Notes under the pieces: generated by a model
Databases searched by the model: none
What the model was told of the DNA's origin: nothing
What the model saw: the letters and a program-made list of their open reading frames with translations, nothing else
Shown here: piece after piece, positions 1-64,000 of the stretch
Position numbering within the stretch: the first letter of the stretch is position 1
Layout of the letters: every line of letters begins with the position of its first letter
IMG/VR virus record: IMGVR_UViG_3300024988_000067
Source: a virus
Direction: 5' to 3' (one strand)
DNA: 64,000 nt
Position numbers and translations under genes: made by a program

Positions 1-400
1 CTGCCGTTCGCAGCGAGCGAACAGCTAATATCACATCTTCCTTGAAGGAACGGGCGAGGGTCGCACGATATTCCCGATTGACTGGAAGCCCCATCATTTC
101 ACGAAGGAATTTCGCGTGTGACTTGGCCTGCTCCATTGGATCGCGCCTGCACCATATCGCCTTCGTACTGATTCCATTGGGAAGTGTGTATGTCTGCGGA
201 TCAAGCAGTTTGAGTGCATGGCCGCTGATTCCGTGCAGACGTTCAGCATCAATGAATTCTGGTTTCACGATATCGGATGCCTCGAATGCTGGATATTCGC
301 CTGTTACGGGCATGCCGCCTGCTTCCAGCATTTGCATGACAAGCGATGATCCACAGCGCCCGAAACCACATACGAGGGTGATGGATTCGTGTGTGTTCAT
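1..400 (-). CDS. Sulfotransferase-family protein (5' part; truncated by window start, complete at 38562-39149)
   Basis: GFGRCGSS resembles the 5'-PSB loop; RRDP motif follows. Confidence 0.7.
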   Translation of the reverse strand, partial: MNTHESITLVCGFGRCGSSLVMQMLEAGGMPVTGEYPAFEASDIVKPEFIDAERLHGISGHALKLLDPQTYTLPNGISTKAIWCRRDPMEQAKSHAKFLREMMGLPVNREYRATLARSFKEDVILAVRSLRTA

Positions 401-456
401 GCTGCCATTCCCCCAAGGTCAAGCTCTTCATTGAACAGGATCGGGCGCTCTTTCAT
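397..456 (-). pseudogene. Truncated remnant MKERPILFNEELDLGGMAA* of a common phage early gene
   Basis: MKERPILF is a recurrent N-terminus of phage proteins that normally continue ...MVRAIL..GRKTQTRR; here it stops after 19 aa. Confidence 0.4.
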
Positions 457-710
457 CCCGCTCTCCGCTTGAGAATCACCGGATGCGCCCACATCGCCGA
501 GACAATTCCCGCTGGGCCGCCGGCCAGGGTGGCGAGTATTTCGCTCCATCCCGCCCCTGGAAGGGTGCGCCATAGATAGATCTGGCACGCGCCGATGACA
601 AGGCTGGTGAGCGCGGCTGCCTTGAAGTGGCGGTGAATCACGTTCTGCTGCTGGAATCCGAGCGCAAATACAGTGAGGTATGCGCTGGTGAACAGGGCAA
701 GTTCGGTCAT
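453..710 (-). CDS. Small phage membrane protein (85 aa)
   Basis: 2-3 hydrophobic segments; overlaps neighbours in the early-left operon. Confidence 0.7.
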   Translation of the reverse strand: MTELALFTSAYLTVFALGFQQQNVIHRHFKAAALTSLVIGACQIYLWRTLPGAGWSEILATLAGGPAGIVSAMWAHPVILKRRAG

Positions 711-752
711 GACGCACCCCGCTTCATCAATTCTCGGTCGACGTGGTCGTGC

Positions 753-986
753 TCAATCGCTGGCATTGCACACCTCTGCGAGTTTGCGGATACGGCCGTC
801 GCGCAGCAGCGCCACGATCTCTTCGCGGTATTTGATGAGGTCGTCGAGCCAGTCCGGCAGTAGGGGAAGCGGCCACGAACGGCGATGCGTGGCGATGATG
901 CTGTCAAGCCGCTCGATGGCGTCGCGCTGCTGGGCAAGCGAATAGCATCGGCGGTCTTCGTCCGGGGAATGCAGGCGGGCAGTCAT
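753..986 (-). CDS. Hypothetical phage protein (MTARLHSP..., 77 aa)
   Basis: ATG overlaps the stop of the upstream ORF (ATGA). Confidence 0.55.
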   Translation of the reverse strand: MTARLHSPDEDRRCYSLAQQRDAIERLDSIIATHRRSWPLPLLPDWLDDLIKYREEIVALLRDGRIRKLAEVCNASD

Positions 987-1144
987 GCAACCACCTTTTC
1001 GGCGAGCTGCCACAGGACGATCAGCGCGAGGCCGATACAACAGGCCCAGCCGATGACGCTGTCGATGCGGCGATGGCAGGGGATGCCGCGCGAGGCGGCG
1101 CGGTTGGCGTCGCGGATCTGTTGGCGGGTGGAAAGTCCGTTCAT
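983..1144 (-). CDS. Small membrane protein (MNGLSTRQQIRD...LALIVLWQLAEKVVA, 53 aa)
   Basis: Translated by hand; ATGA overlaps at both ends; C-terminal hydrophobic helix. Confidence 0.55.
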   Translation of the reverse strand: MNGLSTRQQIRDANRAASRGIPCHRRIDSVIGWACCIGLALIVLWQLAEKVVA

Positions 1145-1374
1145 GCGGCCTCCAGATCAAGCGCGAGGTTGAATGCGACGGCCGGGTCGGCGTCGTTGGC
1201 GCGCTCGCAAGCCACCAGGGCGAGCAGCAGGATGTCGTCGCGGATGCGGTGGTCCGGCTCGTCCCGTGCGTCGCGCAGCAGGTCGCTGGCCAGTTCGTCC
1301 CAGATGGCTGGGTCGGCCTGGTCGATGGCGTCCTGCCAGCGGCAGGCGGTGCCGGTGGGGAGAATGATCGTCAT
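1141..1374 (-). CDS. Hypothetical phage protein (77 aa)
   Basis: ORF track; RBS-like AGGAG upstream; operon context. Confidence 0.6.
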   Translation of the reverse strand: MTIILPTGTACRWQDAIDQADPAIWDELASDLLRDARDEPDHRIRDDILLLALVACERANDADPAVAFNLALDLEAA

Positions 1375-1407
1375 GTCTCGCTCCTGATAGGTTGGCTTCT
1401 GCGTTCG

Positions 1408-2247
1408 TTACGGCTTTCCGACACTCAGTTCTCCGACATAAACCCCTGCCAATGCGTCTCCAAGCTCGTCGCGCAGTGTTTGCTCGACCCACGCGCTGGT
1501 TTCCTCCTGCAGGCGTTCACGGCCGACGATGCGCAGTGCGATACCGGGTTTTCCATCGTTCTCGCGCACGCCGAGACGGATGACGATTTCGAGCAAGTTG
1601 GTGCCAACGTAAAGCGGGCTGTGAAGGATGAAATAGGCAGGCAGCGTTTCGGAATCGCCTCGCGCTTCGATACTTTCGAGTGCGGTGCGGTTGCGGGCGA
1701 GGTCTCCTTCCTCGTTGACTACGCTGGCCTTGGCTTCGATCTTGACGCGCCGCAAGGCGGTGATGGCTTTGCGTTGCTCGATCCCGGCGCCGTCCTGGGC
1801 ATGCGCGGTGATGTGTTCGGGCCAGTCTTCGAGCCAGTCGATCACCTGCAGCTGGGTGCGCAGGTTTTTGGTCATGACGTCGGCGGCGGCCCATGCTGGT
1901 GCGGCGCGCAGATTGAGCACGGCGCGGTGATGGCCCCACTGCGGCGATTCGTCGTGGCCGTGGTCGAATACCGCCATTGCGGCACTGCCGTCGGGGCGAA
2001 CGTAGGCGGTGGGGGCGAAATCTTCTCCTAGGTCGGCCGCTGACTGCTTGGCATAGGCGATGAAGTCGCCGATGCGCTCGGTGGTGTAGCGATGGCGCTG
2101 GAAGCGCGGCGCAGAAGCGAACTGCTCGGCATGCTGCAGCGTTGCGCCGGGCGGAATGTAGAGCGCATGCCCGACGGTTTCGGTGTTGATCAGCTCGGCG
2201 ATCTTGTCGTTGATCGCGCTGATACGGTCGATGGCTGCGGCTTCCAT
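1408..2247 (-). CDS. DUF2303 / YfdQ-family phage protein
   Basis: IDWLEDW motif, RRVKIEA segment; adjacent to a YfdP-like gene as in lambdoid prophages. Confidence 0.8.
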   Translation of the reverse strand: MEAAAIDRISAINDKIAELINTETVGHALYIPPGATLQHAEQFASAPRFQRHRYTTERIGDFIAYAKQSAADLGEDFAPTAYVRPDGSAAMAVFDHGHDESPQWGHHRAVLNLRAAPAWAAADVMTKNLRTQLQVIDWLEDWPEHITAHAQDGAGIEQRKAITALRRVKIEAKASVVNEEGDLARNRTALESIEARGDSETLPAYFILHSPLYVGTNLLEIVIRLGVRENDGKPGIALRIVGRERLQEETSAWVEQTLRDELGDALAGVYVGELSVGKP

Positions 2248-2604
2248 TTATACCACCTCCCGCTGCTGTTTCTGGATGAGTTCGAGCTGCGTGTCGGGCG
2301 TTATGGTGAGCTTTCCGCCTCGGCCAACGTATAGCAGGGTCTGCGTGGTGTCGGTCTCCTGAATCTTGCCGCGCAGGGTGGGGCGGGCGTAGCTCAGCTT
2401 GTGGGTCATTTGTACTTGGGCGCCTTCGCCGATGCGGGTGATGTCGAGCTCGATGGTGATCTTGCCGGACTGTTTCTTGCTGTCTGCGTTGACCACCGCG
2501 CGGGCGGTTTCGGCCAGCGCGTGCGCTACCTTGCGTTCGAAGATCCCGGCGTCGAGCTCCTCGAGCACGGGAATGAAGCCGGGCACGTTCGTTGCGTCTG
2601 TCAT
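2248..2604 (-). CDS. YfdP-like phage protein
   Basis: ELDAGIFERK...GKITIELDI...HKLSYARPTLRGKIQETDTTQTLLYVGRGGKLT resembles E. coli prophage YfdP. Confidence 0.75.
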   Translation of the reverse strand: MTDATNVPGFIPVLEELDAGIFERKVAHALAETARAVVNADSKKQSGKITIELDITRIGEGAQVQMTHKLSYARPTLRGKIQETDTTQTLLYVGRGGKLTITPDTQLELIQKQQREVV

Positions 2605-2755
2605 GTTCTGCTCCTGGTTGATGGACTGTTTCCCCAACATCACCCTGCGTCTTCGTGAGGCTCCTAGCCGGTTGCCCGACCGTGGGATGGGTCTGTGCCC
2701 ATCACGTCTGCCGCCTGGGGTGCGCCAACTTGGGCGCGCGGCTACGAGGTGACCT

Positions 2756-2802
2756 AATTATTCATACATGTATTAGATATGTCAATACATGCATGAATAA
2801 TT
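2756..2802 (-). promoter_or_regulatory. pL-like sigma70 promoter overlapped by a 19-bp inverted-repeat operator
   Basis: Minus strand TTGACA (2785-2780), 17-bp spacer, AATAAT (2762-2757); arms aattattcatacatgtatt / aatacatgcatgaataatt have 1 mismatch and a 9-bp spacer. Confidence 0.8.
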
Positions 2803-2937
2803 CATGGCACAATGAAGCCACGCCCGAGGTTGGCGGGTTCAAAAGGGGGTCAGAAATGGAGATGCGTGACGGTGAAATTACGGTGGGCGATTGCCCGGAA
2901 TTCACTGTGGGGTTCAGCTACTGCGGTATCGCTGTGA

Positions 2938-3132
2938 CTATGAGCGTGAAAATCGAAGAGCGAGCTTTGCTAATGCCGCTTGACTACCCACGAGATAGTA
3001 CCGAACGGTTGACTGCTGTTTGTGCTCAGGCAATCGGGAGCACAGCTCGTCAAATCGCTGCGCAAGCGCTGCAAGCTCACACTGAATTTGAGCAAACGCT
3101 ACGTCAGGCGGATATTGATGATCATCGGTCAT
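2938..3132 (-). CDS. Hypothetical protein (64 aa)
   Basis: Starts 3 nt after the stop of the upstream minus-strand gene; an overlapping + ORF is an alternative. Confidence 0.45.
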   Translation of the reverse strand: MTDDHQYPPDVAFAQIQCELAALAQRFDELCSRLPEHKQQSTVRYYLVGSQAALAKLALRFSRS

Positions 3133-3135
3133 GGG

Positions 3136-3561
3136 TCAGTCCTGCCATGATCTGACCGATTCGACCGTGACGTCGAAGCGTTTGATGGCGGGGTCGTGTT
3201 CGAGCCAATGGTCCAGCGAAAACACATAGCGGCCGGGTGGAATGTTCTTGACGCTCGCCGGCCAGGCGGCGTGCGATGCGATCGGGGCGCCCGATTTGTC
3301 GTATCCGGTCATCCTTAGCTGAATGCCGACTGCCGCGCGGCAATTGTTGATCAGTTCGCCTGCGCCTTGCAGGTAGGCACAGGACATGGTGCGGCAGTTG
3401 TCTACCCAGCGGGCGCGGACGGATTTGATCACGATGTCGCCAGGGCGGCATTCCGTTTGGGATGCAACGGCAATCGATCCGGTGTGCCTGGGCGTATCGA
3501 TCAGCGGGTAGAGGATTGCGGTGCCGATGGCTGATGCGATTAGGATTTTTCGCGTATTCAT
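3136..3561 (-). CDS. Exported/membrane-anchored protein, moron-like (141 aa)
   Basis: N-terminal MNTRKILIASAIGTAILY signal/TM, beta-rich remainder; ATGA-coupled to the HIRAN gene. Confidence 0.65.
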   Translation of the reverse strand: MNTRKILIASAIGTAILYPLIDTPRHTGSIAVASQTECRPGDIVIKSVRARWVDNCRTMSCAYLQGAGELINNCRAAVGIQLRMTGYDKSGAPIASHAAWPASVKNIPPGRYVFSLDHWLEHDPAIKRFDVTVESVRSWQD

Positions 3562-4040
3562 ATTTCGGCTATTCCGAGCCAGATCCCGTAATTCATGCCA
3601 TCTCCACCGCCAACAATCATGGCAGGGCATGTTGCGACAGGCGGCAGGCTTTTATTTTTTGCGAGTGTGCGATAGGCGCGCGCGGTAGCGCGCGAGAGAT
3701 AGCCTACAGTTTGCCCGCCGATTTTTATGGCGACGGCTTTGTCGTCATGCGGGTTGTTGTCTTCAAGCTCGATGGTGGCCTGGACGATGTTGTGTCCGGC
3801 TGGCAGGGATTTCGCGACGACACGGATGGCTGGTTGATAACTGGCTTCACCGACGATTTCCTGATCGAACTCGCCATCTCCGCATAGCGTGTGATTATCG
3901 CTGATCGCTTCATCGCGGTCCTTGTAGTATTTGATGGTGACGCGATTTGATGGTTTTCCCGCGTCGCTTGTCTTGAACGAGTTAATCAGATACAGCGTAA
4001 TTCCGCCAAGAACAAGTATCAATATGACGAAGGTTTCCAC
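3558..4040 (-). CDS. HIRAN-domain protein with N-terminal TM helix
   Basis: EIVGEASYQ...ELEDNNPHDDKAVAIKIGGQTVGYLSR is a typical HIRAN signature. Confidence 0.8.
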   Translation of the reverse strand: METFVILILVLGGITLYLINSFKTSDAGKPSNRVTIKYYKDRDEAISDNHTLCGDGEFDQEIVGEASYQPAIRVVAKSLPAGHNIVQATIELEDNNPHDDKAVAIKIGGQTVGYLSRATARAYRTLAKNKSLPPVATCPAMIVGGGDGMNYGIWLGIAEI

Positions 4041-4113
4041 ATTTTGCTCCTCCCTTTATTCGAATTGAAGCTCCAACTGTACCGCGAACTGCAGAATTTT
4101 GGCCGTGTTGGTG

Positions 4114-4482
4114 TTACCCGTGTTTTTGTTCTTCTGATTCAGCAAGTGTAAGTGCTGTGCTGACAAGCACGGCTTTCTTGTAGCTCGGTAGAACCTGCAT
4201 TACATGCTGCAAGGTCTGCATCTGCTTATCGTCCTCAAGCGGAGTTTCGCCAAGTAGCTGTGAGGTTGTCACCCCGAAATAGGCCCCCAGCACCTTCAGC
4301 GTCGGTAGCGTCGGAGTGTAGTTCTGGACATTGAGGATGCGCCAAATCGTCGGCTGGAAATCCTTTTTTTGGTCGGGATTCGACGGATCAATCTCCGCAA
4401 GCTTGGCGGCCAATTGATGCGCATTGACTCCGTCCCGCTCCATCAATGATGCGAGCACCCCTTTAATCGTTGGTTCGGACAT
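4114..4482 (-). CDS. cI: CI-like XRE-family repressor (no S24 peptidase domain)
   Basis: HTH QPTIWRILNVQNYTPTLPTLKVLGAYFGVTTSQLLG; divergent from a cro-like gene; start chosen at MSEPT. Confidence 0.75.
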   Translation of the reverse strand: MSEPTIKGVLASLMERDGVNAHQLAAKLAEIDPSNPDQKKDFQPTIWRILNVQNYTPTLPTLKVLGAYFGVTTSQLLGETPLEDDKQMQTLQHVMQVLPSYKKAVLVSTALTLAESEEQKHG

Positions 4483-4509
4483 GCCGCCTATTGTCCAGTG
4501 CAGTTGTAT

Positions 4510-4562
4510 CGCAGGGAAATACATTGGTGTATATTGCATATTATTCATCGATGTATTAATCT
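4510..4562 (+). promoter_or_regulatory. pR/oR region between cI and cro
   Basis: attattcatcgatgtatt (4540-4557) is 16/18 identical to the pL operator arm; TTGCAT-17-TAATCT candidate promoter. Confidence 0.65.
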
Positions 4563-4568
4563 GGCGTT

Positions 4569-4859
4569 ATGTTCAAGCGATTGATCGAAGACCTCATTGA
4601 AACCGGGATGACTGAAACAGCCATCGCGTTGCGTGTCGGCGCTTCCCAGGCGAGCATCAACAGGATCAAACGCACGAACCAGAACCCTAAGTACGAGCTC
4701 GGCGTAGCACTCGTCGCGCTTCATGGGCAGATCACACAAAAGCAGACGGTAACGGAACAGGCACCTGAATCGACCTTCGGCGATCTTGGCGAGCCGCGCG
4801 ACAGCGAGCGCCGGGTGGAAGATCGCCGGACGACCTGTGCCGACGAGAAGGCCGCTTGA
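4569..4859 (+). CDS. cro: Cro-like HTH regulator
   Basis: GMTETAIALRVGASQASINRIKR HTH, divergent from cI. Confidence 0.75.
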   Translation: MFKRLIEDLIETGMTETAIALRVGASQASINRIKRTNQNPKYELGVALVALHGQITQKQTVTEQAPESTFGDLGEPRDSERRVEDRRTTCADEKAA

Positions 4860-4880
4860 TGGATTCGATGATGCTATTTA

Positions 4881-5117
4881 TCAATGCGCGGCTTGCGTGC
4901 TGGGATGGTTGGCAGCGATCGCATCGCGCCAGCGCTGGATGTTTGTGCGCGCGCCTCGGGTCGGAATGTTTGATGTTTTTAAAACGTGTTCGAGTGTTGC
5001 TATGTACTCGGCGGTGATGTCTGGATGGTGCTTGAGCAATGCGTTGATGAGCGCGGATAGCGCGATTTCTTGCGCCATGACCGAATCGGCAAGAAATTGC
5101 ATCTGTTTGTTGTCCAT
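4881..5117 (-). CDS. Hypothetical protein (78 aa), antisense in the early-right region
   Basis: ORF with RBS-like GAAAGGA upstream. Confidence 0.5.
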   Translation of the reverse strand: MDNKQMQFLADSVMAQEIALSALINALLKHHPDITAEYIATLEHVLKTSNIPTRGARTNIQRWRDAIAANHPSTQAAH

Positions 5118-5243
5118 GTCCGTTCCTTTCGGTGTGTGGTTGGGTGAGACTTTCCATTCTACCGATCCCGGGACGGGCGCCCGATACTCCCTGGCAGGCG
5201 GGGTGCAGTGTGTGTCTGCCCATGCAGTTCTCCTCCGATCTTT

Positions 5244-5274
5244 CCCCGGCGCTGTCCTGGCCGGGGCTTTTTTT
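5244..5274 (+). terminator. tR1-like intrinsic terminator
   Basis: ccccggc...gccgggg stem followed by a T-run. Confidence 0.6.
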
Positions 5275-5395
5275 GGGCGGAATCAATATGCGCGGGAGGG
5301 CGTAATGGGTCGTCATGGCGTTGTGTCGAAAATGGGCATGCCTCGCAGCCTAATTTTTTTGCCGTCTCGGCTACAGGAAAGTACTGGAAAGAATC

Positions 5396-5779
5396 ATGAC
5401 GGTACGTTCCGGTAGCCAGTTGACGCTCGATTTCGAACCCGGTCTGGCGGAGCGCCATGAGACGCTGCTGGATTGCGTCCGGCAATGCGCCTATACGCAT
5501 CGCAACCCGCTGAAGACGATCGCGGCGGATATGGATATGAGCCAGTCCGAATTGTCGCGGAAGCTGTCCGGAAACCCGGACGATCCGCGCCGGTTCTCGG
5601 TGGACGATCTGGAGCGTTTCGTAACAGAAACGGGCGATGTGAAGCCGATTCTGTATCTGGTCGAAAAATTCCTGACCGATGAGGATGCGAAGCAGCGCGC
5701 CGCGCATCAGCGACTGGCGCAGATGCTGCCGGATGTGCTGGCGCTGATTAAGACGGTTTCACAAGGGGTGCAAGAGTGA
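5396..5779 (+). CDS. CII-like phage regulatory protein
   Basis: LKTIAADMDMSQSELSRKL HTH; lies between cro and the replication gene. Confidence 0.65.
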   Translation: MTVRSGSQLTLDFEPGLAERHETLLDCVRQCAYTHRNPLKTIAADMDMSQSELSRKLSGNPDDPRRFSVDDLERFVTETGDVKPILYLVEKFLTDEDAKQRAAHQRLAQMLPDVLALIKTVSQGVQE

Positions 5780-5964
5780 GCCTTCTCCATGACATTGAAC
5801 GCTGCGCCGGTAATGGCGACCCGCAATGCATCGATTGCCAGCGTCGTGAGCCCGGCAGCCCAAATTCATCGAATGGCCTGCCGGTTCCAAGCGGAACCGA
5901 ATGCAGCAAGCGGATCGTGACGCTTGAGGTGGCGATTCTTGAGACGCAGGGAAGGGGGGATTGA
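5776..5964 (+). CDS. Small Cys-containing hypothetical protein
   Basis: Overlaps both neighbours by 4 nt. Confidence 0.5.
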   Translation: MSLLHDIERCAGNGDPQCIDCQRREPGSPNSSNGLPVPSGTECSKRIVTLEVAILETQGRGD

Positions 5965-6935
5965 TGGCACGCGCACGCAATCTGAAACCCGGATTTTTCC
6001 ACAATGCAGATCTGGTCGAGCTGCCTGTCGAGACACGGTTGCTGTTCGCTGGGCTGTGGACGTTGGCTGATCGGGAGGGTCGGATCGTCGATCGGCCCAA
6101 GCAGATCAAGATGGAAATCTATCCGGCTGATTCATTCGATGTGGATAGTTTGTTGCAGCAGCTGCACGACTCGGGGTTCATCATCCGATACGAAGTCAAT
6201 AAGATCAAATACATACAGGTGCTCAACTTCCTGAAGCACCAGAATCCTCATTATCAGGAAAAGGTCAGTGTGATTCCTCCACCGGATGATGGGGGGATCA
6301 ATCCAGGGCAAGCCTCGGATAAAACTAGGAGTCCTCTCAGGCCAATCGGGCTGAATCCTGAATCCCTATTACTGAATCCTGAATCTCATAGCAGGCAGCA
6401 GCAAGGTGCTAGCTGTGTAGGGGCTCGGGATGCCTCGGGCTTGTCCGGGGCGAGTCTGGGGCTTTCACCGGATGAAACGCCTCCGGATGACGACGAAACC
6501 CCGCCTCCAAGGGAAAACCCGCAGGCTGCGGAGCCGATTGCCGACGCGGTGACGACGCGGGCGGTGGAAATCGCGGTGTTGCTGCGCAAGCGCGGTGCGG
6601 GGGTGGCCGCGGGTGATCCGCGATTGCGAACCTGGGCTGAACGCGGGGTGACGGACGCGGCGTTGTTGACGGCGCTGGAAACGGCGGAGAAGCGCCGCGA
6701 GGCGGCGGGGAATCTGAACCCGGTGAATGCGGGGCTGCTGGATGCGATTCTGGCGGATGCGCGTTCTCCGCCCAAGGGTGGCAGCGGGGCTGGGGTGCCG
6801 TGGTGGTCGACGGACCAGACGGTGCTGGCGAAGGGGCGTGAGCTTGGGCTGGAGGCGAGGCCGGGTGAGTCGATGGGGCAGTTCAAGGGCCGGGTAGCCG
6901 AGAAGATCGGGCAGGCAGAGGGGGCAGTGGCATGA
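5961..6935 (+). CDS. Phage replication initiator (O-like replisome organiser)
   Basis: ARARNLKPGFF...RLLFAGLWTLADREGR...RPKQIKMEIYP N-terminus; internal ctgaatcctgaatc repeats (LNPES x2) may mark the origin. Confidence 0.8.
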   Translation: MMARARNLKPGFFHNADLVELPVETRLLFAGLWTLADREGRIVDRPKQIKMEIYPADSFDVDSLLQQLHDSGFIIRYEVNKIKYIQVLNFLKHQNPHYQEKVSVIPPPDDGGINPGQASDKTRSPLRPIGLNPESLLLNPESHSRQQQGASCVGARDASGLSGASLGLSPDETPPDDDETPPPRENPQAAEPIADAVTTRAVEIAVLLRKRGAGVAAGDPRLRTWAERGVTDAALLTALETAEKRREAAGNLNPVNAGLLDAILADARSPPKGGSGAGVPWWSTDQTVLAKGRELGLEARPGESMGQFKGRVAEKIGQAEGAVA

Positions 6936-7270
6936 GCGAGGACAGGGTGGTTTGCATGAGGGGGAGGTCTGGCAACGATGCGCTGTGGGATTGGTTCGGC
7001 TCGAGCCGGGCTTGTTGGCTAACGCTGCCCCGGGTGCTGATGCATTCGATGCCAGACGACTGGCAGGAACGCATGGCGGGGCTGCTGTGCGAGTTCGACC
7101 AGGAATTTCCAAACCAGCCTGAGCTGTGCACGCGAGTGAGCATCACCGATCACGGGGGGCGCCGTATGGGTTATCCATCGTGGCTGGTGGACTACCGTCA
7201 TCCGGACCGTAGCGCGGTCAATCGCATGCGCGGGCCTTCGATGGTGGAGGTGTCGAATGGCAAAAAATGA
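6932..7270 (+). CDS. Conserved phage hypothetical protein
   Basis: WLTLPRVLMHSMPDDWQERMAGLL motif; ATGA coupling. Confidence 0.65.
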   Translation: MSEDRVVCMRGRSGNDALWDWFGSSRACWLTLPRVLMHSMPDDWQERMAGLLCEFDQEFPNQPELCTRVSITDHGGRRMGYPSWLVDYRHPDRSAVNRMRGPSMVEVSNGKK

Positions 7271-7715
7271 CCGTCTGGTGAAGGCGTGGAAGATGCGGCG
7301 CGATGTTCATGCCTGGATCGAGGCCAACCCGGATTGTTCGATGCCCGAGATCAAGCGGAATTTCAGCAAGATTAACCCGGAGACGGTGCGCTGGGTGGTG
7401 AAGCGTCTCGTGCTGGCCAAGCTGGTGCAGGCGGAATCCCATTGCTATCGGGCGCTGCGTGAGTTCGACCAGCCCATGGAAGCGGCGCGCGACAGGTTGC
7501 GTGAGGGTGGGCGTGCGTCGGGCAGGGTGCAAGGCTTGACGAATGCATCCCGCACCAGGAATCCGGACGGCACTTTCGCAGCAGTTCATGCCGGGACAAA
7601 TCGTGTGAAATATATAAACCGCCCGGCAGTCAAGCGAGCGATCCCGAATCAGGGCGGGCAGGGTGCAGGCGGCGCGTGGCGCGGCGGACGGTCGTCGCTG
7701 ATGATGGTTGGATAA
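7257..7715 (+). CDS. Putative winged-HTH DNA-binding protein
   Basis: VHAWIEANPDCSMPEIKRNF...PETVRWVVKRLV. Confidence 0.55.
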   Translation: MAKNDRLVKAWKMRRDVHAWIEANPDCSMPEIKRNFSKINPETVRWVVKRLVLAKLVQAESHCYRALREFDQPMEAARDRLREGGRASGRVQGLTNASRTRNPDGTFAAVHAGTNRVKYINRPAVKRAIPNQGGQGAGGAWRGGRSSLMMVG

Positions 7716-7725
7716 GGGTGAATAA

Positions 7726-8118
7726 ATGATTTCGCATATCAACGACAAGCTGAATATCTGGGCCAGATGGGTGGTTGGCGGCCGCAAAGTTGGGGGCCTG
7801 GGCTATCCGAGTCAGTGCGCCTTCACCCGGGTTGGCATGCCAAGCGCACCGCGCGACCCGACCATGAACGAGCAGGCTTGGGAAATCGAACAGGCCGTGC
7901 ATCGATTGGATGCAAGTCTGCGTGATGTGATCGAGCAATTCTATCTGCGTGCAGGGACGGCGGAGTCGCATGCCAGGGATCTGCATATCTGCCGCGACAC
8001 GCTATACGTCCGCCTGCATATGGCACATACGCGCATCATGGAGTGGATGCAGGTGGGTGATGATGAAATAGAGTGCTTGACACGCTCCGACACATTTGGT
8101 ACAAAGCAGCTAAGCTGA
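7726..8118 (+). CDS. Q-like late antiterminator
   Basis: LNIWARW...GLGYPS...EIEQAVHRL...ICRDTLYVRLHMAH; followed by a pR'-tR' arrangement. Confidence 0.75.
   Translation: MISHINDKLNIWARWVVGGRKVGGLGYPSQCAFTRVGMPSAPRDPTMNEQAWEIEQAVHRLDASLRDVIEQFYLRAGTAESHARDLHICRDTLYVRLHMAHTRIMEWMQVGDDEIECLTRSDTFGTKQLS
8077..8105 (+). promoter_or_regulatory. Late promoter pR'-like
   Basis: TTGACA (8077-8082), 17-bp spacer, TACAAA (8100-8105). Confidence 0.65.
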
Positions 8119-8136
8119 GATTAGCTGTCACTACAC

Positions 8137-8158
8137 AACCCGCGAAAGCGGGTTTTTT
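8137..8158 (+). terminator. tR'-like terminator
   Basis: aacccgc-gaaa-gcgggtt-tttt, about 30 nt downstream of pR'. Confidence 0.8.
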
Positions 8159-8159
8159 C

Positions 8160-8480
8160 ATGCCCGCAAACAACGCCAGGCCAAGCTCTACGCAGCGTGG
8201 ATACGGCTACAAGTGGCAGAAGGCGAGTGCCGGTTATCTCAGATCGCATCCGCTGTGTGCAGAGCACATGAAGCGCGGCCAGGTTGTTGCCGCAACCGTT
8301 GTCGATCACATCATTCCGCACCGTGGAGACCAGGCATTGTTCTGGGACAAATCGAACTGGCAGTCGCTATGCAAGCGTTGCCACGATAGCCATAAGCAGC
8401 GGATTGAGAAGTCTGGACGCGAGGCTGGATGCGATGTATCCGGAATTCCGATAGACAAGACACATCATTGGAACAGGTAG
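8160..8480 (+). CDS. Terminase-associated HNH endonuclease (HK97 gp74-like)
   Basis: RGYGYKWQK...HPLCAEH...VVDHIIPHRGD...LFWDKSNWQSLCKRCHD. Confidence 0.9.
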   Translation: MPANNARPSSTQRGYGYKWQKASAGYLRSHPLCAEHMKRGQVVAATVVDHIIPHRGDQALFWDKSNWQSLCKRCHDSHKQRIEKSGREAGCDVSGIPIDKTHHWNR

Positions 8481-8588
8481 GGGAGGGCGGGTAAAAACTC
8501 CGCCCCCCACCCGTTCTAGACCGTGCCCCTACCTTTTCTTGCAGGCCCGCAGGTTGCATGGGGGTAGGGGTTGATCAGGAGTAGCACA
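8481..8588. other. Probable cos region
   Basis: G/C-tract intergenic region between HNH and terS, where cos usually lies in HK97-like phages; exact cut site not identifiable. Confidence 0.4.
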
Positions 8589-9086
8589 ATGTCAGGACCA
8601 GCACCGAAACCGACCGCGCTGAAACTGGTAGAAGGGAACAAAGGAAAGCGCAAGATCAATGCTCAGGAGCCGGATCCGGCATACCTGAATGACCTCACGC
8701 CGCCGGCCTGGCTTCCTCAAGCGGCCGCCGAAGTATGGAACGAAACGGCACCGAAGCTGCGTGCCGCCAAGGTGTTGACCGAGCTTGACGTACACGCTCT
8801 GGCAATGGGCTGCGTAGCCATCGCGCAGTACCGCGCCAGCGTCCGCCGCATCGGCGACGATCTGGTGAAGTCGAAGCATGCCACCAACGACGAAGGCAAG
8901 CCGATCGAGGTTGGCGAGCACGTCAATCCGTGGCTCATCGTGCAGAGCATGACCTACAAGCAGGCCATGGGCATCTTCGCGCAGTTTGGCCTCACGCCGG
9001 CCGCGCGCTCGCGCATCGCCATCAACCCGCAGGACGATTTGTTTGGCCATGGCCAAGCGCCGGCTAGTAAAAACTACTTCTCGTGA
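8589..9086 (+). CDS. terS: Terminase small subunit, P27 family
   Basis: MSGPAPKPTALKLVEGNKGKR...FGLTPAARSR. Confidence 0.9.
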   Translation: MSGPAPKPTALKLVEGNKGKRKINAQEPDPAYLNDLTPPAWLPQAAAEVWNETAPKLRAAKVLTELDVHALAMGCVAIAQYRASVRRIGDDLVKSKHATNDEGKPIEVGEHVNPWLIVQSMTYKQAMGIFAQFGLTPAARSRIAINPQDDLFGHGQAPASKNYFS

Positions 9087-10785
9087 TCCAGTCACCCGCT
9101 ACGCGCGGGCTGTAGTCAACGGCAAAATCACCGCCGGACCGCATGTGCGGGATGCCTGCAAGAGGCACCTGGCGGATCTGGAGCAAGCCCCATCGCGGGG
9201 CTTTTTTTTCGACCTCGAAAAGGTCGAGCGCGCCATCGGCTTCTACCGCGATGTCCTGCGGCTGAATGGCGGCGAGTACGAAGGCGTCGCCTACGAGCTC
9301 CTGCTGTGGCAGTGCTTCGTCGTCGGCAGTGTGTTCGGCTGGGTCGATGCCGACGGCTACCGGCGCTTCCGCCTGGCCTACGTCGAGACCGCCAAGGGAT
9401 CAGGCAAGTCTCCGTTGGCCGCCGGCGTCGGGCTGTACGGCCTGGTGGCAGACGGCGAGTCCCGCGCCGAGATCTACGCCGCCGCTACGAAAAAAGACCA
9501 GGCCATGATCCTGTTCCGCGATGCCGTCGCCATGCGCGATCAGTCGCCCGAGCTGGCCAAGCGCCTGACCAAAAGCGGTGTCGGCGAAAACGCATGGAAC
9601 CTGGCCTACCACCAGACCGGCAGTTTTTTCCGGCCGATCAGCGCCGACGATGGACAATCCGGCCCGCGCCCGCATATCAGCCTGCTCGACGAAATCCACG
9701 AGCACAAAACCGGTTATGTCGTCGAAATGCTCAAGGCCGGCCAGAAATCGCGGCGCCAGCCGCTGCTATTCGGCATCACCAACAGCGGAACCGACAAGCG
9801 CACCGTCTGCTGGGACTACCACGATTATGGCGCCAAGGTAGCGGCCGGCCAGATAGATCCTGGTGATGACAGCTTCTTCGCCTACATCTGCGCACTCGAC
9901 GAAGGCGACGACCCGTTCAAGGACGAATCCTGCTGGGAAAAGGCCAACCCCAGCCTCAAGCACGGCCTGCCGGGTATCAAGTACCTGCGCGAACAGGTCA
10001 CCCAGGCGCGCGGCATGCCCGGCAAGGAATCCATCGTCCGCCGGCTCAACTTCTGCCAGTGGGTCGAGGCCGAAGCGCCGTGGATAGGCGGGGACATCTG
10101 GTTCGATGCTGCGCCTGAGCTGGAATTCGACGAAGCCAGCCTGTATGGCAGGCGCTGCTGGGGCGGCCTCGACCTCTCCAGCACCCAGGATTTGACCGCC
10201 CTGGTGCTGCTGTTCGAGCCCACCGCAGCCGATCCGCACTGGCGTCTCAAGCCGTGGTTCTGGCTTCCTGGAGACGGCCTGCACGACAAGGCAGACAAAG
10301 ACCGCGTGCCCTATATCGCCTGGCGAGACGCTGGCCACCTGGCCGCGCTGCCGGGCCGGGCCATCGACAAGCTGGCCGTCCTGCATAAGCTCGCGCAGAT
10401 CGCCAGCCTGTACGACGTCCATGAGATCGCCTACGACGAATGGCGCATCGCCGACCTGCTCATGCTCATCCAGCAGGAAGGGCTATCCATGCCGCCGCTG
10501 GCGCCGTTCCGCCAGGGATTCAAAAGCATGGCCCCAGCGGTCGACGAATTCGAGCGCCTGCTGCTCGGTCGCCACATGAAACACGACGGCAACCCGGTCA
10601 TGACCTGGAACGCCGCAAACGCCGTCGTCGTCAGTGACCCGGCGGGTAATCGCAAGATCGCAAAAGAGCGCGCCACCGGCCGCGTCGATGGAATCGTCGC
10701 CGCCGTCATGGCCGCAGGCCGGGCCATGACCAAGGAAGAGCGGCCCGACATCAACCAATTTCTGGAAGACCCCATCAGCGCATGA
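9049..10785 (+). CDS. terL: Terminase large subunit
   Basis: Walker A TAKGSGKS, Walker B LLDEIHE, nuclease GLDLSSTQDLTA and RVDGIVA. Confidence 0.95.
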   Translation: MAKRRLVKTTSRDPVTRYARAVVNGKITAGPHVRDACKRHLADLEQAPSRGFFFDLEKVERAIGFYRDVLRLNGGEYEGVAYELLLWQCFVVGSVFGWVDADGYRRFRLAYVETAKGSGKSPLAAGVGLYGLVADGESRAEIYAAATKKDQAMILFRDAVAMRDQSPELAKRLTKSGVGENAWNLAYHQTGSFFRPISADDGQSGPRPHISLLDEIHEHKTGYVVEMLKAGQKSRRQPLLFGITNSGTDKRTVCWDYHDYGAKVAAGQIDPGDDSFFAYICALDEGDDPFKDESCWEKANPSLKHGLPGIKYLREQVTQARGMPGKESIVRRLNFCQWVEAEAPWIGGDIWFDAAPELEFDEASLYGRRCWGGLDLSSTQDLTALVLLFEPTAADPHWRLKPWFWLPGDGLHDKADKDRVPYIAWRDAGHLAALPGRAIDKLAVLHKLAQIASLYDVHEIAYDEWRIADLLMLIQQEGLSMPPLAPFRQGFKSMAPAVDEFERLLLGRHMKHDGNPVMTWNAANAVVVSDPAGNRKIAKERATGRVDGIVAAVMAAGRAMTKEERPDINQFLEDPISA

Positions 10786-12032
10786 TCAACCCTATCGCCT
10801 GGATCGCCGGCTGGTTCCGCTTCGGCGGTTTCGCCCTTGGAGACCGCAGCGGCACCCAGGTTGGCGCTCCGGCCAGCGCGCTCGTCGACGGCACGCGAAC
10901 CGTCGGCGCCGACAGTGCCCTGCAGATCAGCACCGTATGGGGATGCGTGCAGACGCTTTCCGGCATCATCGCCAGCCTGCCGCTATTCGTCTACCAGGAG
11001 CGCGGAAAAGGCCTGCGCGACCTCGCCCGCGACAACGGCCTGTGGAACCTGCTGCACGACTCGCCGAACGCCCGCATGACCCCGGTCGAATTCTGGACCG
11101 CCATGCTGCTCAACCTCCTGCTGCGCGGCAATGCCTATGCCCGCATCGAGCGATCGGCAAACGGCGAAGCCTACGCCCTCTGGCCCATGAGCGCAGACCA
11201 GGTCGAACAGCAGGTGCTGCCGGACGGCAGCGTGATCTACCTCTACCGCATCGGCAGCGACATTGCCGTACTGGCATCAGACAACGTGCTTCACCTAAAG
11301 GGCATGGGAAACGGCACCATCGGCCTGTCCCGCCTCGACTACATGCGCGCCAGCGTCGACGAAGCCGCCAACGCCCAGACCGCCGCCAACCGCGTCTTCG
11401 CTAACGGCGGCAAGCCCACCGGCGTCCTCATGATCGATCAGGTGCTCACCCCCGAACAGCGCACCCGCATCAAGGCCAACTTCGAGGAAATGGCCACATC
11501 CAGCACCAGCCGCCTGTTCGTCCTCGAAGCCAACATGAAATACCAGCAGGTCAGCCTGTCGCCCAACGACATGCAGCTGCTCACCACGCGTCAGTTCGGC
11601 GTCGAGGAGATCTGCCGCTGGTTCGGCGTCCCGCCCGTCATGGTCGGCCATGCCAACGTCACCGCCTGGGGCACCGGCATCGAGCAGATCATCGACGGCT
11701 TCTTCAAGGTCACCGTCCGTCCCGCCCTCGTCAACATCGAGCAGGCCCTGAAAAAGCGCGTCCTCACCACCGCGCAGCGCGCGCGCTACACCGTCGAATG
11801 GAACTTCGACGGCCTCCTGCGCAGCAACATCAAGGACCGCTTCGAGGTATACGCCAAGGCCGTGCAGAACGGCCTCAAAACCCGCAACGAATGCCGCCAG
11901 CTCGAAAACGACCCGCCCATCACCGGCGGCGACGAACTGACGGCGCAAAGCAACCTGCTGCCGCTCGACAAGCTCGGCACAACCCAACCAGGAGCCTCCA
12001 ATGCTGGCACACAAAACACTGTCGCTCAGTGA
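10782..12032 (+). CDS. Portal protein, HK97 family
   Basis: LLRGNAYA, VLHLK, GLSRL, EEICRWFGVPP, KTRNECRQLEN motifs. Confidence 0.95.
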   Translation: MINPIAWIAGWFRFGGFALGDRSGTQVGAPASALVDGTRTVGADSALQISTVWGCVQTLSGIIASLPLFVYQERGKGLRDLARDNGLWNLLHDSPNARMTPVEFWTAMLLNLLLRGNAYARIERSANGEAYALWPMSADQVEQQVLPDGSVIYLYRIGSDIAVLASDNVLHLKGMGNGTIGLSRLDYMRASVDEAANAQTAANRVFANGGKPTGVLMIDQVLTPEQRTRIKANFEEMATSSTSRLFVLEANMKYQQVSLSPNDMQLLTTRQFGVEEICRWFGVPPVMVGHANVTAWGTGIEQIIDGFFKVTVRPALVNIEQALKKRVLTTAQRARYTVEWNFDGLLRSNIKDRFEVYAKAVQNGLKTRNECRQLENDPPITGGDELTAQSNLLPLDKLGTTQPGASNAGTQNTVAQ

Positions 12033-12684
12033 TTGCGACATCAAGATGGACGGCGGAGAAGGCCGCTTTTCGGGATATGCGTCCGTCTTCGGCGGCGTCG
12101 ACTCATACGGCGACACTATCGTCAAAGGCGCCTACGAATACACCCTCAAGAAAAACGGCAAGCCCAAGATGTTCCTCCAGCACGAAAGCTGGAGCCTTCC
12201 AATCGGAAAATATCTCGTCGCCAAGGAAGACGACCACGGCCTGTTCGTCGAAGGCGAGCTGACCCCCGGTCTCAGCAAGGCCCAGGATACCTACGCCGCG
12301 CTCAAGCACGGCACCCTCGACGGCCTCTCCATCGGCTACATGCTCAAGGCTGGAGACTACGAAGAACTCGCCGACGGCACCCGCCTCATCAAGCGCGTCA
12401 GCAACCTGGTCGAGGTATCGCCCGTCGTCTTCCCGGCAGACAGCGCCGCCCGGGTCGATCTGGCCAGCGTCAAGACCGCTGTCGACACAATCGAAACCAT
12501 CCGAGATTTTGAGCGCTTCCTGCGGGATGCAGGCGGCCTCAGCAAAGGGCTGACCGAAGCGCTCGTCAGCCGCGCCAAGATCGTCTTCGGTCAGGGGGAT
12601 CCTGATCTGCAGCCAGTCGAAGCGAAAGCCATGGCCGAGCTGATGGAACGCATCAACAGAGCCGCAGCGCGCATCCCGCAGTAG
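12001..12684 (+). CDS. Prohead protease, HK97 family
   Basis: FSGYASVFGGVDSYGDTIVKGA, PIG, DGLSIGY, LVEVSPV. Confidence 0.95.
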   Translation: MLAHKTLSLSDCDIKMDGGEGRFSGYASVFGGVDSYGDTIVKGAYEYTLKKNGKPKMFLQHESWSLPIGKYLVAKEDDHGLFVEGELTPGLSKAQDTYAALKHGTLDGLSIGYMLKAGDYEELADGTRLIKRVSNLVEVSPVVFPADSAARVDLASVKTAVDTIETIRDFERFLRDAGGLSKGLTEALVSRAKIVFGQGDPDLQPVEAKAMAELMERINRAAARIPQ

Positions 12685-12689
12685 AAAAT

Positions 12690-12730
12690 CCGTTCGGGCT
12701 GATCGTGAGCTAGTCGAACGATCGAAGCCC
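12690..12730. repeat. REP-like hairpin element, copy 1
   Basis: ccgttcgggct...gagctagtcgaa...agccc; shares stem and loop with 19958-19990. Confidence 0.55.
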
Positions 12731-12749
12731 TGTTCGCATCACCCAATCC

Positions 12750-12775
12750 AAACCCGCTTCGGCGGGTTTTTATTT
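12750..12775 (+). terminator. Hairpin plus T-run between protease and capsid genes
   Basis: aaacccgc-ttcg-gcgggttt-tt. Confidence 0.65.
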
Positions 12776-12789
12776 TCAGGAGAAACACC

Positions 12790-13950
12790 ATGTCCGACCT
12801 GTCCCAAATCATGAAGGCCGTCGAAGGCCTCGAAACCAAACTGGCTGCCTATGCCGAAAAAGCCGAACAGGAAGCCAAGGCCGCCGGCAGCGTATCCAAA
12901 GACACCCAGGCCGCCATCGAAGGCCTCGGCCTCAAGCAGCGCGAGCTCGCCGACGAAATCCTGCAGCTCAAGCAGCGCGGCGTCCACATGCCCGGCGACG
13001 ATCCCAAGATCAGCTCCTGGGGCAAGCAGTTCATCGAATGCGACGGCTACAAGGCATTTGCCGCCGGAAACGCCAACAAAGTGCGTCTGGAGATCAAGAA
13101 CACCCTCACCGGATCTGACACCACCGTCGCACCCGATCGCAAGCCAGGCGTCGTCCCTGGCGCGTTCCAGCCGCTCACGATGGAATCCCTGTTCCCCTCG
13201 CTGCCAACCAGCTCCAATGCCATCGAGTTCACCAAGGAAAACGTCTTCACCAACAGCGCCGCCGAAGCGTCAGAAGGCGCGCAGAAAGCGGAATCCGCGC
13301 TCACCTGGACGTTGGTCAACATGCCGATCTCCACCGTAGCCCACTGGATCAAGATCAGCCGCCAACTCGCCGCCGACAACCAGGCACTTGCCGCCTACGT
13401 CGACACCCGCATGCGCTACGGCGTCAACCGCAAGGTCGAGACCCAACTCGTCTCCGGCGATGGCGTCGCGCCCAACATCAGCGGCATTCTGGGCGCCGGC
13501 AACTACACCGCCCACGGCTATGCAGACGCCAACCTCGGTGCCACGCTGAAAAAGCTGGTGCTGATCCGCAAGATCATCGGCGATCTCGAGGCCGCCGGCT
13601 ACAACCCGGATGGCATCGTCCTCAACCCCGCCGACTGGGCGCAGGTCGAAATCGACATTTTCACCGCCAACACCAACCTCGTCGCGTTCCGCTACGACGC
13701 CGAAGGCAACCCGGTGCTGTTCGGCCGGCGCGTCGTCACCAGCGTCGGCATGACCGCCGACAACGTCGCCGTCGGCGCATTCCAGCAGGCCGGCACCATC
13801 CACAACCGCGAAGGCGTTACCGTCGACATGAGCGAGTCCGACAGCGACAACTTCACCAAGAACCTCATCACCATCCGCGCCGAGCGCCGCCTCGCGCTGG
13901 CCACCGAAGTCCCGGCAGCCATCCGTGCCGGCGACCTCACCCCGGCCTGA
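12790..13950 (+). CDS. Major capsid protein, HK97 fold
   Basis: N-terminal coiled-coil delta domain; EGAQKAES, TVAHWIKISRQL, FTKNLITIRAERRLAL. Confidence 0.95.
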   Translation: MSDLSQIMKAVEGLETKLAAYAEKAEQEAKAAGSVSKDTQAAIEGLGLKQRELADEILQLKQRGVHMPGDDPKISSWGKQFIECDGYKAFAAGNANKVRLEIKNTLTGSDTTVAPDRKPGVVPGAFQPLTMESLFPSLPTSSNAIEFTKENVFTNSAAEASEGAQKAESALTWTLVNMPISTVAHWIKISRQLAADNQALAAYVDTRMRYGVNRKVETQLVSGDGVAPNISGILGAGNYTAHGYADANLGATLKKLVLIRKIIGDLEAAGYNPDGIVLNPADWAQVEIDIFTANTNLVAFRYDAEGNPVLFGRRVVTSVGMTADNVAVGAFQQAGTIHNREGVTVDMSESDSDNFTKNLITIRAERRLALATEVPAAIRAGDLTPA

Positions 13951-14015
13951 TGATCGAGGCGTAATGGCCCTGGCCATTCCTTTTGGAGTGGCCTTTCCCA
14001 TTGCGTGACAAACCC

Positions 14016-14216
14016 ATGAACCTCGTCGAACTCCGCATCAAACGAACCCTGGATACCAGCCGCTACGGCGCCCTGTCGGATGGTGACATCCTGCGCACCG
14101 ACGCCGCCTATGCGCGCCATCTGGTCGATGATCTCGCTGCGGCCGTGTACATCCAGAAACCTGCGGCGCAGCCCGCCCGCACCCGCAAACCGAAGACCCG
14201 CAAGGAAAAGCCATGA
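14016..14216 (+). CDS. Small head-associated protein
   Basis: Directly after the capsid gene; basic C-terminal tail. Confidence 0.55.
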   Translation: MNLVELRIKRTLDTSRYGALSDGDILRTDAAYARHLVDDLAAAVYIQKPAAQPARTRKPKTRKEKP

Positions 14217-15934
14217 CCATCAGATTTGTAAAATATTGGAACGGATATTCTCCCGATGCGATCGTTTATAACCTGGGCAGTACGGAAGAAGCGCGTCTGG
14301 TATCGCTCGGATATGCCACGACTGACCTGGATGGACCTGATGGTAGTGGCGAACTCAGCCGCTGGAACCAGACCCGCAGCGGGCTGGTTGATCCAGTGAC
14401 GGGCCTGTCAATAACGCCCGGATATACCAAAAAAGTCCACTCGGTCAAAGGAAAGCAAATCCTCGACTTTGCTGATCCGACCTTCCTCGCATCCGGCGCC
14501 TCGTTCTCCGGCGCAGGCTCCTACCTGAGCGCCGGACGCGTTGCCGTCCAGTCAACTGGAACTCTGGTAAATAATCCGACCGGCTGGCATGACGGTACAC
14601 CATGCCTTGAATTTACGCCGAATGCGGATACTGCCGAATTCCGCTTCTATTTCGATGGAGCGCTAGGCGCAGGGCTGCCGAACTCTCCGATGAACTTCAA
14701 CGATGTGAACGGCATCGCAATGGACTTCGACATCACTGGTGTCGATACCACCAAGTCGAACTTCAGCATCGGGATGGAGTTCTCGACCGACGCGACCAGC
14801 CTTTTCCCATCAAATAAGGCAGGATTCAGCTGGTTCATCAACAACTCAGCCTCAACTGCAACCTATAAGGAATTCAAGGGTCGCAAGTATTACCGCTTTC
14901 GATTCGACAGCACGACTACTGACGCAAAATGCAGTCAATTCCCAGGATACGGTCTTAGTGCGGTTTTGTCTGGTACTGGCGCCGACTATACCGCCCCGAT
15001 CAAGTTCATTCGGATGACGCTCACCAAGTTCTCAGGCAAGACCATCAAGTTCAAGCGTCTGCTGCGTGGCGGGTACTCCACGCCTTGCATCATCATGGGT
15101 ACGGATAACGCAGGGCCGTTGTCTCTGGATACGCTGGTCGCTCCGCTGGTTGCAAAGAATGCAGTCGGGTTTTATGCCAATCAGTATTGGGCTGAACTCG
15201 ACGCAAGTAGCGGCGCAGCGCTTGAACGCTTCAACCGCCTTTACGACGCTGGATGGGAGCTGAACGGAAACGATGTGATTGATCGCCCGCTTGGTGCAAC
15301 TGTGCTGGACCAGCCGACGATGGCTTCTGCCATTCAGACCACCCGCACCCGGCAGATTGCGGAAGGCTGGCAGGAGGGATGCCGAGTCTGGGTAGCGAAC
15401 AACAACAGCACCAGCTACCTGATGATTCAGGAATTGCAGGCAGCCGGATATGTGGCAAACCGCAATGGAACTGAAGAGGGGCGTTATGTTTTCCCCGAAG
15501 GCGGTGTGCCTGACGCATTCCGCATGCCTTCGCCTTCATGTGACGGGAAGTTTCTGGCAGACATCCAGCCGATGATTGATCGCTGCGTCGAGTATGGCGC
15601 GACGATGTGGCTGTATTTCCATAACACCTGGTCCAAGGCGCAGATCGACTCCGACCGCACCAACAACGTCACTGGAACAGTGGGTGCCCCCATTGCCGTG
15701 AATGCCGGAGAAACCCCCGCCGCCTATCGTGCACGGGCAGTTGCGCTCGGCACGGCGGTAGGCACCGCCACAGTGACGTACCTTGACAGCAAGATTGGCA
15801 GCTCCGGGGCGGCATTGGCGATTTTCTACGAAGACCTGCAACCGATCATCGAGTACATCGGCACACAGGAACGCGCTGGTGTGCTGGTATCACGTCGGCC
15901 TTCGGATTGGTGCCGGGATGTCGGGTTGCTGTAA
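14213..15934 (+). CDS. Putative virion (head fibre/decoration) protein with C-terminal polysaccharide-deacetylase-like domain
   Basis: C-terminal IIMGTDNAG...GFYAN...LYDAGWEL...WLYFH pattern resembles CE4/NodB; visibly lower GC3 than flanks. Confidence 0.55.
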   Translation: MTIRFVKYWNGYSPDAIVYNLGSTEEARLVSLGYATTDLDGPDGSGELSRWNQTRSGLVDPVTGLSITPGYTKKVHSVKGKQILDFADPTFLASGASFSGAGSYLSAGRVAVQSTGTLVNNPTGWHDGTPCLEFTPNADTAEFRFYFDGALGAGLPNSPMNFNDVNGIAMDFDITGVDTTKSNFSIGMEFSTDATSLFPSNKAGFSWFINNSASTATYKEFKGRKYYRFRFDSTTTDAKCSQFPGYGLSAVLSGTGADYTAPIKFIRMTLTKFSGKTIKFKRLLRGGYSTPCIIMGTDNAGPLSLDTLVAPLVAKNAVGFYANQYWAELDASSGAALERFNRLYDAGWELNGNDVIDRPLGATVLDQPTMASAIQTTRTRQIAEGWQEGCRVWVANNNSTSYLMIQELQAAGYVANRNGTEEGRYVFPEGGVPDAFRMPSPSCDGKFLADIQPMIDRCVEYGATMWLYFHNTWSKAQIDSDRTNNVTGTVGAPIAVNAGETPAAYRARAVALGTAVGTATVTYLDSKIGSSGAALAIFYEDLQPIIEYIGTQERAGVLVSRRPSDWCRDVGLL

Positions 15935-15957
15935 TACCACCTAATACCAACTACCCA

Positions 15958-15979
15958 GCCGCCTTCGGGCGGCGTTTTT
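15958..15979 (+). terminator. Intrinsic terminator
   Basis: gccgcc-ttcg-ggcggc-gttttt. Confidence 0.75.
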
Positions 15980-16005
15980 CATTCCACCAGCATCAAGGCC
16001 AATCA

Positions 16006-16308
16006 ATGAACGAAAGCATTGACGGAATCAAGCAGGCCGCGTCCTGCGCAGGGGGATGGCATCACTGGATCCCATTTGCGGCGCTCATGGCAAAGGATGC
16101 CGTCCCGCAAAACAGACCGATGGCGACGAGGCTGGTTGAGCAGGCCTTCGTCGCGATCATCGCCGGCGGCGGCTCGGCCTACACGGTAAACGATGCCGTC
16201 CAGGCCCGCCATGACGAGCAGATCAAGGCGCTCAAGGAACAGGTGCGCGACAGCGAAGTGCGGCTCACTGCCCAGATCATGGAACTGCGCGCGCGGCAAC
16301 TCAAATGA
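16006..16308 (+). CDS. Membrane/coiled-coil protein (lysis-module candidate)
   Basis: Hydrophobic AFVAIIAGGGSAY segment followed by a coiled coil. Confidence 0.55.
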   Translation: MNESIDGIKQAASCAGGWHHWIPFAALMAKDAVPQNRPMATRLVEQAFVAIIAGGGSAYTVNDAVQARHDEQIKALKEQVRDSEVRLTAQIMELRARQLK

Positions 16309-16499
16309 CCGCGCCGCGCAAGGTGACTGTCCAGGTATCCGTCTGGTTCGAGGATATGGCCATGGAAGACACCGACGCGGCGATGGACATCATCAAAAGC
16401 ATTCTGGCCACGACCAGCCATGAATGCCAGGACGAAATAAAACGGGCGCTGGCCGCTGCCGGTGCCCGTGACATCAGCATCAGCATGCTGGCCTACTGA
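16305..16499 (+). CDS. Hypothetical protein (64 aa)
   Basis: ATGA-coupled ORF. Confidence 0.55.
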   Translation: MTAPRKVTVQVSVWFEDMAMEDTDAAMDIIKSILATTSHECQDEIKRALAAAGARDISISMLAY

Positions 16500-16510
16500 A
16501 AGGATCTCCC

Positions 16511-16753
16511 ATGAAAACCCTCATCTCCGCCGCGCTCGCCGTGGCGCTGTCCGGTTGCGCCCAATATGGCGTGGTCAAGACCGCCGTTGCTGTCGAAGGC
16601 GCCAAGGCAGCAGACGAAGTGCGCGCCACCGCAGAATGGACACTGTGCGACGCCATCAGCGTCGGCGCCTGGCGTCGCGCCTATGCCGGCGATCCGGTGA
16701 AGGCCGATGGCTGGAAATCGCTGTGCACGGCGCCTGCTGGAGCCCCGCAGTGA
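16511..16753 (+). CDS. Lipoprotein
   Basis: Signal peptide II lipobox LSGC; RBS AAGGA. Confidence 0.75.
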   Translation: MKTLISAALAVALSGCAQYGVVKTAVAVEGAKAADEVRATAEWTLCDAISVGAWRRAYAGDPVKADGWKSLCTAPAGAPQ

Positions 16754-17184
16754 GCGAACTCATCCGCCTCGACCGCATGGGCTCCACGCCCTGGGGCACG
16801 CTCGGCACCCTGCGCCTGCCGGATGGGACTGCATTCCCCACGCTGGAACCGCAGTGGCGCGGCAACATGAGCAGCATCAGCTGCATCCCGGCCGGCGAAT
16901 ACGCACTGGCCATGCGCAGCTCGCCCATCGTTGCCAAGACCAGCGGCTTCGAGTTCGGCCGCGGCTGGGAGATCGACGGCGTGCCAGGGCGCGATCTGAT
17001 CATGATCCACCCGGGAAACTGGGAAAAGAACACCGAAGGCTGCATCCTGGTGGGCCGTGCCCACGCCGTCATCCAGGGTACGCCCGGCGTCACCGCCAGC
17101 CGCGCCGCATTCAAAGACCTGATGGCGCGTCTCGCCAAGCGCGCTGACTGGCGCATCGCCATCGCCTGGCTGGTGCCGCAATGA
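16750..17184 (+). CDS. DUF5675-family protein (candidate endolysin, L,D-transpeptidase-like)
   Basis: GTLGTL...TLEP...ISCIPAGEY...VPGRDLIMIHPGN...TEGCILVG; GTG start overlaps the lipoprotein stop. Confidence 0.75.
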   Translation: MSELIRLDRMGSTPWGTLGTLRLPDGTAFPTLEPQWRGNMSSISCIPAGEYALAMRSSPIVAKTSGFEFGRGWEIDGVPGRDLIMIHPGNWEKNTEGCILVGRAHAVIQGTPGVTASRAAFKDLMARLAKRADWRIAIAWLVPQ

Positions 17185-17909
17185 TCATCGCGCCCGACGA
17201 TCCCTGCCTCGTCGAAGCCCTGCTCGATCCACGCTTCATCCGGCGCTACCTTGCCGAGGGCGACTCCTGGTTCTCGCTCGGCGGATGGACCGGAAACCAA
17301 CTCATGGCGCTCGACGACGACAACACCCTGATCGTCAATTGCGCATATCCAGGCGACACCCTGAAAGACATGGGGCGCAGCCAGTTCGCCGCCGCGCTGT
17401 CGGCGACGGATGGGATCAAGCCATGGACAGCCGTGCTGCTCTCCGGCGGCGGCAACGATCTGCTGAAACGCTGCACGCAATACATCGTGCCAGATCCATC
17501 CGGCCCGATTGATTTCGATTCGCTCTCCGCCATCCTGGCTGAGATCGAACGTCATCTCGTACGCATCCTGGATCTATGCCGCACCGCTCAGCCGGGCGTG
17601 CCTGTGTACATGCACACATACGACCATCCGCCGGTCAGCCGGCGCTGGTGGTGGTGGCAGCTTGGGCCATGGGTATCGCCGGCGCTCAGAGCCGCAAGCA
17701 TCGATCGCTCAAGATGGGACGGCCTCGCCGCCATGCTGATCGATAACTTCGCCGAACTGCTACACAAACTGTCCGCATCCTGGCCCAGCCTCACCGTCGT
17801 CGAAACGCGCGGCAATTTGCTGGCCAGCGACTGGCAGAACGAAATCCACCCGAAAACCATCGGGTACCACGAGCTCGCCCGCCCCTGGCGACGAGCGCTC
17901 AACCACTGA
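17181..17909 (+). CDS. SGNH/GDSL hydrolase
   Basis: Block I AEGDSWF, block III GGGNDL, block V NEIHP. Confidence 0.8.
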   Translation: MIIAPDDPCLVEALLDPRFIRRYLAEGDSWFSLGGWTGNQLMALDDDNTLIVNCAYPGDTLKDMGRSQFAAALSATDGIKPWTAVLLSGGGNDLLKRCTQYIVPDPSGPIDFDSLSAILAEIERHLVRILDLCRTAQPGVPVYMHTYDHPPVSRRWWWWQLGPWVSPALRAASIDRSRWDGLAAMLIDNFAELLHKLSASWPSLTVVETRGNLLASDWQNEIHPKTIGYHELARPWRRALNH

Positions 17910-17922
17910 AAGGAGCAGCACC

Positions 17923-18159
17923 ATGCAATATCAAAGCAAAGCCGCCATCCAAAGCCTGGGCGTTACCGGCCCGCTCATCTCCATCATTGTCATCGCCCTC
18001 GGCATGTTCGGCATCGATGTGTCGAAAGACCTGGCCGGATTCGCCGACACCATCGCTGCCATGATCGACAACGGCATCGTCATCGTCGGCATCGTCGTCG
18101 GCATCTACGGCCGCATCCGCGCCTCCGCCCAGATCACCGGCCTGTTCCGCGCCAAGTAA
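17923..18159 (+). CDS. Holin-like membrane protein
   Basis: Two TM segments, basic C-terminus. Confidence 0.6.
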   Translation: MQYQSKAAIQSLGVTGPLISIIVIALGMFGIDVSKDLAGFADTIAAMIDNGIVIVGIVVGIYGRIRASAQITGLFRAK

Positions 18160-18163
18160 ACCG

Positions 18164-18742
18164 ATGCGCATCAAGCTCATCAGCGGCCCGGCAGCCGAGC
18201 CGATCACCGCAGCCGACATCGTCGGCCGCATCGGCGTCAACGTCGGCGACATCGCCAGCGCCGACCTTACCGCCATGATCGCCAGCGCCCGCCGCTGGGT
18301 GGAGGACTACACCAGCCGCGCGCTGATCGACCAGACGCTCGAGCTCGCGCTCGATGCGTTCGACAGCGCGCCCATCGAGCTGCCGCGCTCGCCGGTGTCG
18401 GCCATTACCTCGGTCAAATACACCGACACCGCCGGCGCCGAGCAGACCGTCAACGCGGCAGGCTATGTGCTAGACGACTACGACAGCGTGCACCGCCTGC
18501 TGCTCGCCTACGGCTATGCATGGCCCAGCCCGCGCGTCCAGCCCAACGCCGTGCGCATCCGCTACGTCGCCGGCTACGGCGCCGACGGCACCGCCGTGCC
18601 GGAACCCATCGTCCAGGCCATCGTCCTCATCGTCGGCCAGGCCTACCGCGCCCAGCCCGGCCGCGAATCCGGCCTTTACCCGGCGATGATCCCCAACGCC
18701 GCCAAGGAACTGCTGGCGCCGTTCCGCCTGCTGGCCTTCTGA
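18164..18742 (+). CDS. Head-tail connector (gp6-like, phiE125 gp8 family)
   Basis: AEPIT...SARRWVEDYTSRALIDQT...LPRSPVSAITSVKY...VRIRYVAGYG. Confidence 0.85.
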   Translation: MRIKLISGPAAEPITAADIVGRIGVNVGDIASADLTAMIASARRWVEDYTSRALIDQTLELALDAFDSAPIELPRSPVSAITSVKYTDTAGAEQTVNAAGYVLDDYDSVHRLLLAYGYAWPSPRVQPNAVRIRYVAGYGADGTAVPEPIVQAIVLIVGQAYRAQPGRESGLYPAMIPNAAKELLAPFRLLAF

Positions 18743-18743
18743 C

Positions 18744-19208
18744 ATGCATGCCCGCCAGCAGATCCTCGCCGCCGTCGCCGGCCTGCTCGACGCTGCCGTA
18801 TCGCCGTCATGGAAGGGCGTCTACGTCTCATCGGTCGCGCCCGGGATCAACTCGCTGCCGTGCGCGCTGGTCAGCCAGGTCAGCGAGCCCGCCGGGCCGG
18901 TGCCGAATTCCGGTTTCATCGACGGCAGCCGCCAGTGGCGCACCCTTACCCTGTCAGTGCTCTACGTCGAGCGCGCGCGCGCCAAGCCGGAGGACACCAC
19001 CGCCGCGCTCAATGCTGCCGCTGCCGAAATCGAAACCGCCGTCACCCTGACTGCGCTGCAAGGCGTGCTAGCCAACGTCAAGGCAGGCGCGCTGCAGGGA
19101 ACCGAAATCGACGAAGAGCCGGACGAATCCGGCTTCGTCGGCATCTCGGTCAGCTTCAGCTTCGAATACATGACCGAAGAAGGCGCCCCCGAAACCCTGA
19201 TTGCCTGA
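18744..19208 (+). CDS. Tail completion/terminator-like protein
   Basis: MHARQQILAAV N-terminus, size, and position before the tail tube gene. Confidence 0.55.
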   Translation: MHARQQILAAVAGLLDAAVSPSWKGVYVSSVAPGINSLPCALVSQVSEPAGPVPNSGFIDGSRQWRTLTLSVLYVERARAKPEDTTAALNAAAAEIETAVTLTALQGVLANVKAGALQGTEIDEEPDESGFVGISVSFSFEYMTEEGAPETLIA

Positions 19209-19213
19209 TCAAT

Positions 19214-19234
19214 CTGTCAAGGAATCCTTGACAG
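19214..19234. other. 21-bp palindrome ctgtcaagga-a-tccttgacag
   Basis: Perfect 10-bp arms; contains TTGACA. Confidence 0.6.
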
Positions 19235-19251
19235 CTCGTTCCACCAACCAG

Positions 19252-19276
19252 CCCGCCACCAGGCGGGTTTTTTTTT
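19252..19276 (+). terminator. Intrinsic terminator before the tail tube gene
   Basis: cccgcc-acca-ggcggg followed by a T-run. Confidence 0.7.
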
Positions 19277-19286
19277 GGAGAAAACC

Positions 19287-19952
19287 ATGTCCGTCTACCT
19301 GCCCAACGGCTCCAAGTTCTACATCGGCTCCACCTATGGCGCCGACAAAACCTACACCACCGCCAGCAACGCCAGCGAATGCGTGTTGTCGTTTGCAGCC
19401 GATCCCGCGCTCGCCACCGGCGACTACTTCCAGATCAACTGCGGCTGGGAAGAGATCGACGGCAACGTCTACCGCGTCAAGACCGCGTCAGGAACCGGGC
19501 CTTACCTGGTGACCATCGAAGGCCTCGATACCTCCAGCACCACCACGTTCCCCGCTGGCGGAGGTGACGCAGGCACCGTGCGCGAGGTCAGTACCTGGAC
19601 CGAAATCACCCAGGTCGAAACCCCAAACACCAGCGGCGGAGAACAACAGTTCATCAATTACCAGCTGCTGTCATCGACCCGCGAGCGCCGCCTACCCAGC
19701 TATCGCAACGCCCAGGGCATCCAGCTTACGTTCTTCGACGACCCCACGCTGGCCTGGTATGCCTCCGTCCTGGCCGCCAGCAACGACAGCGCCAACGACT
19801 ATGCCATCAAGGTTGATCTCAAGTCCGGCGCCAAGATCGTCTCCGCCGGCTACTGGTCGCTGCAGAAAATGCCGCAGATGGCAGCCAACACGCCGATGAA
19901 AGCCAACATCGACGTTGCCATCGTCAACGACACCGTCCGCTACGCATCGTAA
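19287..19952 (+). CDS. Major tail (tube) protein
   Basis: MSVYLPNGS..., WTEITQV...SGGEQQF...; precedes the tail assembly chaperone. Confidence 0.85.
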   Translation: MSVYLPNGSKFYIGSTYGADKTYTTASNASECVLSFAADPALATGDYFQINCGWEEIDGNVYRVKTASGTGPYLVTIEGLDTSSTTTFPAGGGDAGTVREVSTWTEITQVETPNTSGGEQQFINYQLLSSTRERRLPSYRNAQGIQLTFFDDPTLAWYASVLAASNDSANDYAIKVDLKSGAKIVSAGYWSLQKMPQMAANTPMKANIDVAIVNDTVRYAS

Positions 19953-19957
19953 AAATA

Positions 19958-19990
19958 CCGTTCGGGCTGAGCTTGTCGAAGCCTGAACGG
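19958..19990. repeat. REP-like hairpin element, copy 2
   Basis: ccgttcgggct-gagcttgtcga-agcctgaacgg, 11-bp stem with one G-U pair. Confidence 0.6.
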
Positions 19991-20018
19991 CTTAAATGGA
20001 AAACAACAAGGAATCCGC

Positions 20019-20354
20019 ATGCCCACAACGTTTCAGGTCAACCCGCAGCCAACTTTTCTCGCCACAGTCGACATCCCGGTCGCTGGCAGGGATCCGCAGC
20101 CGCTTGAGCTCCAATTCGTCCACCGCACCGTCGACGAGCTGAAATCCTTGTTCGAAACCTTCGAAGGCCGCAAGGACATCGACTGTGTCATGGATTTCGT
20201 GTCCGGCTGGAACAACGTCAGCAATGAACAAGGCGAGAAGACCGAATTCAGCCGAGAAGCCATGGATGCGCTGCTGCAGGACTACGGCCGCGCCAGCCTC
20301 GCCATCCGCAACGCCTACGTCTTCGAACTCACTGGCGCCCGCCTGGGAAACTGA
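20019..20354 (+). CDS. Tail assembly chaperone (gpG-like)
   Basis: PTFLATVDIPVAG...LELQFVHRT...VSGW; ends LGN* on a slippery GGGAAAC. Confidence 0.85.
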   Translation: MPTTFQVNPQPTFLATVDIPVAGRDPQPLELQFVHRTVDELKSLFETFEGRKDIDCVMDFVSGWNNVSNEQGEKTEFSREAMDALLQDYGRASLAIRNAYVFELTGARLGN

Positions 20355-20677
20355 AAGCGGCGGCTGCCGCCTGGTACGCCCAGCCGCCGCGATTCGATGA
20401 GGAAGAGGCCGCCCGATTCGGCCTCACCGCTGCCGACTACGCCGAAGACGAAACCCTCTTCGAGCTGTGGCCTGACAACGCCGAATCGTTCTCCGTATTC
20501 ATCGCCCTGCAAACCCAGTGGCGAATTGGCGGCATGGGTGCGAGCGGGCTGGATTACTGCGCAATCGAACCGGTGCTGCGCCTGAAGGCTATCGCCTGCG
20601 AGCGCTGGCCGGCGCTGTTCGAAGACCTGCGCGTCATGGAGCGCGCCGCGCTCAACGTAATCAACAAAAAGGACTGA
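20345..20677 (+). CDS. DUF1799-like gpT extension, reached by -1 frameshift at GGGAAAC (20345-20351)
   Basis: The -1 frame is open to TGA at 20675 and reads ELWPDNAESFSVFIALQTQWRIGGMGASGLDY; no suitable upstream ATG. Confidence 0.8.
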   Translation, partial: GKLKAAAAAWYAQPPRFDEEEAARFGLTAADYAEDETLFELWPDNAESFSVFIALQTQWRIGGMGASGLDYCAIEPVLRLKAIACERWPALFEDLRVMERAALNVINKKD

Positions 20678-20678
20678 C

Positions 20679-21209
20679 ATGCCTCTGGTGGGGATCGACG
20701 ACTTCAACAAGGCGCTGGCCGAGTTGAAGGCCGACCTGCGCAAGCGCGTCGTGCGCTCGGCGCTGCGGGCCGGCCTCAAGCCCATGCTCGAACAGGCCAG
20801 GCGCAATGCACCCGAGCTGCAAAAACCGCATCCCTACCGTATCAAGGGGCTGGTCAAATCACGCATCGTCATCACCGCCAGCCGCATCGCCACCCGCCGT
20901 GGCGAAATCGGCGTCTACCTCAAGCCGCGCGCCGCGCCTGGCGTCACCAAGGGCGCGAAGTCTCCGCTCGATCCGTTTTATTACCGATTCGTCGCTGGTG
21001 GCTTCCATGCTGTAGGCGGTCGACGCATCAAGGGTGGCCGGGTTACCCGCAAAGCCAACCTCGCCGCGCGCGTCAAGGCTGGCAAGGCACGATTTGTGCC
21101 TGGCGTCGACTTCATCGGCAATGCCTTCCGCGCCACCGCAAGCCAGGCGCTGGAGATTTTTCAGCAAAAGCTCAAGGCGCGCATCGACGCGGCCAACCGG
21201 AGAAAATAA
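20679..21209 (+). CDS. HK97 gp10-family neck/tail protein
   Basis: GIDDFNKALAEL...RSALRAG...ARRNAP...DFIGNAF. Confidence 0.75.
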   Translation: MPLVGIDDFNKALAELKADLRKRVVRSALRAGLKPMLEQARRNAPELQKPHPYRIKGLVKSRIVITASRIATRRGEIGVYLKPRAAPGVTKGAKSPLDPFYYRFVAGGFHAVGGRRIKGGRVTRKANLAARVKAGKARFVPGVDFIGNAFRATASQALEIFQQKLKARIDAANRRK

Positions 21210-23312
21210 ATGGCATTTTCAACGCTTGCCGTCGACTTCACCGCCCGCATGGCGGGGTTCGAAGAGGGCATCAACAAGGCATCGCGCGGGGTCGACCAGC
21301 TGAACAACAGGGTCAGCGCTGCGGCCGCCGGGATCAAATCGACATTTGGAACCCTTGGTATAGGCCTCGGCGTAGGTGCCTTCGCTGCCTTGGCCAAATC
21401 CGGCATCGACGCCGCCGATTCCATGAACGACCTCAGCGCGCGCACCGGCGTTGCCGTGCAGACGCTGGCCGGCTACAAGCTCGCCGCCGACCAGAGCGGC
21501 ACCAGCCTAGATGCGCTGGGACTTGGCATCCAGAAGCTGACCCTGTCCATCGGTCAGGCTGAATCCGGCAGCAAGGAGCAGGCGGCCGCGCTGAAAAACC
21601 TCGGCATCACCGCGCGCGATCCGCAGCAGGCCTTCGAGCAGCTCGCCGACGCCGTCGCCCACAGCAACGACCCGATCAAGACCAACGCCAACCTGCAGAA
21701 GCTTCTTGGCAAGAATTATGCCGAACTGCTGCCACTGTTGCAGGGGGGGGCGCAGGGTCTGCGCGATTCGGCCGCTGCGTCGAAGACCTTCGCCGAGCAG
21801 ATGGCCAAGCTTGCGCCGGATGCGGACAAGTTCAACGACAACCTGGCCAAGATGAAGACCAACGCGGCCGGCGTGGCGGCGACCATGATCAATGCCCTGG
21901 TGCCTGCGCTGAATAATGTGTTTGATCGATTCGATCGGTTATCGAAACTCGACAGCGCGACCTTCTTCGAAAAACTCACCGGCCAGATCAGCGCCGACCT
22001 GCCGTCCAGCATCGCCAACGTCAACGGAAAGATCAAGGATCTGGAAGCCGACATCGAGCGCCTCACCCGCAACTCGACTGGACAGGATTCGTCCATCCTG
22101 CCGCTGAAACAGGAACTGGCACGCCTCAAGCAACTGAAGGCAGAACTGCGCAGCGTATCGCTGGGCGAAGCGATGAAGCTCGCCGATGCGCAGTACAAGA
22201 AACCGCCGGCCGGCTATGGGGTACCTGGCACGATTCAGGCGGCCCCGGACAAGGCCGGAAAAACCCGGTCGGTATCCGACCCGCTCGCACCGTATCTGAG
22301 CCAGACCGACACCGCGCGCGCGGCTGAATACGAAAAACTGCTCGGCCTGCTCGAGGCGCGCTTCAGTTCAGGAAAGATCAAGGCTGGTCAGTACCAGGAA
22401 ACCATGGCTGCGCTGAACAAGCAGTTCGGGCGTGAAATGCTCGATCCGCTCGGCTCTGGCTCATTCAAGACGACCAACAAGGATGTTGCCGCATTCATCA
22501 AGGATCAGCAGAACTCGATCAATGAATTAAATGGCGACATCTCCAAAGAGCAGCGCGACGCGGCACAGGGCGAACTCGACCGGCTAAACGCCATGATCGC
22601 CAATTCTGACTTTGGAAAGCTTAAGAAAGATCAGGAAGACATGATCTTTCTCACCCGTGCCTTTACTGACGGGATCAAGGATGCCGACGGAAATCTGCGC
22701 AAGCTTTCCGAATCGGAATACATCCAGATCACAACAAGTCGACTCGGTCTGGCCAAAGACAAAGTAGGCGAGCTCGATGTCTTCGCCAAAAAGGCTGCCG
22801 AGAATATCCAGCAATCGTTTTCCGATTTCCTGTTCGATCCCTTCGATAAGGGGATGAGCGGCATGCTCAAGAGCTTTGGCCAGACGATCCAGCGCATGAT
22901 CGCCGACGCCGTGGCGGCCGACCTCACCAAGCGGCTATTTGGCGACCTGGTCCAGGGCGGAAGCGGATCCGGGGTGGCGGGCGGTTTGCTGAAGTCGGCT
23001 GGGGGCCTGTTCGACAACGGCGTCGGAAACGGACAAAACCTGTTCGGAGACATCGCCAGCCTGTTTGGCTTCGCCACGGGCGGCGCCTTCACGGTCGGCG
23101 GCGGCGGCGGAACCGATTCCCAGCTGGTGGCGTTTCGCGCCACGCCTGGCGAGCGGGTCGACATCCGCACGCCAGGCCAGATGAAGGATTCCGGCGGCCA
23201 CACCATCATCGTCAACGTCAATGGCGGCAACGCACCCGACGTGCGCCGCGCAGCTGCCCAGGGCGCGCGCGAGGCGCTTGGTTTCATGAGCGGAGCGCAG
23301 CGCTATGCCTGA
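21210..23312 (+). CDS. Tail tape measure protein (700 aa)
   Basis: Ala/Gly-rich helical protein; C-terminal FATGGAFTVGGGGGTDSQLVAFRATPGERV. Confidence 0.9.
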   Translation: MAFSTLAVDFTARMAGFEEGINKASRGVDQLNNRVSAAAAGIKSTFGTLGIGLGVGAFAALAKSGIDAADSMNDLSARTGVAVQTLAGYKLAADQSGTSLDALGLGIQKLTLSIGQAESGSKEQAAALKNLGITARDPQQAFEQLADAVAHSNDPIKTNANLQKLLGKNYAELLPLLQGGAQGLRDSAAASKTFAEQMAKLAPDADKFNDNLAKMKTNAAGVAATMINALVPALNNVFDRFDRLSKLDSATFFEKLTGQISADLPSSIANVNGKIKDLEADIERLTRNSTGQDSSILPLKQELARLKQLKAELRSVSLGEAMKLADAQYKKPPAGYGVPGTIQAAPDKAGKTRSVSDPLAPYLSQTDTARAAEYEKLLGLLEARFSSGKIKAGQYQETMAALNKQFGREMLDPLGSGSFKTTNKDVAAFIKDQQNSINELNGDISKEQRDAAQGELDRLNAMIANSDFGKLKKDQEDMIFLTRAFTDGIKDADGNLRKLSESEYIQITTSRLGLAKDKVGELDVFAKKAAENIQQSFSDFLFDPFDKGMSGMLKSFGQTIQRMIADAVAADLTKRLFGDLVQGGSGSGVAGGLLKSAGGLFDNGVGNGQNLFGDIASLFGFATGGAFTVGGGGGTDSQLVAFRATPGERVDIRTPGQMKDSGGHTIIVNVNGGNAPDVRRAAAQGAREALGFMSGAQRYA

Positions 23313-24177
23313 GTTTCTCGAAGAGCGCCTGCCCGTCGGCGTGCGCATGGGCGCGAGCTACGCCGACCAGTACAACGTCGAGATCACGCAAACCGCAGCC
23401 GGCAGCGAATATCGCCGGCTGGTGCATCCGTACCCGGTGCGTGTGTTCAACGTCGCCTACACGCAGCTCACGGCCGACATGTGGAACCAGGTGTTGGCGC
23501 TGTATCACCGCGCCTACGGCATGTTCTCCGGCTTTCGCGTCAAGGCGATTGACGACTACACCACCAACGCGCGCACCGCGGCGCCCACGGCCACCGACCA
23601 AACGCTGGAAGTGATCACCGCCGGCACGGTATACCAGCTGCAGACCAAGTACGGCACCGGCGGCACGCCGCTATCGATCGGTGAACCGGTGCGCACCATC
23701 TTCAAGCCCGTGGCAGGCACCACGCGCGTGGCGATCGGCACGCTGGAGCAGGGCGCGCTGATGTGGAGCGTGTCGACCACCACCGGCCGCGTCACCTTCG
23801 CCGCCAACAAGACGCGCGCGATCACCGGCATCAGCAAGGCCGCAAGCGCCGTCGTCACCGTGGGCGCGCATACCTTCGTCGTCGGCGAATCGGTGCACTT
23901 TTCCGGCGTATCCGGCATGACGCAGATCAATGGCCTGCGCGGCACCATCACGGCTATAGGCGCGACGGACATCACCGTGGCGATTGATTCCAGCGCGTTT
24001 TCCACCTGGACCAGCGGCGGCAACGTCAACACCAATCCGCAAACTGGCGAGACCGTCTACGGCGGCTGCGAATTCGATATTCCCTGCCGCTTCAACAGCC
24101 GCATCGACGTCACCGCGCTGGCGCCCGGCGTGCGCGAGACCACGCAGATCGAGATCATGGAGCTGCTTAATCCATGA
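23305..24177 (+). CDS. DUF2460-family distal tail protein with inserted FCCH-like beta domain
   Basis: MPEFLEERLP...SGFRVKA...EFDIPCRF. Confidence 0.8.
   Translation: MPEFLEERLPVGVRMGASYADQYNVEITQTAAGSEYRRLVHPYPVRVFNVAYTQLTADMWNQVLALYHRAYGMFSGFRVKAIDDYTTNARTAAPTATDQTLEVITAGTVYQLQTKYGTGGTPLSIGEPVRTIFKPVAGTTRVAIGTLEQGALMWSVSTTTGRVTFAANKTRAITGISKAASAVVTVGAHTFVVGESVHFSGVSGMTQINGLRGTITAIGATDITVAIDSSAFSTWTSGGNVNTNPQTGETVYGGCEFDIPCRFNSRIDVTALAPGVRETTQIEIMELLNP
23821..24021 (+). repeat. FCCH-like domain coding repeat, copy 1 (201 bp)
   Basis: ITGISKAASAVVTVG..HTFVVG....F.GVSGM..INGL.GT.TAIGAT...FSTWTSGG. Confidence 0.85.
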
Positions 24178-25259
24178 AATCCGCCGTCGCCGACCGCCAA
24201 TACAAGATCCATTGCCTGCGCATCGTGCCCAATTGGGGCAGCACGATCTACCTCACCGACCACCCGCGCGACCTGGTCATGGGCGCACATACCTATCGCA
24301 CCGACAGCGGCTACCAGTTCTCCGGCTACGCGAGCGAGGCCGGTATGGCGCCCGGGGTCATGGACCTCGACGGCATCGCCGGGCTGGCCGGCATCGGGCG
24401 CGACCAGATCGTCTCCGGCGTATTCGACGGCGCGCGCGTGTACTGTTTCGCCACCACATGGGTGACGCCGACCGAGGACGAGGAACCGCTGAGCGTGGCG
24501 ATCATGGGCAAGACCACGATCAAGGACGACCGCTATACCACCGAACTGATGATGCTGATCGACTCCCTCAACCAGAGCGTCGGCAAGGTCTACACCCCGG
24601 CCTGCCCCAAGACGTTCGGCGGCCAGGAATACGCCGGCTGCGGGGTAGACCTCGGCCCGCTCACGGTCACCGGCACGATCACCGCGGTCACCAGCAACAG
24701 CGTCTTCCGTGACGACACCCGCAGCGAGGATCCTGACTGGTTCGGCGAGGGCACGATCGCGTTCACGACGGGCGCCAATGCGGGCCTGAAGCCGCTGGAA
24801 ATCAAGGAATACATCGGCGTCAACAGCAAGAGCATCACCGGCATCAGCAAGGCCGCCAGTGCGGTCGTCACCGTTGGCACGCATACTTTCGTCGTCGGCG
24901 ACGTGGTCGAGTTCGCGGGCGTCTCCGGCATGGTCGAGATCAATGGCCTGACCGGCACCGTCACCGCCATCGGCGCAACCACGATCACGGTCAACATCAA
25001 CAGCACCGGGTTTTCCACCTGGACCAGCGGCGGCACTGCGGCGCTGCTGGCCGGCGGCATCACCACGCATGAGGCGTTCCATTACCCGGTGGTAGTGGGC
25101 GACGCCTACACACTGATTCCTGGCTGCCGCAAGCGCCAGGAAGACTGCCGCGACAAGTGGGAGCCTATCTTGCTGACCGGAAAAGGCAACATCGACAACT
25201 TCGGCGGGTTCTCCTGGGTGCCCACGCAGAGCACCTACAGCAAGGTGGGCGGCACATGA
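24174..25259 (+). CDS. DUF2163/BR0599-type tail hub protein with inserted FCCH-like domain
   Basis: YLTDHPRDL...FDGARV...YTPACPKTFG...GCGVDL...PGCRKRQEDCRDKW...NFGGF. Confidence 0.8.
   Translation: MKSAVADRQYKIHCLRIVPNWGSTIYLTDHPRDLVMGAHTYRTDSGYQFSGYASEAGMAPGVMDLDGIAGLAGIGRDQIVSGVFDGARVYCFATTWVTPTEDEEPLSVAIMGKTTIKDDRYTTELMMLIDSLNQSVGKVYTPACPKTFGGQEYAGCGVDLGPLTVTGTITAVTSNSVFRDDTRSEDPDWFGEGTIAFTTGANAGLKPLEIKEYIGVNSKSITGISKAASAVVTVGTHTFVVGDVVEFAGVSGMVEINGLTGTVTAIGATTITVNINSTGFSTWTSGGTAALLAGGITTHEAFHYPVVVGDAYTLIPGCRKRQEDCRDKWEPILLTGKGNIDNFGGFSWVPTQSTYSKVGGT
24834..25034 (+). repeat. FCCH-like domain coding repeat, copy 2 (201 bp)
   Basis: Same length as 23821-24021 and highly similar to it. Confidence 0.85.
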
Positions 25260-25672
25260 TCACCGCGTCCGCGATCATCGCCGCGGCGCGCGAGTGCATC
25301 GGCACGCCGTTCATGCACCAGGGCCGCATTCTCGGCCGCGCGCTCGATTGCGCCGGCGTCGCCGTGCACGCCGCGCGCAGTTGCGGGCAGGACGTGAATG
25401 AGCCCGCCGCCTACGGCCGCCTGCCCAATAACGCCATGCTCGAATGGTGGCTCGACCAGCAGCCATTCCTTGAACGCGCGGCCCAGCCCGCAGCCGGCGA
25501 CCTGCTGTTGATGCGCTTTACCGGCGAGCCGCAGCACCTGGCTGTCTACACCGGGGGGAACATCATCCACGCTTACCAGGCCGTCGGCCGCGTGGTCGAG
25601 CATATCCTCGACGACAAGTGGCGCCGCCGCATCGTGCGTGCCTACCGTTTCAAAGGAATCACAAGTGAGTAG
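25256..25672 (+). CDS. NlpC/P60 tail-associated peptidase
   Basis: GTPFMHQGR...LDCAG...GDLLLM...QHLA...IIHAY. Confidence 0.9.
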   Translation: MITASAIIAAARECIGTPFMHQGRILGRALDCAGVAVHAARSCGQDVNEPAAYGRLPNNAMLEWWLDQQPFLERAAQPAAGDLLLMRFTGEPQHLAVYTGGNIIHAYQAVGRVVEHILDDKWRRRIVRAYRFKGITSE

Positions 25673-28600
25673 CGTAGGGCAGGGCGTCGGCGGCCTCGTT
25701 GGGGGTGTAATCGGGTTCTTCATCGGCGGGCCAACCGGCGCCTATTACGGCGCACAGGCAGGCATGATGATCGGCGGCGCGATCGATCCGCCCAAGGGGC
25801 CGACGATCAATGGCCCTCGGCTCAACGATCTCAGTGTCCAGACCAGCACCTACGGCGCGCCCATCCCGCGCAACTACGGCACCATCGCGCAGACCGGCAA
25901 CGTCTTCTGGCTGCAGGGCGACAAGCTGACCGAAGTCCAGACCGTCACCGAAAGCGGCGGCAAGGGCGGCCCGGTCACCACGACCAAGACCTGGAGCTAC
26001 TACGCCACCTTTGCGGTCGGCCTGTGCCAGGGTCCGATCGATGGCGTGCGGCGCATCTGGATCGGCGGGCAGTTGTGGTACGACGCCGGCAGCGACGACA
26101 TCGCCACCATCATCGCCAGCAACCAGAAATCCGACCTGTTCACGCTCTACCTTGGCACCGACACCCAGACCGCCGATCCCCTGATCCAGGCCGACAAGGG
26201 CGTGGCCAATGTACCAGCCTATCGCGGGCTCGCCTACATTGTGTTCGACGCGCTGCCGCTGGAAAAATACAGCAACAGCCTGATGGGAGCGCAGGTCAAG
26301 GCGGAAATCATCAAGATTGGATCCCGTTCCTATGTGTCGACATCCAAGATAATCAATAATGCGGCATGGCCGCTCAATCAATGGGCCGCAGCGGCAACGC
26401 TCGACACTACCGTGGTGGCCGTTTCCCTGTCATCGAATCTGTGCGCCTATTCGCTGGACGGAAACAACTGGACAACGACATATCTTCCCAGTACGGGAGA
26501 CTGGGCATGTGTCGCATCCAAGCCCGGGCTTTTTGTCGCCGTCCAGCGAAACACAAACCAGACGGCAACCTCGCCCGATGGTATCAGATGGACGGCGGGT
26601 ACTACGCTTCCTGGATTGCCGCTTGATGCGCGCAAACTGATCTGGACCGGATCGTTTTTTTGTTTGATTTCGTTTTCAACGACACGCGTATTTATCTCTG
26701 CCGATGGCTTTAACTGGGTTGAGGGCGCGCTTCCGACGACGACATATTCATATTGGATCGATGTTGCCTGGAATGGCAGTACGCTCTGCGCGATCCAGAA
26801 AAATTCCGACGTTGCGGCCGTCAGTACGAATGGATTGACCTGGACCCAGACAACGCTGCCTGTTTCTGATTACTGGACCGCCATTGCAAGCGATGGGGAA
26901 ACCTTTGTCGCGGTCACGGGAACCAAGCTGGATGCAAAGTCCGTGGATGGCGTTACATGGACAGGCGGTTCAACCATGGTGATCACCAATGGAACGGTGT
27001 CTGGCGTTGGAACGGAGTGGAAACTGGCCTTCAATGGAAGCGCTTTTATTGTAGCGACAGGATCAAGCACAAAATATCTTATTTCCGAAGACGCCGGTGC
27101 AACGTGGACGATATTCACGGCGCAGCATACCATGTCGAGTTTCCCGGCGATCACCTCGTACAACGGAATATTCTTGTCCGTCATCGTCAACGGCGACGCA
27201 GAATTTATCTACAAGGACATGACATCGCAATCTGCGGTCCTTGGGGATATTGTCCAGACGGAATGCCTGACCAGCAATATTCTTACCGCCGGCGACCTCG
27301 ACGTCACCGAACTCACGGACACCGTACGCGGTTATCGCATCAGCCAGCTTGGCGCGATCCGCGGGGCGCTCGACCCGCTACGTGCTGCGTTCCCGTTCGA
27401 TGTGGTGCAGCATGGCTACCAGATAAAGTTTGTGCGCCGTGGCGGTGCCAGCGTGGCAAGCATTCCAACATCGTCTCTCGATGCCCGCGCGGCTGGCGCG
27501 GAGCCTGGCGTTCAGGTCACCGATGCGCGCGAAATGGATTTGATGCTGCCGCGCAAGGTGTCGGTGAACTATGTCGACGTCACGCGCGAATACGAAACCA
27601 ACCAGCAGTCCTATGAGCGCATCAACACCGATGCCATAGGCGAGCGCGCAGTCGAGATGCCCATCGTGTTCAGCGCCGCAGAGGCCGCGCAGATAGCCGA
27701 GATGCTCACCTATCTCTACTGGATGGAACGCCACGACGTCGCCTTCGTGCTGCCGCCGGAATATGACAACCTTGAGCCGGCTGACGTGATCACCCTCACC
27801 GGTACCGATGCCACCTGGGAACTGCGCCTGCTCTCCACCAACACGCTGCCAGACGGCCGCATCGAGTCTCGGGCCAAATACAACAAGGCCGCAATCTACA
27901 CCCCAGTCGCGCGAGGCGAGGAAGGCCAGTCCACGGGTGGACTTTTAACGCTGGCCGGACCGTGCGTCTATAGTCTGCTCGACATTCCGCTGATGCGCGA
28001 CGACGACGACACCGCCGGCTTTCCGGTCGCCATGGCCGGCTACCTCAGCGGCTGGCCAGGCGGCATCCTCTATCGCAGCGACGACAGCGGTCAGACCTGG
28101 ACCGACCTGCGCGCATTCGCGCCCGGCGCGGTGATCGGCTACGCCACCACCAGCCTCGCGGCTCACGGCGGAACCGTCTATGACTTCGCGTCCACGCTCG
28201 CGGTAATACTGCATTCCGGAACGCTGTCGAGCGTGACCGAAGCGCAGCTGTTCGCCGGGCAGAACTGGTTCGCCTACGGCGCCGACGGGCGCTGGGAGAT
28301 CATCGCCGCGCGCACTGCCACGCTGCAGGGAGACGGCAGCTACGTACTGCAGGATTTTCTTCGCGGCCAGCACGGAACCGAGTGGGCTACCGGCCTGCAT
28401 GCAGTCAATGACACGCTGGTCCTGCTGTCCGCCACCGCGCTGTCGTTAATCAGTGTCAACGCCAGCAGCATTGGCAGCGCCAGGACCTACCGCGCCATCA
28501 CCACCGGCAAGTCGCTCGACAGCGACACCGACCTGTCGTTCACCTATACCGGCGTCAACCTCGAATGCCTGAGCCCAGTGGCGCTCACCGGAAACCGCCA

Positions 28601-28901
28601 TCCGAGCACCAATGATTGGACGCTGACCTGGACCCGCCGCAGCCGCTATGCCGATTGGCGCGACTATATCGACGCGCCGCTGGGCGAGACCAGCGAATCC
28701 TACGAAATCGACATTTTCAGCAGCGGTACCTACACCACGCTCAAGCGCACGCTCACTGCCAGCAGCCCCACCGCGGCTTACACCAGCGCGCAGCAGGTCA
28801 CCGATTTCGGCAGCAACCAGGCCACGCTCTACGTCAAGGTCTACCAGCTTTCCGCCACCGTCGGCCGCGGCTACGCGCTGACCCAATCGATCACGAGGTA
28901 A
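25665..28901 (+). CDS. Tail tip/host-specificity protein (central fibre) with inserted propeller-like domain
   Basis: YGAPIPRNYGT, PAYRGLAYIVF, LPRKVSVNYVD..REY, LRGQHGTE; GTG start. Confidence 0.85.
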   Translation: MSSVGQGVGGLVGGVIGFFIGGPTGAYYGAQAGMMIGGAIDPPKGPTINGPRLNDLSVQTSTYGAPIPRNYGTIAQTGNVFWLQGDKLTEVQTVTESGGKGGPVTTTKTWSYYATFAVGLCQGPIDGVRRIWIGGQLWYDAGSDDIATIIASNQKSDLFTLYLGTDTQTADPLIQADKGVANVPAYRGLAYIVFDALPLEKYSNSLMGAQVKAEIIKIGSRSYVSTSKIINNAAWPLNQWAAAATLDTTVVAVSLSSNLCAYSLDGNNWTTTYLPSTGDWACVASKPGLFVAVQRNTNQTATSPDGIRWTAGTTLPGLPLDARKLIWTGSFFCLISFSTTRVFISADGFNWVEGALPTTTYSYWIDVAWNGSTLCAIQKNSDVAAVSTNGLTWTQTTLPVSDYWTAIASDGETFVAVTGTKLDAKSVDGVTWTGGSTMVITNGTVSGVGTEWKLAFNGSAFIVATGSSTKYLISEDAGATWTIFTAQHTMSSFPAITSYNGIFLSVIVNGDAEFIYKDMTSQSAVLGDIVQTECLTSNILTAGDLDVTELTDTVRGYRISQLGAIRGALDPLRAAFPFDVVQHGYQIKFVRRGGASVASIPTSSLDARAAGAEPGVQVTDAREMDLMLPRKVSVNYVDVTREYETNQQSYERINTDAIGERAVEMPIVFSAAEAAQIAEMLTYLYWMERHDVAFVLPPEYDNLEPADVITLTGTDATWELRLLSTNTLPDGRIESRAKYNKAAIYTPVARGEEGQSTGGLLTLAGPCVYSLLDIPLMRDDDDTAGFPVAMAGYLSGWPGGILYRSDDSGQTWTDLRAFAPGAVIGYATTSLAAHGGTVYDFASTLAVILHSGTLSSVTEAQLFAGQNWFAYGADGRWEIIAARTATLQGDGSYVLQDFLRGQHGTEWATGLHAVNDTLVLLSATALSLISVNASSIGSARTYRAITTGKSLDSDTDLSFTYTGVNLECLSPVALTGNRHPSTNDWTLTWTRRSRYADWRDYIDAPLGETSESYEIDIFSSGTYTTLKRTLTASSPTAAYTSAQQVTDFGSNQATLYVKVYQLSATVGRGYALTQSITR

Positions 28902-28904
28902 ACC

Positions 28905-29561
28905 ATGGCCGACTCCACCGCCAAACTCACCCAGCTCACCACCGCCCAGGCCGGTAAGGAAACCACCGTCAACGAACTCATGGCCGCGCTGTCGATCGGC
29001 AGCCCGCTCGCGCGCCGGCAGTCGTCATCCGGATTGAGCTGGGATTACTACGGCGTCGACCGCTGGTATATCAACGCCACCGCCACCACCAAGGCCAACA
29101 CCACGCTCACGCTCACCGCCAGCAGCACGCGCTATGTCGCCGCCGACCGCGCGCTCGCCGTCACCGACAACGCCACTGCGTTCCCGGCCAACAAGCTCGC
29201 GCTGTACAAGGTTGTCACCGGCACCGCTACCGTCACCAGCTACGAAGACCACCGCGACCTCCACCACATCAACCGCTTTCTCTACGGCCGCTTCACCCTG
29301 GCCATGGCCGACGCCAACAAGACGCTGACCTACGAGCAGGCCATGGCCGAATCGATGGAACTCACCGGCGCACTCACCGCACTGCGCGACGTCGTCGTCC
29401 CGCTTGTCCCACGCGCCTGGACTATCTACGCCAACACCAGCGGCGGATTCGGCGTCCGCGTCATTGGCGCCAGCGGCACCGGCATTACCATAGCCGACGG
29501 CAAGCGCGCCATCGTCGAGAGCGACGGCGCCAACGTTGTGCGCGTGACGGCGGACATCTAA
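28905..29561 (+). CDS. Tail fibre/baseplate accessory protein (DUF2793-like N-terminus)
   Basis: QLTTAQAGKETTVNELMAAL; last tail gene. Confidence 0.65.
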   Translation: MADSTAKLTQLTTAQAGKETTVNELMAALSIGSPLARRQSSSGLSWDYYGVDRWYINATATTKANTTLTLTASSTRYVAADRALAVTDNATAFPANKLALYKVVTGTATVTSYEDHRDLHHINRFLYGRFTLAMADANKTLTYEQAMAESMELTGALTALRDVVVPLVPRAWTIYANTSGGFGVRVIGASGTGITIADGKRAIVESDGANVVRVTADI

Positions 29562-29589
29562 TAAGGAGACCCCCGAGAGCGAGGCTGCA

Positions 29590-29790
29590 CCAAAATCACT
29601 TGCAAAACGATTGCGTAAGTATTTGATTTTATTAAGTCGCAAATAGCTGTTTTTGGCTGTAAAATTGATCCTTAAAAATAGCGTAAGGCATTGAATTAAA
29701 TGGATAAAATAAGAGTTCTAATGATCTGCATGGGCAATATCTGAAGCCAGCGTGGTTATTGGCCTTGCAAATCCATTGCAAAGAATTCTC
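29590..29790. other. attP-like site (AT-rich, IHF consensus, core probably within 29727-29743)
   Basis: Downstream of int; rc(29616-29628) = AATCAAatacTTA matches WATCAANNNNTTR; repeated TTGCAAA; contains a host-gene fragment. Confidence 0.7.
29700..29744 (+). pseudogene. 5' fragment of a low-molecular-weight protein tyrosine phosphatase gene (MDKIRVLMICMGNI*)
   Basis: Matches the LMW-PTP/ArsC N-terminus ..VLF(V/I)CMGNICRS; TGA where TGC is expected. Confidence 0.75.
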
Positions 29791-29801
29791 AAAACGAACC
29801 G

Positions 29802-30272
29802 CTATTTCTTAAGCGGAATGCCCGGCTTCGGCGGGGCGAAAATCTCCTTGCCTCTGACCCCTTTGTGGTACCTGTAGTAGAGTGTCCGGTATGGGATGCC
29901 GGTGGCATCGGCCCAGCCTTTTATCGTTCTGCGCACGCCGTCGATCTCGAGGAAGCAGTTGTTCCGCTTGTTTTCGCACTGGGTTTGCATGGACACCCAG
30001 CGGCAGTTGTCCGGTCCATAGCCCGCATTGTTGTTGGCCCGGTCCAGGGTGAGGCCGGGCCTGTATCCGTTCTCCAGCGCCCATATCTCGAAGGACAGGA
30101 AGGAGCTTTGCCATTCCTGGCAAACGCTTATCCCGCGCTCGCCGTAGTTGTGGAAGACCTCGGCCGTCTCGTTCATGCACCGGTACATCATCGAGCGCCA
30201 AACCCTGTAGAGGCTGCTCTCGGCGAGGTCTTGCCCGGTTGCACCGTGGCGCTCGTATCGGCGCTTCGTCAT
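29802..30272 (-). CDS. HNH homing-endonuclease-like protein
   Basis: LYRVWRSMMYRC...NYGERGISVCQEW...LTLDRANNNAGYGPDNCRW; ATGA-coupled to the int stop. Confidence 0.85.
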   Translation of the reverse strand: MTKRRYERHGATGQDLAESSLYRVWRSMMYRCMNETAEVFHNYGERGISVCQEWQSSFLSFEIWALENGYRPGLTLDRANNNAGYGPDNCRWVSMQTQCENKRNNCFLEIDGVRRTIKGWADATGIPYRTLYYRYHKGVRGKEIFAPPKPGIPLKK

Positions 30273-31447
30273 CCCACCTGCACCCTGACCCACTCCGCCC
30301 CGCGGGCGTCCTTGTAGATTGCGGTTGAACGGGGGTCTTTGTGGCCCAGCAGCAGCTGGGTATTGACGTTCCCTTGGTCGTTGTAGAGCCGTTCCGCCAG
30401 GGAGCGCAGTTCGTGGAAGCTGGGCGGGGTTTTGCCGGTTTCCCATAGGGGCGATTCGCTGCGGCTGGCGGCGAGGTCGCGGGCGTCGGCGAAGCGGCGG
30501 GTGATGGTATCTATCCACACCTGGTCGCCTGGATTGCAATTGCCGTAGGGACGTGTGTGGTGGACAGCGTAGCGGCTGACGACGGTGTCACGGCAGCGAG
30601 CGATGACTTCGCCGAGTTCAAGGCCGACGACGTCTAGACGCAGACTTAATGGGATGGCGACGCGGTTTCCGGTTTTTTGCTGGATGACGTAGATGGCGCC
30701 GGACTCGACCCAGGCCGAGGCGCCGGCGCGGGGACGGAATTCGATGCAGGCGATGTCTTCGCGGCGCTGGCCGGTGACGATAGCGAGCTCGATGCTGCGG
30801 GCGATCCACGGCGAGTCGAGTTCGAGGCTGGCAGCGTGGATCTGGCGGAAGCTGTCGAGCACCAGGCGGGCGCGCTGCACTTCGACTGACGGCGCGCGAG
30901 TCTTGGCGAATGGGTTGTCGGTGGCGAGGCCTTCGGCGATGGCGGTCTTGAAGATCTCGATTCCTTCGCTGCGCACGGCCAGCGCCATACGTTCGCGCGG
31001 TGGATCTGATTCGAGGTAGGCGGCGAGGATCTCTACGGCGTCGCGTACGCTGAAAGCGTCGATCGGCAGTTTGCCCTTGGCGCGGGTGATGGCGTTGCCG
31101 ATGCTGCGCTTGGTCTTGAGCGTGTTGGCGGCGAGCTTGCCCTTGGCCTGCAACTTCTCGCAGTGCTCGATGTGCTTGAGGATGACGGCGCCGAGGGTAG
31201 GACCGCTGGGCCTGGCTGTGGCGATGGCATCGACGCGCGCGCCGGCGAGCTGGGCGAGGATGGCGGCGTTGAGCGCTTTGGCGTCGGCGATGGCGGAGAC
31301 CTTGTCGCTGCCCATGCCGTGGAAGGTGCCGGTGCGGATGTCCTTGTAGCGGTAATAGGTGCGTCCGCTGGCGCGGTCTACAGTGGCATAGAGGTTGTCA
31401 GGCAGGTCGAGACTGCCCGGGCGGCGGCGGGGTGGCATGGCGGGCAT
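30269..31447 (-). CDS. int: Phage integrase, lambda-type tyrosine recombinase with arm-binding N-domain
   Basis: LPDNLY...YYRYKDIRTG N-domain; TGQRREDI, SFHELRSL, LLGHK, Y catalytic residues. Confidence 0.95.
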   Translation of the reverse strand: MPAMPPRRRPGSLDLPDNLYATVDRASGRTYYRYKDIRTGTFHGMGSDKVSAIADAKALNAAILAQLAGARVDAIATARPSGPTLGAVILKHIEHCEKLQAKGKLAANTLKTKRSIGNAITRAKGKLPIDAFSVRDAVEILAAYLESDPPRERMALAVRSEGIEIFKTAIAEGLATDNPFAKTRAPSVEVQRARLVLDSFRQIHAASLELDSPWIARSIELAIVTGQRREDIACIEFRPRAGASAWVESGAIYVIQQKTGNRVAIPLSLRLDVVGLELGEVIARCRDTVVSRYAVHHTRPYGNCNPGDQVWIDTITRRFADARDLAASRSESPLWETGKTPPSFHELRSLAERLYNDQGNVNTQLLLGHKDPRSTAIYKDARGAEWVRVQVG

Positions 31448-31455
31448 AGTAAACC

Positions 31456-32478
31456 TTATGCGGCGATCCGGTCGAGCGGGCTGATCGCACCGGCGGCGCC
31501 GCGTTTGACGACGTGGGTATAGATCATGGTGGTAGAAACGTCAGAGTGACCGAGCAGTTCCTGTACGGTGCGGATGTCGCTACCTGTTTCGAGCAGATGC
31601 GTGGCGAAGCTGTGGCGGAGGGTATGGCAGCTTGCAGGCTTATGGATGCCGGCCGCGATTACGGCGGCGCGCATGGCGCGCTGGATGCCTTTTTCATGGA
31701 TGTGGTGGCGGCGCACGACGCCGGTGCGTGGATCGGTGCTGTAGTCGGCCGCGGCGAATACGTATTGCCATGCCCATTCCTTCGGCGCGTTCGGATATTT
31801 CTTCCACAGCGCATGCGGTAGTTCGACGTCGACCATGCCGCGCGCGAGGTCGATGTCGTGCATCTTGCGGCGGACGGCGAGCTGATCGCGCAGCGGCTGC
31901 ACCAGGCTGGCAGGTAGCGGGACGACGCGGTCCTTGTCGCCCTTGCCGCCGCGCACCAGGATGATGTTCGAGTCGAAGTCGATGTCCTTGACGCGCAGCC
32001 GCATGGCTTCCATGAGGCGCATGCCGGTTCCGTAGAGCAGCCTGATGATCAGCCCGCTCGTGCCCTTGGTATGGGCAAGCACTGCAGCCACCTCGGACTG
32101 GCTCAATACGACAGGAAGCCGGGCCGGTTTCTTGGCGCGCGTGATGTTGTCGAGCCATGGCAGGTCGATTCCGAGCACATGCTTGTATAGGAAAAGCAGC
32201 GCTGCGAGCGCCTGATTTTGCGTGCTGGCAGAAACGTCACGCTCATTTGCGAGCATCGACAGGAAGGCTTCTATCTCGGGCGCTCCCATGTCGGCAGGGT
32301 GGCGAAGGCCGCTCCAGTGGATGAAGTGCTTGACCCAGCTGATATAGGTGCGCTCAGTGCGCAAGCTGTAGTGCTTGACACGGATCGCCGCGCGCATCTG
32401 GTCTAGCAGCTTGGGCTTGGCGGACACGGATGCCTTGTCCTGCTGCTGTGTCTCGATATGATCGATAGTTTCAGTCAT
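31456..32478 (-). CDS. intI: Integron integrase (not class 1)
   Basis: KHYSLRTERTY, STQNQALAALLFLY, LYGTGMRLME, GKGDKDR, integron-specific insertion LPHALWKKYPNAPKEWAWQYVF...DPRTGVVRRHH, HTLRHSFATHLL, IRTVQELLGHSDVSTTMIYTH all intact. Confidence 0.97.
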   Translation of the reverse strand: MTETIDHIETQQQDKASVSAKPKLLDQMRAAIRVKHYSLRTERTYISWVKHFIHWSGLRHPADMGAPEIEAFLSMLANERDVSASTQNQALAALLFLYKHVLGIDLPWLDNITRAKKPARLPVVLSQSEVAAVLAHTKGTSGLIIRLLYGTGMRLMEAMRLRVKDIDFDSNIILVRGGKGDKDRVVPLPASLVQPLRDQLAVRRKMHDIDLARGMVDVELPHALWKKYPNAPKEWAWQYVFAAADYSTDPRTGVVRRHHIHEKGIQRAMRAAVIAAGIHKPASCHTLRHSFATHLLETGSDIRTVQELLGHSDVSTTMIYTHVVKRGAAGAISPLDRIAA

Positions 32479-32520
32479 GGCGCTGGCTCCATGGTTGTCA
32501 TTATCAGGTTATAAGACAGG

Positions 32521-32569
32521 TTGATAGATTCGCGGACATCAGGGTGTCGTAGAATTTAAGTTAGCGGTC
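32521..32569 (+). other. attI site; crossover G/TT at 32560/32561
   Basis: gtcgtagaatttaaGTTAGCG just upstream of, and divergent from, intI; the core is mirrored by R'' of attC1. Confidence 0.8.
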
Positions 32570-33305
32570 ACAGGCTGCACGTCCTGCATTTGTTGGCTGA
32601 AAACCCAAACAGGTCGCCAGTCAACTCAGTGCCGCGTGGTATCTCGCCGCGCTCAAAAACATCCCGCAGTTCCGCCAGCGAGGCGGGCCAAGTGTCGCGG
32701 CTCGGGCTTCTGAATGTGTGCCCTATCGCCTGCTCCTGTTCCACCGCGTCCTGGTAAATCTCCGGGTGCTCTTTCCACAACATCCACCATTCCGGTAGCG
32801 TCTGGAAAAAACACCTAGCACAGTCCGTTCTTTCTGGTATCTGCACATCCCGATCCATCAAATACCCAAGCACATCACCCAAACCCCAACCCCAATCCCT
32901 GAAAGGGAAGCGAACTTCGCAGTTCTCATAAATCCCGCCCTCGCGGCCTTCCTCATCTGCCCGCAGCCCGATATACAAAACCACCTTGTTTCCCTGCTCG
33001 GCCTGGCGGTTTATCCACTCCTGGCAAGTTTCAATTTTCAAAACCCTAGTGCAAAACCGCTTCTGCCAATTCGGCAGGCATTTTTCCCGTTCGCACAAAC
33101 CCTTAAAATCTACCTCTGCGGTCAGCCGCGTCAGCCGCTTCCCGATCAGGCATTCCAGCCTATCCCAGTGCTCCAGCATCACCGGCAATTCATCGCCGGT
33201 GGGTGTGCACAAAAACACATAGTCCTGCGGCTCAATTTCGGCCAAGCGTAGCGCCAGCGCCGTGGAGTCTTTGCCGCCTGATAAACCAACTACGTGTAGT
33301 TCCAT
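32568..33305 (-). CDS. Cassette 1: PAPS-reductase-family (PP-loop) protein with Cys motifs
   Basis: VVGLSGGKDS, RFCTRVLKI, YIGLRADEEGR, RTDCARCFFQ; RBS GAGGA before MELHVV. Confidence 0.85.
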   Translation of the reverse strand: MELHVVGLSGGKDSTALALRLAEIEPQDYVFLCTPTGDELPVMLEHWDRLECLIGKRLTRLTAEVDFKGLCEREKCLPNWQKRFCTRVLKIETCQEWINRQAEQGNKVVLYIGLRADEEGREGGIYENCEVRFPFRDWGWGLGDVLGYLMDRDVQIPERTDCARCFFQTLPEWWMLWKEHPEIYQDAVEQEQAIGHTFRSPSRDTWPASLAELRDVFERGEIPRGTELTGDLFGFSANKCRTCSL

Positions 33306-33320
33306 GTCATCCTCAAAGAC

Positions 33321-33381
33321 CGCTAACACGGCGGTCAACAGCGACCGCGCGAAGCGCGGCGCGTTACCTTAGTCGTTGGCC
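33321..33381 (+). other. attC1 (61 bp)
   Basis: R'' (gac)CGCTAAC, L'' GGT(C)AAC pairs with L' GTTACC, R' GTTGGCC. Confidence 0.9.
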
Positions 33382-33412
33382 GCCACCTTTGCGCGGTGGC
33401 GGGTTCCTACTC

Positions 33413-33595
33413 TTATGCCGTTTCGAGTGCGCTCTCGTTCCACCAGCTTTCCACGGCGCGGCCGTCGGCGGCTTTGTAGCGCAGCAGGTAGCTGTTCCCA
33501 CCTACCGCGTATTCCGCTCTGGCGATAATGCTGCCCGTTTCACCGCTGGCCGAAATCTTCACGGTCTGGTTCATGCTGAAGGTAAATCCGTTCAT
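33413..33595 (-). CDS. Cassette 2: small phage-type protein (60 aa)
   Basis: ORF track; fills the cassette. Confidence 0.7.
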   Translation of the reverse strand: MNGFTFSMNQTVKISASGETGSIIARAEYAVGGNSYLLRYKAADGRAVESWWNESALETA

Positions 33596-33639
33596 TTGCT
33601 GCCCCTGTTCAAAATGCCGTGCCTTCGTTTGGGCGGCAC

Positions 33640-33703
33640 GGCCAACCCGTTAATCAAGCGGGACCGGCGCTAAAGCGCCGGCCCCTTATTGCTGTCGTTG
33701 GGC
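33640..33703 (+). other. attC2 (64 bp)
   Basis: GGCCAAC, AAT(C)AAG/CTTATT, loop gcgctaaagcgc, GTTGGGC. Confidence 0.9.
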
Positions 33704-33912
33704 ACCTCATCATTCAGCTTTGCCAGCAGCTCCGGGTGAACAAACAGCGTGTTGCCGCTTCGGTACATTGCTGGCCTGTCGATCCGGTGCTTAACCACCA
33801 GCCAGTTGCGGCGGCGCTTCTTTATCGGGTTCCGCTCGATGCGCCACACAGTCCGCACTTCGCGGGCCATCGGTGCGCTCACAACGGTCAATCCGTAAAT
33901 CGTTCGGTTCAT
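33670..33912 (-). CDS. Cassette 3: hypothetical protein (MNRTIYG...), stop lies in attC2
   Basis: RBS GGAGAGG; ends VPNDSNKGPAL*. Confidence 0.7.
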   Translation of the reverse strand: MNRTIYGLTVVSAPMAREVRTVWRIERNPIKKRRRNWLVVKHRIDRPAMYRSGNTLFVHPELLAKLNDEVPNDSNKGPAL

Positions 33913-33932
33913 GGTTTCCTCTCCGGGCCAGT

Positions 33933-34019
33933 GCCCAACAATCCGGTCGAGCCGAGGCCCGCCAGCGTCTTTAATCCTTGCCGTGTTCCGTAAGGCCCGG
34001 CTCACCGCAAGCGTTCGGC
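33933..34019 (+). other. attC3 (87 bp)
   Basis: GCCCAAC, GGT(C)GAGC/GCTCACC, GTTCGGC. Confidence 0.9.
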
Positions 34020-34273
34020 GTCAGCTTCACGAATCCTCGGGCGACCATGTACGGGTCGCGCTCTGGGTGATACCGCCGCGCTTCAATGTTCTTCGCCGGC
34101 TTCAGGCTCAACATCCGCCGCCAGTATTTTCCGCAGGCCAGCGCCCGCTCGTGGTTCGCGGCCGCCACGTAAACCGAGCTGCCGCACTGCTTGCCCTTGC
34201 GGTCTATCGGGTACACCTCCCACTGCAATCGTTCGGGGTTCGCGCCCCACTTTCTCGGGTCGTCGTAGCTCAC
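33971..34273 (-). CDS. Cassette 4, ORF b (GTG start, 100 aa), stop lies in attC3
   Basis: GTGA overlap with ORF a; ends TPNACGEPGLTEHGKD*. Confidence 0.65.
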   Translation of the reverse strand: MSYDDPRKWGANPERLQWEVYPIDRKGKQCGSSVYVAAANHERALACGKYWRRMLSLKPAKNIEARRYHPERDPYMVARGFVKLTPNACGEPGLTEHGKD

Positions 34274-34488
34274 AGGTCTTTCTCCATCACTCGGCACGGC
34301 CAGTGATGGCCGCAGTTTGCACAGGCGGCTGTGTCCAGCCGGGTTGTTTTCAGCGCGGCCGGCGATCCGTTGGCCATCAGCCAGTGGTAGGCGTGGCGTC
34401 CGCAGCGCGGGCACCGGCGCTCAATCTTGGCCGGCAGCCGCCGAACCCGTCGCTCCAGAGGGACGCCCTCCATGCCGCTTCGCGTCAT
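34270..34488 (-). CDS. Cassette 4, ORF a: CxxC...CxxC zinc-ribbon protein, start inside attC4
   Basis: CPRC...CANC; RBS GGGGAGA and ATG lie within attC4. Confidence 0.6.
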   Translation of the reverse strand: MTRSGMEGVPLERRVRRLPAKIERRCPRCGRHAYHWLMANGSPAALKTTRLDTAACANCGHHWPCRVMEKDL

Positions 34489-34518
34489 TCCGGTCTCCCC
34501 TGATCTAGTGCGTTAGGC
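34440..34518 (+). other. attC4 (79 bp)
   Basis: GCCGAAC ... GTTAGGC; L boxes imperfect. Confidence 0.75.
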
Positions 34519-34803
34519 ATCGTCATGCTCTTGTTCACGCATCGCCATATCAATCGCGTCCCGCAGGCTGTGCAGGTTCGCGGTCACGCAATGGGTCGGA
34601 AGTTGCACGTTGCCCACAGGGTTGTCCGGGTCGCTCAACCAGTCCAGCCGTGCCGCATCGGCACGCAGTCTTTTGTTCTCGCGCTCCAGTTCGCGCAGCT
34701 TGTTCGCCGCCTGCCTCATCGCCTCTGCCTTTACTGGCGTGGTCGCCCTATTGGCTTCGCGGTCCAGGTAGCCCGCATATCGTTGTGCCATGCTCATCTT
34801 CAT
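34513..34803 (-). CDS. Cassette 5: phage-type coiled-coil protein (DAARLDWL motif)
   Basis: Stop TAA is formed by the cassette core TTA. Confidence 0.75.
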   Translation of the reverse strand: MKMSMAQRYAGYLDREANRATTPVKAEAMRQAANKLRELERENKRLRADAARLDWLSDPDNPVGNVQLPTHCVTANLHSLRDAIDMAMREQEHDDA

Positions 34804-34810
34804 CCTCTGC

Positions 34811-34871
34811 GCCTAACCCGGCGCTCAAGCGGGACCGCGCTAAAGCGCGGCCCCTTAGCTATGCGTTGGGC
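34811..34871 (+). other. attC5 (61 bp)
   Basis: GCCTAAC, GCT(C)AAG/CTTAGC, loop gcgctaaagcgc, GTTGGGC. Confidence 0.92.
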
Positions 34872-35116
34872 CACTCTGCAACCGTGGTCACGTCTTTCGA
34901 TGCGCCGCACCTCTTGCAAAGGTAGCCGGTGGTTGTCCACTTCAGTCCGTCGCCGTCCGGGTCAAGGTCGAGCGATCCGCTTGTGATTGACCATCGGTGC
35001 AGCCCTAGCGCACAAAGCAGTGGTGTGTATCCAATTTTTGCGGCCAGCGTTTGCAGCCCAACCCGGCAGTCGAGCGGAGGCTCGGCAGCGGCTTTGTGGT
35101 CTTTGCTATCGTTCAT
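34859..35116 (-). CDS. Cassette 6: Cys/His small protein (85 aa), start in attC6 and stop in attC5
   Basis: MNDSKDHKAAAEPPLDCRVG...LCALGLHRW...CKRCG...WPNA*. Confidence 0.7.
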   Translation of the reverse strand: MNDSKDHKAAAEPPLDCRVGLQTLAAKIGYTPLLCALGLHRWSITSGSLDLDPDGDGLKWTTTGYLCKRCGASKDVTTVAEWPNA

Positions 35117-35145
35117 TCTCGCCCTCGCTAACTTTTGCGTTGGGC
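35056..35145 (+). other. attC6 (90 bp)
   Basis: GCCCAAC, AGT(C)GAGC/GCTAACT, GTTGGGC; near-identical to attC7. Confidence 0.88.
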
Positions 35146-35357
35146 ACCTTGCATTTAGGAATCTCGGTTGCCATTGCGCGGCCCTCGTATGTGTCGCGCC
35201 GCCACCACCAGTATTCCGCGCCATCAAATCCGCAATGCACGCAGCATCCGTCATCGTCCCATTCGTGGCCGTTGTTCAGGGATCGCTTAGTCCGTTGCCC
35301 AACCCGGCAGTCGAGCGGAGGCTCGGCAGCGGCTTTGTGGTCTTTGCTATTTTCCAT
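35106..35357 (-). CDS. Cassette 7: zinc-ribbon small protein, start in attC7 and stop in attC6
   Basis: GHEW....CCVHCG; ends VPNAKVSEGENER*. Confidence 0.7.
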   Translation of the reverse strand: MENSKDHKAAAEPPLDCRVGQRTKRSLNNGHEWDDDGCCVHCGFDGAEYWWWRRDTYEGRAMATEIPKCKVPNAKVSEGENER

Positions 35358-35386
35358 TCTCGCCCTCGCTCACTTTTGCGTTGGGC
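35297..35386 (+). other. attC7 (90 bp)
   Basis: GCCCAAC, AGT(C)GAGC/GCTCACT, GTTGGGC. Confidence 0.9.
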
Positions 35387-35580
35387 ACCGGGTCATATTG
35401 ATACTCAAACCCATCGCACTTGACCCCTTCGTCGCCTCGCATCATTTCCATAGTCAGGCCACACGCGCCCGTAATGATCTCGTGCGGGTAATCCGGTATG
35501 AAGTGCGTGCAGTTCTGGCATATGCGGTCGCAGTTACACAAACCGGGGAAACACTTTTCGCAAAACGCAAACGTAACCAT
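35347..35580 (-). CDS. Cassette 8: Cys-rich small protein, stop lies in attC7
   Basis: CEKC...CNC..ICQNCTH...GAC...KC; ends VPNAKVSEGENGK*; start uncertain. Confidence 0.65.
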   Translation of the reverse strand: MVTFAFCEKCFPGLCNCDRICQNCTHFIPDYPHEIITGACGLTMEMMRGDEGVKCDGFEYQYDPVPNAKVSEGENGK

Positions 35581-35586
35581 TTCAGT

Positions 35587-35648
35587 GCCCAACAAGTTAA
35601 TCGAGCGGGACCGTCGCAAGCGCCGGCCCCTCATTGCTGGCGTTCTGC
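35587..35648 (+). other. attC8 (62 bp)
   Basis: GCCCAAC, AAT(C)GAG/CTCATT, GTTCTGC. Confidence 0.9.
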
Positions 35649-35932
35649 GGAATTTCCGCGCTGTCATGCGGTAGCTTCCCAACTTGTCGCAAATAGCCGA
35701 TATAGTTTTCGTCCGCCACTAATGAGACGCACATCAGTTCATATGGTCCTTTGTACGCCGTGCGCGGCACCTCGCCGGGCGCGGACTCCGGTTTTTCAAG
35801 GCACTTGAATCCGATGCTGAAAACAAACCCTGGAATCATCGGCAGCGCGTCGGCGCGAATCTTCAGTTCGCCAATCACCTTGTCATTTAGGAAACTCTCC
35901 AGAACCGGCACCGTTATAAATTCATCTTTCAT
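35597..35932 (-). CDS. Cassette 9: hypothetical protein (111 aa), stop lies in attC8
   Basis: RBS AAGGA; ends PQNASNEGPALATVPLD*. Confidence 0.75.
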   Translation of the reverse strand: MKDEFITVPVLESFLNDKVIGELKIRADALPMIPGFVFSIGFKCLEKPESAPGEVPRTAYKGPYELMCVSLVADENYIGYLRQVGKLPHDSAEIPQNASNEGPALATVPLD

Positions 35933-35965
35933 TTTTTTGTCCTTTCTTCGTAGTTACCAAATTCC

Positions 35966-36028
35966 GCAGAACACAACGCTCGTGTGGGACCGCCGCTAAA
36001 GCGGCGTCCCCACAGCTAAGCGTTGGGC
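35966..36028 (+). other. attC9 (63 bp)
   Basis: GCAGAAC, GCT(C)GTG/CACAGC, loop gctaaagc, GTTGGGC. Confidence 0.9.
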
Positions 36029-36231
36029 ACCAGGCCATGCTGCGCAAACAGTGCAACGTCCTCGGCGTCCGCAAACTTTGTTCCGCCGCCTTGCGAGTAC
36101 AGGCTGCGGACGGCTGGTGTCGCATGCCCTTCCTCGCGCAGCAATACGGCCACGGCGCAGTAGTAGCCGCGCGACCACTCGCGGCTTGCGATGTCGTCGA
36201 TCACCTTGTTAATCCGGTCGGCAAATGCCAT
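36016..36231 (-). CDS. Cassette 10: hypothetical protein (MAFADR...), stop lies in attC9
   Basis: RBS AGGAG; ends VPNA*. Confidence 0.7.
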   Translation of the reverse strand: MAFADRINKVIDDIASREWSRGYYCAVAVLLREEGHATPAVRSLYSQGGGTKFADAEDVALFAQHGLVPNA

Positions 36232-36248
36232 GTTCTGCTCCTGTTCGT

Positions 36249-36308
36249 GCCCAACCATTTATTCAACTCGGACGCGCTAAAGCGCGCCGGTTATGTCAAG
36301 CGTTAGGC
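36249..36308 (+). other. attC10 (60 bp)
   Basis: GCCCAAC ... loop gcgctaaagcgc ... GTTAGGC; L boxes imperfect. Confidence 0.82.
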
Positions 36309-36596
36309 ACACAAACGCAGTGCATCAATGGCATTGATTGCGGCGGCCTTATCTGAGTCGGGTGCCGGTGTGGAGCGAATAGCGATCTCCATTGCGTCCA
36401 GCTCCTCTTTTGTGCTGGCTCCGATCAGTCCGGCCAGTGCATTACGCAGCCGCTCAATCTTTTGCTCTGCCTCGCGCATAGGATGTTTCTCGCAATTCTT
36501 TATGTGTTCAGTCAACAGTTCATGCTTTGCGGCTGGTGTTCCGTCTGGGTATTGGTGCCCGCAATAAACACAGGTTACAACATTGTTTTCACTCAT
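36303..36596 (-). CDS. Cassette 11: zinc-finger-like (CVYC...HIKNC..H) phage-type protein
   Basis: Stop TAA is formed by the core TTA. Confidence 0.75.
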   Translation of the reverse strand: MSENNVVTCVYCGHQYPDGTPAAKHELLTEHIKNCEKHPMREAEQKIERLRNALAGLIGASTKEELDAMEIAIRSTPAPDSDKAAAINAIDALRLCA

Positions 36597-36616
36597 AATT
36601 CAATTCTCCCAAAAGT

Positions 36617-36692
36617 GCCTAACAAGGCAAATTAACTGCGACCGTTCCGGTCGCTGCGCTCCCTACACGTCGCGTTATTTGCAACGTTAGCC
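36617..36692 (+). other. attC11 (76 bp)
   Basis: GCCTAAC, AAAT(T)AAC/GTTATTT, GTTAGCC. Confidence 0.88.
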
Positions 36693-36878
36693 GCCACGTG
36701 TGCCGCCCAATTCGCGCAGCTTGTCGCATACCCATTGTGGGTCTGTCACGCTACCGCCAGGCATCACTTCGATTGCCCGGTTTAGTGCGGCCTTCCACGC
36801 AGCGCGCGCAACCCATTCCTGTGCTTCTGGGTCGTATTTCATCCCTTCGCGTTCAAACCATTGTTCAAATTCGTCCAC
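36687..36878 (-). CDS. Cassette 12: small phage-type protein (GTG start)
   Basis: FEQWF...VARAAWKAA; RBS GGAGAG lies inside attC12. Confidence 0.7.
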   Translation of the reverse strand: MDEFEQWFEREGMKYDPEAQEWVARAAWKAALNRAIEVMPGGSVTDPQWVCDKLRELGGTRGG

Positions 36879-36965
36879 GTCTAACTCTCCATTCCAGGCG
36901 AGGCCGTGGAGCAGCCTTCACCCATAGTTGTGTTCTTTCGGCCCGCCTAAATTTCAGCGTTGGCC
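36879..36965 (+). other. attC12 (87 bp), last attC of the array
   Basis: GTCTAAC, ATT(C)CAGG/CCTAAAT, GTTGGCC. Confidence 0.78.
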
Positions 36966-36969
36966 GTCA

Positions 36970-37611
36970 CTACGCCGCCACCGGGAACGTGCGTTGCACT
37001 TGGATGTGCCGATCCTTCACGCGCTCATCCGTCATCACGGCTCGCGGGCCGCGCCGGTAGAACTGAAGCGCCAAGCTCAGCGCCGCGCCCCACTGCGCGC
37101 CCGAGAGACCGATGGCGCGGATGCGTGCGTTGGCAAAGCCCGCTGTCTCAATCTCTTCGCGGTCTCGCTCCCACGCTTCGCGGTCGTCCCACGTTTCCGG
37201 TTCGTACTTCCGCTCCAACAGGTGCCGCAGAATCTAGGCCGCCGTGATGTGAATGCACTGCTCGTAGCCGGGGCCAAAGCCTCCCATTTCAATGCTCCAG
37301 CAGGTTCCGCCGTCGTCCCACCGCTTCAGCCAGTCCGCAGCGTCAGCGCCGTAGGTGTCGATCTCGTGCTTTTCCTTGTCCTCGGCTTCGGTGCGATAGA
37401 ACACCTTCTGGCCGTCGAGAAACAGGCCGCGCACCGTGAAGCCGATTCCCTTGCCGTAGAAGCGCGCCGTCATGCCCTCTGTCGGTACCACGGGAGAGGG
37501 CGCAGGAACGTAAAAGCTCCAGCCGTCAGCCCGCTCGATGCTCCAGCCTTTGCCCTCGTCGCGCACTTTGGCGACTGTGGTTTCTTCAAACTGCTCGTCA
37601 TTCGGGTACAT
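36970..37611 (-). pseudogene. Hypothetical gene interrupted by one in-frame TAG (37234-37236)
   Basis: ...CIHITAA*ILRHLLERKYE... continues in the same frame to 36970. Confidence 0.7.
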
Positions 37612-37636
37612 GGTTTTCCTTTCGTTGTAAGTTGCC

Positions 37637-37852
37637 GTGCCGGCCAACCATCCAAACAGGGGGCCGAAATGCCCCTCTGCAAATCCAGCGCCAGCAGAAA
37701 TCCGGGAGGCCCGCGAAGCTGCTGGGATGTCGCAAACGGCGGCTGCATCCCTCATCCACTGCACCCTTCGCGGGTGGCAGGAGTGGGAGGCAGGCAACCG
37801 CAAAATGCACCCGGCGTTCTGGGAACTGTTCCGCATCAAATCAGCCCTCTAA
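37637..37852 (+). CDS. Small XRE-family HTH protein
   Basis: ANHPNR...EIREAREAAGMSQTAAASLI...WQEWEAGNRKMHPAFWELF. Confidence 0.75.
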   Translation: MPANHPNRGPKCPSANPAPAEIREAREAAGMSQTAAASLIHCTLRGWQEWEAGNRKMHPAFWELFRIKSAL

Positions 37853-37854
37853 CA

Positions 37855-38091
37855 TCACGCTGCCGCCCTGAATATCACGGCTGCCCGATCGGACAGATTC
37901 ACGATTGCCCTGTCCGCTGGTGCAGCCTGCGCATGGGTATAGATGGCGTCGCGCTCGACATACCAGGTGCGGCCGGCTTTGATTGGGGCGGGCTGGATGT
38001 GGCCTGAGCGGGCCCAGGCGCGCAGGGTTGGCAGGGTCGGCTGGGGGTCGAAATGCAGGGCTGCCCAGGCTTCTAGGGTGATGCGTTTCAT
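37855..38091 (-). CDS. xis: Excisionase (lambda-like Xis)
   Basis: MKRITLEAWAALHF..QPTLPTLRAWARSGHIQPAPIKAGRTWYVERDA. Confidence 0.85.
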   Translation of the reverse strand: MKRITLEAWAALHFDPQPTLPTLRAWARSGHIQPAPIKAGRTWYVERDAIYTHAQAAPADRAIVNLSDRAAVIFRAAA

Positions 38092-38549
38092 GTCGGCTTC
38101 CGGTTGAGGGCGTCGCCGCGGTCGACTCGGCGGCGCACTTCGAGCATGGCGGCGCGCGCGCCGTCGCGGGTGATGTTGGCCAGCTGCGCTTCGTGGATCT
38201 CGACTGCGTGCGCGAGGGCGGTGTAGCCGGGCCCGTGGAATGCCCATTTGCCGAGGCGGCGATGGCGTTCGAGGATTTCGATCAAAGCGTCCTGGGCGGT
38301 CTGGATGTCAGTAAGGTATTCGGCGCCGACACCGCGTTCGCACAGTACGAGGCTGACGTTGACCGCAGCAGCGAGGGCGTGCCAGTCAAGTTCGATGCCG
38401 TTGCCGGTGCGCATGCGCTCGATGCTGGTATGGATGGCCATGCCAAGATCGGTGAGCTGATCGTCTGTGAGCTGATGCTGCATGGCGATGGCATGCGACC
38501 AGGCGCTGCGGTCGGCGCGGTAGGGGCGGTATTTGGAGCGTTTTCTCAT
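38088..38549 (-). CDS. Conserved phage hypothetical protein (153 aa)
   Basis: ATGA-coupled to xis. Confidence 0.7.
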   Translation of the reverse strand: MRKRSKYRPYRADRSAWSHAIAMQHQLTDDQLTDLGMAIHTSIERMRTGNGIELDWHALAAAVNVSLVLCERGVGAEYLTDIQTAQDALIEILERHRRLGKWAFHGPGYTALAHAVEIHEAQLANITRDGARAAMLEVRRRVDRGDALNRKPT

Positions 38550-38561
38550 GCTTCGATCCTC

Positions 38562-39149
38562 CTAAATTCGACCACCCACAAGCTGCAATTCCAGCGCCAT
38601 ATCCGGAGCGCAATCAGGATTGCGCGGCCGGACAACGGCTGCCATCTTGTCGACGTTGAGGTCGCCCAAGAAACTCGCGATCTGTTCGGCGGTGACGCGC
38701 GGCCTTGCGATCATGTCCTCGAAGCGAAGGTCGAGGATGTGCTTGACGCCTGCCGTTCGCAGCGAGCGAACAGCTAATATCACATCTTCCTTGAAGGAAC
38801 GGGCGAGGGTCGCACGATATTCCCGATTGACTGGAAGCCCCATCATTTCACGAAGGAATTTCGCGTGTGACTTGGCCTGCTCCATTGGATCGCGCCTGCA
38901 CCATATCGCCTTCGTACTGATTCCATTGGGAAGTGTGTATGTCTGCGGATCAAGCAGTTTGAGTGCATGGCCGCTGATTCCGTGCAGACGTTCAGCATCA
39001 ATGAATTCTGGTTTCACGATATCGGATGCCTCGAATGCTGGATATTCGCCTGTTACGGGCATGCCGCCTGCTTCCAGCATTTGCATGACAAGCGATGATC
39101 CACAGCGCCCGAAACCACATACGAGGGTGATGGATTCGTGTGTGTTCAT
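38562..39149 (-). CDS. Sulfotransferase-family (P-loop) protein
   Basis: VCGFGRCGSSLVMQML (5'-PSB-like), WCRRDP (3'-PB-like), LRFEDM. Confidence 0.7.
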   Translation of the reverse strand: MNTHESITLVCGFGRCGSSLVMQMLEAGGMPVTGEYPAFEASDIVKPEFIDAERLHGISGHALKLLDPQTYTLPNGISTKAIWCRRDPMEQAKSHAKFLREMMGLPVNREYRATLARSFKEDVILAVRSLRTAGVKHILDLRFEDMIARPRVTAEQIASFLGDLNVDKMAAVVRPRNPDCAPDMALELQLVGGRI

Positions 39150-39201
39150 GCTGCCATTCCCCCAAGGTCAAGCTCTTCATTGAACAGGATCGGGCGCTCT
39201 T

Positions 39202-39459
39202 TCATCCCGCTCTCCGCTTGAGAATCACCGGATGCGCCCACATCGCCGAGACAATTCCCGCTGGGCCGCCGGCCAGGGTGGCGAGTATTTCGCTCCATCC
39301 CGCCCCTGGAAGGGTGCGCCATAGATAGATCTGGCACGCGCCGATGACAAGGCTGGTGAGCGCGGCTGCCTTGAAGTGGCGGTGAATCACGTTCTGCTGC
39401 TGGAATCCGAGCGCAAATACAGTGAGGTATGCGCTGGTGAACAGGGCAAGTTCGGTCAT
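39202..39459 (-). CDS. Small membrane protein (copy B)
   Basis: Repeat of 453-710. Confidence 0.7.
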   Translation of the reverse strand: MTELALFTSAYLTVFALGFQQQNVIHRHFKAAALTSLVIGACQIYLWRTLPGAGWSEILATLAGGPAGIVSAMWAHPVILKRRAG

Positions 39460-39501
39460 GACGCACCCCGCTTCATCAATTCTCGGTCGACGTGGTCGTG
39501 C

Positions 39502-39735
39502 TCAATCGCTGGCATTGCACACCTCTGCGAGTTTGCGGATACGGCCGTCGCGCAGCAGCGCCACGATCTCTTCGCGGTATTTGATGAGGTCGTCGAGCCA
39601 GTCCGGCAGTAGGGGAAGCGGCCACGAACGGCGATGCGTGGCGATGATGCTGTCAAGCCGCTCGATGGCGTCGCGCTGCTGGGCAAGCGAATAGCATCGG
39701 CGGTCTTCGTCCGGGGAATGCAGGCGGGCAGTCAT
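39502..39735 (-). CDS. Hypothetical protein (copy B)
   Basis: Repeat of 753-986. Confidence 0.55.
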   Translation of the reverse strand: MTARLHSPDEDRRCYSLAQQRDAIERLDSIIATHRRSWPLPLLPDWLDDLIKYREEIVALLRDGRIRKLAEVCNASD

Positions 39736-39893
39736 GCAACCACCTTTTCGGCGAGCTGCCACAGGACGATCAGCGCGAGGCCGATACAACAGGCCCAGCC
39801 GATGACGCTGTCGATGCGGCGATGGCAGGGGATGCCGCGCGAGGCGGCGCGGTTGGCGTCGCGGATCTGTTGGCGGGTGGAAAGTCCGTTCAT
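39732..39893 (-). CDS. Small membrane protein (copy B)
   Basis: Repeat of 983-1144. Confidence 0.55.
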   Translation of the reverse strand: MNGLSTRQQIRDANRAASRGIPCHRRIDSVIGWACCIGLALIVLWQLAEKVVA

Positions 39894-40123
39894 GCGGCCT
39901 CCAGATCAAGCGCGAGGTTGAATGCGACGGCCGGGTCGGCGTCGTTGGCGCGCTCGCAAGCCACCAGGGCGAGCAGCAGGATGTCGTCGCGGATGCGGTG
40001 GTCCGGCTCGTCCCGTGCGTCGCGCAGCAGGTCGCTGGCCAGTTCGTCCCAGATGGCTGGGTCGGCCTGGTCGATGGCGTCCTGCCAGCGGCAGGCGGTG
40101 CCGGTGGGGAGAATGATCGTCAT
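39890..40123 (-). CDS. Hypothetical protein (copy B)
   Basis: Repeat of 1141-1374. Confidence 0.6.
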   Translation of the reverse strand: MTIILPTGTACRWQDAIDQADPAIWDELASDLLRDARDEPDHRIRDDILLLALVACERANDADPAVAFNLALDLEAA

Positions 40124-40156
40124 GTCTCGCTCCTGATAGGTTGGCTTCTGCGTTCG

Positions 40157-40996
40157 TTACGGCTTTCCGACACTCAGTTCTCCGACATAAACCCCTGCCA
40201 ATGCGTCTCCAAGCTCGTCGCGCAGTGTTTGCTCGACCCACGCGCTGGTTTCCTCCTGCAGGCGTTCACGGCCGACGATGCGCAGTGCGATACCGGGTTT
40301 TCCATCGTTCTCGCGCACGCCGAGACGGATGACGATTTCGAGCAAGTTGGTGCCAACGTAAAGCGGGCTGTGAAGGATGAAATAGGCAGGCAGCGTTTCG
40401 GAATCGCCTCGCGCTTCGATACTTTCGAGTGCGGTGCGGTTGCGGGCGAGGTCTCCTTCCTCGTTGACTACGCTGGCCTTGGCTTCGATCTTGACGCGCC
40501 GCAAGGCGGTGATGGCTTTGCGTTGCTCGATCCCGGCGCCGTCCTGGGCATGCGCGGTGATGTGTTCGGGCCAGTCTTCGAGCCAGTCGATCACCTGCAG
40601 CTGGGTGCGCAGGTTTTTGGTCATGACGTCGGCGGCGGCCCATGCTGGTGCGGCGCGCAGATTGAGCACGGCGCGGTGATGGCCCCACTGCGGCGATTCG
40701 TCGTGGCCGTGGTCGAATACCGCCATTGCGGCACTGCCGTCGGGGCGAACGTAGGCGGTGGGGGCGAAATCTTCTCCTAGGTCGGCCGCTGACTGCTTGG
40801 CATAGGCGATGAAGTCGCCGATGCGCTCGGTGGTGTAGCGATGGCGCTGGAAGCGCGGCGCAGAAGCGAACTGCTCGGCATGCTGCAGCGTTGCGCCGGG
40901 CGGAATGTAGAGCGCATGCCCGACGGTTTCGGTGTTGATCAGCTCGGCGATCTTGTCGTTGATCGCGCTGATACGGTCGATGGCTGCGGCTTCCAT
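40157..40996 (-). CDS. DUF2303/YfdQ-family protein (copy B)
   Basis: Repeat of 1408-2247. Confidence 0.8.
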   Translation of the reverse strand: MEAAAIDRISAINDKIAELINTETVGHALYIPPGATLQHAEQFASAPRFQRHRYTTERIGDFIAYAKQSAADLGEDFAPTAYVRPDGSAAMAVFDHGHDESPQWGHHRAVLNLRAAPAWAAADVMTKNLRTQLQVIDWLEDWPEHITAHAQDGAGIEQRKAITALRRVKIEAKASVVNEEGDLARNRTALESIEARGDSETLPAYFILHSPLYVGTNLLEIVIRLGVRENDGKPGIALRIVGRERLQEETSAWVEQTLRDELGDALAGVYVGELSVGKP

Positions 40997-41353
40997 TTAT
41001 ACCACCTCCCGCTGCTGTTTCTGGATGAGTTCGAGCTGCGTGTCGGGCGTTATGGTGAGCTTTCCGCCTCGGCCAACGTATAGCAGGGTCTGCGTGGTGT
41101 CGGTCTCCTGAATCTTGCCGCGCAGGGTGGGGCGGGCGTAGCTCAGCTTGTGGGTCATTTGTACTTGGGCGCCTTCGCCGATGCGGGTGATGTCGAGCTC
41201 GATGGTGATCTTGCCGGACTGTTTCTTGCTGTCTGCGTTGACCACCGCGCGGGCGGTTTCGGCCAGCGCGTGCGCTACCTTGCGTTCGAAGATCCCGGCG
41301 TCGAGCTCCTCGAGCACGGGAATGAAGCCGGGCACGTTCGTTGCGTCTGTCAT
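40997..41353 (-). CDS. YfdP-like protein (copy B)
   Basis: Repeat of 2248-2604. Confidence 0.75.
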   Translation of the reverse strand: MTDATNVPGFIPVLEELDAGIFERKVAHALAETARAVVNADSKKQSGKITIELDITRIGEGAQVQMTHKLSYARPTLRGKIQETDTTQTLLYVGRGGKLTITPDTQLELIQKQQREVV

Positions 41354-41504
41354 GTTCTGCTCCTGGTTGATGGACTGTTTCCCCAACATCACCCTGCGTC
41401 TTCGTGAGGCTCCTAGCCGGTTGCCCGACCGTGGGATGGGTCTGTGCCCATCACGTCTGCCGCCTGGGGTGCGCCAACTTGGGCGCGCGGCTACGAGGTG
41501 ACCT

Positions 41505-41551
41505 AATTATTCATACATGTATTAGATATGTCAATACATGCATGAATAATT
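41505..41551 (-). promoter_or_regulatory. pL-like promoter/operator (copy B); the copy directly upstream of the cassette array
   Basis: Repeat of 2756-2802. Confidence 0.8.
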
Positions 41552-41686
41552 CATGGCACAATGAAGCCACGCCCGAGGTTGGCGGGTTCAAAAGGGGGTC
41601 AGAAATGGAGATGCGTGACGGTGAAATTACGGTGGGCGATTGCCCGGAATTCACTGTGGGGTTCAGCTACTGCGGTATCGCTGTGA

Positions 41687-41881
41687 CTATGAGCGTGAAA
41701 ATCGAAGAGCGAGCTTTGCTAATGCCGCTTGACTACCCACGAGATAGTACCGAACGGTTGACTGCTGTTTGTGCTCAGGCAATCGGGAGCACAGCTCGTC
41801 AAATCGCTGCGCAAGCGCTGCAAGCTCACACTGAATTTGAGCAAACGCTACGTCAGGCGGATATTGATGATCATCGGTCAT
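41687..41881 (-). CDS. Hypothetical protein (copy B)
   Basis: Repeat of 2938-3132. Confidence 0.45.
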   Translation of the reverse strand: MTDDHQYPPDVAFAQIQCELAALAQRFDELCSRLPEHKQQSTVRYYLVGSQAALAKLALRFSRS

Positions 41882-41884
41882 GGG

Positions 41885-42310
41885 TCAGTCCTGCCATGAT
41901 CTGACCGATTCGACCGTGACGTCGAAGCGTTTGATGGCGGGGTCGTGTTCGAGCCAATGGTCCAGCGAAAACACATAGCGGCCGGGTGGAATGTTCTTGA
42001 CGCTCGCCGGCCAGGCGGCGTGCGATGCGATCGGGGCGCCCGATTTGTCGTATCCGGTCATCCTTAGCTGAATGCCGACTGCCGCGCGGCAATTGTTGAT
42101 CAGTTCGCCTGCGCCTTGCAGGTAGGCACAGGACATGGTGCGGCAGTTGTCTACCCAGCGGGCGCGGACGGATTTGATCACGATGTCGCCAGGGCGGCAT
42201 TCCGTTTGGGATGCAACGGCAATCGATCCGGTGTGCCTGGGCGTATCGATCAGCGGGTAGAGGATTGCGGTGCCGATGGCTGATGCGATTAGGATTTTTC
42301 GCGTATTCAT
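41885..42310 (-). CDS. Exported protein (copy B)
   Basis: Repeat of 3136-3561. Confidence 0.65.
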   Translation of the reverse strand: MNTRKILIASAIGTAILYPLIDTPRHTGSIAVASQTECRPGDIVIKSVRARWVDNCRTMSCAYLQGAGELINNCRAAVGIQLRMTGYDKSGAPIASHAAWPASVKNIPPGRYVFSLDHWLEHDPAIKRFDVTVESVRSWQD

Positions 42311-42789
42311 ATTTCGGCTATTCCGAGCCAGATCCCGTAATTCATGCCATCTCCACCGCCAACAATCATGGCAGGGCATGTTGCGACAGGCGGCAGGCTT
42401 TTATTTTTTGCGAGTGTGCGATAGGCGCGCGCGGTAGCGCGCGAGAGATAGCCTACAGTTTGCCCGCCGATTTTTATGGCGACGGCTTTGTCGTCATGCG
42501 GGTTGTTGTCTTCAAGCTCGATGGTGGCCTGGACGATGTTGTGTCCGGCTGGCAGGGATTTCGCGACGACACGGATGGCTGGTTGATAACTGGCTTCACC
42601 GACGATTTCCTGATCGAACTCGCCATCTCCGCATAGCGTGTGATTATCGCTGATCGCTTCATCGCGGTCCTTGTAGTATTTGATGGTGACGCGATTTGAT
42701 GGTTTTCCCGCGTCGCTTGTCTTGAACGAGTTAATCAGATACAGCGTAATTCCGCCAAGAACAAGTATCAATATGACGAAGGTTTCCAC
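42307..42789 (-). CDS. HIRAN-domain membrane protein (copy B)
   Basis: Repeat of 3558-4040. Confidence 0.8.
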   Translation of the reverse strand: METFVILILVLGGITLYLINSFKTSDAGKPSNRVTIKYYKDRDEAISDNHTLCGDGEFDQEIVGEASYQPAIRVVAKSLPAGHNIVQATIELEDNNPHDDKAVAIKIGGQTVGYLSRATARAYRTLAKNKSLPPVATCPAMIVGGGDGMNYGIWLGIAEI

Positions 42790-42862
42790 ATTTTGCTCCT
42801 CCCTTTATTCGAATTGAAGCTCCAACTGTACCGCGAACTGCAGAATTTTGGCCGTGTTGGTG

Positions 42863-43231
42863 TTACCCGTGTTTTTGTTCTTCTGATTCAGCAAGTGTAA
42901 GTGCTGTGCTGACAAGCACGGCTTTCTTGTAGCTCGGTAGAACCTGCATTACATGCTGCAAGGTCTGCATCTGCTTATCGTCCTCAAGCGGAGTTTCGCC
43001 AAGTAGCTGTGAGGTTGTCACCCCGAAATAGGCCCCCAGCACCTTCAGCGTCGGTAGCGTCGGAGTGTAGTTCTGGACATTGAGGATGCGCCAAATCGTC
43101 GGCTGGAAATCCTTTTTTTGGTCGGGATTCGACGGATCAATCTCCGCAAGCTTGGCGGCCAATTGATGCGCATTGACTCCGTCCCGCTCCATCAATGATG
43201 CGAGCACCCCTTTAATCGTTGGTTCGGACAT
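42863..43231 (-). CDS. cI: CI-like repressor (copy B)
   Basis: Repeat of 4114-4482. Confidence 0.75.
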   Translation of the reverse strand: MSEPTIKGVLASLMERDGVNAHQLAAKLAEIDPSNPDQKKDFQPTIWRILNVQNYTPTLPTLKVLGAYFGVTTSQLLGETPLEDDKQMQTLQHVMQVLPSYKKAVLVSTALTLAESEEQKHG

Positions 43232-43317
43232 GCCGCCTATTGTCCAGTGCAGTTGTATCGCAGGGAAATACATTGGTGTATATTGCATATTATTCATCGA
43301 TGTATTAATCTGGCGTT

Positions 43318-43608
43318 ATGTTCAAGCGATTGATCGAAGACCTCATTGAAACCGGGATGACTGAAACAGCCATCGCGTTGCGTGTCGGCGCTTCCCAGGC
43401 GAGCATCAACAGGATCAAACGCACGAACCAGAACCCTAAGTACGAGCTCGGCGTAGCACTCGTCGCGCTTCATGGGCAGATCACACAAAAGCAGACGGTA
43501 ACGGAACAGGCACCTGAATCGACCTTCGGCGATCTTGGCGAGCCGCGCGACAGCGAGCGCCGGGTGGAAGATCGCCGGACGACCTGTGCCGACGAGAAGG
43601 CCGCTTGA
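43318..43608 (+). CDS. cro: Cro-like regulator (copy B)
   Basis: Repeat of 4569-4859. Confidence 0.75.
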   Translation: MFKRLIEDLIETGMTETAIALRVGASQASINRIKRTNQNPKYELGVALVALHGQITQKQTVTEQAPESTFGDLGEPRDSERRVEDRRTTCADEKAA

Positions 43609-43629
43609 TGGATTCGATGATGCTATTTA

Positions 43630-43866
43630 TCAATGCGCGGCTTGCGTGCTGGGATGGTTGGCAGCGATCGCATCGCGCCAGCGCTGGATGTTTGTGCGCG
43701 CGCCTCGGGTCGGAATGTTTGATGTTTTTAAAACGTGTTCGAGTGTTGCTATGTACTCGGCGGTGATGTCTGGATGGTGCTTGAGCAATGCGTTGATGAG
43801 CGCGGATAGCGCGATTTCTTGCGCCATGACCGAATCGGCAAGAAATTGCATCTGTTTGTTGTCCAT
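43630..43866 (-). CDS. Hypothetical protein (copy B)
   Basis: Repeat of 4881-5117. Confidence 0.5.
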   Translation of the reverse strand: MDNKQMQFLADSVMAQEIALSALINALLKHHPDITAEYIATLEHVLKTSNIPTRGARTNIQRWRDAIAANHPSTQAAH

Positions 43867-44144
43867 GTCCGTTCCTTTCGGTGTGTGGTTGGGTGAGACT
43901 TTCCATTCTACCGATCCCGGGACGGGCGCCCGATACTCCCTGGCAGGCGGGGTGCAGTGTGTGTCTGCCCATGCAGTTCTCCTCCGATCTTTCCCCGGCG
44001 CTGTCCTGGCCGGGGCTTTTTTTGGGCGGAATCAATATGCGCGGGAGGGCGTAATGGGTCGTCATGGCGTTGTGTCGAAAATGGGCATGCCTCGCAGCCT
44101 AATTTTTTTGCCGTCTCGGCTACAGGAAAGTACTGGAAAGAATC

Positions 44145-44528
44145 ATGACGGTACGTTCCGGTAGCCAGTTGACGCTCGATTTCGAACCCGGTCTGGCGGA
44201 GCGCCATGAGACGCTGCTGGATTGCGTCCGGCAATGCGCCTATACGCATCGCAACCCGCTGAAGACGATCGCGGCGGATATGGATATGAGCCAGTCCGAA
44301 TTGTCGCGGAAGCTGTCCGGAAACCCGGACGATCCGCGCCGGTTCTCGGTGGACGATCTGGAGCGTTTCGTAACAGAAACGGGCGATGTGAAGCCGATTC
44401 TGTATCTGGTCGAAAAATTCCTGACCGATGAGGATGCGAAGCAGCGCGCCGCGCATCAGCGACTGGCGCAGATGCTGCCGGATGTGCTGGCGCTGATTAA
44501 GACGGTTTCACAAGGGGTGCAAGAGTGA
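44145..44528 (+). CDS. CII-like regulator (copy B)
   Basis: Repeat of 5396-5779. Confidence 0.65.
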   Translation: MTVRSGSQLTLDFEPGLAERHETLLDCVRQCAYTHRNPLKTIAADMDMSQSELSRKLSGNPDDPRRFSVDDLERFVTETGDVKPILYLVEKFLTDEDAKQRAAHQRLAQMLPDVLALIKTVSQGVQE

Positions 44529-44713
44529 GCCTTCTCCATGACATTGAACGCTGCGCCGGTAATGGCGACCCGCAATGCATCGATTGCCAGCGTCGTGAGC
44601 CCGGCAGCCCAAATTCATCGAATGGCCTGCCGGTTCCAAGCGGAACCGAATGCAGCAAGCGGATCGTGACGCTTGAGGTGGCGATTCTTGAGACGCAGGG
44701 AAGGGGGGATTGA
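44525..44713 (+). CDS. Hypothetical protein (copy B)
   Basis: Repeat of 5776-5964. Confidence 0.5.
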   Translation: MSLLHDIERCAGNGDPQCIDCQRREPGSPNSSNGLPVPSGTECSKRIVTLEVAILETQGRGD

Positions 44714-45684
44714 TGGCACGCGCACGCAATCTGAAACCCGGATTTTTCCACAATGCAGATCTGGTCGAGCTGCCTGTCGAGACACGGTTGCTGTTCGCTG
44801 GGCTGTGGACGTTGGCTGATCGGGAGGGTCGGATCGTCGATCGGCCCAAGCAGATCAAGATGGAAATCTATCCGGCTGATTCATTCGATGTGGATAGTTT
44901 GTTGCAGCAGCTGCACGACTCGGGGTTCATCATCCGATACGAAGTCAATAAGATCAAATACATACAGGTGCTCAACTTCCTGAAGCACCAGAATCCTCAT
45001 TATCAGGAAAAGGTCAGTGTGATTCCTCCACCGGATGATGGGGGGATCAATCCAGGGCAAGCCTCGGATAAAACTAGGAGTCCTCTCAGGCCAATCGGGC
45101 TGAATCCTGAATCCCTATTACTGAATCCTGAATCTCATAGCAGGCAGCAGCAAGGTGCTAGCTGTGTAGGGGCTCGGGATGCCTCGGGCTTGTCCGGGGC
45201 GAGTCTGGGGCTTTCACCGGATGAAACGCCTCCGGATGACGACGAAACCCCGCCTCCAAGGGAAAACCCGCAGGCTGCGGAGCCGATTGCCGACGCGGTG
45301 ACGACGCGGGCGGTGGAAATCGCGGTGTTGCTGCGCAAGCGCGGTGCGGGGGTGGCCGCGGGTGATCCGCGATTGCGAACCTGGGCTGAACGCGGGGTGA
45401 CGGACGCGGCGTTGTTGACGGCGCTGGAAACGGCGGAGAAGCGCCGCGAGGCGGCGGGGAATCTGAACCCGGTGAATGCGGGGCTGCTGGATGCGATTCT
45501 GGCGGATGCGCGTTCTCCGCCCAAGGGTGGCAGCGGGGCTGGGGTGCCGTGGTGGTCGACGGACCAGACGGTGCTGGCGAAGGGGCGTGAGCTTGGGCTG
45601 GAGGCGAGGCCGGGTGAGTCGATGGGGCAGTTCAAGGGCCGGGTAGCCGAGAAGATCGGGCAGGCAGAGGGGGCAGTGGCATGA
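44710..45684 (+). CDS. Replication initiator (copy B)
   Basis: Repeat of 5961-6935. Confidence 0.8.
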   Translation: MMARARNLKPGFFHNADLVELPVETRLLFAGLWTLADREGRIVDRPKQIKMEIYPADSFDVDSLLQQLHDSGFIIRYEVNKIKYIQVLNFLKHQNPHYQEKVSVIPPPDDGGINPGQASDKTRSPLRPIGLNPESLLLNPESHSRQQQGASCVGARDASGLSGASLGLSPDETPPDDDETPPPRENPQAAEPIADAVTTRAVEIAVLLRKRGAGVAAGDPRLRTWAERGVTDAALLTALETAEKRREAAGNLNPVNAGLLDAILADARSPPKGGSGAGVPWWSTDQTVLAKGRELGLEARPGESMGQFKGRVAEKIGQAEGAVA

Positions 45685-46019
45685 GCGAGGACAGGGTGGT
45701 TTGCATGAGGGGGAGGTCTGGCAACGATGCGCTGTGGGATTGGTTCGGCTCGAGCCGGGCTTGTTGGCTAACGCTGCCCCGGGTGCTGATGCATTCGATG
45801 CCAGACGACTGGCAGGAACGCATGGCGGGGCTGCTGTGCGAGTTCGACCAGGAATTTCCAAACCAGCCTGAGCTGTGCACGCGAGTGAGCATCACCGATC
45901 ACGGGGGGCGCCGTATGGGTTATCCATCGTGGCTGGTGGACTACCGTCATCCGGACCGTAGCGCGGTCAATCGCATGCGCGGGCCTTCGATGGTGGAGGT
46001 GTCGAATGGCAAAAAATGA
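45681..46019 (+). CDS. Conserved phage hypothetical protein (copy B)
   Basis: Repeat of 6932-7270. Confidence 0.65.
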   Translation: MSEDRVVCMRGRSGNDALWDWFGSSRACWLTLPRVLMHSMPDDWQERMAGLLCEFDQEFPNQPELCTRVSITDHGGRRMGYPSWLVDYRHPDRSAVNRMRGPSMVEVSNGKK

Positions 46020-46464
46020 CCGTCTGGTGAAGGCGTGGAAGATGCGGCGCGATGTTCATGCCTGGATCGAGGCCAACCCGGATTGTTCGATGCCCGAGAT
46101 CAAGCGGAATTTCAGCAAGATTAACCCGGAGACGGTGCGCTGGGTGGTGAAGCGTCTCGTGCTGGCCAAGCTGGTGCAGGCGGAATCCCATTGCTATCGG
46201 GCGCTGCGTGAGTTCGACCAGCCCATGGAAGCGGCGCGCGACAGGTTGCGTGAGGGTGGGCGTGCGTCGGGCAGGGTGCAAGGCTTGACGAATGCATCCC
46301 GCACCAGGAATCCGGACGGCACTTTCGCAGCAGTTCATGCCGGGACAAATCGTGTGAAATATATAAACCGCCCGGCAGTCAAGCGAGCGATCCCGAATCA
46401 GGGCGGGCAGGGTGCAGGCGGCGCGTGGCGCGGCGGACGGTCGTCGCTGATGATGGTTGGATAA
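46006..46464 (+). CDS. Putative HTH protein (copy B)
   Basis: Repeat of 7257-7715. Confidence 0.55.
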   Translation: MAKNDRLVKAWKMRRDVHAWIEANPDCSMPEIKRNFSKINPETVRWVVKRLVLAKLVQAESHCYRALREFDQPMEAARDRLREGGRASGRVQGLTNASRTRNPDGTFAAVHAGTNRVKYINRPAVKRAIPNQGGQGAGGAWRGGRSSLMMVG

Positions 46465-46474
46465 GGGTGAATAA

Positions 46475-46867
46475 ATGATTTCGCATATCAACGACAAGCT
46501 GAATATCTGGGCCAGATGGGTGGTTGGCGGCCGCAAAGTTGGGGGCCTGGGCTATCCGAGTCAGTGCGCCTTCACCCGGGTTGGCATGCCAAGCGCACCG
46601 CGCGACCCGACCATGAACGAGCAGGCTTGGGAAATCGAACAGGCCGTGCATCGATTGGATGCAAGTCTGCGTGATGTGATCGAGCAATTCTATCTGCGTG
46701 CAGGGACGGCGGAGTCGCATGCCAGGGATCTGCATATCTGCCGCGACACGCTATACGTCCGCCTGCATATGGCACATACGCGCATCATGGAGTGGATGCA
46801 GGTGGGTGATGATGAAATAGAGTGCTTGACACGCTCCGACACATTTGGTACAAAGCAGCTAAGCTGA
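46475..46867 (+). CDS. Q-like antiterminator (copy B)
   Basis: Repeat of 7726-8118. Confidence 0.75.
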   Translation: MISHINDKLNIWARWVVGGRKVGGLGYPSQCAFTRVGMPSAPRDPTMNEQAWEIEQAVHRLDASLRDVIEQFYLRAGTAESHARDLHICRDTLYVRLHMAHTRIMEWMQVGDDEIECLTRSDTFGTKQLS

Positions 46868-46908
46868 GATTAGCTGTCACTACACAACCCGCGAAAGCGG
46901 GTTTTTTC

Positions 46909-47229
46909 ATGCCCGCAAACAACGCCAGGCCAAGCTCTACGCAGCGTGGATACGGCTACAAGTGGCAGAAGGCGAGTGCCGGTTATCTCAGATCGCATCC
47001 GCTGTGTGCAGAGCACATGAAGCGCGGCCAGGTTGTTGCCGCAACCGTTGTCGATCACATCATTCCGCACCGTGGAGACCAGGCATTGTTCTGGGACAAA
47101 TCGAACTGGCAGTCGCTATGCAAGCGTTGCCACGATAGCCATAAGCAGCGGATTGAGAAGTCTGGACGCGAGGCTGGATGCGATGTATCCGGAATTCCGA
47201 TAGACAAGACACATCATTGGAACAGGTAG
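46909..47229 (+). CDS. HNH endonuclease (copy B)
   Basis: Repeat of 8160-8480. Confidence 0.9.
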   Translation: MPANNARPSSTQRGYGYKWQKASAGYLRSHPLCAEHMKRGQVVAATVVDHIIPHRGDQALFWDKSNWQSLCKRCHDSHKQRIEKSGREAGCDVSGIPIDKTHHWNR

Positions 47230-47337
47230 GGGAGGGCGGGTAAAAACTCCGCCCCCCACCCGTTCTAGACCGTGCCCCTACCTTTTCTTGCAGGCCCGCA
47301 GGTTGCATGGGGGTAGGGGTTGATCAGGAGTAGCACA

Positions 47338-47835
47338 ATGTCAGGACCAGCACCGAAACCGACCGCGCTGAAACTGGTAGAAGGGAACAAAGGAAAGCGC
47401 AAGATCAATGCTCAGGAGCCGGATCCGGCATACCTGAATGACCTCACGCCGCCGGCCTGGCTTCCTCAAGCGGCCGCCGAAGTATGGAACGAAACGGCAC
47501 CGAAGCTGCGTGCCGCCAAGGTGTTGACCGAGCTTGACGTACACGCTCTGGCAATGGGCTGCGTAGCCATCGCGCAGTACCGCGCCAGCGTCCGCCGCAT
47601 CGGCGACGATCTGGTGAAGTCGAAGCATGCCACCAACGACGAAGGCAAGCCGATCGAGGTTGGCGAGCACGTCAATCCGTGGCTCATCGTGCAGAGCATG
47701 ACCTACAAGCAGGCCATGGGCATCTTCGCGCAGTTTGGCCTCACGCCGGCCGCGCGCTCGCGCATCGCCATCAACCCGCAGGACGATTTGTTTGGCCATG
47801 GCCAAGCGCCGGCTAGTAAAAACTACTTCTCGTGA
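47338..47835 (+). CDS. terS: Terminase small subunit (copy B)
   Basis: Repeat of 8589-9086. Confidence 0.9.
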   Translation: MSGPAPKPTALKLVEGNKGKRKINAQEPDPAYLNDLTPPAWLPQAAAEVWNETAPKLRAAKVLTELDVHALAMGCVAIAQYRASVRRIGDDLVKSKHATNDEGKPIEVGEHVNPWLIVQSMTYKQAMGIFAQFGLTPAARSRIAINPQDDLFGHGQAPASKNYFS

Positions 47836-49534
47836 TCCAGTCACCCGCTACGCGCGGGCTGTAGTCAACGGCAAAATCACCGCCGGACCGCATGTGCGGG
47901 ATGCCTGCAAGAGGCACCTGGCGGATCTGGAGCAAGCCCCATCGCGGGGCTTTTTTTTCGACCTCGAAAAGGTCGAGCGCGCCATCGGCTTCTACCGCGA
48001 TGTCCTGCGGCTGAATGGCGGCGAGTACGAAGGCGTCGCCTACGAGCTCCTGCTGTGGCAGTGCTTCGTCGTCGGCAGTGTGTTCGGCTGGGTCGATGCC
48101 GACGGCTACCGGCGCTTCCGCCTGGCCTACGTCGAGACCGCCAAGGGATCAGGCAAGTCTCCGTTGGCCGCCGGCGTCGGGCTGTACGGCCTGGTGGCAG
48201 ACGGCGAGTCCCGCGCCGAGATCTACGCCGCCGCTACGAAAAAAGACCAGGCCATGATCCTGTTCCGCGATGCCGTCGCCATGCGCGATCAGTCGCCCGA
48301 GCTGGCCAAGCGCCTGACCAAAAGCGGTGTCGGCGAAAACGCATGGAACCTGGCCTACCACCAGACCGGCAGTTTTTTCCGGCCGATCAGCGCCGACGAT
48401 GGACAATCCGGCCCGCGCCCGCATATCAGCCTGCTCGACGAAATCCACGAGCACAAAACCGGTTATGTCGTCGAAATGCTCAAGGCCGGCCAGAAATCGC
48501 GGCGCCAGCCGCTGCTATTCGGCATCACCAACAGCGGAACCGACAAGCGCACCGTCTGCTGGGACTACCACGATTATGGCGCCAAGGTAGCGGCCGGCCA
48601 GATAGATCCTGGTGATGACAGCTTCTTCGCCTACATCTGCGCACTCGACGAAGGCGACGACCCGTTCAAGGACGAATCCTGCTGGGAAAAGGCCAACCCC
48701 AGCCTCAAGCACGGCCTGCCGGGTATCAAGTACCTGCGCGAACAGGTCACCCAGGCGCGCGGCATGCCCGGCAAGGAATCCATCGTCCGCCGGCTCAACT
48801 TCTGCCAGTGGGTCGAGGCCGAAGCGCCGTGGATAGGCGGGGACATCTGGTTCGATGCTGCGCCTGAGCTGGAATTCGACGAAGCCAGCCTGTATGGCAG
48901 GCGCTGCTGGGGCGGCCTCGACCTCTCCAGCACCCAGGATTTGACCGCCCTGGTGCTGCTGTTCGAGCCCACCGCAGCCGATCCGCACTGGCGTCTCAAG
49001 CCGTGGTTCTGGCTTCCTGGAGACGGCCTGCACGACAAGGCAGACAAAGACCGCGTGCCCTATATCGCCTGGCGAGACGCTGGCCACCTGGCCGCGCTGC
49101 CGGGCCGGGCCATCGACAAGCTGGCCGTCCTGCATAAGCTCGCGCAGATCGCCAGCCTGTACGACGTCCATGAGATCGCCTACGACGAATGGCGCATCGC
49201 CGACCTGCTCATGCTCATCCAGCAGGAAGGGCTATCCATGCCGCCGCTGGCGCCGTTCCGCCAGGGATTCAAAAGCATGGCCCCAGCGGTCGACGAATTC
49301 GAGCGCCTGCTGCTCGGTCGCCACATGAAACACGACGGCAACCCGGTCATGACCTGGAACGCCGCAAACGCCGTCGTCGTCAGTGACCCGGCGGGTAATC
49401 GCAAGATCGCAAAAGAGCGCGCCACCGGCCGCGTCGATGGAATCGTCGCCGCCGTCATGGCCGCAGGCCGGGCCATGACCAAGGAAGAGCGGCCCGACAT
49501 CAACCAATTTCTGGAAGACCCCATCAGCGCATGA
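47798..49534 (+). CDS. terL: Terminase large subunit (copy B)
   Basis: Repeat of 9049-10785. Confidence 0.95.
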   Translation: MAKRRLVKTTSRDPVTRYARAVVNGKITAGPHVRDACKRHLADLEQAPSRGFFFDLEKVERAIGFYRDVLRLNGGEYEGVAYELLLWQCFVVGSVFGWVDADGYRRFRLAYVETAKGSGKSPLAAGVGLYGLVADGESRAEIYAAATKKDQAMILFRDAVAMRDQSPELAKRLTKSGVGENAWNLAYHQTGSFFRPISADDGQSGPRPHISLLDEIHEHKTGYVVEMLKAGQKSRRQPLLFGITNSGTDKRTVCWDYHDYGAKVAAGQIDPGDDSFFAYICALDEGDDPFKDESCWEKANPSLKHGLPGIKYLREQVTQARGMPGKESIVRRLNFCQWVEAEAPWIGGDIWFDAAPELEFDEASLYGRRCWGGLDLSSTQDLTALVLLFEPTAADPHWRLKPWFWLPGDGLHDKADKDRVPYIAWRDAGHLAALPGRAIDKLAVLHKLAQIASLYDVHEIAYDEWRIADLLMLIQQEGLSMPPLAPFRQGFKSMAPAVDEFERLLLGRHMKHDGNPVMTWNAANAVVVSDPAGNRKIAKERATGRVDGIVAAVMAAGRAMTKEERPDINQFLEDPISA

Positions 49535-50781
49535 TCAACCCTATCGCCTGGATCGCCGGCTGGTTCCGCTTCGGCGGTTTCGCCCTTGGAGACCGCAGCG
49601 GCACCCAGGTTGGCGCTCCGGCCAGCGCGCTCGTCGACGGCACGCGAACCGTCGGCGCCGACAGTGCCCTGCAGATCAGCACCGTATGGGGATGCGTGCA
49701 GACGCTTTCCGGCATCATCGCCAGCCTGCCGCTATTCGTCTACCAGGAGCGCGGAAAAGGCCTGCGCGACCTCGCCCGCGACAACGGCCTGTGGAACCTG
49801 CTGCACGACTCGCCGAACGCCCGCATGACCCCGGTCGAATTCTGGACCGCCATGCTGCTCAACCTCCTGCTGCGCGGCAATGCCTATGCCCGCATCGAGC
49901 GATCGGCAAACGGCGAAGCCTACGCCCTCTGGCCCATGAGCGCAGACCAGGTCGAACAGCAGGTGCTGCCGGACGGCAGCGTGATCTACCTCTACCGCAT
50001 CGGCAGCGACATTGCCGTACTGGCATCAGACAACGTGCTTCACCTAAAGGGCATGGGAAACGGCACCATCGGCCTGTCCCGCCTCGACTACATGCGCGCC
50101 AGCGTCGACGAAGCCGCCAACGCCCAGACCGCCGCCAACCGCGTCTTCGCTAACGGCGGCAAGCCCACCGGCGTCCTCATGATCGATCAGGTGCTCACCC
50201 CCGAACAGCGCACCCGCATCAAGGCCAACTTCGAGGAAATGGCCACATCCAGCACCAGCCGCCTGTTCGTCCTCGAAGCCAACATGAAATACCAGCAGGT
50301 CAGCCTGTCGCCCAACGACATGCAGCTGCTCACCACGCGTCAGTTCGGCGTCGAGGAGATCTGCCGCTGGTTCGGCGTCCCGCCCGTCATGGTCGGCCAT
50401 GCCAACGTCACCGCCTGGGGCACCGGCATCGAGCAGATCATCGACGGCTTCTTCAAGGTCACCGTCCGTCCCGCCCTCGTCAACATCGAGCAGGCCCTGA
50501 AAAAGCGCGTCCTCACCACCGCGCAGCGCGCGCGCTACACCGTCGAATGGAACTTCGACGGCCTCCTGCGCAGCAACATCAAGGACCGCTTCGAGGTATA
50601 CGCCAAGGCCGTGCAGAACGGCCTCAAAACCCGCAACGAATGCCGCCAGCTCGAAAACGACCCGCCCATCACCGGCGGCGACGAACTGACGGCGCAAAGC
50701 AACCTGCTGCCGCTCGACAAGCTCGGCACAACCCAACCAGGAGCCTCCAATGCTGGCACACAAAACACTGTCGCTCAGTGA
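49531..50781 (+). CDS. Portal protein (copy B)
   Basis: Repeat of 10782-12032. Confidence 0.95.
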   Translation: MINPIAWIAGWFRFGGFALGDRSGTQVGAPASALVDGTRTVGADSALQISTVWGCVQTLSGIIASLPLFVYQERGKGLRDLARDNGLWNLLHDSPNARMTPVEFWTAMLLNLLLRGNAYARIERSANGEAYALWPMSADQVEQQVLPDGSVIYLYRIGSDIAVLASDNVLHLKGMGNGTIGLSRLDYMRASVDEAANAQTAANRVFANGGKPTGVLMIDQVLTPEQRTRIKANFEEMATSSTSRLFVLEANMKYQQVSLSPNDMQLLTTRQFGVEEICRWFGVPPVMVGHANVTAWGTGIEQIIDGFFKVTVRPALVNIEQALKKRVLTTAQRARYTVEWNFDGLLRSNIKDRFEVYAKAVQNGLKTRNECRQLENDPPITGGDELTAQSNLLPLDKLGTTQPGASNAGTQNTVAQ

Positions 50782-51433
50782 TTGCGACATCAAGATGGAC
50801 GGCGGAGAAGGCCGCTTTTCGGGATATGCGTCCGTCTTCGGCGGCGTCGACTCATACGGCGACACTATCGTCAAAGGCGCCTACGAATACACCCTCAAGA
50901 AAAACGGCAAGCCCAAGATGTTCCTCCAGCACGAAAGCTGGAGCCTTCCAATCGGAAAATATCTCGTCGCCAAGGAAGACGACCACGGCCTGTTCGTCGA
51001 AGGCGAGCTGACCCCCGGTCTCAGCAAGGCCCAGGATACCTACGCCGCGCTCAAGCACGGCACCCTCGACGGCCTCTCCATCGGCTACATGCTCAAGGCT
51101 GGAGACTACGAAGAACTCGCCGACGGCACCCGCCTCATCAAGCGCGTCAGCAACCTGGTCGAGGTATCGCCCGTCGTCTTCCCGGCAGACAGCGCCGCCC
51201 GGGTCGATCTGGCCAGCGTCAAGACCGCTGTCGACACAATCGAAACCATCCGAGATTTTGAGCGCTTCCTGCGGGATGCAGGCGGCCTCAGCAAAGGGCT
51301 GACCGAAGCGCTCGTCAGCCGCGCCAAGATCGTCTTCGGTCAGGGGGATCCTGATCTGCAGCCAGTCGAAGCGAAAGCCATGGCCGAGCTGATGGAACGC
51401 ATCAACAGAGCCGCAGCGCGCATCCCGCAGTAG
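50750..51433 (+). CDS. Prohead protease (copy B)
   Basis: Repeat of 12001-12684. Confidence 0.95.
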   Translation: MLAHKTLSLSDCDIKMDGGEGRFSGYASVFGGVDSYGDTIVKGAYEYTLKKNGKPKMFLQHESWSLPIGKYLVAKEDDHGLFVEGELTPGLSKAQDTYAALKHGTLDGLSIGYMLKAGDYEELADGTRLIKRVSNLVEVSPVVFPADSAARVDLASVKTAVDTIETIRDFERFLRDAGGLSKGLTEALVSRAKIVFGQGDPDLQPVEAKAMAELMERINRAAARIPQ

Positions 51434-51538
51434 AAAATCCGTTCGGGCTGATCGTGAGCTAGTCGAACGATCGAAGCCCTGTTCGCATCACCCAATCCAA
51501 ACCCGCTTCGGCGGGTTTTTATTTTCAGGAGAAACACC

Positions 51539-52699
51539 ATGTCCGACCTGTCCCAAATCATGAAGGCCGTCGAAGGCCTCGAAACCAAACTGGCTGCCTA
51601 TGCCGAAAAAGCCGAACAGGAAGCCAAGGCCGCCGGCAGCGTATCCAAAGACACCCAGGCCGCCATCGAAGGCCTCGGCCTCAAGCAGCGCGAGCTCGCC
51701 GACGAAATCCTGCAGCTCAAGCAGCGCGGCGTCCACATGCCCGGCGACGATCCCAAGATCAGCTCCTGGGGCAAGCAGTTCATCGAATGCGACGGCTACA
51801 AGGCATTTGCCGCCGGAAACGCCAACAAAGTGCGTCTGGAGATCAAGAACACCCTCACCGGATCTGACACCACCGTCGCACCCGATCGCAAGCCAGGCGT
51901 CGTCCCTGGCGCGTTCCAGCCGCTCACGATGGAATCCCTGTTCCCCTCGCTGCCAACCAGCTCCAATGCCATCGAGTTCACCAAGGAAAACGTCTTCACC
52001 AACAGCGCCGCCGAAGCGTCAGAAGGCGCGCAGAAAGCGGAATCCGCGCTCACCTGGACGTTGGTCAACATGCCGATCTCCACCGTAGCCCACTGGATCA
52101 AGATCAGCCGCCAACTCGCCGCCGACAACCAGGCACTTGCCGCCTACGTCGACACCCGCATGCGCTACGGCGTCAACCGCAAGGTCGAGACCCAACTCGT
52201 CTCCGGCGATGGCGTCGCGCCCAACATCAGCGGCATTCTGGGCGCCGGCAACTACACCGCCCACGGCTATGCAGACGCCAACCTCGGTGCCACGCTGAAA
52301 AAGCTGGTGCTGATCCGCAAGATCATCGGCGATCTCGAGGCCGCCGGCTACAACCCGGATGGCATCGTCCTCAACCCCGCCGACTGGGCGCAGGTCGAAA
52401 TCGACATTTTCACCGCCAACACCAACCTCGTCGCGTTCCGCTACGACGCCGAAGGCAACCCGGTGCTGTTCGGCCGGCGCGTCGTCACCAGCGTCGGCAT
52501 GACCGCCGACAACGTCGCCGTCGGCGCATTCCAGCAGGCCGGCACCATCCACAACCGCGAAGGCGTTACCGTCGACATGAGCGAGTCCGACAGCGACAAC
52601 TTCACCAAGAACCTCATCACCATCCGCGCCGAGCGCCGCCTCGCGCTGGCCACCGAAGTCCCGGCAGCCATCCGTGCCGGCGACCTCACCCCGGCCTGA
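51539..52699 (+). CDS. Major capsid protein (copy B)
   Basis: Repeat of 12790-13950. Confidence 0.95.
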   Translation: MSDLSQIMKAVEGLETKLAAYAEKAEQEAKAAGSVSKDTQAAIEGLGLKQRELADEILQLKQRGVHMPGDDPKISSWGKQFIECDGYKAFAAGNANKVRLEIKNTLTGSDTTVAPDRKPGVVPGAFQPLTMESLFPSLPTSSNAIEFTKENVFTNSAAEASEGAQKAESALTWTLVNMPISTVAHWIKISRQLAADNQALAAYVDTRMRYGVNRKVETQLVSGDGVAPNISGILGAGNYTAHGYADANLGATLKKLVLIRKIIGDLEAAGYNPDGIVLNPADWAQVEIDIFTANTNLVAFRYDAEGNPVLFGRRVVTSVGMTADNVAVGAFQQAGTIHNREGVTVDMSESDSDNFTKNLITIRAERRLALATEVPAAIRAGDLTPA

Positions 52700-52764
52700 T
52701 GATCGAGGCGTAATGGCCCTGGCCATTCCTTTTGGAGTGGCCTTTCCCATTGCGTGACAAACCC

Positions 52765-52965
52765 ATGAACCTCGTCGAACTCCGCATCAAACGAACCCTG
52801 GATACCAGCCGCTACGGCGCCCTGTCGGATGGTGACATCCTGCGCACCGACGCCGCCTATGCGCGCCATCTGGTCGATGATCTCGCTGCGGCCGTGTACA
52901 TCCAGAAACCTGCGGCGCAGCCCGCCCGCACCCGCAAACCGAAGACCCGCAAGGAAAAGCCATGA
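52765..52965 (+). CDS. Small head-associated protein (copy B)
   Basis: Repeat of 14016-14216. Confidence 0.55.
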   Translation: MNLVELRIKRTLDTSRYGALSDGDILRTDAAYARHLVDDLAAAVYIQKPAAQPARTRKPKTRKEKP

Positions 52966-54683
52966 CCATCAGATTTGTAAAATATTGGAACGGATATTCT
53001 CCCGATGCGATCGTTTATAACCTGGGCAGTACGGAAGAAGCGCGTCTGGTATCGCTCGGATATGCCACGACTGACCTGGATGGACCTGATGGTAGTGGCG
53101 AACTCAGCCGCTGGAACCAGACCCGCAGCGGGCTGGTTGATCCAGTGACGGGCCTGTCAATAACGCCCGGATATACCAAAAAAGTCCACTCGGTCAAAGG
53201 AAAGCAAATCCTCGACTTTGCTGATCCGACCTTCCTCGCATCCGGCGCCTCGTTCTCCGGCGCAGGCTCCTACCTGAGCGCCGGACGCGTTGCCGTCCAG
53301 TCAACTGGAACTCTGGTAAATAATCCGACCGGCTGGCATGACGGTACACCATGCCTTGAATTTACGCCGAATGCGGATACTGCCGAATTCCGCTTCTATT
53401 TCGATGGAGCGCTAGGCGCAGGGCTGCCGAACTCTCCGATGAACTTCAACGATGTGAACGGCATCGCAATGGACTTCGACATCACTGGTGTCGATACCAC
53501 CAAGTCGAACTTCAGCATCGGGATGGAGTTCTCGACCGACGCGACCAGCCTTTTCCCATCAAATAAGGCAGGATTCAGCTGGTTCATCAACAACTCAGCC
53601 TCAACTGCAACCTATAAGGAATTCAAGGGTCGCAAGTATTACCGCTTTCGATTCGACAGCACGACTACTGACGCAAAATGCAGTCAATTCCCAGGATACG
53701 GTCTTAGTGCGGTTTTGTCTGGTACTGGCGCCGACTATACCGCCCCGATCAAGTTCATTCGGATGACGCTCACCAAGTTCTCAGGCAAGACCATCAAGTT
53801 CAAGCGTCTGCTGCGTGGCGGGTACTCCACGCCTTGCATCATCATGGGTACGGATAACGCAGGGCCGTTGTCTCTGGATACGCTGGTCGCTCCGCTGGTT
53901 GCAAAGAATGCAGTCGGGTTTTATGCCAATCAGTATTGGGCTGAACTCGACGCAAGTAGCGGCGCAGCGCTTGAACGCTTCAACCGCCTTTACGACGCTG
54001 GATGGGAGCTGAACGGAAACGATGTGATTGATCGCCCGCTTGGTGCAACTGTGCTGGACCAGCCGACGATGGCTTCTGCCATTCAGACCACCCGCACCCG
54101 GCAGATTGCGGAAGGCTGGCAGGAGGGATGCCGAGTCTGGGTAGCGAACAACAACAGCACCAGCTACCTGATGATTCAGGAATTGCAGGCAGCCGGATAT
54201 GTGGCAAACCGCAATGGAACTGAAGAGGGGCGTTATGTTTTCCCCGAAGGCGGTGTGCCTGACGCATTCCGCATGCCTTCGCCTTCATGTGACGGGAAGT
54301 TTCTGGCAGACATCCAGCCGATGATTGATCGCTGCGTCGAGTATGGCGCGACGATGTGGCTGTATTTCCATAACACCTGGTCCAAGGCGCAGATCGACTC
54401 CGACCGCACCAACAACGTCACTGGAACAGTGGGTGCCCCCATTGCCGTGAATGCCGGAGAAACCCCCGCCGCCTATCGTGCACGGGCAGTTGCGCTCGGC
54501 ACGGCGGTAGGCACCGCCACAGTGACGTACCTTGACAGCAAGATTGGCAGCTCCGGGGCGGCATTGGCGATTTTCTACGAAGACCTGCAACCGATCATCG
54601 AGTACATCGGCACACAGGAACGCGCTGGTGTGCTGGTATCACGTCGGCCTTCGGATTGGTGCCGGGATGTCGGGTTGCTGTAA
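52962..54683 (+). CDS. Virion protein with deacetylase-like domain (copy B)
   Basis: Repeat of 14213-15934. Confidence 0.55.
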   Translation: MTIRFVKYWNGYSPDAIVYNLGSTEEARLVSLGYATTDLDGPDGSGELSRWNQTRSGLVDPVTGLSITPGYTKKVHSVKGKQILDFADPTFLASGASFSGAGSYLSAGRVAVQSTGTLVNNPTGWHDGTPCLEFTPNADTAEFRFYFDGALGAGLPNSPMNFNDVNGIAMDFDITGVDTTKSNFSIGMEFSTDATSLFPSNKAGFSWFINNSASTATYKEFKGRKYYRFRFDSTTTDAKCSQFPGYGLSAVLSGTGADYTAPIKFIRMTLTKFSGKTIKFKRLLRGGYSTPCIIMGTDNAGPLSLDTLVAPLVAKNAVGFYANQYWAELDASSGAALERFNRLYDAGWELNGNDVIDRPLGATVLDQPTMASAIQTTRTRQIAEGWQEGCRVWVANNNSTSYLMIQELQAAGYVANRNGTEEGRYVFPEGGVPDAFRMPSPSCDGKFLADIQPMIDRCVEYGATMWLYFHNTWSKAQIDSDRTNNVTGTVGAPIAVNAGETPAAYRARAVALGTAVGTATVTYLDSKIGSSGAALAIFYEDLQPIIEYIGTQERAGVLVSRRPSDWCRDVGLL

Positions 54684-54754
54684 TACCACCTAATACCAAC
54701 TACCCAGCCGCCTTCGGGCGGCGTTTTTCATTCCACCAGCATCAAGGCCAATCA

Positions 54755-55057
54755 ATGAACGAAAGCATTGACGGAATCAAGCAGGCCGCGTCCTGCGCAG
54801 GGGGATGGCATCACTGGATCCCATTTGCGGCGCTCATGGCAAAGGATGCCGTCCCGCAAAACAGACCGATGGCGACGAGGCTGGTTGAGCAGGCCTTCGT
54901 CGCGATCATCGCCGGCGGCGGCTCGGCCTACACGGTAAACGATGCCGTCCAGGCCCGCCATGACGAGCAGATCAAGGCGCTCAAGGAACAGGTGCGCGAC
55001 AGCGAAGTGCGGCTCACTGCCCAGATCATGGAACTGCGCGCGCGGCAACTCAAATGA
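54755..55057 (+). CDS. Membrane/coiled-coil protein (copy B)
   Basis: Repeat of 16006-16308. Confidence 0.55.
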   Translation: MNESIDGIKQAASCAGGWHHWIPFAALMAKDAVPQNRPMATRLVEQAFVAIIAGGGSAYTVNDAVQARHDEQIKALKEQVRDSEVRLTAQIMELRARQLK

Positions 55058-55248
55058 CCGCGCCGCGCAAGGTGACTGTCCAGGTATCCGTCTGGTTCGA
55101 GGATATGGCCATGGAAGACACCGACGCGGCGATGGACATCATCAAAAGCATTCTGGCCACGACCAGCCATGAATGCCAGGACGAAATAAAACGGGCGCTG
55201 GCCGCTGCCGGTGCCCGTGACATCAGCATCAGCATGCTGGCCTACTGA
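55054..55248 (+). CDS. Hypothetical protein (copy B)
   Basis: Repeat of 16305-16499. Confidence 0.55.
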   Translation: MTAPRKVTVQVSVWFEDMAMEDTDAAMDIIKSILATTSHECQDEIKRALAAAGARDISISMLAY

Positions 55249-55259
55249 AAGGATCTCCC

Positions 55260-55502
55260 ATGAAAACCCTCATCTCCGCCGCGCTCGCCGTGGCGCTGTC
55301 CGGTTGCGCCCAATATGGCGTGGTCAAGACCGCCGTTGCTGTCGAAGGCGCCAAGGCAGCAGACGAAGTGCGCGCCACCGCAGAATGGACACTGTGCGAC
55401 GCCATCAGCGTCGGCGCCTGGCGTCGCGCCTATGCCGGCGATCCGGTGAAGGCCGATGGCTGGAAATCGCTGTGCACGGCGCCTGCTGGAGCCCCGCAGT
55501 GA
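55260..55502 (+). CDS. Lipoprotein (copy B)
   Basis: Repeat of 16511-16753. Confidence 0.75.
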   Translation: MKTLISAALAVALSGCAQYGVVKTAVAVEGAKAADEVRATAEWTLCDAISVGAWRRAYAGDPVKADGWKSLCTAPAGAPQ

Positions 55503-55933
55503 GCGAACTCATCCGCCTCGACCGCATGGGCTCCACGCCCTGGGGCACGCTCGGCACCCTGCGCCTGCCGGATGGGACTGCATTCCCCACGCTGGAACCG
55601 CAGTGGCGCGGCAACATGAGCAGCATCAGCTGCATCCCGGCCGGCGAATACGCACTGGCCATGCGCAGCTCGCCCATCGTTGCCAAGACCAGCGGCTTCG
55701 AGTTCGGCCGCGGCTGGGAGATCGACGGCGTGCCAGGGCGCGATCTGATCATGATCCACCCGGGAAACTGGGAAAAGAACACCGAAGGCTGCATCCTGGT
55801 GGGCCGTGCCCACGCCGTCATCCAGGGTACGCCCGGCGTCACCGCCAGCCGCGCCGCATTCAAAGACCTGATGGCGCGTCTCGCCAAGCGCGCTGACTGG
55901 CGCATCGCCATCGCCTGGCTGGTGCCGCAATGA
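55499..55933 (+). CDS. DUF5675-family protein (copy B)
   Basis: Repeat of 16750-17184. Confidence 0.75.
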   Translation: MSELIRLDRMGSTPWGTLGTLRLPDGTAFPTLEPQWRGNMSSISCIPAGEYALAMRSSPIVAKTSGFEFGRGWEIDGVPGRDLIMIHPGNWEKNTEGCILVGRAHAVIQGTPGVTASRAAFKDLMARLAKRADWRIAIAWLVPQ

Positions 55934-56658
55934 TCATCGCGCCCGACGATCCCTGCCTCGTCGAAGCCCTGCTCGATCCACGCTTCATCCGGCGCTACCT
56001 TGCCGAGGGCGACTCCTGGTTCTCGCTCGGCGGATGGACCGGAAACCAACTCATGGCGCTCGACGACGACAACACCCTGATCGTCAATTGCGCATATCCA
56101 GGCGACACCCTGAAAGACATGGGGCGCAGCCAGTTCGCCGCCGCGCTGTCGGCGACGGATGGGATCAAGCCATGGACAGCCGTGCTGCTCTCCGGCGGCG
56201 GCAACGATCTGCTGAAACGCTGCACGCAATACATCGTGCCAGATCCATCCGGCCCGATTGATTTCGATTCGCTCTCCGCCATCCTGGCTGAGATCGAACG
56301 TCATCTCGTACGCATCCTGGATCTATGCCGCACCGCTCAGCCGGGCGTGCCTGTGTACATGCACACATACGACCATCCGCCGGTCAGCCGGCGCTGGTGG
56401 TGGTGGCAGCTTGGGCCATGGGTATCGCCGGCGCTCAGAGCCGCAAGCATCGATCGCTCAAGATGGGACGGCCTCGCCGCCATGCTGATCGATAACTTCG
56501 CCGAACTGCTACACAAACTGTCCGCATCCTGGCCCAGCCTCACCGTCGTCGAAACGCGCGGCAATTTGCTGGCCAGCGACTGGCAGAACGAAATCCACCC
56601 GAAAACCATCGGGTACCACGAGCTCGCCCGCCCCTGGCGACGAGCGCTCAACCACTGA
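55930..56658 (+). CDS. SGNH/GDSL hydrolase (copy B)
   Basis: Repeat of 17181-17909. Confidence 0.8.
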   Translation: MIIAPDDPCLVEALLDPRFIRRYLAEGDSWFSLGGWTGNQLMALDDDNTLIVNCAYPGDTLKDMGRSQFAAALSATDGIKPWTAVLLSGGGNDLLKRCTQYIVPDPSGPIDFDSLSAILAEIERHLVRILDLCRTAQPGVPVYMHTYDHPPVSRRWWWWQLGPWVSPALRAASIDRSRWDGLAAMLIDNFAELLHKLSASWPSLTVVETRGNLLASDWQNEIHPKTIGYHELARPWRRALNH

Positions 56659-56671
56659 AAGGAGCAGCACC

Positions 56672-56908
56672 ATGCAATATCAAAGCAAAGCCGCCATCCA
56701 AAGCCTGGGCGTTACCGGCCCGCTCATCTCCATCATTGTCATCGCCCTCGGCATGTTCGGCATCGATGTGTCGAAAGACCTGGCCGGATTCGCCGACACC
56801 ATCGCTGCCATGATCGACAACGGCATCGTCATCGTCGGCATCGTCGTCGGCATCTACGGCCGCATCCGCGCCTCCGCCCAGATCACCGGCCTGTTCCGCG
56901 CCAAGTAA
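56672..56908 (+). CDS. Holin-like protein (copy B)
   Basis: Repeat of 17923-18159. Confidence 0.6.
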   Translation: MQYQSKAAIQSLGVTGPLISIIVIALGMFGIDVSKDLAGFADTIAAMIDNGIVIVGIVVGIYGRIRASAQITGLFRAK

Positions 56909-56912
56909 ACCG

Positions 56913-57491
56913 ATGCGCATCAAGCTCATCAGCGGCCCGGCAGCCGAGCCGATCACCGCAGCCGACATCGTCGGCCGCATCGGCGTCAACGTCGGCGACA
57001 TCGCCAGCGCCGACCTTACCGCCATGATCGCCAGCGCCCGCCGCTGGGTGGAGGACTACACCAGCCGCGCGCTGATCGACCAGACGCTCGAGCTCGCGCT
57101 CGATGCGTTCGACAGCGCGCCCATCGAGCTGCCGCGCTCGCCGGTGTCGGCCATTACCTCGGTCAAATACACCGACACCGCCGGCGCCGAGCAGACCGTC
57201 AACGCGGCAGGCTATGTGCTAGACGACTACGACAGCGTGCACCGCCTGCTGCTCGCCTACGGCTATGCATGGCCCAGCCCGCGCGTCCAGCCCAACGCCG
57301 TGCGCATCCGCTACGTCGCCGGCTACGGCGCCGACGGCACCGCCGTGCCGGAACCCATCGTCCAGGCCATCGTCCTCATCGTCGGCCAGGCCTACCGCGC
57401 CCAGCCCGGCCGCGAATCCGGCCTTTACCCGGCGATGATCCCCAACGCCGCCAAGGAACTGCTGGCGCCGTTCCGCCTGCTGGCCTTCTGA
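56913..57491 (+). CDS. Head-tail connector (copy B)
   Basis: Repeat of 18164-18742. Confidence 0.85.
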   Translation: MRIKLISGPAAEPITAADIVGRIGVNVGDIASADLTAMIASARRWVEDYTSRALIDQTLELALDAFDSAPIELPRSPVSAITSVKYTDTAGAEQTVNAAGYVLDDYDSVHRLLLAYGYAWPSPRVQPNAVRIRYVAGYGADGTAVPEPIVQAIVLIVGQAYRAQPGRESGLYPAMIPNAAKELLAPFRLLAF

Positions 57492-57492
57492 C

Positions 57493-57957
57493 ATGCATGC
57501 CCGCCAGCAGATCCTCGCCGCCGTCGCCGGCCTGCTCGACGCTGCCGTATCGCCGTCATGGAAGGGCGTCTACGTCTCATCGGTCGCGCCCGGGATCAAC
57601 TCGCTGCCGTGCGCGCTGGTCAGCCAGGTCAGCGAGCCCGCCGGGCCGGTGCCGAATTCCGGTTTCATCGACGGCAGCCGCCAGTGGCGCACCCTTACCC
57701 TGTCAGTGCTCTACGTCGAGCGCGCGCGCGCCAAGCCGGAGGACACCACCGCCGCGCTCAATGCTGCCGCTGCCGAAATCGAAACCGCCGTCACCCTGAC
57801 TGCGCTGCAAGGCGTGCTAGCCAACGTCAAGGCAGGCGCGCTGCAGGGAACCGAAATCGACGAAGAGCCGGACGAATCCGGCTTCGTCGGCATCTCGGTC
57901 AGCTTCAGCTTCGAATACATGACCGAAGAAGGCGCCCCCGAAACCCTGATTGCCTGA
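57493..57957 (+). CDS. Tail completion-like protein (copy B)
   Basis: Repeat of 18744-19208. Confidence 0.55.
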   Translation: MHARQQILAAVAGLLDAAVSPSWKGVYVSSVAPGINSLPCALVSQVSEPAGPVPNSGFIDGSRQWRTLTLSVLYVERARAKPEDTTAALNAAAAEIETAVTLTALQGVLANVKAGALQGTEIDEEPDESGFVGISVSFSFEYMTEEGAPETLIA

Positions 57958-58035
57958 TCAATCTGTCAAGGAATCCTTGACAGCTCGTTCCACCAACCAG
58001 CCCGCCACCAGGCGGGTTTTTTTTTGGAGAAAACC

Positions 58036-58701
58036 ATGTCCGTCTACCTGCCCAACGGCTCCAAGTTCTACATCGGCTCCACCTATGGCGCCGACAAAAC
58101 CTACACCACCGCCAGCAACGCCAGCGAATGCGTGTTGTCGTTTGCAGCCGATCCCGCGCTCGCCACCGGCGACTACTTCCAGATCAACTGCGGCTGGGAA
58201 GAGATCGACGGCAACGTCTACCGCGTCAAGACCGCGTCAGGAACCGGGCCTTACCTGGTGACCATCGAAGGCCTCGATACCTCCAGCACCACCACGTTCC
58301 CCGCTGGCGGAGGTGACGCAGGCACCGTGCGCGAGGTCAGTACCTGGACCGAAATCACCCAGGTCGAAACCCCAAACACCAGCGGCGGAGAACAACAGTT
58401 CATCAATTACCAGCTGCTGTCATCGACCCGCGAGCGCCGCCTACCCAGCTATCGCAACGCCCAGGGCATCCAGCTTACGTTCTTCGACGACCCCACGCTG
58501 GCCTGGTATGCCTCCGTCCTGGCCGCCAGCAACGACAGCGCCAACGACTATGCCATCAAGGTTGATCTCAAGTCCGGCGCCAAGATCGTCTCCGCCGGCT
58601 ACTGGTCGCTGCAGAAAATGCCGCAGATGGCAGCCAACACGCCGATGAAAGCCAACATCGACGTTGCCATCGTCAACGACACCGTCCGCTACGCATCGTA
58701 A
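58036..58701 (+). CDS. Major tail protein (copy B)
   Basis: Repeat of 19287-19952. Confidence 0.85.
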   Translation: MSVYLPNGSKFYIGSTYGADKTYTTASNASECVLSFAADPALATGDYFQINCGWEEIDGNVYRVKTASGTGPYLVTIEGLDTSSTTTFPAGGGDAGTVREVSTWTEITQVETPNTSGGEQQFINYQLLSSTRERRLPSYRNAQGIQLTFFDDPTLAWYASVLAASNDSANDYAIKVDLKSGAKIVSAGYWSLQKMPQMAANTPMKANIDVAIVNDTVRYAS

Positions 58702-58767
58702 AAATACCGTTCGGGCTGAGCTTGTCGAAGCCTGAACGGCTTAAATGGAAAACAACAAGGAATCCGC

Positions 58768-59103
58768 ATGCCCACAACGTTTCAGGTCAACCCGCAGCCA
58801 ACTTTTCTCGCCACAGTCGACATCCCGGTCGCTGGCAGGGATCCGCAGCCGCTTGAGCTCCAATTCGTCCACCGCACCGTCGACGAGCTGAAATCCTTGT
58901 TCGAAACCTTCGAAGGCCGCAAGGACATCGACTGTGTCATGGATTTCGTGTCCGGCTGGAACAACGTCAGCAATGAACAAGGCGAGAAGACCGAATTCAG
59001 CCGAGAAGCCATGGATGCGCTGCTGCAGGACTACGGCCGCGCCAGCCTCGCCATCCGCAACGCCTACGTCTTCGAACTCACTGGCGCCCGCCTGGGAAAC
59101 TGA
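58768..59103 (+). CDS. Tail assembly chaperone (copy B)
   Basis: Repeat of 20019-20354. Confidence 0.85.
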   Translation: MPTTFQVNPQPTFLATVDIPVAGRDPQPLELQFVHRTVDELKSLFETFEGRKDIDCVMDFVSGWNNVSNEQGEKTEFSREAMDALLQDYGRASLAIRNAYVFELTGARLGN

Positions 59104-59426
59104 AAGCGGCGGCTGCCGCCTGGTACGCCCAGCCGCCGCGATTCGATGAGGAAGAGGCCGCCCGATTCGGCCTCACCGCTGCCGACTACGCCGAAGACGA
59201 AACCCTCTTCGAGCTGTGGCCTGACAACGCCGAATCGTTCTCCGTATTCATCGCCCTGCAAACCCAGTGGCGAATTGGCGGCATGGGTGCGAGCGGGCTG
59301 GATTACTGCGCAATCGAACCGGTGCTGCGCCTGAAGGCTATCGCCTGCGAGCGCTGGCCGGCGCTGTTCGAAGACCTGCGCGTCATGGAGCGCGCCGCGC
59401 TCAACGTAATCAACAAAAAGGACTGA
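59094..59426 (+). CDS. Frameshift extension, DUF1799-like (copy B)
   Basis: Repeat of 20345-20677. Confidence 0.8.
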   Translation, partial: GKLKAAAAAWYAQPPRFDEEEAARFGLTAADYAEDETLFELWPDNAESFSVFIALQTQWRIGGMGASGLDYCAIEPVLRLKAIACERWPALFEDLRVMERAALNVINKKD

Positions 59427-59427
59427 C

Positions 59428-59958
59428 ATGCCTCTGGTGGGGATCGACGACTTCAACAAGGCGCTGGCCGAGTTGAAGGCCGACCTGCGCAAGCGCGTCG
59501 TGCGCTCGGCGCTGCGGGCCGGCCTCAAGCCCATGCTCGAACAGGCCAGGCGCAATGCACCCGAGCTGCAAAAACCGCATCCCTACCGTATCAAGGGGCT
59601 GGTCAAATCACGCATCGTCATCACCGCCAGCCGCATCGCCACCCGCCGTGGCGAAATCGGCGTCTACCTCAAGCCGCGCGCCGCGCCTGGCGTCACCAAG
59701 GGCGCGAAGTCTCCGCTCGATCCGTTTTATTACCGATTCGTCGCTGGTGGCTTCCATGCTGTAGGCGGTCGACGCATCAAGGGTGGCCGGGTTACCCGCA
59801 AAGCCAACCTCGCCGCGCGCGTCAAGGCTGGCAAGGCACGATTTGTGCCTGGCGTCGACTTCATCGGCAATGCCTTCCGCGCCACCGCAAGCCAGGCGCT
59901 GGAGATTTTTCAGCAAAAGCTCAAGGCGCGCATCGACGCGGCCAACCGGAGAAAATAA
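59428..59958 (+). CDS. HK97 gp10-family protein (copy B)
   Basis: Repeat of 20679-21209. Confidence 0.75.
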   Translation: MPLVGIDDFNKALAELKADLRKRVVRSALRAGLKPMLEQARRNAPELQKPHPYRIKGLVKSRIVITASRIATRRGEIGVYLKPRAAPGVTKGAKSPLDPFYYRFVAGGFHAVGGRRIKGGRVTRKANLAARVKAGKARFVPGVDFIGNAFRATASQALEIFQQKLKARIDAANRRK

Positions 59959-62061
59959 ATGGCATTTTCAACGCTTGCCGTCGACTTCACCGCCCGCATG
60001 GCGGGGTTCGAAGAGGGCATCAACAAGGCATCGCGCGGGGTCGACCAGCTGAACAACAGGGTCAGCGCTGCGGCCGCCGGGATCAAATCGACATTTGGAA
60101 CCCTTGGTATAGGCCTCGGCGTAGGTGCCTTCGCTGCCTTGGCCAAATCCGGCATCGACGCCGCCGATTCCATGAACGACCTCAGCGCGCGCACCGGCGT
60201 TGCCGTGCAGACGCTGGCCGGCTACAAGCTCGCCGCCGACCAGAGCGGCACCAGCCTAGATGCGCTGGGACTTGGCATCCAGAAGCTGACCCTGTCCATC
60301 GGTCAGGCTGAATCCGGCAGCAAGGAGCAGGCGGCCGCGCTGAAAAACCTCGGCATCACCGCGCGCGATCCGCAGCAGGCCTTCGAGCAGCTCGCCGACG
60401 CCGTCGCCCACAGCAACGACCCGATCAAGACCAACGCCAACCTGCAGAAGCTTCTTGGCAAGAATTATGCCGAACTGCTGCCACTGTTGCAGGGGGGGGC
60501 GCAGGGTCTGCGCGATTCGGCCGCTGCGTCGAAGACCTTCGCCGAGCAGATGGCCAAGCTTGCGCCGGATGCGGACAAGTTCAACGACAACCTGGCCAAG
60601 ATGAAGACCAACGCGGCCGGCGTGGCGGCGACCATGATCAATGCCCTGGTGCCTGCGCTGAATAATGTGTTTGATCGATTCGATCGGTTATCGAAACTCG
60701 ACAGCGCGACCTTCTTCGAAAAACTCACCGGCCAGATCAGCGCCGACCTGCCGTCCAGCATCGCCAACGTCAACGGAAAGATCAAGGATCTGGAAGCCGA
60801 CATCGAGCGCCTCACCCGCAACTCGACTGGACAGGATTCGTCCATCCTGCCGCTGAAACAGGAACTGGCACGCCTCAAGCAACTGAAGGCAGAACTGCGC
60901 AGCGTATCGCTGGGCGAAGCGATGAAGCTCGCCGATGCGCAGTACAAGAAACCGCCGGCCGGCTATGGGGTACCTGGCACGATTCAGGCGGCCCCGGACA
61001 AGGCCGGAAAAACCCGGTCGGTATCCGACCCGCTCGCACCGTATCTGAGCCAGACCGACACCGCGCGCGCGGCTGAATACGAAAAACTGCTCGGCCTGCT
61101 CGAGGCGCGCTTCAGTTCAGGAAAGATCAAGGCTGGTCAGTACCAGGAAACCATGGCTGCGCTGAACAAGCAGTTCGGGCGTGAAATGCTCGATCCGCTC
61201 GGCTCTGGCTCATTCAAGACGACCAACAAGGATGTTGCCGCATTCATCAAGGATCAGCAGAACTCGATCAATGAATTAAATGGCGACATCTCCAAAGAGC
61301 AGCGCGACGCGGCACAGGGCGAACTCGACCGGCTAAACGCCATGATCGCCAATTCTGACTTTGGAAAGCTTAAGAAAGATCAGGAAGACATGATCTTTCT
61401 CACCCGTGCCTTTACTGACGGGATCAAGGATGCCGACGGAAATCTGCGCAAGCTTTCCGAATCGGAATACATCCAGATCACAACAAGTCGACTCGGTCTG
61501 GCCAAAGACAAAGTAGGCGAGCTCGATGTCTTCGCCAAAAAGGCTGCCGAGAATATCCAGCAATCGTTTTCCGATTTCCTGTTCGATCCCTTCGATAAGG
61601 GGATGAGCGGCATGCTCAAGAGCTTTGGCCAGACGATCCAGCGCATGATCGCCGACGCCGTGGCGGCCGACCTCACCAAGCGGCTATTTGGCGACCTGGT
61701 CCAGGGCGGAAGCGGATCCGGGGTGGCGGGCGGTTTGCTGAAGTCGGCTGGGGGCCTGTTCGACAACGGCGTCGGAAACGGACAAAACCTGTTCGGAGAC
61801 ATCGCCAGCCTGTTTGGCTTCGCCACGGGCGGCGCCTTCACGGTCGGCGGCGGCGGCGGAACCGATTCCCAGCTGGTGGCGTTTCGCGCCACGCCTGGCG
61901 AGCGGGTCGACATCCGCACGCCAGGCCAGATGAAGGATTCCGGCGGCCACACCATCATCGTCAACGTCAATGGCGGCAACGCACCCGACGTGCGCCGCGC
62001 AGCTGCCCAGGGCGCGCGCGAGGCGCTTGGTTTCATGAGCGGAGCGCAGCGCTATGCCTGA
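59959..62061 (+). CDS. Tape measure protein (copy B)
   Basis: Repeat of 21210-23312. Confidence 0.9.
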   Translation: MAFSTLAVDFTARMAGFEEGINKASRGVDQLNNRVSAAAAGIKSTFGTLGIGLGVGAFAALAKSGIDAADSMNDLSARTGVAVQTLAGYKLAADQSGTSLDALGLGIQKLTLSIGQAESGSKEQAAALKNLGITARDPQQAFEQLADAVAHSNDPIKTNANLQKLLGKNYAELLPLLQGGAQGLRDSAAASKTFAEQMAKLAPDADKFNDNLAKMKTNAAGVAATMINALVPALNNVFDRFDRLSKLDSATFFEKLTGQISADLPSSIANVNGKIKDLEADIERLTRNSTGQDSSILPLKQELARLKQLKAELRSVSLGEAMKLADAQYKKPPAGYGVPGTIQAAPDKAGKTRSVSDPLAPYLSQTDTARAAEYEKLLGLLEARFSSGKIKAGQYQETMAALNKQFGREMLDPLGSGSFKTTNKDVAAFIKDQQNSINELNGDISKEQRDAAQGELDRLNAMIANSDFGKLKKDQEDMIFLTRAFTDGIKDADGNLRKLSESEYIQITTSRLGLAKDKVGELDVFAKKAAENIQQSFSDFLFDPFDKGMSGMLKSFGQTIQRMIADAVAADLTKRLFGDLVQGGSGSGVAGGLLKSAGGLFDNGVGNGQNLFGDIASLFGFATGGAFTVGGGGGTDSQLVAFRATPGERVDIRTPGQMKDSGGHTIIVNVNGGNAPDVRRAAAQGAREALGFMSGAQRYA

Positions 62062-62926
62062 GTTTCTCGAAGAGCGCCTGCCCGTCGGCGTGCGCATGGG
62101 CGCGAGCTACGCCGACCAGTACAACGTCGAGATCACGCAAACCGCAGCCGGCAGCGAATATCGCCGGCTGGTGCATCCGTACCCGGTGCGTGTGTTCAAC
62201 GTCGCCTACACGCAGCTCACGGCCGACATGTGGAACCAGGTGTTGGCGCTGTATCACCGCGCCTACGGCATGTTCTCCGGCTTTCGCGTCAAGGCGATTG
62301 ACGACTACACCACCAACGCGCGCACCGCGGCGCCCACGGCCACCGACCAAACGCTGGAAGTGATCACCGCCGGCACGGTATACCAGCTGCAGACCAAGTA
62401 CGGCACCGGCGGCACGCCGCTATCGATCGGTGAACCGGTGCGCACCATCTTCAAGCCCGTGGCAGGCACCACGCGCGTGGCGATCGGCACGCTGGAGCAG
62501 GGCGCGCTGATGTGGAGCGTGTCGACCACCACCGGCCGCGTCACCTTCGCCGCCAACAAGACGCGCGCGATCACCGGCATCAGCAAGGCCGCAAGCGCCG
62601 TCGTCACCGTGGGCGCGCATACCTTCGTCGTCGGCGAATCGGTGCACTTTTCCGGCGTATCCGGCATGACGCAGATCAATGGCCTGCGCGGCACCATCAC
62701 GGCTATAGGCGCGACGGACATCACCGTGGCGATTGATTCCAGCGCGTTTTCCACCTGGACCAGCGGCGGCAACGTCAACACCAATCCGCAAACTGGCGAG
62801 ACCGTCTACGGCGGCTGCGAATTCGATATTCCCTGCCGCTTCAACAGCCGCATCGACGTCACCGCGCTGGCGCCCGGCGTGCGCGAGACCACGCAGATCG
62901 AGATCATGGAGCTGCTTAATCCATGA
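62054..62926 (+). CDS. DUF2460 distal tail protein (copy B)
   Basis: Repeat of 23305-24177. Confidence 0.8.
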   Translation: MPEFLEERLPVGVRMGASYADQYNVEITQTAAGSEYRRLVHPYPVRVFNVAYTQLTADMWNQVLALYHRAYGMFSGFRVKAIDDYTTNARTAAPTATDQTLEVITAGTVYQLQTKYGTGGTPLSIGEPVRTIFKPVAGTTRVAIGTLEQGALMWSVSTTTGRVTFAANKTRAITGISKAASAVVTVGAHTFVVGESVHFSGVSGMTQINGLRGTITAIGATDITVAIDSSAFSTWTSGGNVNTNPQTGETVYGGCEFDIPCRFNSRIDVTALAPGVRETTQIEIMELLNP

Positions 62927-64000
62927 AATCCGCCGTCGCCGACCGCCAATACAAGATCCATTGCCTGCGCATCGTGCCCAATTGGGGCAGCACGATCTAC
63001 CTCACCGACCACCCGCGCGACCTGGTCATGGGCGCACATACCTATCGCACCGACAGCGGCTACCAGTTCTCCGGCTACGCGAGCGAGGCCGGTATGGCGC
63101 CCGGGGTCATGGACCTCGACGGCATCGCCGGGCTGGCCGGCATCGGGCGCGACCAGATCGTCTCCGGCGTATTCGACGGCGCGCGCGTGTACTGTTTCGC
63201 CACCACATGGGTGACGCCGACCGAGGACGAGGAACCGCTGAGCGTGGCGATCATGGGCAAGACCACGATCAAGGACGACCGCTATACCACCGAACTGATG
63301 ATGCTGATCGACTCCCTCAACCAGAGCGTCGGCAAGGTCTACACCCCGGCCTGCCCCAAGACGTTCGGCGGCCAGGAATACGCCGGCTGCGGGGTAGACC
63401 TCGGCCCGCTCACGGTCACCGGCACGATCACCGCGGTCACCAGCAACAGCGTCTTCCGTGACGACACCCGCAGCGAGGATCCTGACTGGTTCGGCGAGGG
63501 CACGATCGCGTTCACGACGGGCGCCAATGCGGGCCTGAAGCCGCTGGAAATCAAGGAATACATCGGCGTCAACAGCAAGAGCATCACCGGCATCAGCAAG
63601 GCCGCCAGTGCGGTCGTCACCGTTGGCACGCATACTTTCGTCGTCGGCGACGTGGTCGAGTTCGCGGGCGTCTCCGGCATGGTCGAGATCAATGGCCTGA
63701 CCGGCACCGTCACCGCCATCGGCGCAACCACGATCACGGTCAACATCAACAGCACCGGGTTTTCCACCTGGACCAGCGGCGGCACTGCGGCGCTGCTGGC
63801 CGGCGGCATCACCACGCATGAGGCGTTCCATTACCCGGTGGTAGTGGGCGACGCCTACACACTGATTCCTGGCTGCCGCAAGCGCCAGGAAGACTGCCGC
63901 GACAAGTGGGAGCCTATCTTGCTGACCGGAAAAGGCAACATCGACAACTTCGGCGGGTTCTCCTGGGTGCCCACGCAGAGCACCTACAGCAAGGTGGGCG
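62923..64000 (+). CDS. DUF2163 tail hub protein (copy B, truncated by window end)
   Basis: Repeat of 24174-25251. Confidence 0.8.
   Translation, partial: MKSAVADRQYKIHCLRIVPNWGSTIYLTDHPRDLVMGAHTYRTDSGYQFSGYASEAGMAPGVMDLDGIAGLAGIGRDQIVSGVFDGARVYCFATTWVTPTEDEEPLSVAIMGKTTIKDDRYTTELMMLIDSLNQSVGKVYTPACPKTFGGQEYAGCGVDLGPLTVTGTITAVTSNSVFRDDTRSEDPDWFGEGTIAFTTGANAGLKPLEIKEYIGVNSKSITGISKAASAVVTVGTHTFVVGDVVEFAGVSGMVEINGLTGTVTAIGATTITVNINSTGFSTWTSGGTAALLAGGITTHEAFHYPVVVGDAYTLIPGCRKRQEDCRDKWEPILLTGKGNIDNFGGFSWVPTQSTYSKVG

Follow-up and report, generated by a model that had tools for sequence, protein, structure and literature searches.

Reversed genes and frame-dependent termination in a phage integron array whose neighbour-site stop codons probably reflect purifying selection

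In a 64,000-nt stretch of viral DNA (IMG/VR record IMGVR_UViG_3300024988_000067; hereafter, the window), a series of minus-strand open reading frames (ORFs) runs, without stop codons of their own, into the recombination sites that separate them, which raises the question of where such genes end and whether the sites between them are under selection to end them. The stretch concerned is the cassette array of an integron, a genuine one, that a temperate phage carries. An integron is recognized by an array that adjoins the 5' end of the integron integrase gene (intI) and carries the G/TT crossover (a slash marks the crossover point throughout), and this arrangement was found here, with attI located 82 nt upstream of intI. 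In a profile search, IntI scored 476 bits against TIGR02249 (cut-off, 265 bits), with 315 of 315 profile positions covered. Phage genes surround the array, which is placed between an Exc-family xis (37855-38091) and a lambda-type int (30269-31447). IntI relatives are carried by approx. 80 IMG/VR contigs, and a phage recombinase gene is located immediately downstream of intI in 7 of the 10 viral loci sampled. The runs that carry the window sequence are DNA or unresolved contigs.

Folded as minus strands, all 12 attC sites of the window place extrahelical T and G on their 3' arm; on the basis of this fold and of strand-specific covariance-model matches, the minus strand is the canonical attC bottom strand. 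The bottom-strand model matched 320 sites in 85 loci, exclusively on the intI-coding strand upstream of intI; as it was trained on the window attCs and their relatives, the matches in the window are partly circular, while those in the 84 other loci are independent. The polarity of the attCs relative to intI and attI is ordinary. Homologous ORFs part ways exactly past the AAC codon at the crossover, and in a metagenome contig that carries cassette 1 in another context the break falls exactly at 32560. The same cassettes were also found beside different neighbours in related loci and metagenome contigs, an indirect sign that IntI may excise and insert them. The integrase gene and the sites are listed below, with covariance-model scores and with the peptide read in frame 0, i.e., the frame in which AAC is a codon.

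intI, 31456..32478, minus strand: integron integrase, 340 aa; TIGR02249, Pfam Phage_int_SAM_4 and Phage_integrase
attI crossover, 32539..32566, minus strand: G/TT at 32560/32561; bottom strand reads AAC TTA AAT TCT ACG ACA CCC TGA, i.e., NLNSTTP-stop (stop at 32539-32541)
attC1, 33321..33381, minus strand: 53.7 bits, from covariance model and fold; ND-stop
attC2, 33640..33703, minus strand: 64.9 bits; NDSNKGPAL-stop; gives the cassette 3 ORF the tail DSNKGPAL and TAG (33670-72)
attC3, 33933..34019, minus strand: 50.6 bits; NACGEPGLTEHGKD-stop; supplied tail ACGEPGLTEHGKD-stop
attC4, 34440..34518, minus strand: 59 bits; NALDQGRPE-stop; core TAA ends the cassette 5 ORF
attC5, 34811..34871, minus strand: 58.7 bits; NA-stop
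attC6, 35056..35145, minus strand: 51.6 bits; NAKVSEGENER-stop, the stop overlapping the cassette 6 ORF start
attC7, 35297..35386, minus strand: twin of attC6; 48.5 bits; NAKVSEGENGK-stop
attC8, 35587..35648, minus strand: 57.1 bits; NASNEGPALATVPLD-stop; supplied tail ASNEGPALATVPLD-stop
attC9, 35966..36028, minus strand: 54.5 bits; NA-stop
attC10, 36249..36308, minus strand: 50.7 bits; NA-stop; core TAA ends the cassette 11 ORF
attC11, 36617..36692, minus strand: 42.4 bits; 18 codons, then stop; core TAA ends the cassette 12 ORF
attC12, 36879..36965, minus strand: 41.7 bits; NAEI-stop

Related phage loci preserve the attI motif AAC/TTAAATTC.ACGACACC upstream of intI, followed 3-17 codons on by a frame-0 stop, and in at least 17 loci the ORF of the first cassette crosses attI in frame 0. 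The cassettes of the window contain the following ORFs.

Cassette 1 ORF, 32568..33338, minus strand: PAPS-reductase family (PF01507, phrog_424); own TGA stop; true start likely near 33305
Cassette 2 ORF, 33413..33595, minus strand: 60 aa; own TAA; phrog_8618 (E = 2.6e-28)
Cassette 3 ORF, 33670..33912, minus strand (supported by the codon log-likelihood score): lacks its own stop; crosses at 33697 as ..EVPN/DSNKGPAL-stop
Cassette 4, 33971..34488, minus strand: two coupled ORFs in the ORF table
Cassette 4 first ORF, 34270-34488, minus strand: 72 aa, zinc-ribbon-like
Cassette 4 second ORF, 33971-34273, minus strand: 100 aa; GTGA stop-start overlap; crosses at 34013 as ..LTPN/
Cassette 5 ORF, 34513..34803, minus strand: terminated by core TAA (34513-15)
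Cassette 6 ORF, 34859..35116, minus strand: start inside attC6; crosses at 34865 as ..EWPN/A-stop
Cassette 7 ORF, 35106..35357, minus strand: crosses at 35139 as ..KVPN/
Cassette 8 ORF, 35347..35580, minus strand: crosses at 35380 as ..PVPN/
Cassette 9 ORF, 35597..35932, minus strand: crosses at 35642 as ..IPQN/
Cassette 10 ORF, 36016..36231, minus strand: crosses at 36022 as ..LVPN/A-stop
Cassette 11 ORF, 36303..36596, minus strand: terminated by core TAA (36303-05)
Cassette 12 ORF, 36687..36878, minus strand: terminated by core TAA (36687-89); a homologue in a related locus (L151) is 79% identical and has the same end
Cassette 13 ORF, 36970..37611, minus strand: own TAG 11 nt before AAC; split by an in-frame TAG (37234-37236), which a 37236 A>C variant in run X6 removes

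No attC distal to cassette 13 was detected by the covariance model.

A previous reading of the sequence alone had described seven ORFs without their own stop (cassettes 3, 4 and 6-10) that cross the G/TT point with AAC in frame, as VPN, TPN, WPN or PQN, and three (cassettes 5, 11 and 12) that use the core TTA as TAA. All coordinates of the former were reproduced, the latter were recovered in the ORF table, and the frame-0 reads given for the 12 attCs and attI were all confirmed; cassettes 1, 2 and 13 end at stops of their own. If the seven crossing ORFs were independent, the probability of their sharing one frame would be approx. (1/3)^6 = 0.0014. The proposal of one shared frame proved to be a near-absolute rule in relatives and is thus a property of the integron family, not of the window only. 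Among 132 deduplicated junctions in related loci, 61 are crossed in frame 0, one in frame 2 and none in frame 1, while the core TAA ends 28 ORFs and a stop of their own ends 42 (at -8 in 23 cases). In a strict set, the numbers of crossing ORFs vs. ORFs with their own stop were 49 vs. 5 for frame 0, 0 vs. 31 for frame 1 and 0 vs. 25 for frame 2. What crosses is the cassette protein itself (median, 111 aa) and not a short attI-encoded leader peptide with a translation initiation region of its own. At the level of ORFs, termination depends on frame: a frame 1 gene carries its own stop, in most cases a TGA located exactly 8 nt ahead of AAC, a frame 2 gene ends at the TAA of the YTAAC core, and a frame 0 gene lacks its own stop and continues until the adjacent attC or attI provides the first one in frame. 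Overall, we consider it probable that this is a phage integron array with reversed genes, frame-dependent termination and stops in neighbouring sites that fit purifying selection.

As approximately half of the genes have no stop within the cassette and end in the neighbouring site, shuffling of cassettes alters the protein tail. The suggestion that reshuffling swaps C-terminal tails was borne out at the sequence level by natural variants that change tail at the crossover in the cassette 4 and cassette 9 families and between two related loci (L105 and L106), in which gene bodies are identical and the tails after Asn differ. The 16 homologues of cassette 4 found in databases are kept up to ..TPN and then show at least nine unrelated tails; the cassette 9 family has three tails, with homologues ending ..PQN/VKLTGE and ..PPN/AKG, and its more distant homologues stop approx. 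10 residues earlier. Seen from the side of the sites, a near-identical copy of attC3 in two other loci (L004 and L094) appends this tail to an ORF that is unrelated, and attC9 is present in another metagenome between different flanking sequences. The tails encoded by attCs are probably translated.

Reading into attCs might also have been selected for translational coupling, with ribosomes melting the mRNA hairpin and re-initiating at the next start. At 8 of 37 frame-0 junctions, stop and next start overlap or are no more than 10 nt apart (6 of the 8 with a 4-nt ATGA-type overlap), as compared to 0 of 47 junctions with an own stop or core TAA; in addition, attC6 and attC7 each contain the ribosome-binding site and start codon from which their own ORF is read, in overlap with the incoming stop. 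There is also a proposed precedent in ORF-11 and in short ORFs in the attC sites of class 1 integrons (PMC8876359). At most junctions, however, 30-100 nt separate the stop from the next start, and this start usually lies 13-40 nt past the attC with its own ribosome-binding site; within the site, stops are found in the spacer, the 5' arm, the loop and at the 3' end. We regard coupling as a tentative and rather unlikely account of the array, although it can work alongside frame-dependent termination with selected stops, not instead of it.

The sequence-only reading further held that every site supplies a frame-0 stop. This is true in the window, where all 12 attCs and attI do so (for stops inside the site, the other two frames yield 7/12 and 9/12 attCs), with P = 0.0085 for 12 of 12 attCs given the stop density of the family and P of approx. 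5e-4 at the rate of dinucleotide shuffles (53%). It is not true throughout the relatives, where 84% of phage-type sites contain a frame-0 stop inside the site, as compared to 60% and 58% for the other frames, 53% for shuffles and 65% for standard arrays, the latter being a small control of 71 sites (37 clusters) picked up by a model whose training set consisted of phage-type sites. When each sequence cluster was represented by a single site, the phage vs. standard contrast weakened to a median P of 0.04 (range, 0.005-0.16).

These stops could be a by-product of stop-rich attC bottom strands, with T[AG][AG] (+6), the L' box (+10/+11) and unpaired A/T-rich spacers as sources; ORFs without a stop would then just continue to whichever comes next, the tails being neutral junk and the sites not being selected for a frame-0 stop. 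Generic attC sequence does account for part of the frame-0 stop signal. Phage-type and standard attCs share stop hot spots at +4, +6, +10 and +11 (T[AG][AG] at +6, the NA-stop, occurs in 24% and 18% of the sites, respectively), in either array type, bottom strands have approx. twice the stop triplets of top strands, and the two types have the same density of frame-0 stops per codon (0.049 for phage-type and 0.051 for standard sites). Tails are unrelated and variable, the distant homologues of cassette 9 end early, and 16% of the sites lack a frame-0 stop. On the other hand, phage-type attCs without a frame-0 stop number 28 of 174, vs. 54.1 expected from stop density (P < 5e-5), and this deficit was absent in phage-type frames 1 and 2 and in all standard-array frames, which the expectation fitted. 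Potential tails of >40 codons are found at 3% of the sites in frame 0, as compared to 20% (frame 1) and 26% (frame 2), and the near-absence of crossings in frames 1 and 2 was observed even though the core is open there. The comparison with forward arrays and shuffles that had been proposed as a check supports the reading in part: the frame-0 excess is specific to phage-type sites, whereas per-codon density equals that of standard sites. Taken as a whole, we judge a mere by-product unlikely.

Sites of the family contain one or more frame-0 stops, in the typical case a single one, at a rate well above that predicted from stop density. As IntI can put any cassette beside any other, stop-less sites would yield long fusion proteins. 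A frame-0 stop is present in 59 of 70 sites whose current neighbour does not cross (P = 0.003), no less often than where it is needed, which bears out in part the idea that any cassette ends correctly beside any neighbour; the idea fails for the stop-less sites, and in a natural read-through the junction of L106 runs 85 codons into the next ORF. The frame-0 excess fits purifying selection for a shared convention, and we infer that selection, not sequence ancestry, maintains the frame-0 stops.

In standard integrons, cassette ORFs lie on the attC top strand and are expressed from a Pc promoter directed away from intI. In our survey of 135 related loci, the codon log-likelihood score placed 132 of 144 viral-contig cassettes on the bottom strand (2 top, 10 ambiguous), as compared to 11 of 85 cassettes from bacterial genome loci (37 top, 37 ambiguous). 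Among the 11 window cassettes scored, 10 were assigned to the bottom strand, one was ambiguous and none was assigned to the top strand, where standard cassette genes would be located; Pfam and PHROG matches also sit on bottom-strand ORFs. That these ORFs are spurious open frames of GC-rich DNA with a meaningless shared frame is disfavoured and highly improbable: most are short (60-110 aa) and without a Pfam family, and long antisense ORFs are present in the same DNA, but, besides the codon score, the PAPS reductase and phrog_8618 matches lie on the bottom strand, homologue families are protein-conserved up to the crossover, and the GTGA-coupled ORF pair was found again in a Thiobacillus chromosome. 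The cassette genes are read towards intI, along the leftward operon of the phage, and the array is presumably driven by a phage promoter. With genes on the bottom strand, the cassette boundary (AA/C of the R' core) falls at the 3' end of each gene.

Several features are shared with classical integrons (class 1 mobile integrons and the sedentary chromosomal integrons of Betaproteobacteria): the integron-specific domain of IntI, the position of attI next to the 5' end of intI, the R''/L''/L'/R' boxes and the extrahelical bases of the attCs, the polarity of these sites relative to intI, and the G/TT crossover. Unlike in classical integrons, whose genes are read away from intI, the window cassette genes lie on the bottom strand, towards intI, and the array is inside a phage operon. 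While about half of phage-array genes lack their own stop, 3 of 38 in related standard arrays read across R''. Use of the R''-core stop (TAA of GCCTAAC) is common to both, i.e., 28 of 132 reversed and 11 of 38 standard junctions, with the ORF ending a few bases from the site in either case. The site that ends the ORF of a standard cassette is, however, its own and moves with it, whereas that of a reversed cassette is the neighbour's, and the C-terminus of the reversed cassette protein is therefore context-dependent.

A further parallel concerns ORF-11 and ORF-18 of class 1 attI1, which span the crossover, take an in-phase stop from the adjacent insert and have been linked, as a proposal, to translational coupling (PMC8876359). 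The phage array likewise has crossover-spanning ORFs with stops borrowed from an adjacent element (7 in the window, 61/132 junctions in relatives). ORF-11 and ORF-18 are top-strand leader peptides of 11-18 aa confined to attI, whereas the phage array uses whole bottom-strand cassette proteins, at attCs as well as attI, in one fixed frame. Integrons and attC clusters in phage genomes are described in Qi et al. 2023 (PMC9892861), e.g., Shewanella prophage M16-3, which like the present phage is temperate and carries a complete integron; unlike in the window, the cassette ORFs of M16-3 are divergent from intI (standard layout), and a word search of that paper brought up nothing about genes in reverse orientation or the sharing of stops.

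In a wider reading, for which the case appears to us evenly balanced, phage-borne integrons form a distinct and widespread class with inverted coding on the recombinogenic bottom strand and a co-evolved frame grammar, in which genes of the AAC frame have no stop and attC and attI are selected for exactly one frame-0 stop. If this is true, recombination sites would double as portable translation terminators, and sometimes as coupled re-start sites, and each cassette reshuffle would rewrite the C-terminus of the upstream protein.

The integron of the window is flanked by a lambda-type int on one side and an Exc-family xis on the other.

Features of the integron in the window
30269-31447, strand common to the integron: lambda-type int, flanking the integron
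31456-32478, minus strand: intI, integron integrase (TIGR02249, 476 bits; cut-off, 265)
32560, right of intI: attI, crossover G/TT
up to 36965, right of attI: attC1 to attC12, each 60-90 bp
37855-38091, strand common to the integron: Exc-family xis, on the other flank

Folding placed the canonical bottom-strand hairpin, with an extrahelical T and G on the 3' arm, on the minus strand of each of the 12 attCs, and a covariance model built from that bottom strand matched all 12 on the minus strand only. As both analyses give the minus strand as the bottom strand, the attCs have ordinary polarity relative to intI and attI. All cassette genes of the window also lie on the minus strand, i.e., on the attC bottom strand; codon log-likelihoods favored this strand in 10 of the 11 cassettes scored (one was ambiguous), and cassettes 1 (a PAPS-reductase-family protein) and 2 (a match to phrog_8618) are in bottom-strand orientation. 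The covariance model detected no attC distal to cassette 13. The ORF of this cassette (36970-37611, minus strand; otherwise approx. 213 codons) is interrupted by an in-frame TAG at 37234-37236, which an A>C change at 37236 turns into a sense codon in the metagenome run X6; the window copy thus resembles a nonsense mutant. A top-strand XRE-type HTH gene (37637-37852, plus strand) at the far end of the array overlaps a stretch at approx. 37640-37690 that by eye resembles an attC remnant (R''-like GGCCAAC and a GGGGGC/GCCCC stem, without an R' box) and in which the covariance model found no attC; the array of the related integron locus L004/L094 contains a homologue of this HTH gene as a top-strand cassette.

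IntI relatives were taken from viral contigs in IMG/VR (approx. 80) and from 80 bacterial genomes. A covariance search of 135 loci (55 from genomes plus every viral locus), with an attC model trained on phage-type sites (i.e., sites from arrays coding on the bottom strand), found 320 attCs, nearly all upstream of intI and on the intI-coding strand. Cassette strand calls, which depend on the codon model, were 132 bottom, 2 top and 10 ambiguous in viral contigs as compared to 11 bottom, 37 top and 37 ambiguous in bacterial loci, and the reversed call applied to more than 40 independent viral contigs. These counts indicate that cassettes in phage-borne integrons of this clade are, as a rule, coded in reverse. 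In a Thiobacillus MAG chromosome (locus L171, 6801-8819), an integron that lies amid housekeeping genes and has no called phage genes in its vicinity carries, near intI and on the bottom strand, the pair of a zinc-ribbon ORF and a 100-aa ORF known from window cassette 4; reversed cassettes thus reach chromosomal integrons too.

A phage recombinase, of varying family, was found just downstream of intI in 7 of 10 sampled viral loci, and across diverse phages the integron module appears to adjoin the integration module of the phage itself. The same-direction genes after intI in nine of these loci (L094, L100, L103, L105, L111, L119, L131, L146 and L154) are non-homologous phage genes (six tyrosine integrases, one large serine recombinase, one ParB and one lambda-family portal protein); no family was obtained for the gene downstream of intI in the tenth, L097. 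Searches (tblastn) with the lambda-type Int, Xis and neighboring proteins of the window found no homologues in the other loci. As this search was empty and the flanking recombinases differ in family, the exact order xis, array, intI, int was dropped as a general rule, and the layout generalizes only as array, then intI, then phage recombinase. The virus Rctr41k, which has an IntI-like gene, was also dropped, as a pattern-and-fold scan upstream of this gene gave no attC-like site.

We defined frame 0 as the bottom-strand frame in which the AAC of the R' core (crossover AA/C) is read as a codon. The sequence-only reading held that cassettes 3, 4, 6, 7, 8, 9 and 10 lack a stop of their own and place AAC as a codon at the crossover, and that cassettes 5, 11 and 12 are stopped by the TAA of the core. 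Our ORF table and frame read-out reproduced both groups, and the tails (residues encoded past the crossover) and stops claimed for attC1 to attC12 and attI were identical to those read here; cassettes 1, 2 and 13 have their own stop. Junctions of a bottom-strand ORF with the following attC numbered 132 after deduplication; the ORF reads across the crossover in frame 0 at 61, in frame 1 at none and in frame 2 at one, while the core TAA (frame 2) ends the ORF at 28 and an own stop at 42; 23 of these 42 stops lie exactly 8 nt before AAC (frame 1) and all but one of the 23 are TGA. With stricter ORF criteria, frame 0 comprised 49 ORFs reading across and 5 ending at their own stop or the core TAA, as compared to 0 and 31 in frame 1 and 0 and 25 in frame 2. 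In related standard arrays (i.e., with top-strand cassettes), reading across R'' was limited to 3 of 38 top-strand ORFs.

In at least 17 loci, the first-cassette ORF crosses attI in frame 0. In the conserved attI motif, AAC/TTAAATTC.ACGACACC, frame 0 meets a stop after 3-17 codons and frame 1 hits TAA at once; frame 2 is open into intI in several loci. In L097, L098, L110, L138 and L095, frame 2 over attI is open for approx. 340-370 codons because it is in frame with intI, and an ORF crossing attI in this frame would become an integrase fusion.

Internal stops were present in frame 0 of 12/12 window attCs (P = 0.0085, given the family stop density), in frame 1 of 7/12 and in frame 2 of 9/12.

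Sites with an internal bottom-strand stop (frame 0; frame 1; frame 2)
Phage-type attCs (n = 174): 84%; 60%; 58%
Dinucleotide shuffles of the 174 phage-type sites: 53%; 52%; 47%
Standard arrays (n = 71): 65%; 72%; 55%

The frame-0 difference between phage-type sites and the small control of 71 standard-array sites was significant (P = 0.002; Fisher's exact test) and weakened to a median P of 0.04 at one site per sequence cluster. The 174 phage-type sites represent 139 clusters, and related sites are not fully independent. Per codon, frame-0 stop densities are equal (0.049 in phage-type and 0.051 in standard sites). Stop triplets per codon are approx. two times more frequent on bottom than on top strands (0.034-0.053 vs. 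0.018-0.036), in phage-type and standard sites alike.

One possible explanation is that attC bottom strands are generically stop-rich and frame-0 stops an incidental by-product. This explains part of the data: the stop hot spots at +6 and +10/+11 are generic attC features found in both array types, and the +6 and L'-box stops are accounted for in this way. It does not explain the near-lack of crossing in frames 1 and 2, nor the frame-specific deficit of stop-less sites. A stop in every site had been expected from the window, but 28 of the 174 phage-type sites are stop-less in frame 0, as compared to 54.1 expected (P < 5e-5); sites with 0 to 4 frame-0 stops numbered 28, 99, 35, 11 and 1, with a mode of one. 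In phage-type frames 1 and 2 and in every standard-array frame, no such deficit was found, the counts matching expectation; the top strand of standard arrays showed a weak mirror effect (23 stop-less sites vs. 31.7 expected; P = 0.02). Where the neighboring ORF does not cross, the frame-0 stop is still there in 59 of 70 sites (P = 0.003). Potential tails of more than 40 codons occur in 3% of phage-type sites in frame 0, as compared to 20% in frame 1, 26% in frame 2 and, in standard arrays, 22% in frame 0.

Translational coupling, with the stop overlapping or abutting the next start, may contribute at a minority of junctions (8 of 37 in frame 0 vs. 0 of 47 in the other classes; attC6 and attC7 are examples in the window), and was rejected as the general mechanism because only these 8 junctions fit. 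A core sequence dictating the frame was rejected, as GCCCAAC is open in all three frames. At cassette 3' ends the R' box extends as W(-8) G(-7) .. G(-4) C C Y AAC (e.g., 34021-34014 in the window); this extension is conserved in related loci irrespective of ORF frame and shows no complementarity to the flank past R''. A frame-0 TAG at -9, likewise left possible by the conserved W(-8)G(-7), does not occur.

A shared frame-0 convention is the best reading of the ORF ends and attC stops. Under this convention, reversed cassettes terminate at the crossover, a gene in frame 1 or 2 retains a stop of its own, a gene in frame 0 depends on that of the neighbor, and sites without a frame-0 stop would be purged by frequent reshuffling. 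The tails would be translated and a phage promoter would drive transcription of the array. RNA-labelled metagenome contigs match only pieces of the stretch, with no strand information, and none of the sequencing runs containing the stretch is recorded as RNA.

The proposal that reshuffling swaps C-terminal tails was borne out by homologous proteins that differ after the crossover. Identical gene bodies in the related loci L105 and L106 end in ..TVHN followed by V alone and by 29 residues, respectively, and a second identical body ends in ..VPSN followed by 13 and by 32 residues. The window cassette-4 protein ends in ..LTPN followed by ACGEPGLTEHGKD and its 76%-identical L014 homologue in ..VTPN followed by A; among 16 database homologues, conservation extends up to ..TPN, beyond which the tails are of at least 9 unrelated kinds. 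In the cassette-9 family, ..P(Q/P)N is followed by three different tails, and more distant members end approx. 10 residues earlier. Correct termination beside any neighbor did not hold throughout, as at one L106 junction the site has no stop and the ORF reads through 85 codons into the next. Window attC sequences recur beside unlike flanks in other metagenomes, and cassette 1 occurs in a different metagenome context with the break exactly at 32560; the attC families of the window are abundant repeats travelling with many other cassettes. In aquatic and wastewater metagenomes, summed contig depth over attCs (including 33326-33496, 33839-34009 and 35036-35377) was hundreds to thousands of times that over cassette bodies.

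The nearest precedent for borrowed stops is ORF-11 and ORF-18 of attI1, for which the first cassette provides the stop (PMC8876359); standard cassettes that use the core TAA as a stop are also close to the usage seen in reversed arrays. Integrons in phages have already been reported (PMC9892861), and orientation and stop-codon terms, searched in that article, led to nothing on reversed coding or borrowed stops. A wider literature search found no description of either. The present analysis adds the frame rule, the statistics on stops and the naturally occurring tail swaps.

Integron biology presumes that cassette genes are self-contained and lie on the attC top strand, and this phage integron lineage breaks both presumptions. 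IntegronFinder-type tools and annotators should thus weigh both strands for cassette genes in phage arrays, and borrowed tails would account for the odd variable C-termini that annotation pipelines report for these small phage proteins. In reversed arrays, the recombination site of one cassette is predicted to complete another cassette's protein, always in a single frame; attC sequences would therefore bear a translational constraint on top of the structural one, and the system offers a concrete and testable example of mobile modules among which sequence conventions co-evolve.

Follow-up and report, generated by a model that had tools for sequence, protein, structure and literature searches.

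Organization of the integron

The window, a 64,000-nucleotide stretch of viral DNA (IMGVR_UViG_3300024988_000067), holds a temperate siphophage of 38.7 kb with genes for a replication initiator, TerL, portal, major head protein, tape measure, and tail. The prophage is integrated beside uvrB, the junction with the uvrB region lying at about window position 29710 (contig L111). Between the phage xis and int genes is a complete integron, composed of an integron integrase (IntI), a conserved attI site, and 12 attC sites. The features that flank or open the cassette array are as follows:

30269..31447, minus strand: lambda-type tyrosine integrase (int), context; PF09003 arm-binding domain (1.7e-16) and PF00589
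31456..32478, minus strand: integron integrase IntI, 340 aa; TIGR02249
32479..32560, plus strand: attI; two CAGRTTnGCGGACA direct repeats and core ...AATTTAAG|TT
32561..33375, minus strand: cassette 1; PAPS-reductase-like ORF 32568-33305(-), attC 33321-33381(+) by model R1
37855..38090, minus strand: excisionase (xis), context, 78-aa gene call; PF07825 (1.2e-14), phrog_629 (2.7e-17)
41506..41534, minus strand: sigma-70-like promoter match, candidate only, facing the early-left gene string; TTGACA-17-AATAAT, 11/12

The integrase that adjoins the array is a clear integron IntI, scoring 476 bits against TIGR02249 (cut-off 265) with 59% identity to IntI1. The attI site is conserved among seven phage-clade loci (alignment A2), with conservation ending at the GTT crossover, the G of which is position 32560. 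All 12 attC sites lie on the plus strand and score 52-66 bits each with R1, a model that also picks up attC in annotated aadA, aac(6'), and arr-3 cassettes. They show the R''/R' boxes and imperfect stem expected of integron cassettes, and their extra-helical bases occur on a single arm, here the 5' arm of the plus strand. The excisionase gene forms the upstream end of the gene string xis-cassettes-intI-int. In relatives, intI adjoins ORFs resembling other phage recombinases, as named by eye from sequence. Cassette 1 carries a PAPS-reductase-like ORF with matches to PF01507 (4e-5) and phrog_424 (3e-30).

Contents of the cassette array

A reading of the DNA from sequence only had described ORFs of 60-111 aa at positions 33376-36959. 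This interval coincides exactly with cassettes 2-12, whose limits are set at the G|TT crossover in each attC R' box, and its eleven cassettes do carry 12 minus-strand ORFs of that size (in order 60, 80, 72+100 in one cassette, 96, 85, 83, 77, 111, 71, 97, and 63 aa). The DAARLDWL and FEQWF...AAWKAA motifs noted in that reading are likewise present.

33376..33697, minus strand: cassette 2; 60-aa ORF 33413-33595(-), attC 33640-33703(+)
33698..34013, minus strand: cassette 3; 80-aa ORF 33670-33912(-), attC 33933-34019(+)
34014..34512, minus strand: cassette 4, two genes; 72-aa ORF 34270-34488(-), 100-aa ORF 33971-34273(-), attC 34440-34518(+)
34513..34865, minus strand: cassette 5; 96-aa ORF 34513-34803(-) with DAARLDWL, attC 34811-34871(+)
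34866..35139, minus strand: cassette 6; 85-aa ORF 34859-35116(-), attC 35056-35145(+), 90 nt
35140..35380, minus strand: cassette 7; 83-aa ORF 35106-35357(-), attC 35297-35386(+), 90 nt
35381..35642, minus strand: cassette 8; Cys-rich 77-aa ORF 35347-35580(-), attC 35587-35648(+)
35643..36022, minus strand: cassette 9; 111-aa ORF 35597-35932(-), attC 35966-36028(+)
36023..36302, minus strand: cassette 10; 71-aa ORF 36016-36231(-), attC 36249-36308(+)
36303..36686, minus strand: cassette 11; 97-aa ORF 36303-36596(-), attC 36617-36692(+)
36687..36959, minus strand: cassette 12; 63-aa ORF 36687-36878(-) with FEQWF...AAWKAA, attC 36879-36965(+)

As for the CxxC or zinc-ribbon motifs also noted in that reading, at least one CxxC occurs in five of the 12 ORFs, two of which have two, and the 72-aa ORF weakly resembles a TFIIS-type zinc ribbon (Pfam E 0.0015, PDB 1qyp E 0.0036). 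The two genes of cassette 4 overlap by a GTGA stop/start.

Such ORFs could be shadow frames of G+C-rich DNA, the cassettes being either non-coding or coding on the plus strand. The G+C content is 55-64%, and long plus-strand ORFs are present (e.g., 34987-35808), but the plus-strand ORFs extend across attC sites. The minus-strand frames, by contrast, are preceded by a Shine-Dalgarno-like motif in 11/13 array ORFs (cassette 1 included) and have GC1 > GC2 in 11/13, and 9 of the 12 ORFs have protein-level relatives elsewhere, with conservation in the minus-strand frame; identities to relatives run from 45 to 100%. Two are also predicted to fold confidently, with pLDDT values of 93 and 81. These properties indicate that the minus-strand ORFs are not chance frames. 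Gene calls made independently on identical public contigs returned the same ORFs and strand, apart from the 96-aa ORF being called as 94 aa, and we regard the shadow-frame explanation as extremely improbable.

Reversed orientation of the cassette genes

Every ORF of the array (13/13) runs opposite to the attC top strand, pointing toward intI and sharing the strand of xis, intI, and int. The arrangement by which cassettes are classically recognized, a promoterless sense ORF lying 5' of its own attC and read from Pc, is not seen here. As a strand control, R1 hits in annotated class 1 integrons were on the same strand as the genes, at the 3' side of aadA5, aac(6')-Ib-cr, arr-3, and aadA16, and near 45 related intI genes R1 hits were opposite intI in 161 of 161 cases. 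Together, these results indicate that the attC/intI geometry is canonical and that the ORFs alone are reversed.

Strand calls based on codon scores gave reverse:forward counts of 8:0 in the window, 37:4 in 15 viral contigs, and 7:1 at four near-IntI MAG loci, where each comparison locus retrieved by homology to the cargo, as many were, is bound to hold one reversed cassette or more. The chromosomal arrays, classed by IntI identity only and possibly including prophages, yielded 15 reverse and 33 forward calls (Fisher p = 1.3e-10). The conserved protein frame was reverse in 20/21 phage-phage cassette pairs and forward in 4/4 chromosomal pairs. Reversed arrays were also seen beside IntI proteins of 59-61% identity. 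In two cassettes the ribosome-binding site and start codon, along with the first 20 residues, come from the attC; the start codons of the 85-aa and 83-aa ORFs lie within their own attC sites.

Cassette exchange and affinities of the cargo

The cassettes behave as discrete mobile units. Contig L094 shares exactly window positions 34509-34867 (cassette 5, 34513-34865) and nothing else, and contig L110 shares exactly 35378-35644 (cassette 8, 35381-35642) within a different array; the ends of both shared segments lie no more than 2-4 nt from the G|TT crossovers. The 241-bp unit of cassette 7 is missing from the otherwise identical contigs L112, L116, and L117. Nine of the 12 ORFs turn up again, as reversed cassettes, in other arrays of viral or metagenomic origin, a figure for phage-phage sharing that is inflated by the retrieval of many comparison loci through homology to the cargo itself.

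Relatives known as cassettes include the 72-aa/100-aa pair, which is kept in L014, L108, and L109 and lies in arrays with opposite-strand attC at 8/8 metagenome loci scanned. Relatives of the 63-aa ORF (L105-L107) are all in arrays with opposite-strand attC, and those of the 85-aa ORF (L146, L147) have an attC immediately upstream on the opposite strand. The 111-aa ORF has six homologs only, one of which, in L132, occupies a reversed cassette next to phage early genes.

Affinity to phage families, or a place in early or replication regions, was found for 4/12 ORFs, three by PHROG match and one by context only. The 60-aa ORF (phrog_8618, 2.6e-28) is related to small early ORFs lacking attC in Burkholderia phages Bcep176 (gp32) and phiBt-TXDOH, in phiP27, and in Yersinia phages. 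The 96-aa ORF belongs to the phrog_37882 family (486 cluster representatives, with the PHROG matched by 62/66 aligned members); it occurs in reversed cassettes in L094-L097 and in one copy without attC among RusA and DnaB genes. The 97-aa ORF, which combines a C2HC zinc knuckle with helices (the AF2 model with pLDDT 81), matches phrog_38675 weakly (1.7e-4). It is a reversed cassette in L098 and lacks attC in L099-L104, and where the neighbors are readable (L100-L102) it sits among MazG-, kinase-, methylase-, and helicase-like ORFs, as named by eye. The 80-aa ORF has six homologs among 5.8 billion proteins, one of which lacks attC and neighbors ERF, Gp157, and HNH in the early region of a phage.

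The remaining ORFs have relatives as cassettes only, on plasmids, or none. The 71-aa ORF has 22 homologs; phage contig L130 carries one as a reversed cassette, and some lie in attC-free small-ORF operons of Acidovorax and Alicycliphilus plasmids. Another relative is located beside SSB, KfrA, and topoisomerase. In all, five ORFs have relatives without attC, located either in the early regions of phages or in small-ORF operons of plasmids. The attC-less relatives in phage early regions support, indirectly, the passage of genes between cassette and non-cassette phage contexts. The earlier suggestion that phages could be both donors and users of cassettes has this indirect support, for passage in one direction or the other.

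In chromosomal integrons in general, small ORFs of unknown function are the rule. The array might be a captured piece of chromosomal integron, with ordinary bacterial cassettes carried passively and unrelated to phage biology. The attC type and IntI are indeed near those of Beta- and Gammaproteobacteria chromosomal integrons, small proteins of unknown function are what most cassettes encode, wherever they occur, and such captures are documented in Vibrio anguillarum phages (Qi et al. 2023, PMC9892861). Against this, all 12 cassettes are reversed while related chromosomal arrays are mostly forward, the layout recurs in many viral contigs beside apparently different phage recombinases, and attI is conserved within the phage clade. 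The cargo, moreover, has relatives in phages but not among 100 chromosomal cassettes: a comparison of 89 phage-array with these 100 cassettes gave 0 homolog pairs, itself weak evidence as cassette pools are very diverse. No forward chromosomal array holding any window ORF was found when best homologs in forward arrays with non-phage functions were sought. The cargo is also smaller than that of related chromosomal integrons (median 83 vs. 141.5 aa) and richer in CxxC. Passive carriage thus appears decidedly unlikely, and the data support a cargo that is phage-type and unlike that of related chromosomal integrons. The sequence-only view of a phage-specific pool, atypical of bacterial cassettes, agrees with these results, in that the cassettes are shared only with phage-borne arrays, always reversed, and have relatives in PHROGs and phage contexts.

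Predicted functions and expression

Searches for function returned little for the window ORFs themselves. None matched Pfam at the curated cut-off (10 ORFs at E<=0.1, 2 at E<=0.01), the 10 ORFs scanned with PADLOC at E<=0.01 had no match, and NCBIfam gave nothing credible for six ORFs at E<=0.01. As the sequence-only reading had also noted, resistance, toxin-antitoxin, GNAT, and defense families had no match (Pfam, 12 ORFs; PADLOC, 10; NCBIfam, 6). Pfam and PHROG likewise matched no window ORF to known anti-defense families (Lar, orphan methyltransferases, Ocr/Ard, Acr), phmmer did not link the zinc-ribbon ORFs to the Lar cassette of L130, and the two confident models had no structural relatives at E<=0.001.

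The wider pool is more informative. Of 76 ORFs from other phage arrays, those with Pfam matches fall into three DNA methyltransferase families, Lar_restr_allev, PAPS_reduct, DHH/DHHA1, and DUF7736, with PHROGs adding Lar-like assignments for two members of the pool. The methyltransferases are orphan, and annotated members are a minority. The 94 chromosomal ORFs from arrays with related IntI matched Mrr, NA-iREase1, TIR, HicA, Imm33, Imm8, VanY, and others. The few identifiable genes of the phage pool would thus appear to counter bacterial restriction. Based on this annotated minority (methyltransferases, Lar) together with position and orientation, the window cargo most likely serves in host takeover or counter-defense, above all against restriction. 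Host takeover or anti-defense had been proposed as a possibility from sequence at the outset; the family matches that point to it come from elsewhere in the pool, and no window ORF matched a known anti-defense family.

The int end of P2-like and lambdoid prophages is a common place for moron and defense genes. Being situated at that end of its prophage, the array could instead be a gene bank expressed in the prophage state to the benefit of the lysogen, through superinfection exclusion or anti-phage defense. All 12 ORFs are without assigned function, and two preprints (bioRxiv 10.1101/2024.07.02.601686, 10.1101/2024.07.02.601719) describe cassettes with defense systems. Single ORFs of 60-111 aa are, however, small for defense systems, the 10 scanned have no PADLOC match, and the annotated pool members (orphan methyltransferases, Lar) act against restriction. 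All ORFs also follow xis in one direction, and a simple scan found no promoter-like site on the ORF strand inside the array. We therefore consider lysogenic conversion an unlikely role.

Beyond the anatomy, orientation, cassette sharing, and phage affinity observed here, we think it probable that cassettes 2-12 are small accessory genes of phage kind, drawn from a phage-integron pool and forming an IntI-exchangeable early set for takeover or counter-defense. The pool would circulate among integrons of temperate phages, separate from the bacterial chromosomal pool. With each gene antisense to its own attC, the attC precedes the gene as a leader, and the whole array reads the same way as xis, intI, and int. 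It would most likely be transcribed within the phage early-left operon during infection or induction. Promoter-like sites in the early-left region showed no excess over shuffled sequence in a consensus scan, and a Pc-like match within the intI 5' end (32435-32462, plus strand, 9/12) would transcribe the antisense strand of the cargo. IntI could excise and reorder units and import them at attI, providing the phage with an exchangeable early gene set.

More tentatively, and with slightly less than even confidence, we suggest that temperate phages of Beta- and Gammaproteobacteria keep an integron lineage of their own, with inverted cassettes, attC as 5' leader, expression from the early operon rather than Pc, and a private pool for counter-defense and takeover. 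If true, such a lineage would mirror the defense gene banks of bacterial integrons, and would place both sides of the arms race on the same recombination platform.

Comparison with known systems

The array shares with chromosomal and mobile integrons (class 1, the Vibrio superintegron, Xanthomonadales/Betaproteobacteria types) the IntI family, attC architecture, G|TT boundaries, and attC strand relative to intI. There, each gene follows the attC top strand, sits on the 5' side of its attC, and is expressed from Pc, whereas here the genes are antisense, 3' of attC in the mRNA direction, and directed toward intI. The phage pool also differs in content, its annotated functions being anti-restriction where chromosomal integrons carry defense, toxin-antitoxin, and immunity proteins, with no overlap in cargo families.

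In size (60-110 aa), single direction, and proximity to xis/int, the genes resemble non-essential small early genes of temperate phages such as the lambda b-region/ea genes and Bcep176 gp22-gp43, and relatives of the 60-, 80-, 96-, and 97-aa ORFs are located in such regions. The early genes of those phages abut or overlap without recombination sites and change by illegitimate or homologous recombination; unlike them, each gene here is a discrete IntI-mobilizable unit. A likeness also exists to small-ORF operons of conjugative plasmids, as relatives of the 71-aa ORF in Acidovorax carolinensis and Alicycliphilus denitrificans lie in long, one-directional operons of 55-200-aa ORFs. These operons, possibly leading-region anti-defense islands, differ in lacking attC, having only Shine-Dalgarno spacers between genes.

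Integrons and attC clusters in phage genomes were described by Qi, Rajabal, Ghaly, Tetu, and Gillings (2023, Front Microbiol, PMC9892861), whose cases are fragments captured from Vibrio chromosomal integrons, P1-borne class 1 integrons, a single inactive Shewanella prophage, and clusters without IntI in virulent phages. Orphan DNA methyltransferases were among their phage-associated cassettes, with a suggested aid against host defense. A search of that text found "orientation" in a vector description only and no use of "antisense". Like those phages, the present one carries IntI, attI or attC, and cassettes within its genome; not described in that paper are a recurrent lineage at the phage integration module, reversed cassettes, and a cargo pool shared among phages, all three of which are found here.

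A complete integron in a temperate siphophage

The window is made up of a 38,749-bp unit repeated about 1.65 times to give 64 kb, as shown by 25-mer offset analysis (25,224 matches at an offset of 38,749). This phage unit codes for a replication initiator, large terminase, portal, major head protein, tape measure, and tail proteins, together with an excisionase and a lambda-type integrase that carries an arm-binding domain, and an identical sequence was found integrated in a 64-kb metagenome contig. In that contig the prophage ends at approximately window position 29710, about 560 bp past int and roughly 90 bp after an ORF of 156 aa that runs in the same direction, and is followed by uvrB and an aminotransferase gene. 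On the basis of its structural genes, its int and xis genes, and the integrated copy, the phage is therefore a temperate siphophage. Megablast searches with the region found no match among cultured phages, and the nearest relatives of its IntI are in metagenome-assembled genomes named Thiobacillus, Sulfuricella, Nevskia, and Pseudomonadota. The integron is flanked by int and xis and consists of the following features.

30269-31447, minus strand: int, phage integrase gene, one flank of the integron
31456-32478, minus strand: intI, integron integrase gene (TIGR02249, 476 bits against a cut-off of 265; 59% identity to IntI1)
Upstream of intI: attI, two CAGRTTnGCGGACA repeats and the core AATTTAAG/TT
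Between 33321 and 36965, plus strand: twelve attC sites (R1 matches)
About 37855-38090, minus strand: xis, other flank of the integron

In an alignment of attI from seven related loci, similarity ends exactly at GTT. The attC sites were located with R1, a covariance model built from the window's own twelve sites, which on the phage genome returned the same twelve and no others, all on the plus strand. Our own de novo attC detector, which combined AAC...GTT motifs with constrained folding, was dropped in favor of R1 after it produced many false positives and missed five of the twelve sites. Taking the G/TT crossover within each R' box as the cassette end gives cassette lengths of 241-815 bp, and 33376-36959 corresponds exactly to cassettes 2-12.

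Searches by tblastn detected no relative of the phage Int adjoining intI in other loci; the p153 query was matched in three of the comparison loci (L012, L015, and L094). Downstream of intI in five loci (L002, L003, L007, L013, and L015) are ORFs that, as named by eye from sequence, resemble differing phage recombinases, being tyrosine integrases of 314-338 aa and, in L015, a 534-aa serine recombinase. If this naming is right, the integron would stay beside the integration module while the type of integrase changes. Between the last attC and xis (36970-37839, minus strand) are two ORFs without an attC of their own, of 82 and 201 aa by our calls and 82 and 125 aa in public gene calls. The N-terminal part of the larger one is related to the content of a bona fide cassette in the L002 locus (6961-7541), and both may be former cassettes. 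A sulfotransferase-family gene (38562-39149, minus strand) lies in the same gene string as the PAPS-reductase-like ORF of cassette 1 (32568-33305, minus strand); a joint role of the two, such as sulfur-based modification, is possible.

Cargo genes are reversed relative to their attC sites

In two annotated class 1 integrons, R1 sites share the strand of aadA5, aac(6')-Ib-cr, arr-3, and aadA16 and lie immediately 3' of each, and because of this the R1 strand can be taken as the canonical cassette sense strand. Across 45 loci with related intI genes, all 161 R1 sites are upstream of intI and on the opposite strand, and the intI/attI/attC geometry of the window is canonical. Every plausible ORF of the array is on the other strand, in the same direction as intI, and independent gene calls in public contigs of identical sequence likewise all run in that direction (63, 97, 71, 111, 77, 83, 85, 94, 72, 100, 80, 60, and 245 aa). 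The genes are thus opposite to the attC top strand, so that in the mRNA direction every gene has its own attC in front of it; in cassettes 6 and 7, a GAGG motif, the ATG, and 20 codons come from the 90-nt attC.

Strand calls by codon scoring gave reverse-to-forward counts of 8:0 in the window, 37:4 in 15 viral contigs, 7:1 in four metagenome-assembled genome loci with near-identical IntI, and 15:33 in chromosomal arrays with IntI of 52-65% identity, the chromosomal class being set by IntI identity alone. The contrast in orientation between phage and chromosomal arrays is significant (Fisher p = 1.3e-10), with the codon model giving no call for about a quarter of phage-array and half of chromosomal cassettes. 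Among homolog pairs, 20 of 21 between phage cassettes conserve the reverse frame, and four of four chromosomal pairs the forward frame. Codon scoring, gene calls, and frame conservation superseded a rough longest-ORF call.

Cassettes are exchanged among phage-borne arrays

Two comparison loci each share a single cassette with the window and nothing more. The stretch in common with L094 is limited to 34509-34867, which holds the cassette at 34513-34865, and that with L110 to 35378-35644, which holds the cassette at 35381-35642; in both loci the adjoining cassettes differ from those of the window. Cassettes thus move as units and are exchanged among phage-borne arrays, with cargo that is co-directional with xis, intI, and int. 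Three public contigs that are otherwise identical (L112, L116, and L117) lack cassette 7 (35140-35380, 83-aa ORF). This cassette is flanked by two 90-nt attC sites of 96% identity, and its absence could reflect excision by IntI, homologous recombination between the attC sites, or assembly collapse.

Relatives of the cargo ORFs

The twelve minus-strand cargo ORFs of cassettes 2-12 gave the following principal matches.

60 aa (cassette 2): phrog_8618, 2.6e-28
80 aa (cassette 3): six relatives in 5.8 billion proteins
72 and 100 aa (cassette 4): single cassette with stop/start overlap; pair conserved in L014, L108, and L109
96 aa (cassette 5): family of 486 cluster representatives; phrog_37882 matched by 62 of 66 aligned members
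85 aa (cassette 6): two viral contigs, attC directly upstream on the opposite strand
83 aa (cassette 7): compared with family libraries only
77 aa (cassette 8): one viral contig, as a reversed cassette
111 aa (cassette 9): six relatives, one a reversed cassette adjoining phage early genes
71 aa (cassette 10): 22 relatives
97 aa (cassette 11): one reversed cassette (L098) and attC-less copies in six viral contigs of 35-54% G+C
63 aa (cassette 12): three viral contigs, all three in reversed arrays

The sequence-only reading had described the cargo as small phage-type genes lacking resistance, toxin-antitoxin, or GNAT signatures, and this description holds: searches of Pfam, PHROGs, NCBIfam, and PADLOC (the last two on part of the ORFs) found no such match in the twelve ORFs, nor any defence match. 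Elsewhere, nine of the twelve occur as reversed cassettes, and attC-less relatives in phages or plasmids were found for five. Those of the 60-aa ORF are in temperate cultured phages, namely Bcep176 (gp32) and phiBt-TXDOH of Burkholderia, phiP27, and Yersinia phages; in the records examined, those of Bcep176 and phiBt-TXDOH, they lie among small ORFs with no attC detected by R1. One relative of the 80-aa ORF lacks an attC and sits in the early region of a phage, together with ERF, Gp157, and HNH genes. The 96-aa ORF is a reversed cassette in four viral contigs and had no cultured-phage match by tblastn; one member of its family lies without attC among overlapping early genes that include RusA and DnaB. 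Relatives of the 71-aa ORF include members of attC-less small-ORF operons on plasmids of Acidovorax and Alicycliphilus, a gene adjoining SSB, KfrA, and topoisomerase genes, and a reversed cassette carried by a phage contig of 45.5 kb. Neighbors of the attC-less 97-aa copies in the three readable contigs (L100-L102) include, by eye, MazG, nucleotide kinase, and methylase or helicase look-alikes. The 72- and 100-aa pair has attC on the opposite strand in eight of eight metagenome loci scanned, with an IntI of 59-61% identity immediately downstream in L105, L134, L140, and L141. No relative was detected for the 111-aa ORF among viral contigs or for the 63-aa ORF in JGI metagenome contigs.

PHROG matches were obtained for the 60- and 96-aa ORFs and, weakly, for the 97-aa ORF. 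Foldseek returned nothing at E<=0.001 for models of the 96-aa ORF (pLDDT 93; PDB and BFVD) and the 97-aa ORF (pLDDT 81; PDB), the weak rows being uncharacterised phage proteins and C2H2/CHHC zinc fingers. The 97- and 60-aa ORFs had no sequence match in PDB, the 100-aa ORF had no ESM Atlas match above 0.83, and complex prediction for the two cassette 4 products scored 0.01. A likeness of the 111-aa ORF to viral prohead-protease clusters (ESM Atlas, 0.92) involved only about 139 shared features and was taken as chance or very distant.

Three plasmid or metagenome loci (L123:420-7473, L124:1890-10148, and L126:1-6825; plasmids from Acidovorax carolinensis and Alicycliphilus denitrificans, plus one metagenome contig) hold long one-directional operons of at least 20 ORFs of 55-200 aa, each immediately following the gene for a short tyrosine recombinase (219-226 aa). 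Only AGGAAA-type ribosome sites lie between the ORFs, attC sites are absent, and one ORF is related to the 71-aa cassette gene.

Phage and chromosomal cassette pools

Had the best homologs lain forward in chromosomal arrays, the proposal of a phage-specific pool would have been contradicted; none of the twelve cargo ORFs was found in such arrays. Comparing 89 phage-array and 100 chromosomal cassettes gave 21 phage-phage homolog pairs, four chromosomal-chromosomal pairs, and no cross pair; many comparison loci were picked by homology to window cargo, which inflates phage-array sharing and ensures at least one reversed cassette per such locus, while the other cassettes of these arrays are independent. 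Cargo ORFs of the window have a median length of 83 aa, compared with 103.5 aa for other phage arrays and 141.5 aa for chromosomal ones (p = 8e-8), and at least one CxxC motif is present in 6/13, 19/76, and 8/94 ORFs, respectively. Pfam families detected in other phage arrays (76 ORFs) are limited to DNA_methylase, N6_N4_Mtase, Dam, Lar_restr_allev, PAPS_reduct, DHH/DHHA1, and DUF7736; PHROGs additionally gave several methyltransferase families and, in two members, a Lar-like family for restriction alleviation. Families matched by the 94 ORFs of chromosomal arrays include Mrr restriction endonuclease, NA-iREase1, TIR, HicA, Imm33, Imm8, VanY, COQ7, redoxins, and acyltransferases. Thus, the annotated minority of the phage pool is mainly anti-restriction, and the chromosomal pool contains defence, addiction, and housekeeping-like genes.

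In the 45.5-kb phage contig L130 (192-473 and 460-4749), an array of 13 attC, all reversed, lies directly upstream of a terminase gene and includes a cassette with a restriction-alleviation gene of the Lar family. Two very long metagenome contigs, L140 (931,689 bp) and L139 (177,555 bp), hold reversed arrays with the 100-aa cargo gene, presumably in prophages; L140 has an IntI of 61% identity immediately downstream, and L139 a short tyrosine-recombinase match only.

Predicted expression and role of the cassettes

All genes between about 41.5 kb and 29.8 kb run in one direction, a candidate sigma-70 promoter at 41534-41506 matches 11 of 12 consensus positions, and the cargo strand of the array has no terminator-like site except one inside an attC. 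From this arrangement we infer that an early-left phage promoter would read through the array, cassettes included. Cargo products would then act early in infection or induction, with a predicted role in host takeover or counter-defence, and the reversed orientation would be the outcome of selection, the useful promoter being on the far side of the array.

A promoter-like sequence (TTGTCC-16-TATGAT, 9/12; 32435-32462, plus strand) is located within the 5' end of intI and points toward the cassettes, in the position that Pc occupies in class 1 integrons. Transcription from this sequence, if it is active, would yield RNA antisense to all cargo genes.

Comparison with known integrons

Integrons are bacterial devices that store resistance genes and, as recently recognized, also defence genes. 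Should phages operate a parallel integron stocked with a separate pool of small early genes, the many unexplained early-region microgenes would gain a defined exchange mechanism, and phage cassettes would become a natural pre-packaged library, each unit under 500 bp, for screening counter-defence or takeover. The uniform antisense layout also bears on the old open question of how cassettes arise and are selected; if selection is responsible, attC-to-gene orientation would be set by the location of the useful promoter rather than by the recombination machinery. A full-text literature search found no description of the lineage, the antisense cargo, the shared pool, or the early-gene links. Integrons and attC clusters in phage genomes were reported by Qi et al. 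2023 (PMC9892861), who noted orphan methyltransferase cassettes and proposed a benefit against host defence. New relative to that work are a recurrent phage-borne lineage at the integration module, uniformly antisense cargo, a cargo pool common to phages and disjoint from that of related chromosomal arrays, and the links of cassette genes to ordinary phage early-region microgenes.

Follow-up and report, generated by a model that had tools for sequence, protein, structure and literature searches.

The twin recombination sites attC6 and attC7 are probably copies of one widespread attC family, the bottom strand of which doubles as the 5´ end of the gene in the same cassette. An attC is usually regarded as non-coding structured DNA that stands after the gene and tends to hinder translation. 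Judged from its anatomy, the twin attC would be a recombination substrate, a ribosome-binding region and a coding sequence at once, a dual use that would place its boxes under two constraints simultaneously.

The window, i.e., the whole 64-kb stretch of DNA analysed, corresponds to more than one reading of a circular genome of 38,749 bp (a shift by 38,749 gives 0 mismatches over 25,251 bases). This circular 38.7-kb genome is that of a temperate phage carrying a complete integron. The integron integrase gene intI (31456-32478, minus strand) lies between a lambda-type integrase gene (30269-31447) and an excisionase gene (37855-38247), and adjoins the cassette array. Its product reaches 476 bits against the integron-integrase model TIGR02249, which has a cutoff of 265, and is 56.6% identical to IntI1. 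An attI-like region is found upstream of intI, with the crossover G|TTAGCG at 32560. From this crossover, 12 attC sites form a continuous R'/R'' chain, in which the first six bases of a cassette form the complement of R'' in the hairpin that comes next downstream (6/6 for attC1-attC11), while attC12 joins with one mismatch. The top strands of the attC sites point away from intI, as in the ordinary platform layout. The cassettes depart from the canonical type, in which the gene is on the top strand and its own attC comes after it: the bottom strand carries all 12 cassette ORFs, which point towards intI, and the attC precedes the gene. A Pfam search with ten of the cassette ORFs gave nothing above the curated cut-offs, and no match was found for the array region among the INPHARED phages by megablast.

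The two sites, attC6 (35056-35145) and attC7 (35297-35386), are 90 nt long each, with the top strand on the plus strand. They are 96% identical and 241 bp apart, and only four bases differ between them (35110, 35111, 35113 and 35130), in agreement with the original prediction of two near-identical 90-bp attC sites. Both run from GCCCAAC to GTTGGGC; in attC6, these boxes correspond to R'' (35056-35062) and R' (35139-35145), and the crossover falls between G 35139 and T 35140. The R'' and R' boxes of the twins are mutually complementary and match the inverse core RYYYAAC and the core GTTRRRY, respectively. With RNA parameters, the R and L boxes of the twin site pair. When DNA parameters are used, the 90-nt site has a minimum-energy fold that differs from the canonical attC hairpin, with z values from -1.0 to -1.9 against shuffled sequences. 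The assignment of the twins as probable attC sites rests on comparative evidence.

Read on the minus strand, each twin contains the elements of a gene start. A Shine-Dalgarno-like GAGGG is located in the L' arm (35363-35367 in attC7 and 35122-35126 in attC6), 5 nt before an ATG in the unpaired attC loop (35355-35357 for ORF6 in attC7; 35114-35116 for ORF5 in attC6). From this ATG, the loop, L'' and R'' encode a leader of 20 codons, MENSKDHKAAAEPPLDCRVG or MNDSKDHKAAAEPPLDCRVG. The same stretch closes the incoming ORF: its tail (...PNAKVSEGENGK in attC7 and ...PNAKVSEGENER in attC6) ends in a TAG located 8 nt past the next ATG (35347-35349 for ORF7; 35106-35108 for ORF6), so that the incoming stop and the next start overlap by 11 nt in both twins. 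The incoming frame of attC7 is ORF7 (35347-35682, minus strand), which belongs to the attC8 cassette and likely starts at ATG 35580 or ATG 35634. A ribosome-binding site, a start codon and a 20-aa leader in both sites, overlapping the tail and stop of the incoming ORF, had been claimed from the letters of the sequence, and all of these elements were recovered here.

The cassette formed by the ORF6 body and attC7 extends from 35140 to 35380 (241 bp), and the one formed by the ORF5 body and attC6 from 34866 to 35139 (274 bp). ORF6 (35106-35357, minus strand) encodes 83 aa, comprising the 20-codon leader from attC7, a 10-codon linker, a conserved core, and a tail and stop inside attC6. The core (residues 31-69) reads HEWDDDGCCxHCGFDGAE..TYEGRA..P.C, which is invariant in the family. 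ORF5 (34859-35116, minus strand) encodes 85 aa, with the leader from attC6 followed by an unrelated body that contains ...CKRCG..., and its TAG lies inside attC5, 4 nt past the crossover point. The genes of the twin cassettes have no stop of their own, reading over the crossover (CCC AA|C) into the next attC. ORF6 (252 nt) exceeds its 241-bp cassette, and on the circular cassette it would go round once and stop 8 nt past its own start. In such crossover-spanning genes, both the C-terminal tail and the translational neighbour change with each cassette move.

Two 96%-identical 90-nt repeats at a distance of 241 bp could also arise from a simple tandem duplication of one cassette, which the original prediction had named as a result that would speak against it. 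However, the ORF6 and ORF5 bodies give no BLASTP alignment at E <= 100, confirming that the leader is fused to two unrelated bodies, and each body has its own separate relatives elsewhere. A tandem duplication was ruled out on these grounds, and the probability left to it is negligible.

An attC looks similar on either strand, so the polarity and ownership of these sites needed testing. The aadB cassette of a class 1 integron was taken as the polarity control. On the gene-sense strand of the aadB attC, the extra L'' base is on the 5´ arm (GTC-C-AAGC). The plus strand of the window displays the same extra-base arrangement, both in attC5 (GCT-C-AAGC) and in the L boxes of the twins, where AGT-C-GAGCG, on the 5´ arm of the plus strand, lies opposite AGTGAGCG of the second arm. 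This match with aadB identifies the plus strand as the top strand and, therefore, places all the cassette ORFs on the bottom (recombining) strand. With the genes on the bottom strand, each attC stands ahead of its own gene. An inverted array was also considered and ruled out, since the polarity of the extra-helical base and the anchoring to attI put the top strand on plus.

The opposite ownership would assign the leader-bearing attC to the upstream cassette that ends in it, the site then donating a start and a leader as an adaptor between cassettes. This arrangement would be in line with the position of the stops, given that ten of the 12 window ORFs end inside the attC of the neighbour that follows, like canonical cassette genes, but we regard it as quite improbable. 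The extra-base polarity, which fits the aadB top strand on the window plus strand, argues against it, and so does the cassette adjacent to attI, which has a hairpin on its far side and none on the intI side in three integrons (the window, L003 and L022). In L003, whose IntI is 64% identical, the first cassette has an attC of the twin type; the sequence at attI is G|TTATGC, and R'' reads GCATAAC. The same layout is found in L022, a Thiobacillus MAG with an IntI that is 62% identical. A search of the L001 record for intI found none.

Further evidence against upstream ownership comes from the ORF6 cassette in four contexts (the window, L027, L028 and L025). Homology between the four copies begins at the C of the front R', extends across the entire attC and the body, and ends with the AA of the far R'; they diverge fully beyond AA|C at both ends, and the attC behind the body differs every time, whereas the one in front is kept. 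This alignment indicates that the leader-side attC belongs to the cassette that it heads. Three other bodies (L006/P0031, L009/P0038 and L023/P0037) likewise keep the attC in front.

A natural variant that lacks the 241-bp cassette bears on the same question. Two runs from different studies (X3 and X5) contain a joint, 35055->35297, that skips 241 bases and are otherwise identical to the window; the full form with the 241-bp cassette is present in run X1. The joint can be placed at any point of the 54 identical bases with which the twins begin, and it leaves the attC7 loop version ahead of the ORF5 body. This is exactly the product that excision would give if the attC belonged to the upstream cassette, and the variant counts against a cassette-owned attC because the opposite ownership model predicts it directly. 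For an attC owned by the cassette that it heads, IntI excision at R' would keep the attC6 loop version, so the X3/X5 variant is most simply read as a homologous exchange in the half that is identical between the twins. Exchanges of this sort would also account for the occurrence of a single body with different leader loop versions, an observation that also favours upstream ownership. Apparently, only the front half of the attC (the L' arm, the Shine-Dalgarno and the first codons) is swapped between cassettes, via homologous exchange in the conserved half.

The fusion of the leader to unrelated bodies extends well beyond the twins. The original prediction had proposed a search of the 20-aa leader against proteins, to see whether it is fused to many bodies. 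This search retrieved 39 database proteins, 36 of which have no other similarity to ORF6. Together with the ORFs of the DNA loci, the leader proteins make up about 40 body clusters without BLASTP similarity. Most of the database proteins (24/39) end in a PN.. tail, which means that they read across the crossover point. The carriers of this attC family include phage contigs and MAGs of Thiobacillus, Hydrogenophilales and Nevskia. No match to attC7 was found in INPHARED and PLSDB by sensitive blastn, and all the members known to date come from uncultured material. Of the idea that one attC has been reused as a portable adaptor, the reuse stands, with about 40 unrelated bodies, but the free movement does not: the site is the cassette's own attC, travelling with its body.

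The protein list could reflect gene callers that extend open frames into the attC; for this reason, a DNA pattern was used as the only criterion to sample the attC in IMG/VR, in JGI/ENA metagenomes and in GTDB genomes. The leader loci were retrieved by exact 20-27-mers of the leader region. Six of 18 metagenome matches to the 24-mer were an unrelated coding gene, not an attC, and were set aside. A degenerate leader pattern allowing for codon wobble, applied to IMG/VR, returned only the three loci known from the exact 25-mer and added zero synonymous variants. Among the 18 distinct cassettes sampled by DNA, 14 have the leader frame as their longest open frame beyond R'', when one third would be expected (binomial P = 1.4e-4). 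This recurrence excludes chance as the source of the leader-body fusion.

It could still be argued that the leader is not translated, the open attC frame having been extended by gene callers, with the genes starting elsewhere or the small ORFs not being genes at all. Open frames are common in DNA with 61% G+C, the composition of the window; the GAGGG is sequestered in the predicted mRNA stem; and the leader frame is not the longest in 4/18 of the sampled cassettes, where another frame is longer. We consider this explanation very unlikely, as the bias towards the leader frame persists when sampling is by DNA pattern, and several other observations are against it. First, ATG 35357 and ATG 35116 are the sole ATG/GTG/TTG codons in the open frame ahead of the ORF6 and ORF5 bodies. 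Translation from an alternative codon downstream of R'' had been put forward as a possible refutation of the leader, and no canonical in-frame start was found there before the conserved domain. Second, an in-frame ATG is present in 20/20 attC contexts and in every loop version. Third, the bodies themselves are poor in possible starts, with a Met within the first 10 residues in only 5/39 and no Met at all in nine.

The substitutions in the ORF6 body provide a further argument against an untranslated leader. Between cassette copies, this body displays 11 synonymous changes and 1 non-synonymous change, and 11/12 of the changes are at codon position 3. The ORF6 body is under purifying selection in the leader frame, and the 11:1 synonymous bias indicates that the frame set by the leader is the coding frame.

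The same bodies are also found behind other attC types, with the frame preserved. In L025, the attC ahead of the ORF6 body measures 87 nt and has a different loop. The sequence that follows R'' is longer by 1 nt, the reading frame through R'' is a different one (..STAGLG), and an in-frame ATG in the loop is accompanied by a G-rich tract. In L033, the ORF5 body stands behind a further attC type, with a 4-nt indel after R'', another frame (..NVGLG) and, again, an in-frame ATG. A relative of ORF6 in L032 is the single reversed cassette among canonical ones (GNAT acetyltransferase, HicB antitoxin), and the bottom strand of its attC loop carries GGAGGAA and an ATG. The two independent frame-compensated pairings (L025 and L033), which are difficult to reconcile with an untranslated leader, together with L032, argue for selection that keeps the attC start in phase with the gene.

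These pairings also bear on the nature of the leader peptide. Across the roughly 40 leader proteins, AAAEPPLDCRVG is nearly invariant, which could suggest that the shared N-terminus is a functional peptide (a tag, or a targeting or interaction signal) conserved as protein. However, the invariant part of the leader maps to the L'' and R'' boxes and to the inner attC stem, whereas its first 8 residues, encoded by the unpaired loop, vary freely in sequence and length. Furthermore, these bodies also work downstream of other attC types, from which they receive quite different leaders. The leader contains no hydrophobic stretch and lies outside the conserved domain. In the AlphaFold (AF2) model of ORF6, it falls in a region modelled as disordered, with a pLDDT of about 49 for residues 1-30 as opposed to about 84 for residues 31-70. 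A function of the shared N-terminus as a peptide, therefore, has only a small probability. A Foldseek comparison of the ORF6 model with the PDB gave nothing better than E = 6.

With the twin family read as sites whose bottom strand would also form the 5´ end of the gene, the anatomy of the stop/start overlap suggests how such genes could be translated. There are at least three loop versions in the attC family: MENSK/MNDSK, MTEQREK and MNKPDVI/MKKPDAI. Between them, the length from the ATG to the conserved part differs by multiples of three, whereas the length before the ATG does not. In each loop version, the arriving frame (..CCC AAC..) stops 1-10 nt after the ATG (TAG at +8, TGA at +5, or ATGA). 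The predicted fold of the mRNA has GAGGG in the L-box stem, paired with CCUC of the leader, and leaves the A of the ATG unpaired. The duplex of GAGGG with the anti-Shine-Dalgarno sequence amounts to -8.9 kcal/mol.

It is proposed that ribosomes would initiate at the ATG carried by the attC. The attC stem of the mRNA may hold the GAGGG through CCUCC of the leader, and a GAGGG sequestered in this way would presumably need a ribosome finishing the upstream gene for its opening. The 11-nt overlap of stop and start would then couple the translation of successive cassettes by termination-reinitiation, and the leader peptide would be a passive, disordered extension. We infer this putative coupling by the attC from the anatomy alone. 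In the RNA run X15, the attC was found only as attC-sized pieces with other flanks.

A joining of unrelated genes, in frame and exactly at R'', to one attC also bears on how cassettes originate, and the roughly 40 cases constitute a data set for this purpose. One such gene, that of the ORF6 body, has native relatives outside cassettes, as well as the copies behind other attC types. Relatives of the ORF6 body in ordinary phage operons start 1-8 codons before the core and are located directly behind a PAPS-reductase-like gene, without a hairpin. A doubtful reading is that cassettes of this type are born when a start-bearing attC becomes attached, through its R'', to the 5´ side of gene fragments from phage operons that lack a start, creating in-frame fusions on the recombining strand. 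The ORF6 body would be an example, its native relatives being translationally coupled behind the PAPS-reductase-like gene. If this reading were true, integron cassettes would have a source and a market in phages as well as in bacteria, and cassette genesis would take place at the gene fronts, as opposed to the 3´ ends of current models.

In sedentary chromosomal integrons, such as those with the Vibrio cholerae repeats, a homogeneous attC is joined to many unrelated cassette genes. The Vibrio cholerae repeats differ from the twin family in that their attC stands after a top-strand gene and does not become a translated N-terminus, whereas the genes of the twin family are reversed. Integron annotation that assumes top-strand genes will mis-assign these cassettes.

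Known translation helpers in integrons provide a closer comparison. According to a review (PMC8876359), ORF-11, ORF-17 and ORF-18 in attI1 of class 1 integrons act as translation helpers by termination-reinitiation (Hanau-Bercot et al. 2002). The likeness of the ORF-11 type consists in a recombination site that carries a Shine-Dalgarno and an ATG and in a frame that crosses the crossover point. The twins share with it a Shine-Dalgarno and an ATG inside the site, overlapping the upstream stop. ORF-11 and ORF-18 are short separate attI peptides on the Pc-sense strand, which serve the first cassette only. In contrast, the twins are attC sites, the start is on the bottom strand, the frame becomes the N-terminus of the cassette protein, continuing into proteins of 83 and 85 aa, and every cassette of the family carries a start.

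Short ORFs inside attC sites that relieve the translation barrier of the stem-loop have also been described (Jacquier et al. 2009, as summarised in section 3.2 of PMC8876359). They resemble the twins in having a start inside the attC, a hairpin barrier in the mRNA and a proposed termination-reinitiation. These ORFs are carried by the top-strand transcript in canonical cassettes and remain separate from the gene, whereas the start of the twins is the gene's own and the attC precedes the gene.

Regarding the platform, complete integrons and attC clusters have been reported in phage genomes (Qi et al. 2023, PMC9892861). The likeness to the window is a complete integron on a temperate phage genome, and the terms 'start codon', 'antisense' or 'opposite' were not found in PMC9892861. 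The open-access full texts searched did not describe any attC that encodes, on its bottom strand, the start and the N-terminus of its own cassette protein, nor a leader common to many cassettes.

Finally, two other sites of the array also supply initiation signals, as originally predicted. In attC4 (34440-34518, plus strand), the bottom strand carries GGGGAGA, 5 nt and an ATG (34488). This ATG opens an ORF of 72 aa with a CxxC motif (34270-34488, minus strand), which reads ..VPLERRVRR.. through L''-R''. In attC12 (36879-36965, plus strand), GGAGAG is located inside the site, and the GTG start at 36878 abuts R''.

The 241-bp cassette carrying ORF6 was found to be both present and absent in the same phage, as revealed by public bioreactor and wastewater sequencing runs (X3, X5 and X1). 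In the cassette-less form, the joint (corresponding to window 35055-35297) falls within the 54-nt block that is identical in the twin sites attC6 and attC7, and the attC7 loop is kept. Because of these two features, homologous exchange fits the sequence of the joint better than excision by the integron integrase IntI at the R' box. The phage itself has a circular genome of 38,749 bp, which is read more than once in the window (1-64000): the comparison of each position x with x+38749 gave 0 mismatches over the 25,251 bases compared.

In 10 of the 12 cassette ORFs (33413-36959), the stop codon lies inside the neighbouring attC, outside the ORF's own cassette, and the C-terminal tail of each of these proteins is therefore set by the adjoining cassette. 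The 499-bp attC4 cassette holds two minus-strand ORFs (33971-34488) that overlap in different frames, one encoding a 72-aa protein with CxxC pairs (34270-34488) and the other (33971-34414) having a putative start.

Relatives of ORF6 are also found in ordinary phage operons, where a PAPS-reductase-like gene is directly followed by the gene for a small HEWDDDG..TYEGRA protein, with the stop of the former adjacent to or overlapping the start of the latter (contigs L030, 639-1674, and L031, 653-1686). While these two genes are direct neighbours in such operons, they form separate cassettes in the integron of the window, with the PAPS-reductase-like gene in cassette 1 (32568-33338) and the HEWDDDG..TYEGRA gene in the attC7 cassette (35106-35357). 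The two proteins may act jointly as a pair. On another contig (L032, 1440-1860), an ORF6 relative occurs as a lone reversed cassette, its SD and its ATG both being carried by the bottom strand of the attC loop; the remaining cassettes of that array, encoding a GNAT acetyltransferase and a HicB antitoxin, are in the canonical orientation.

Several contigs near the size of this phage (L001, L008, L006, L016 and L025; 33-40 kb) contain arrays whose attC types are identical or related to those seen here, which suggests a phage group with a common cassette pool. In a sludge metatranscriptome library (run X15), many short contigs match only the attC sites (window 34811-34871, 35304-35359 and 35587-35644) and then continue into other flanks, so cassettes of these attC types are abundant there; contigs of this kind show neither strand nor expression.

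A copy of the leader (MELTEQKTKAAAEPPLDCRVM) lacking the attC L'/R' arm, with its own strong AGGAGGG, was observed on contig L010 (800-960). It could be a decayed attC that holds its cassette fixed in place, or else a clue to the source of the leader sequence. A JGI metagenome contig (L015, 2100-2450) carries a second twin-like pair of the same attC family, spaced by 224 bp, with the loop versions MTEQREK and MNKPDVI.
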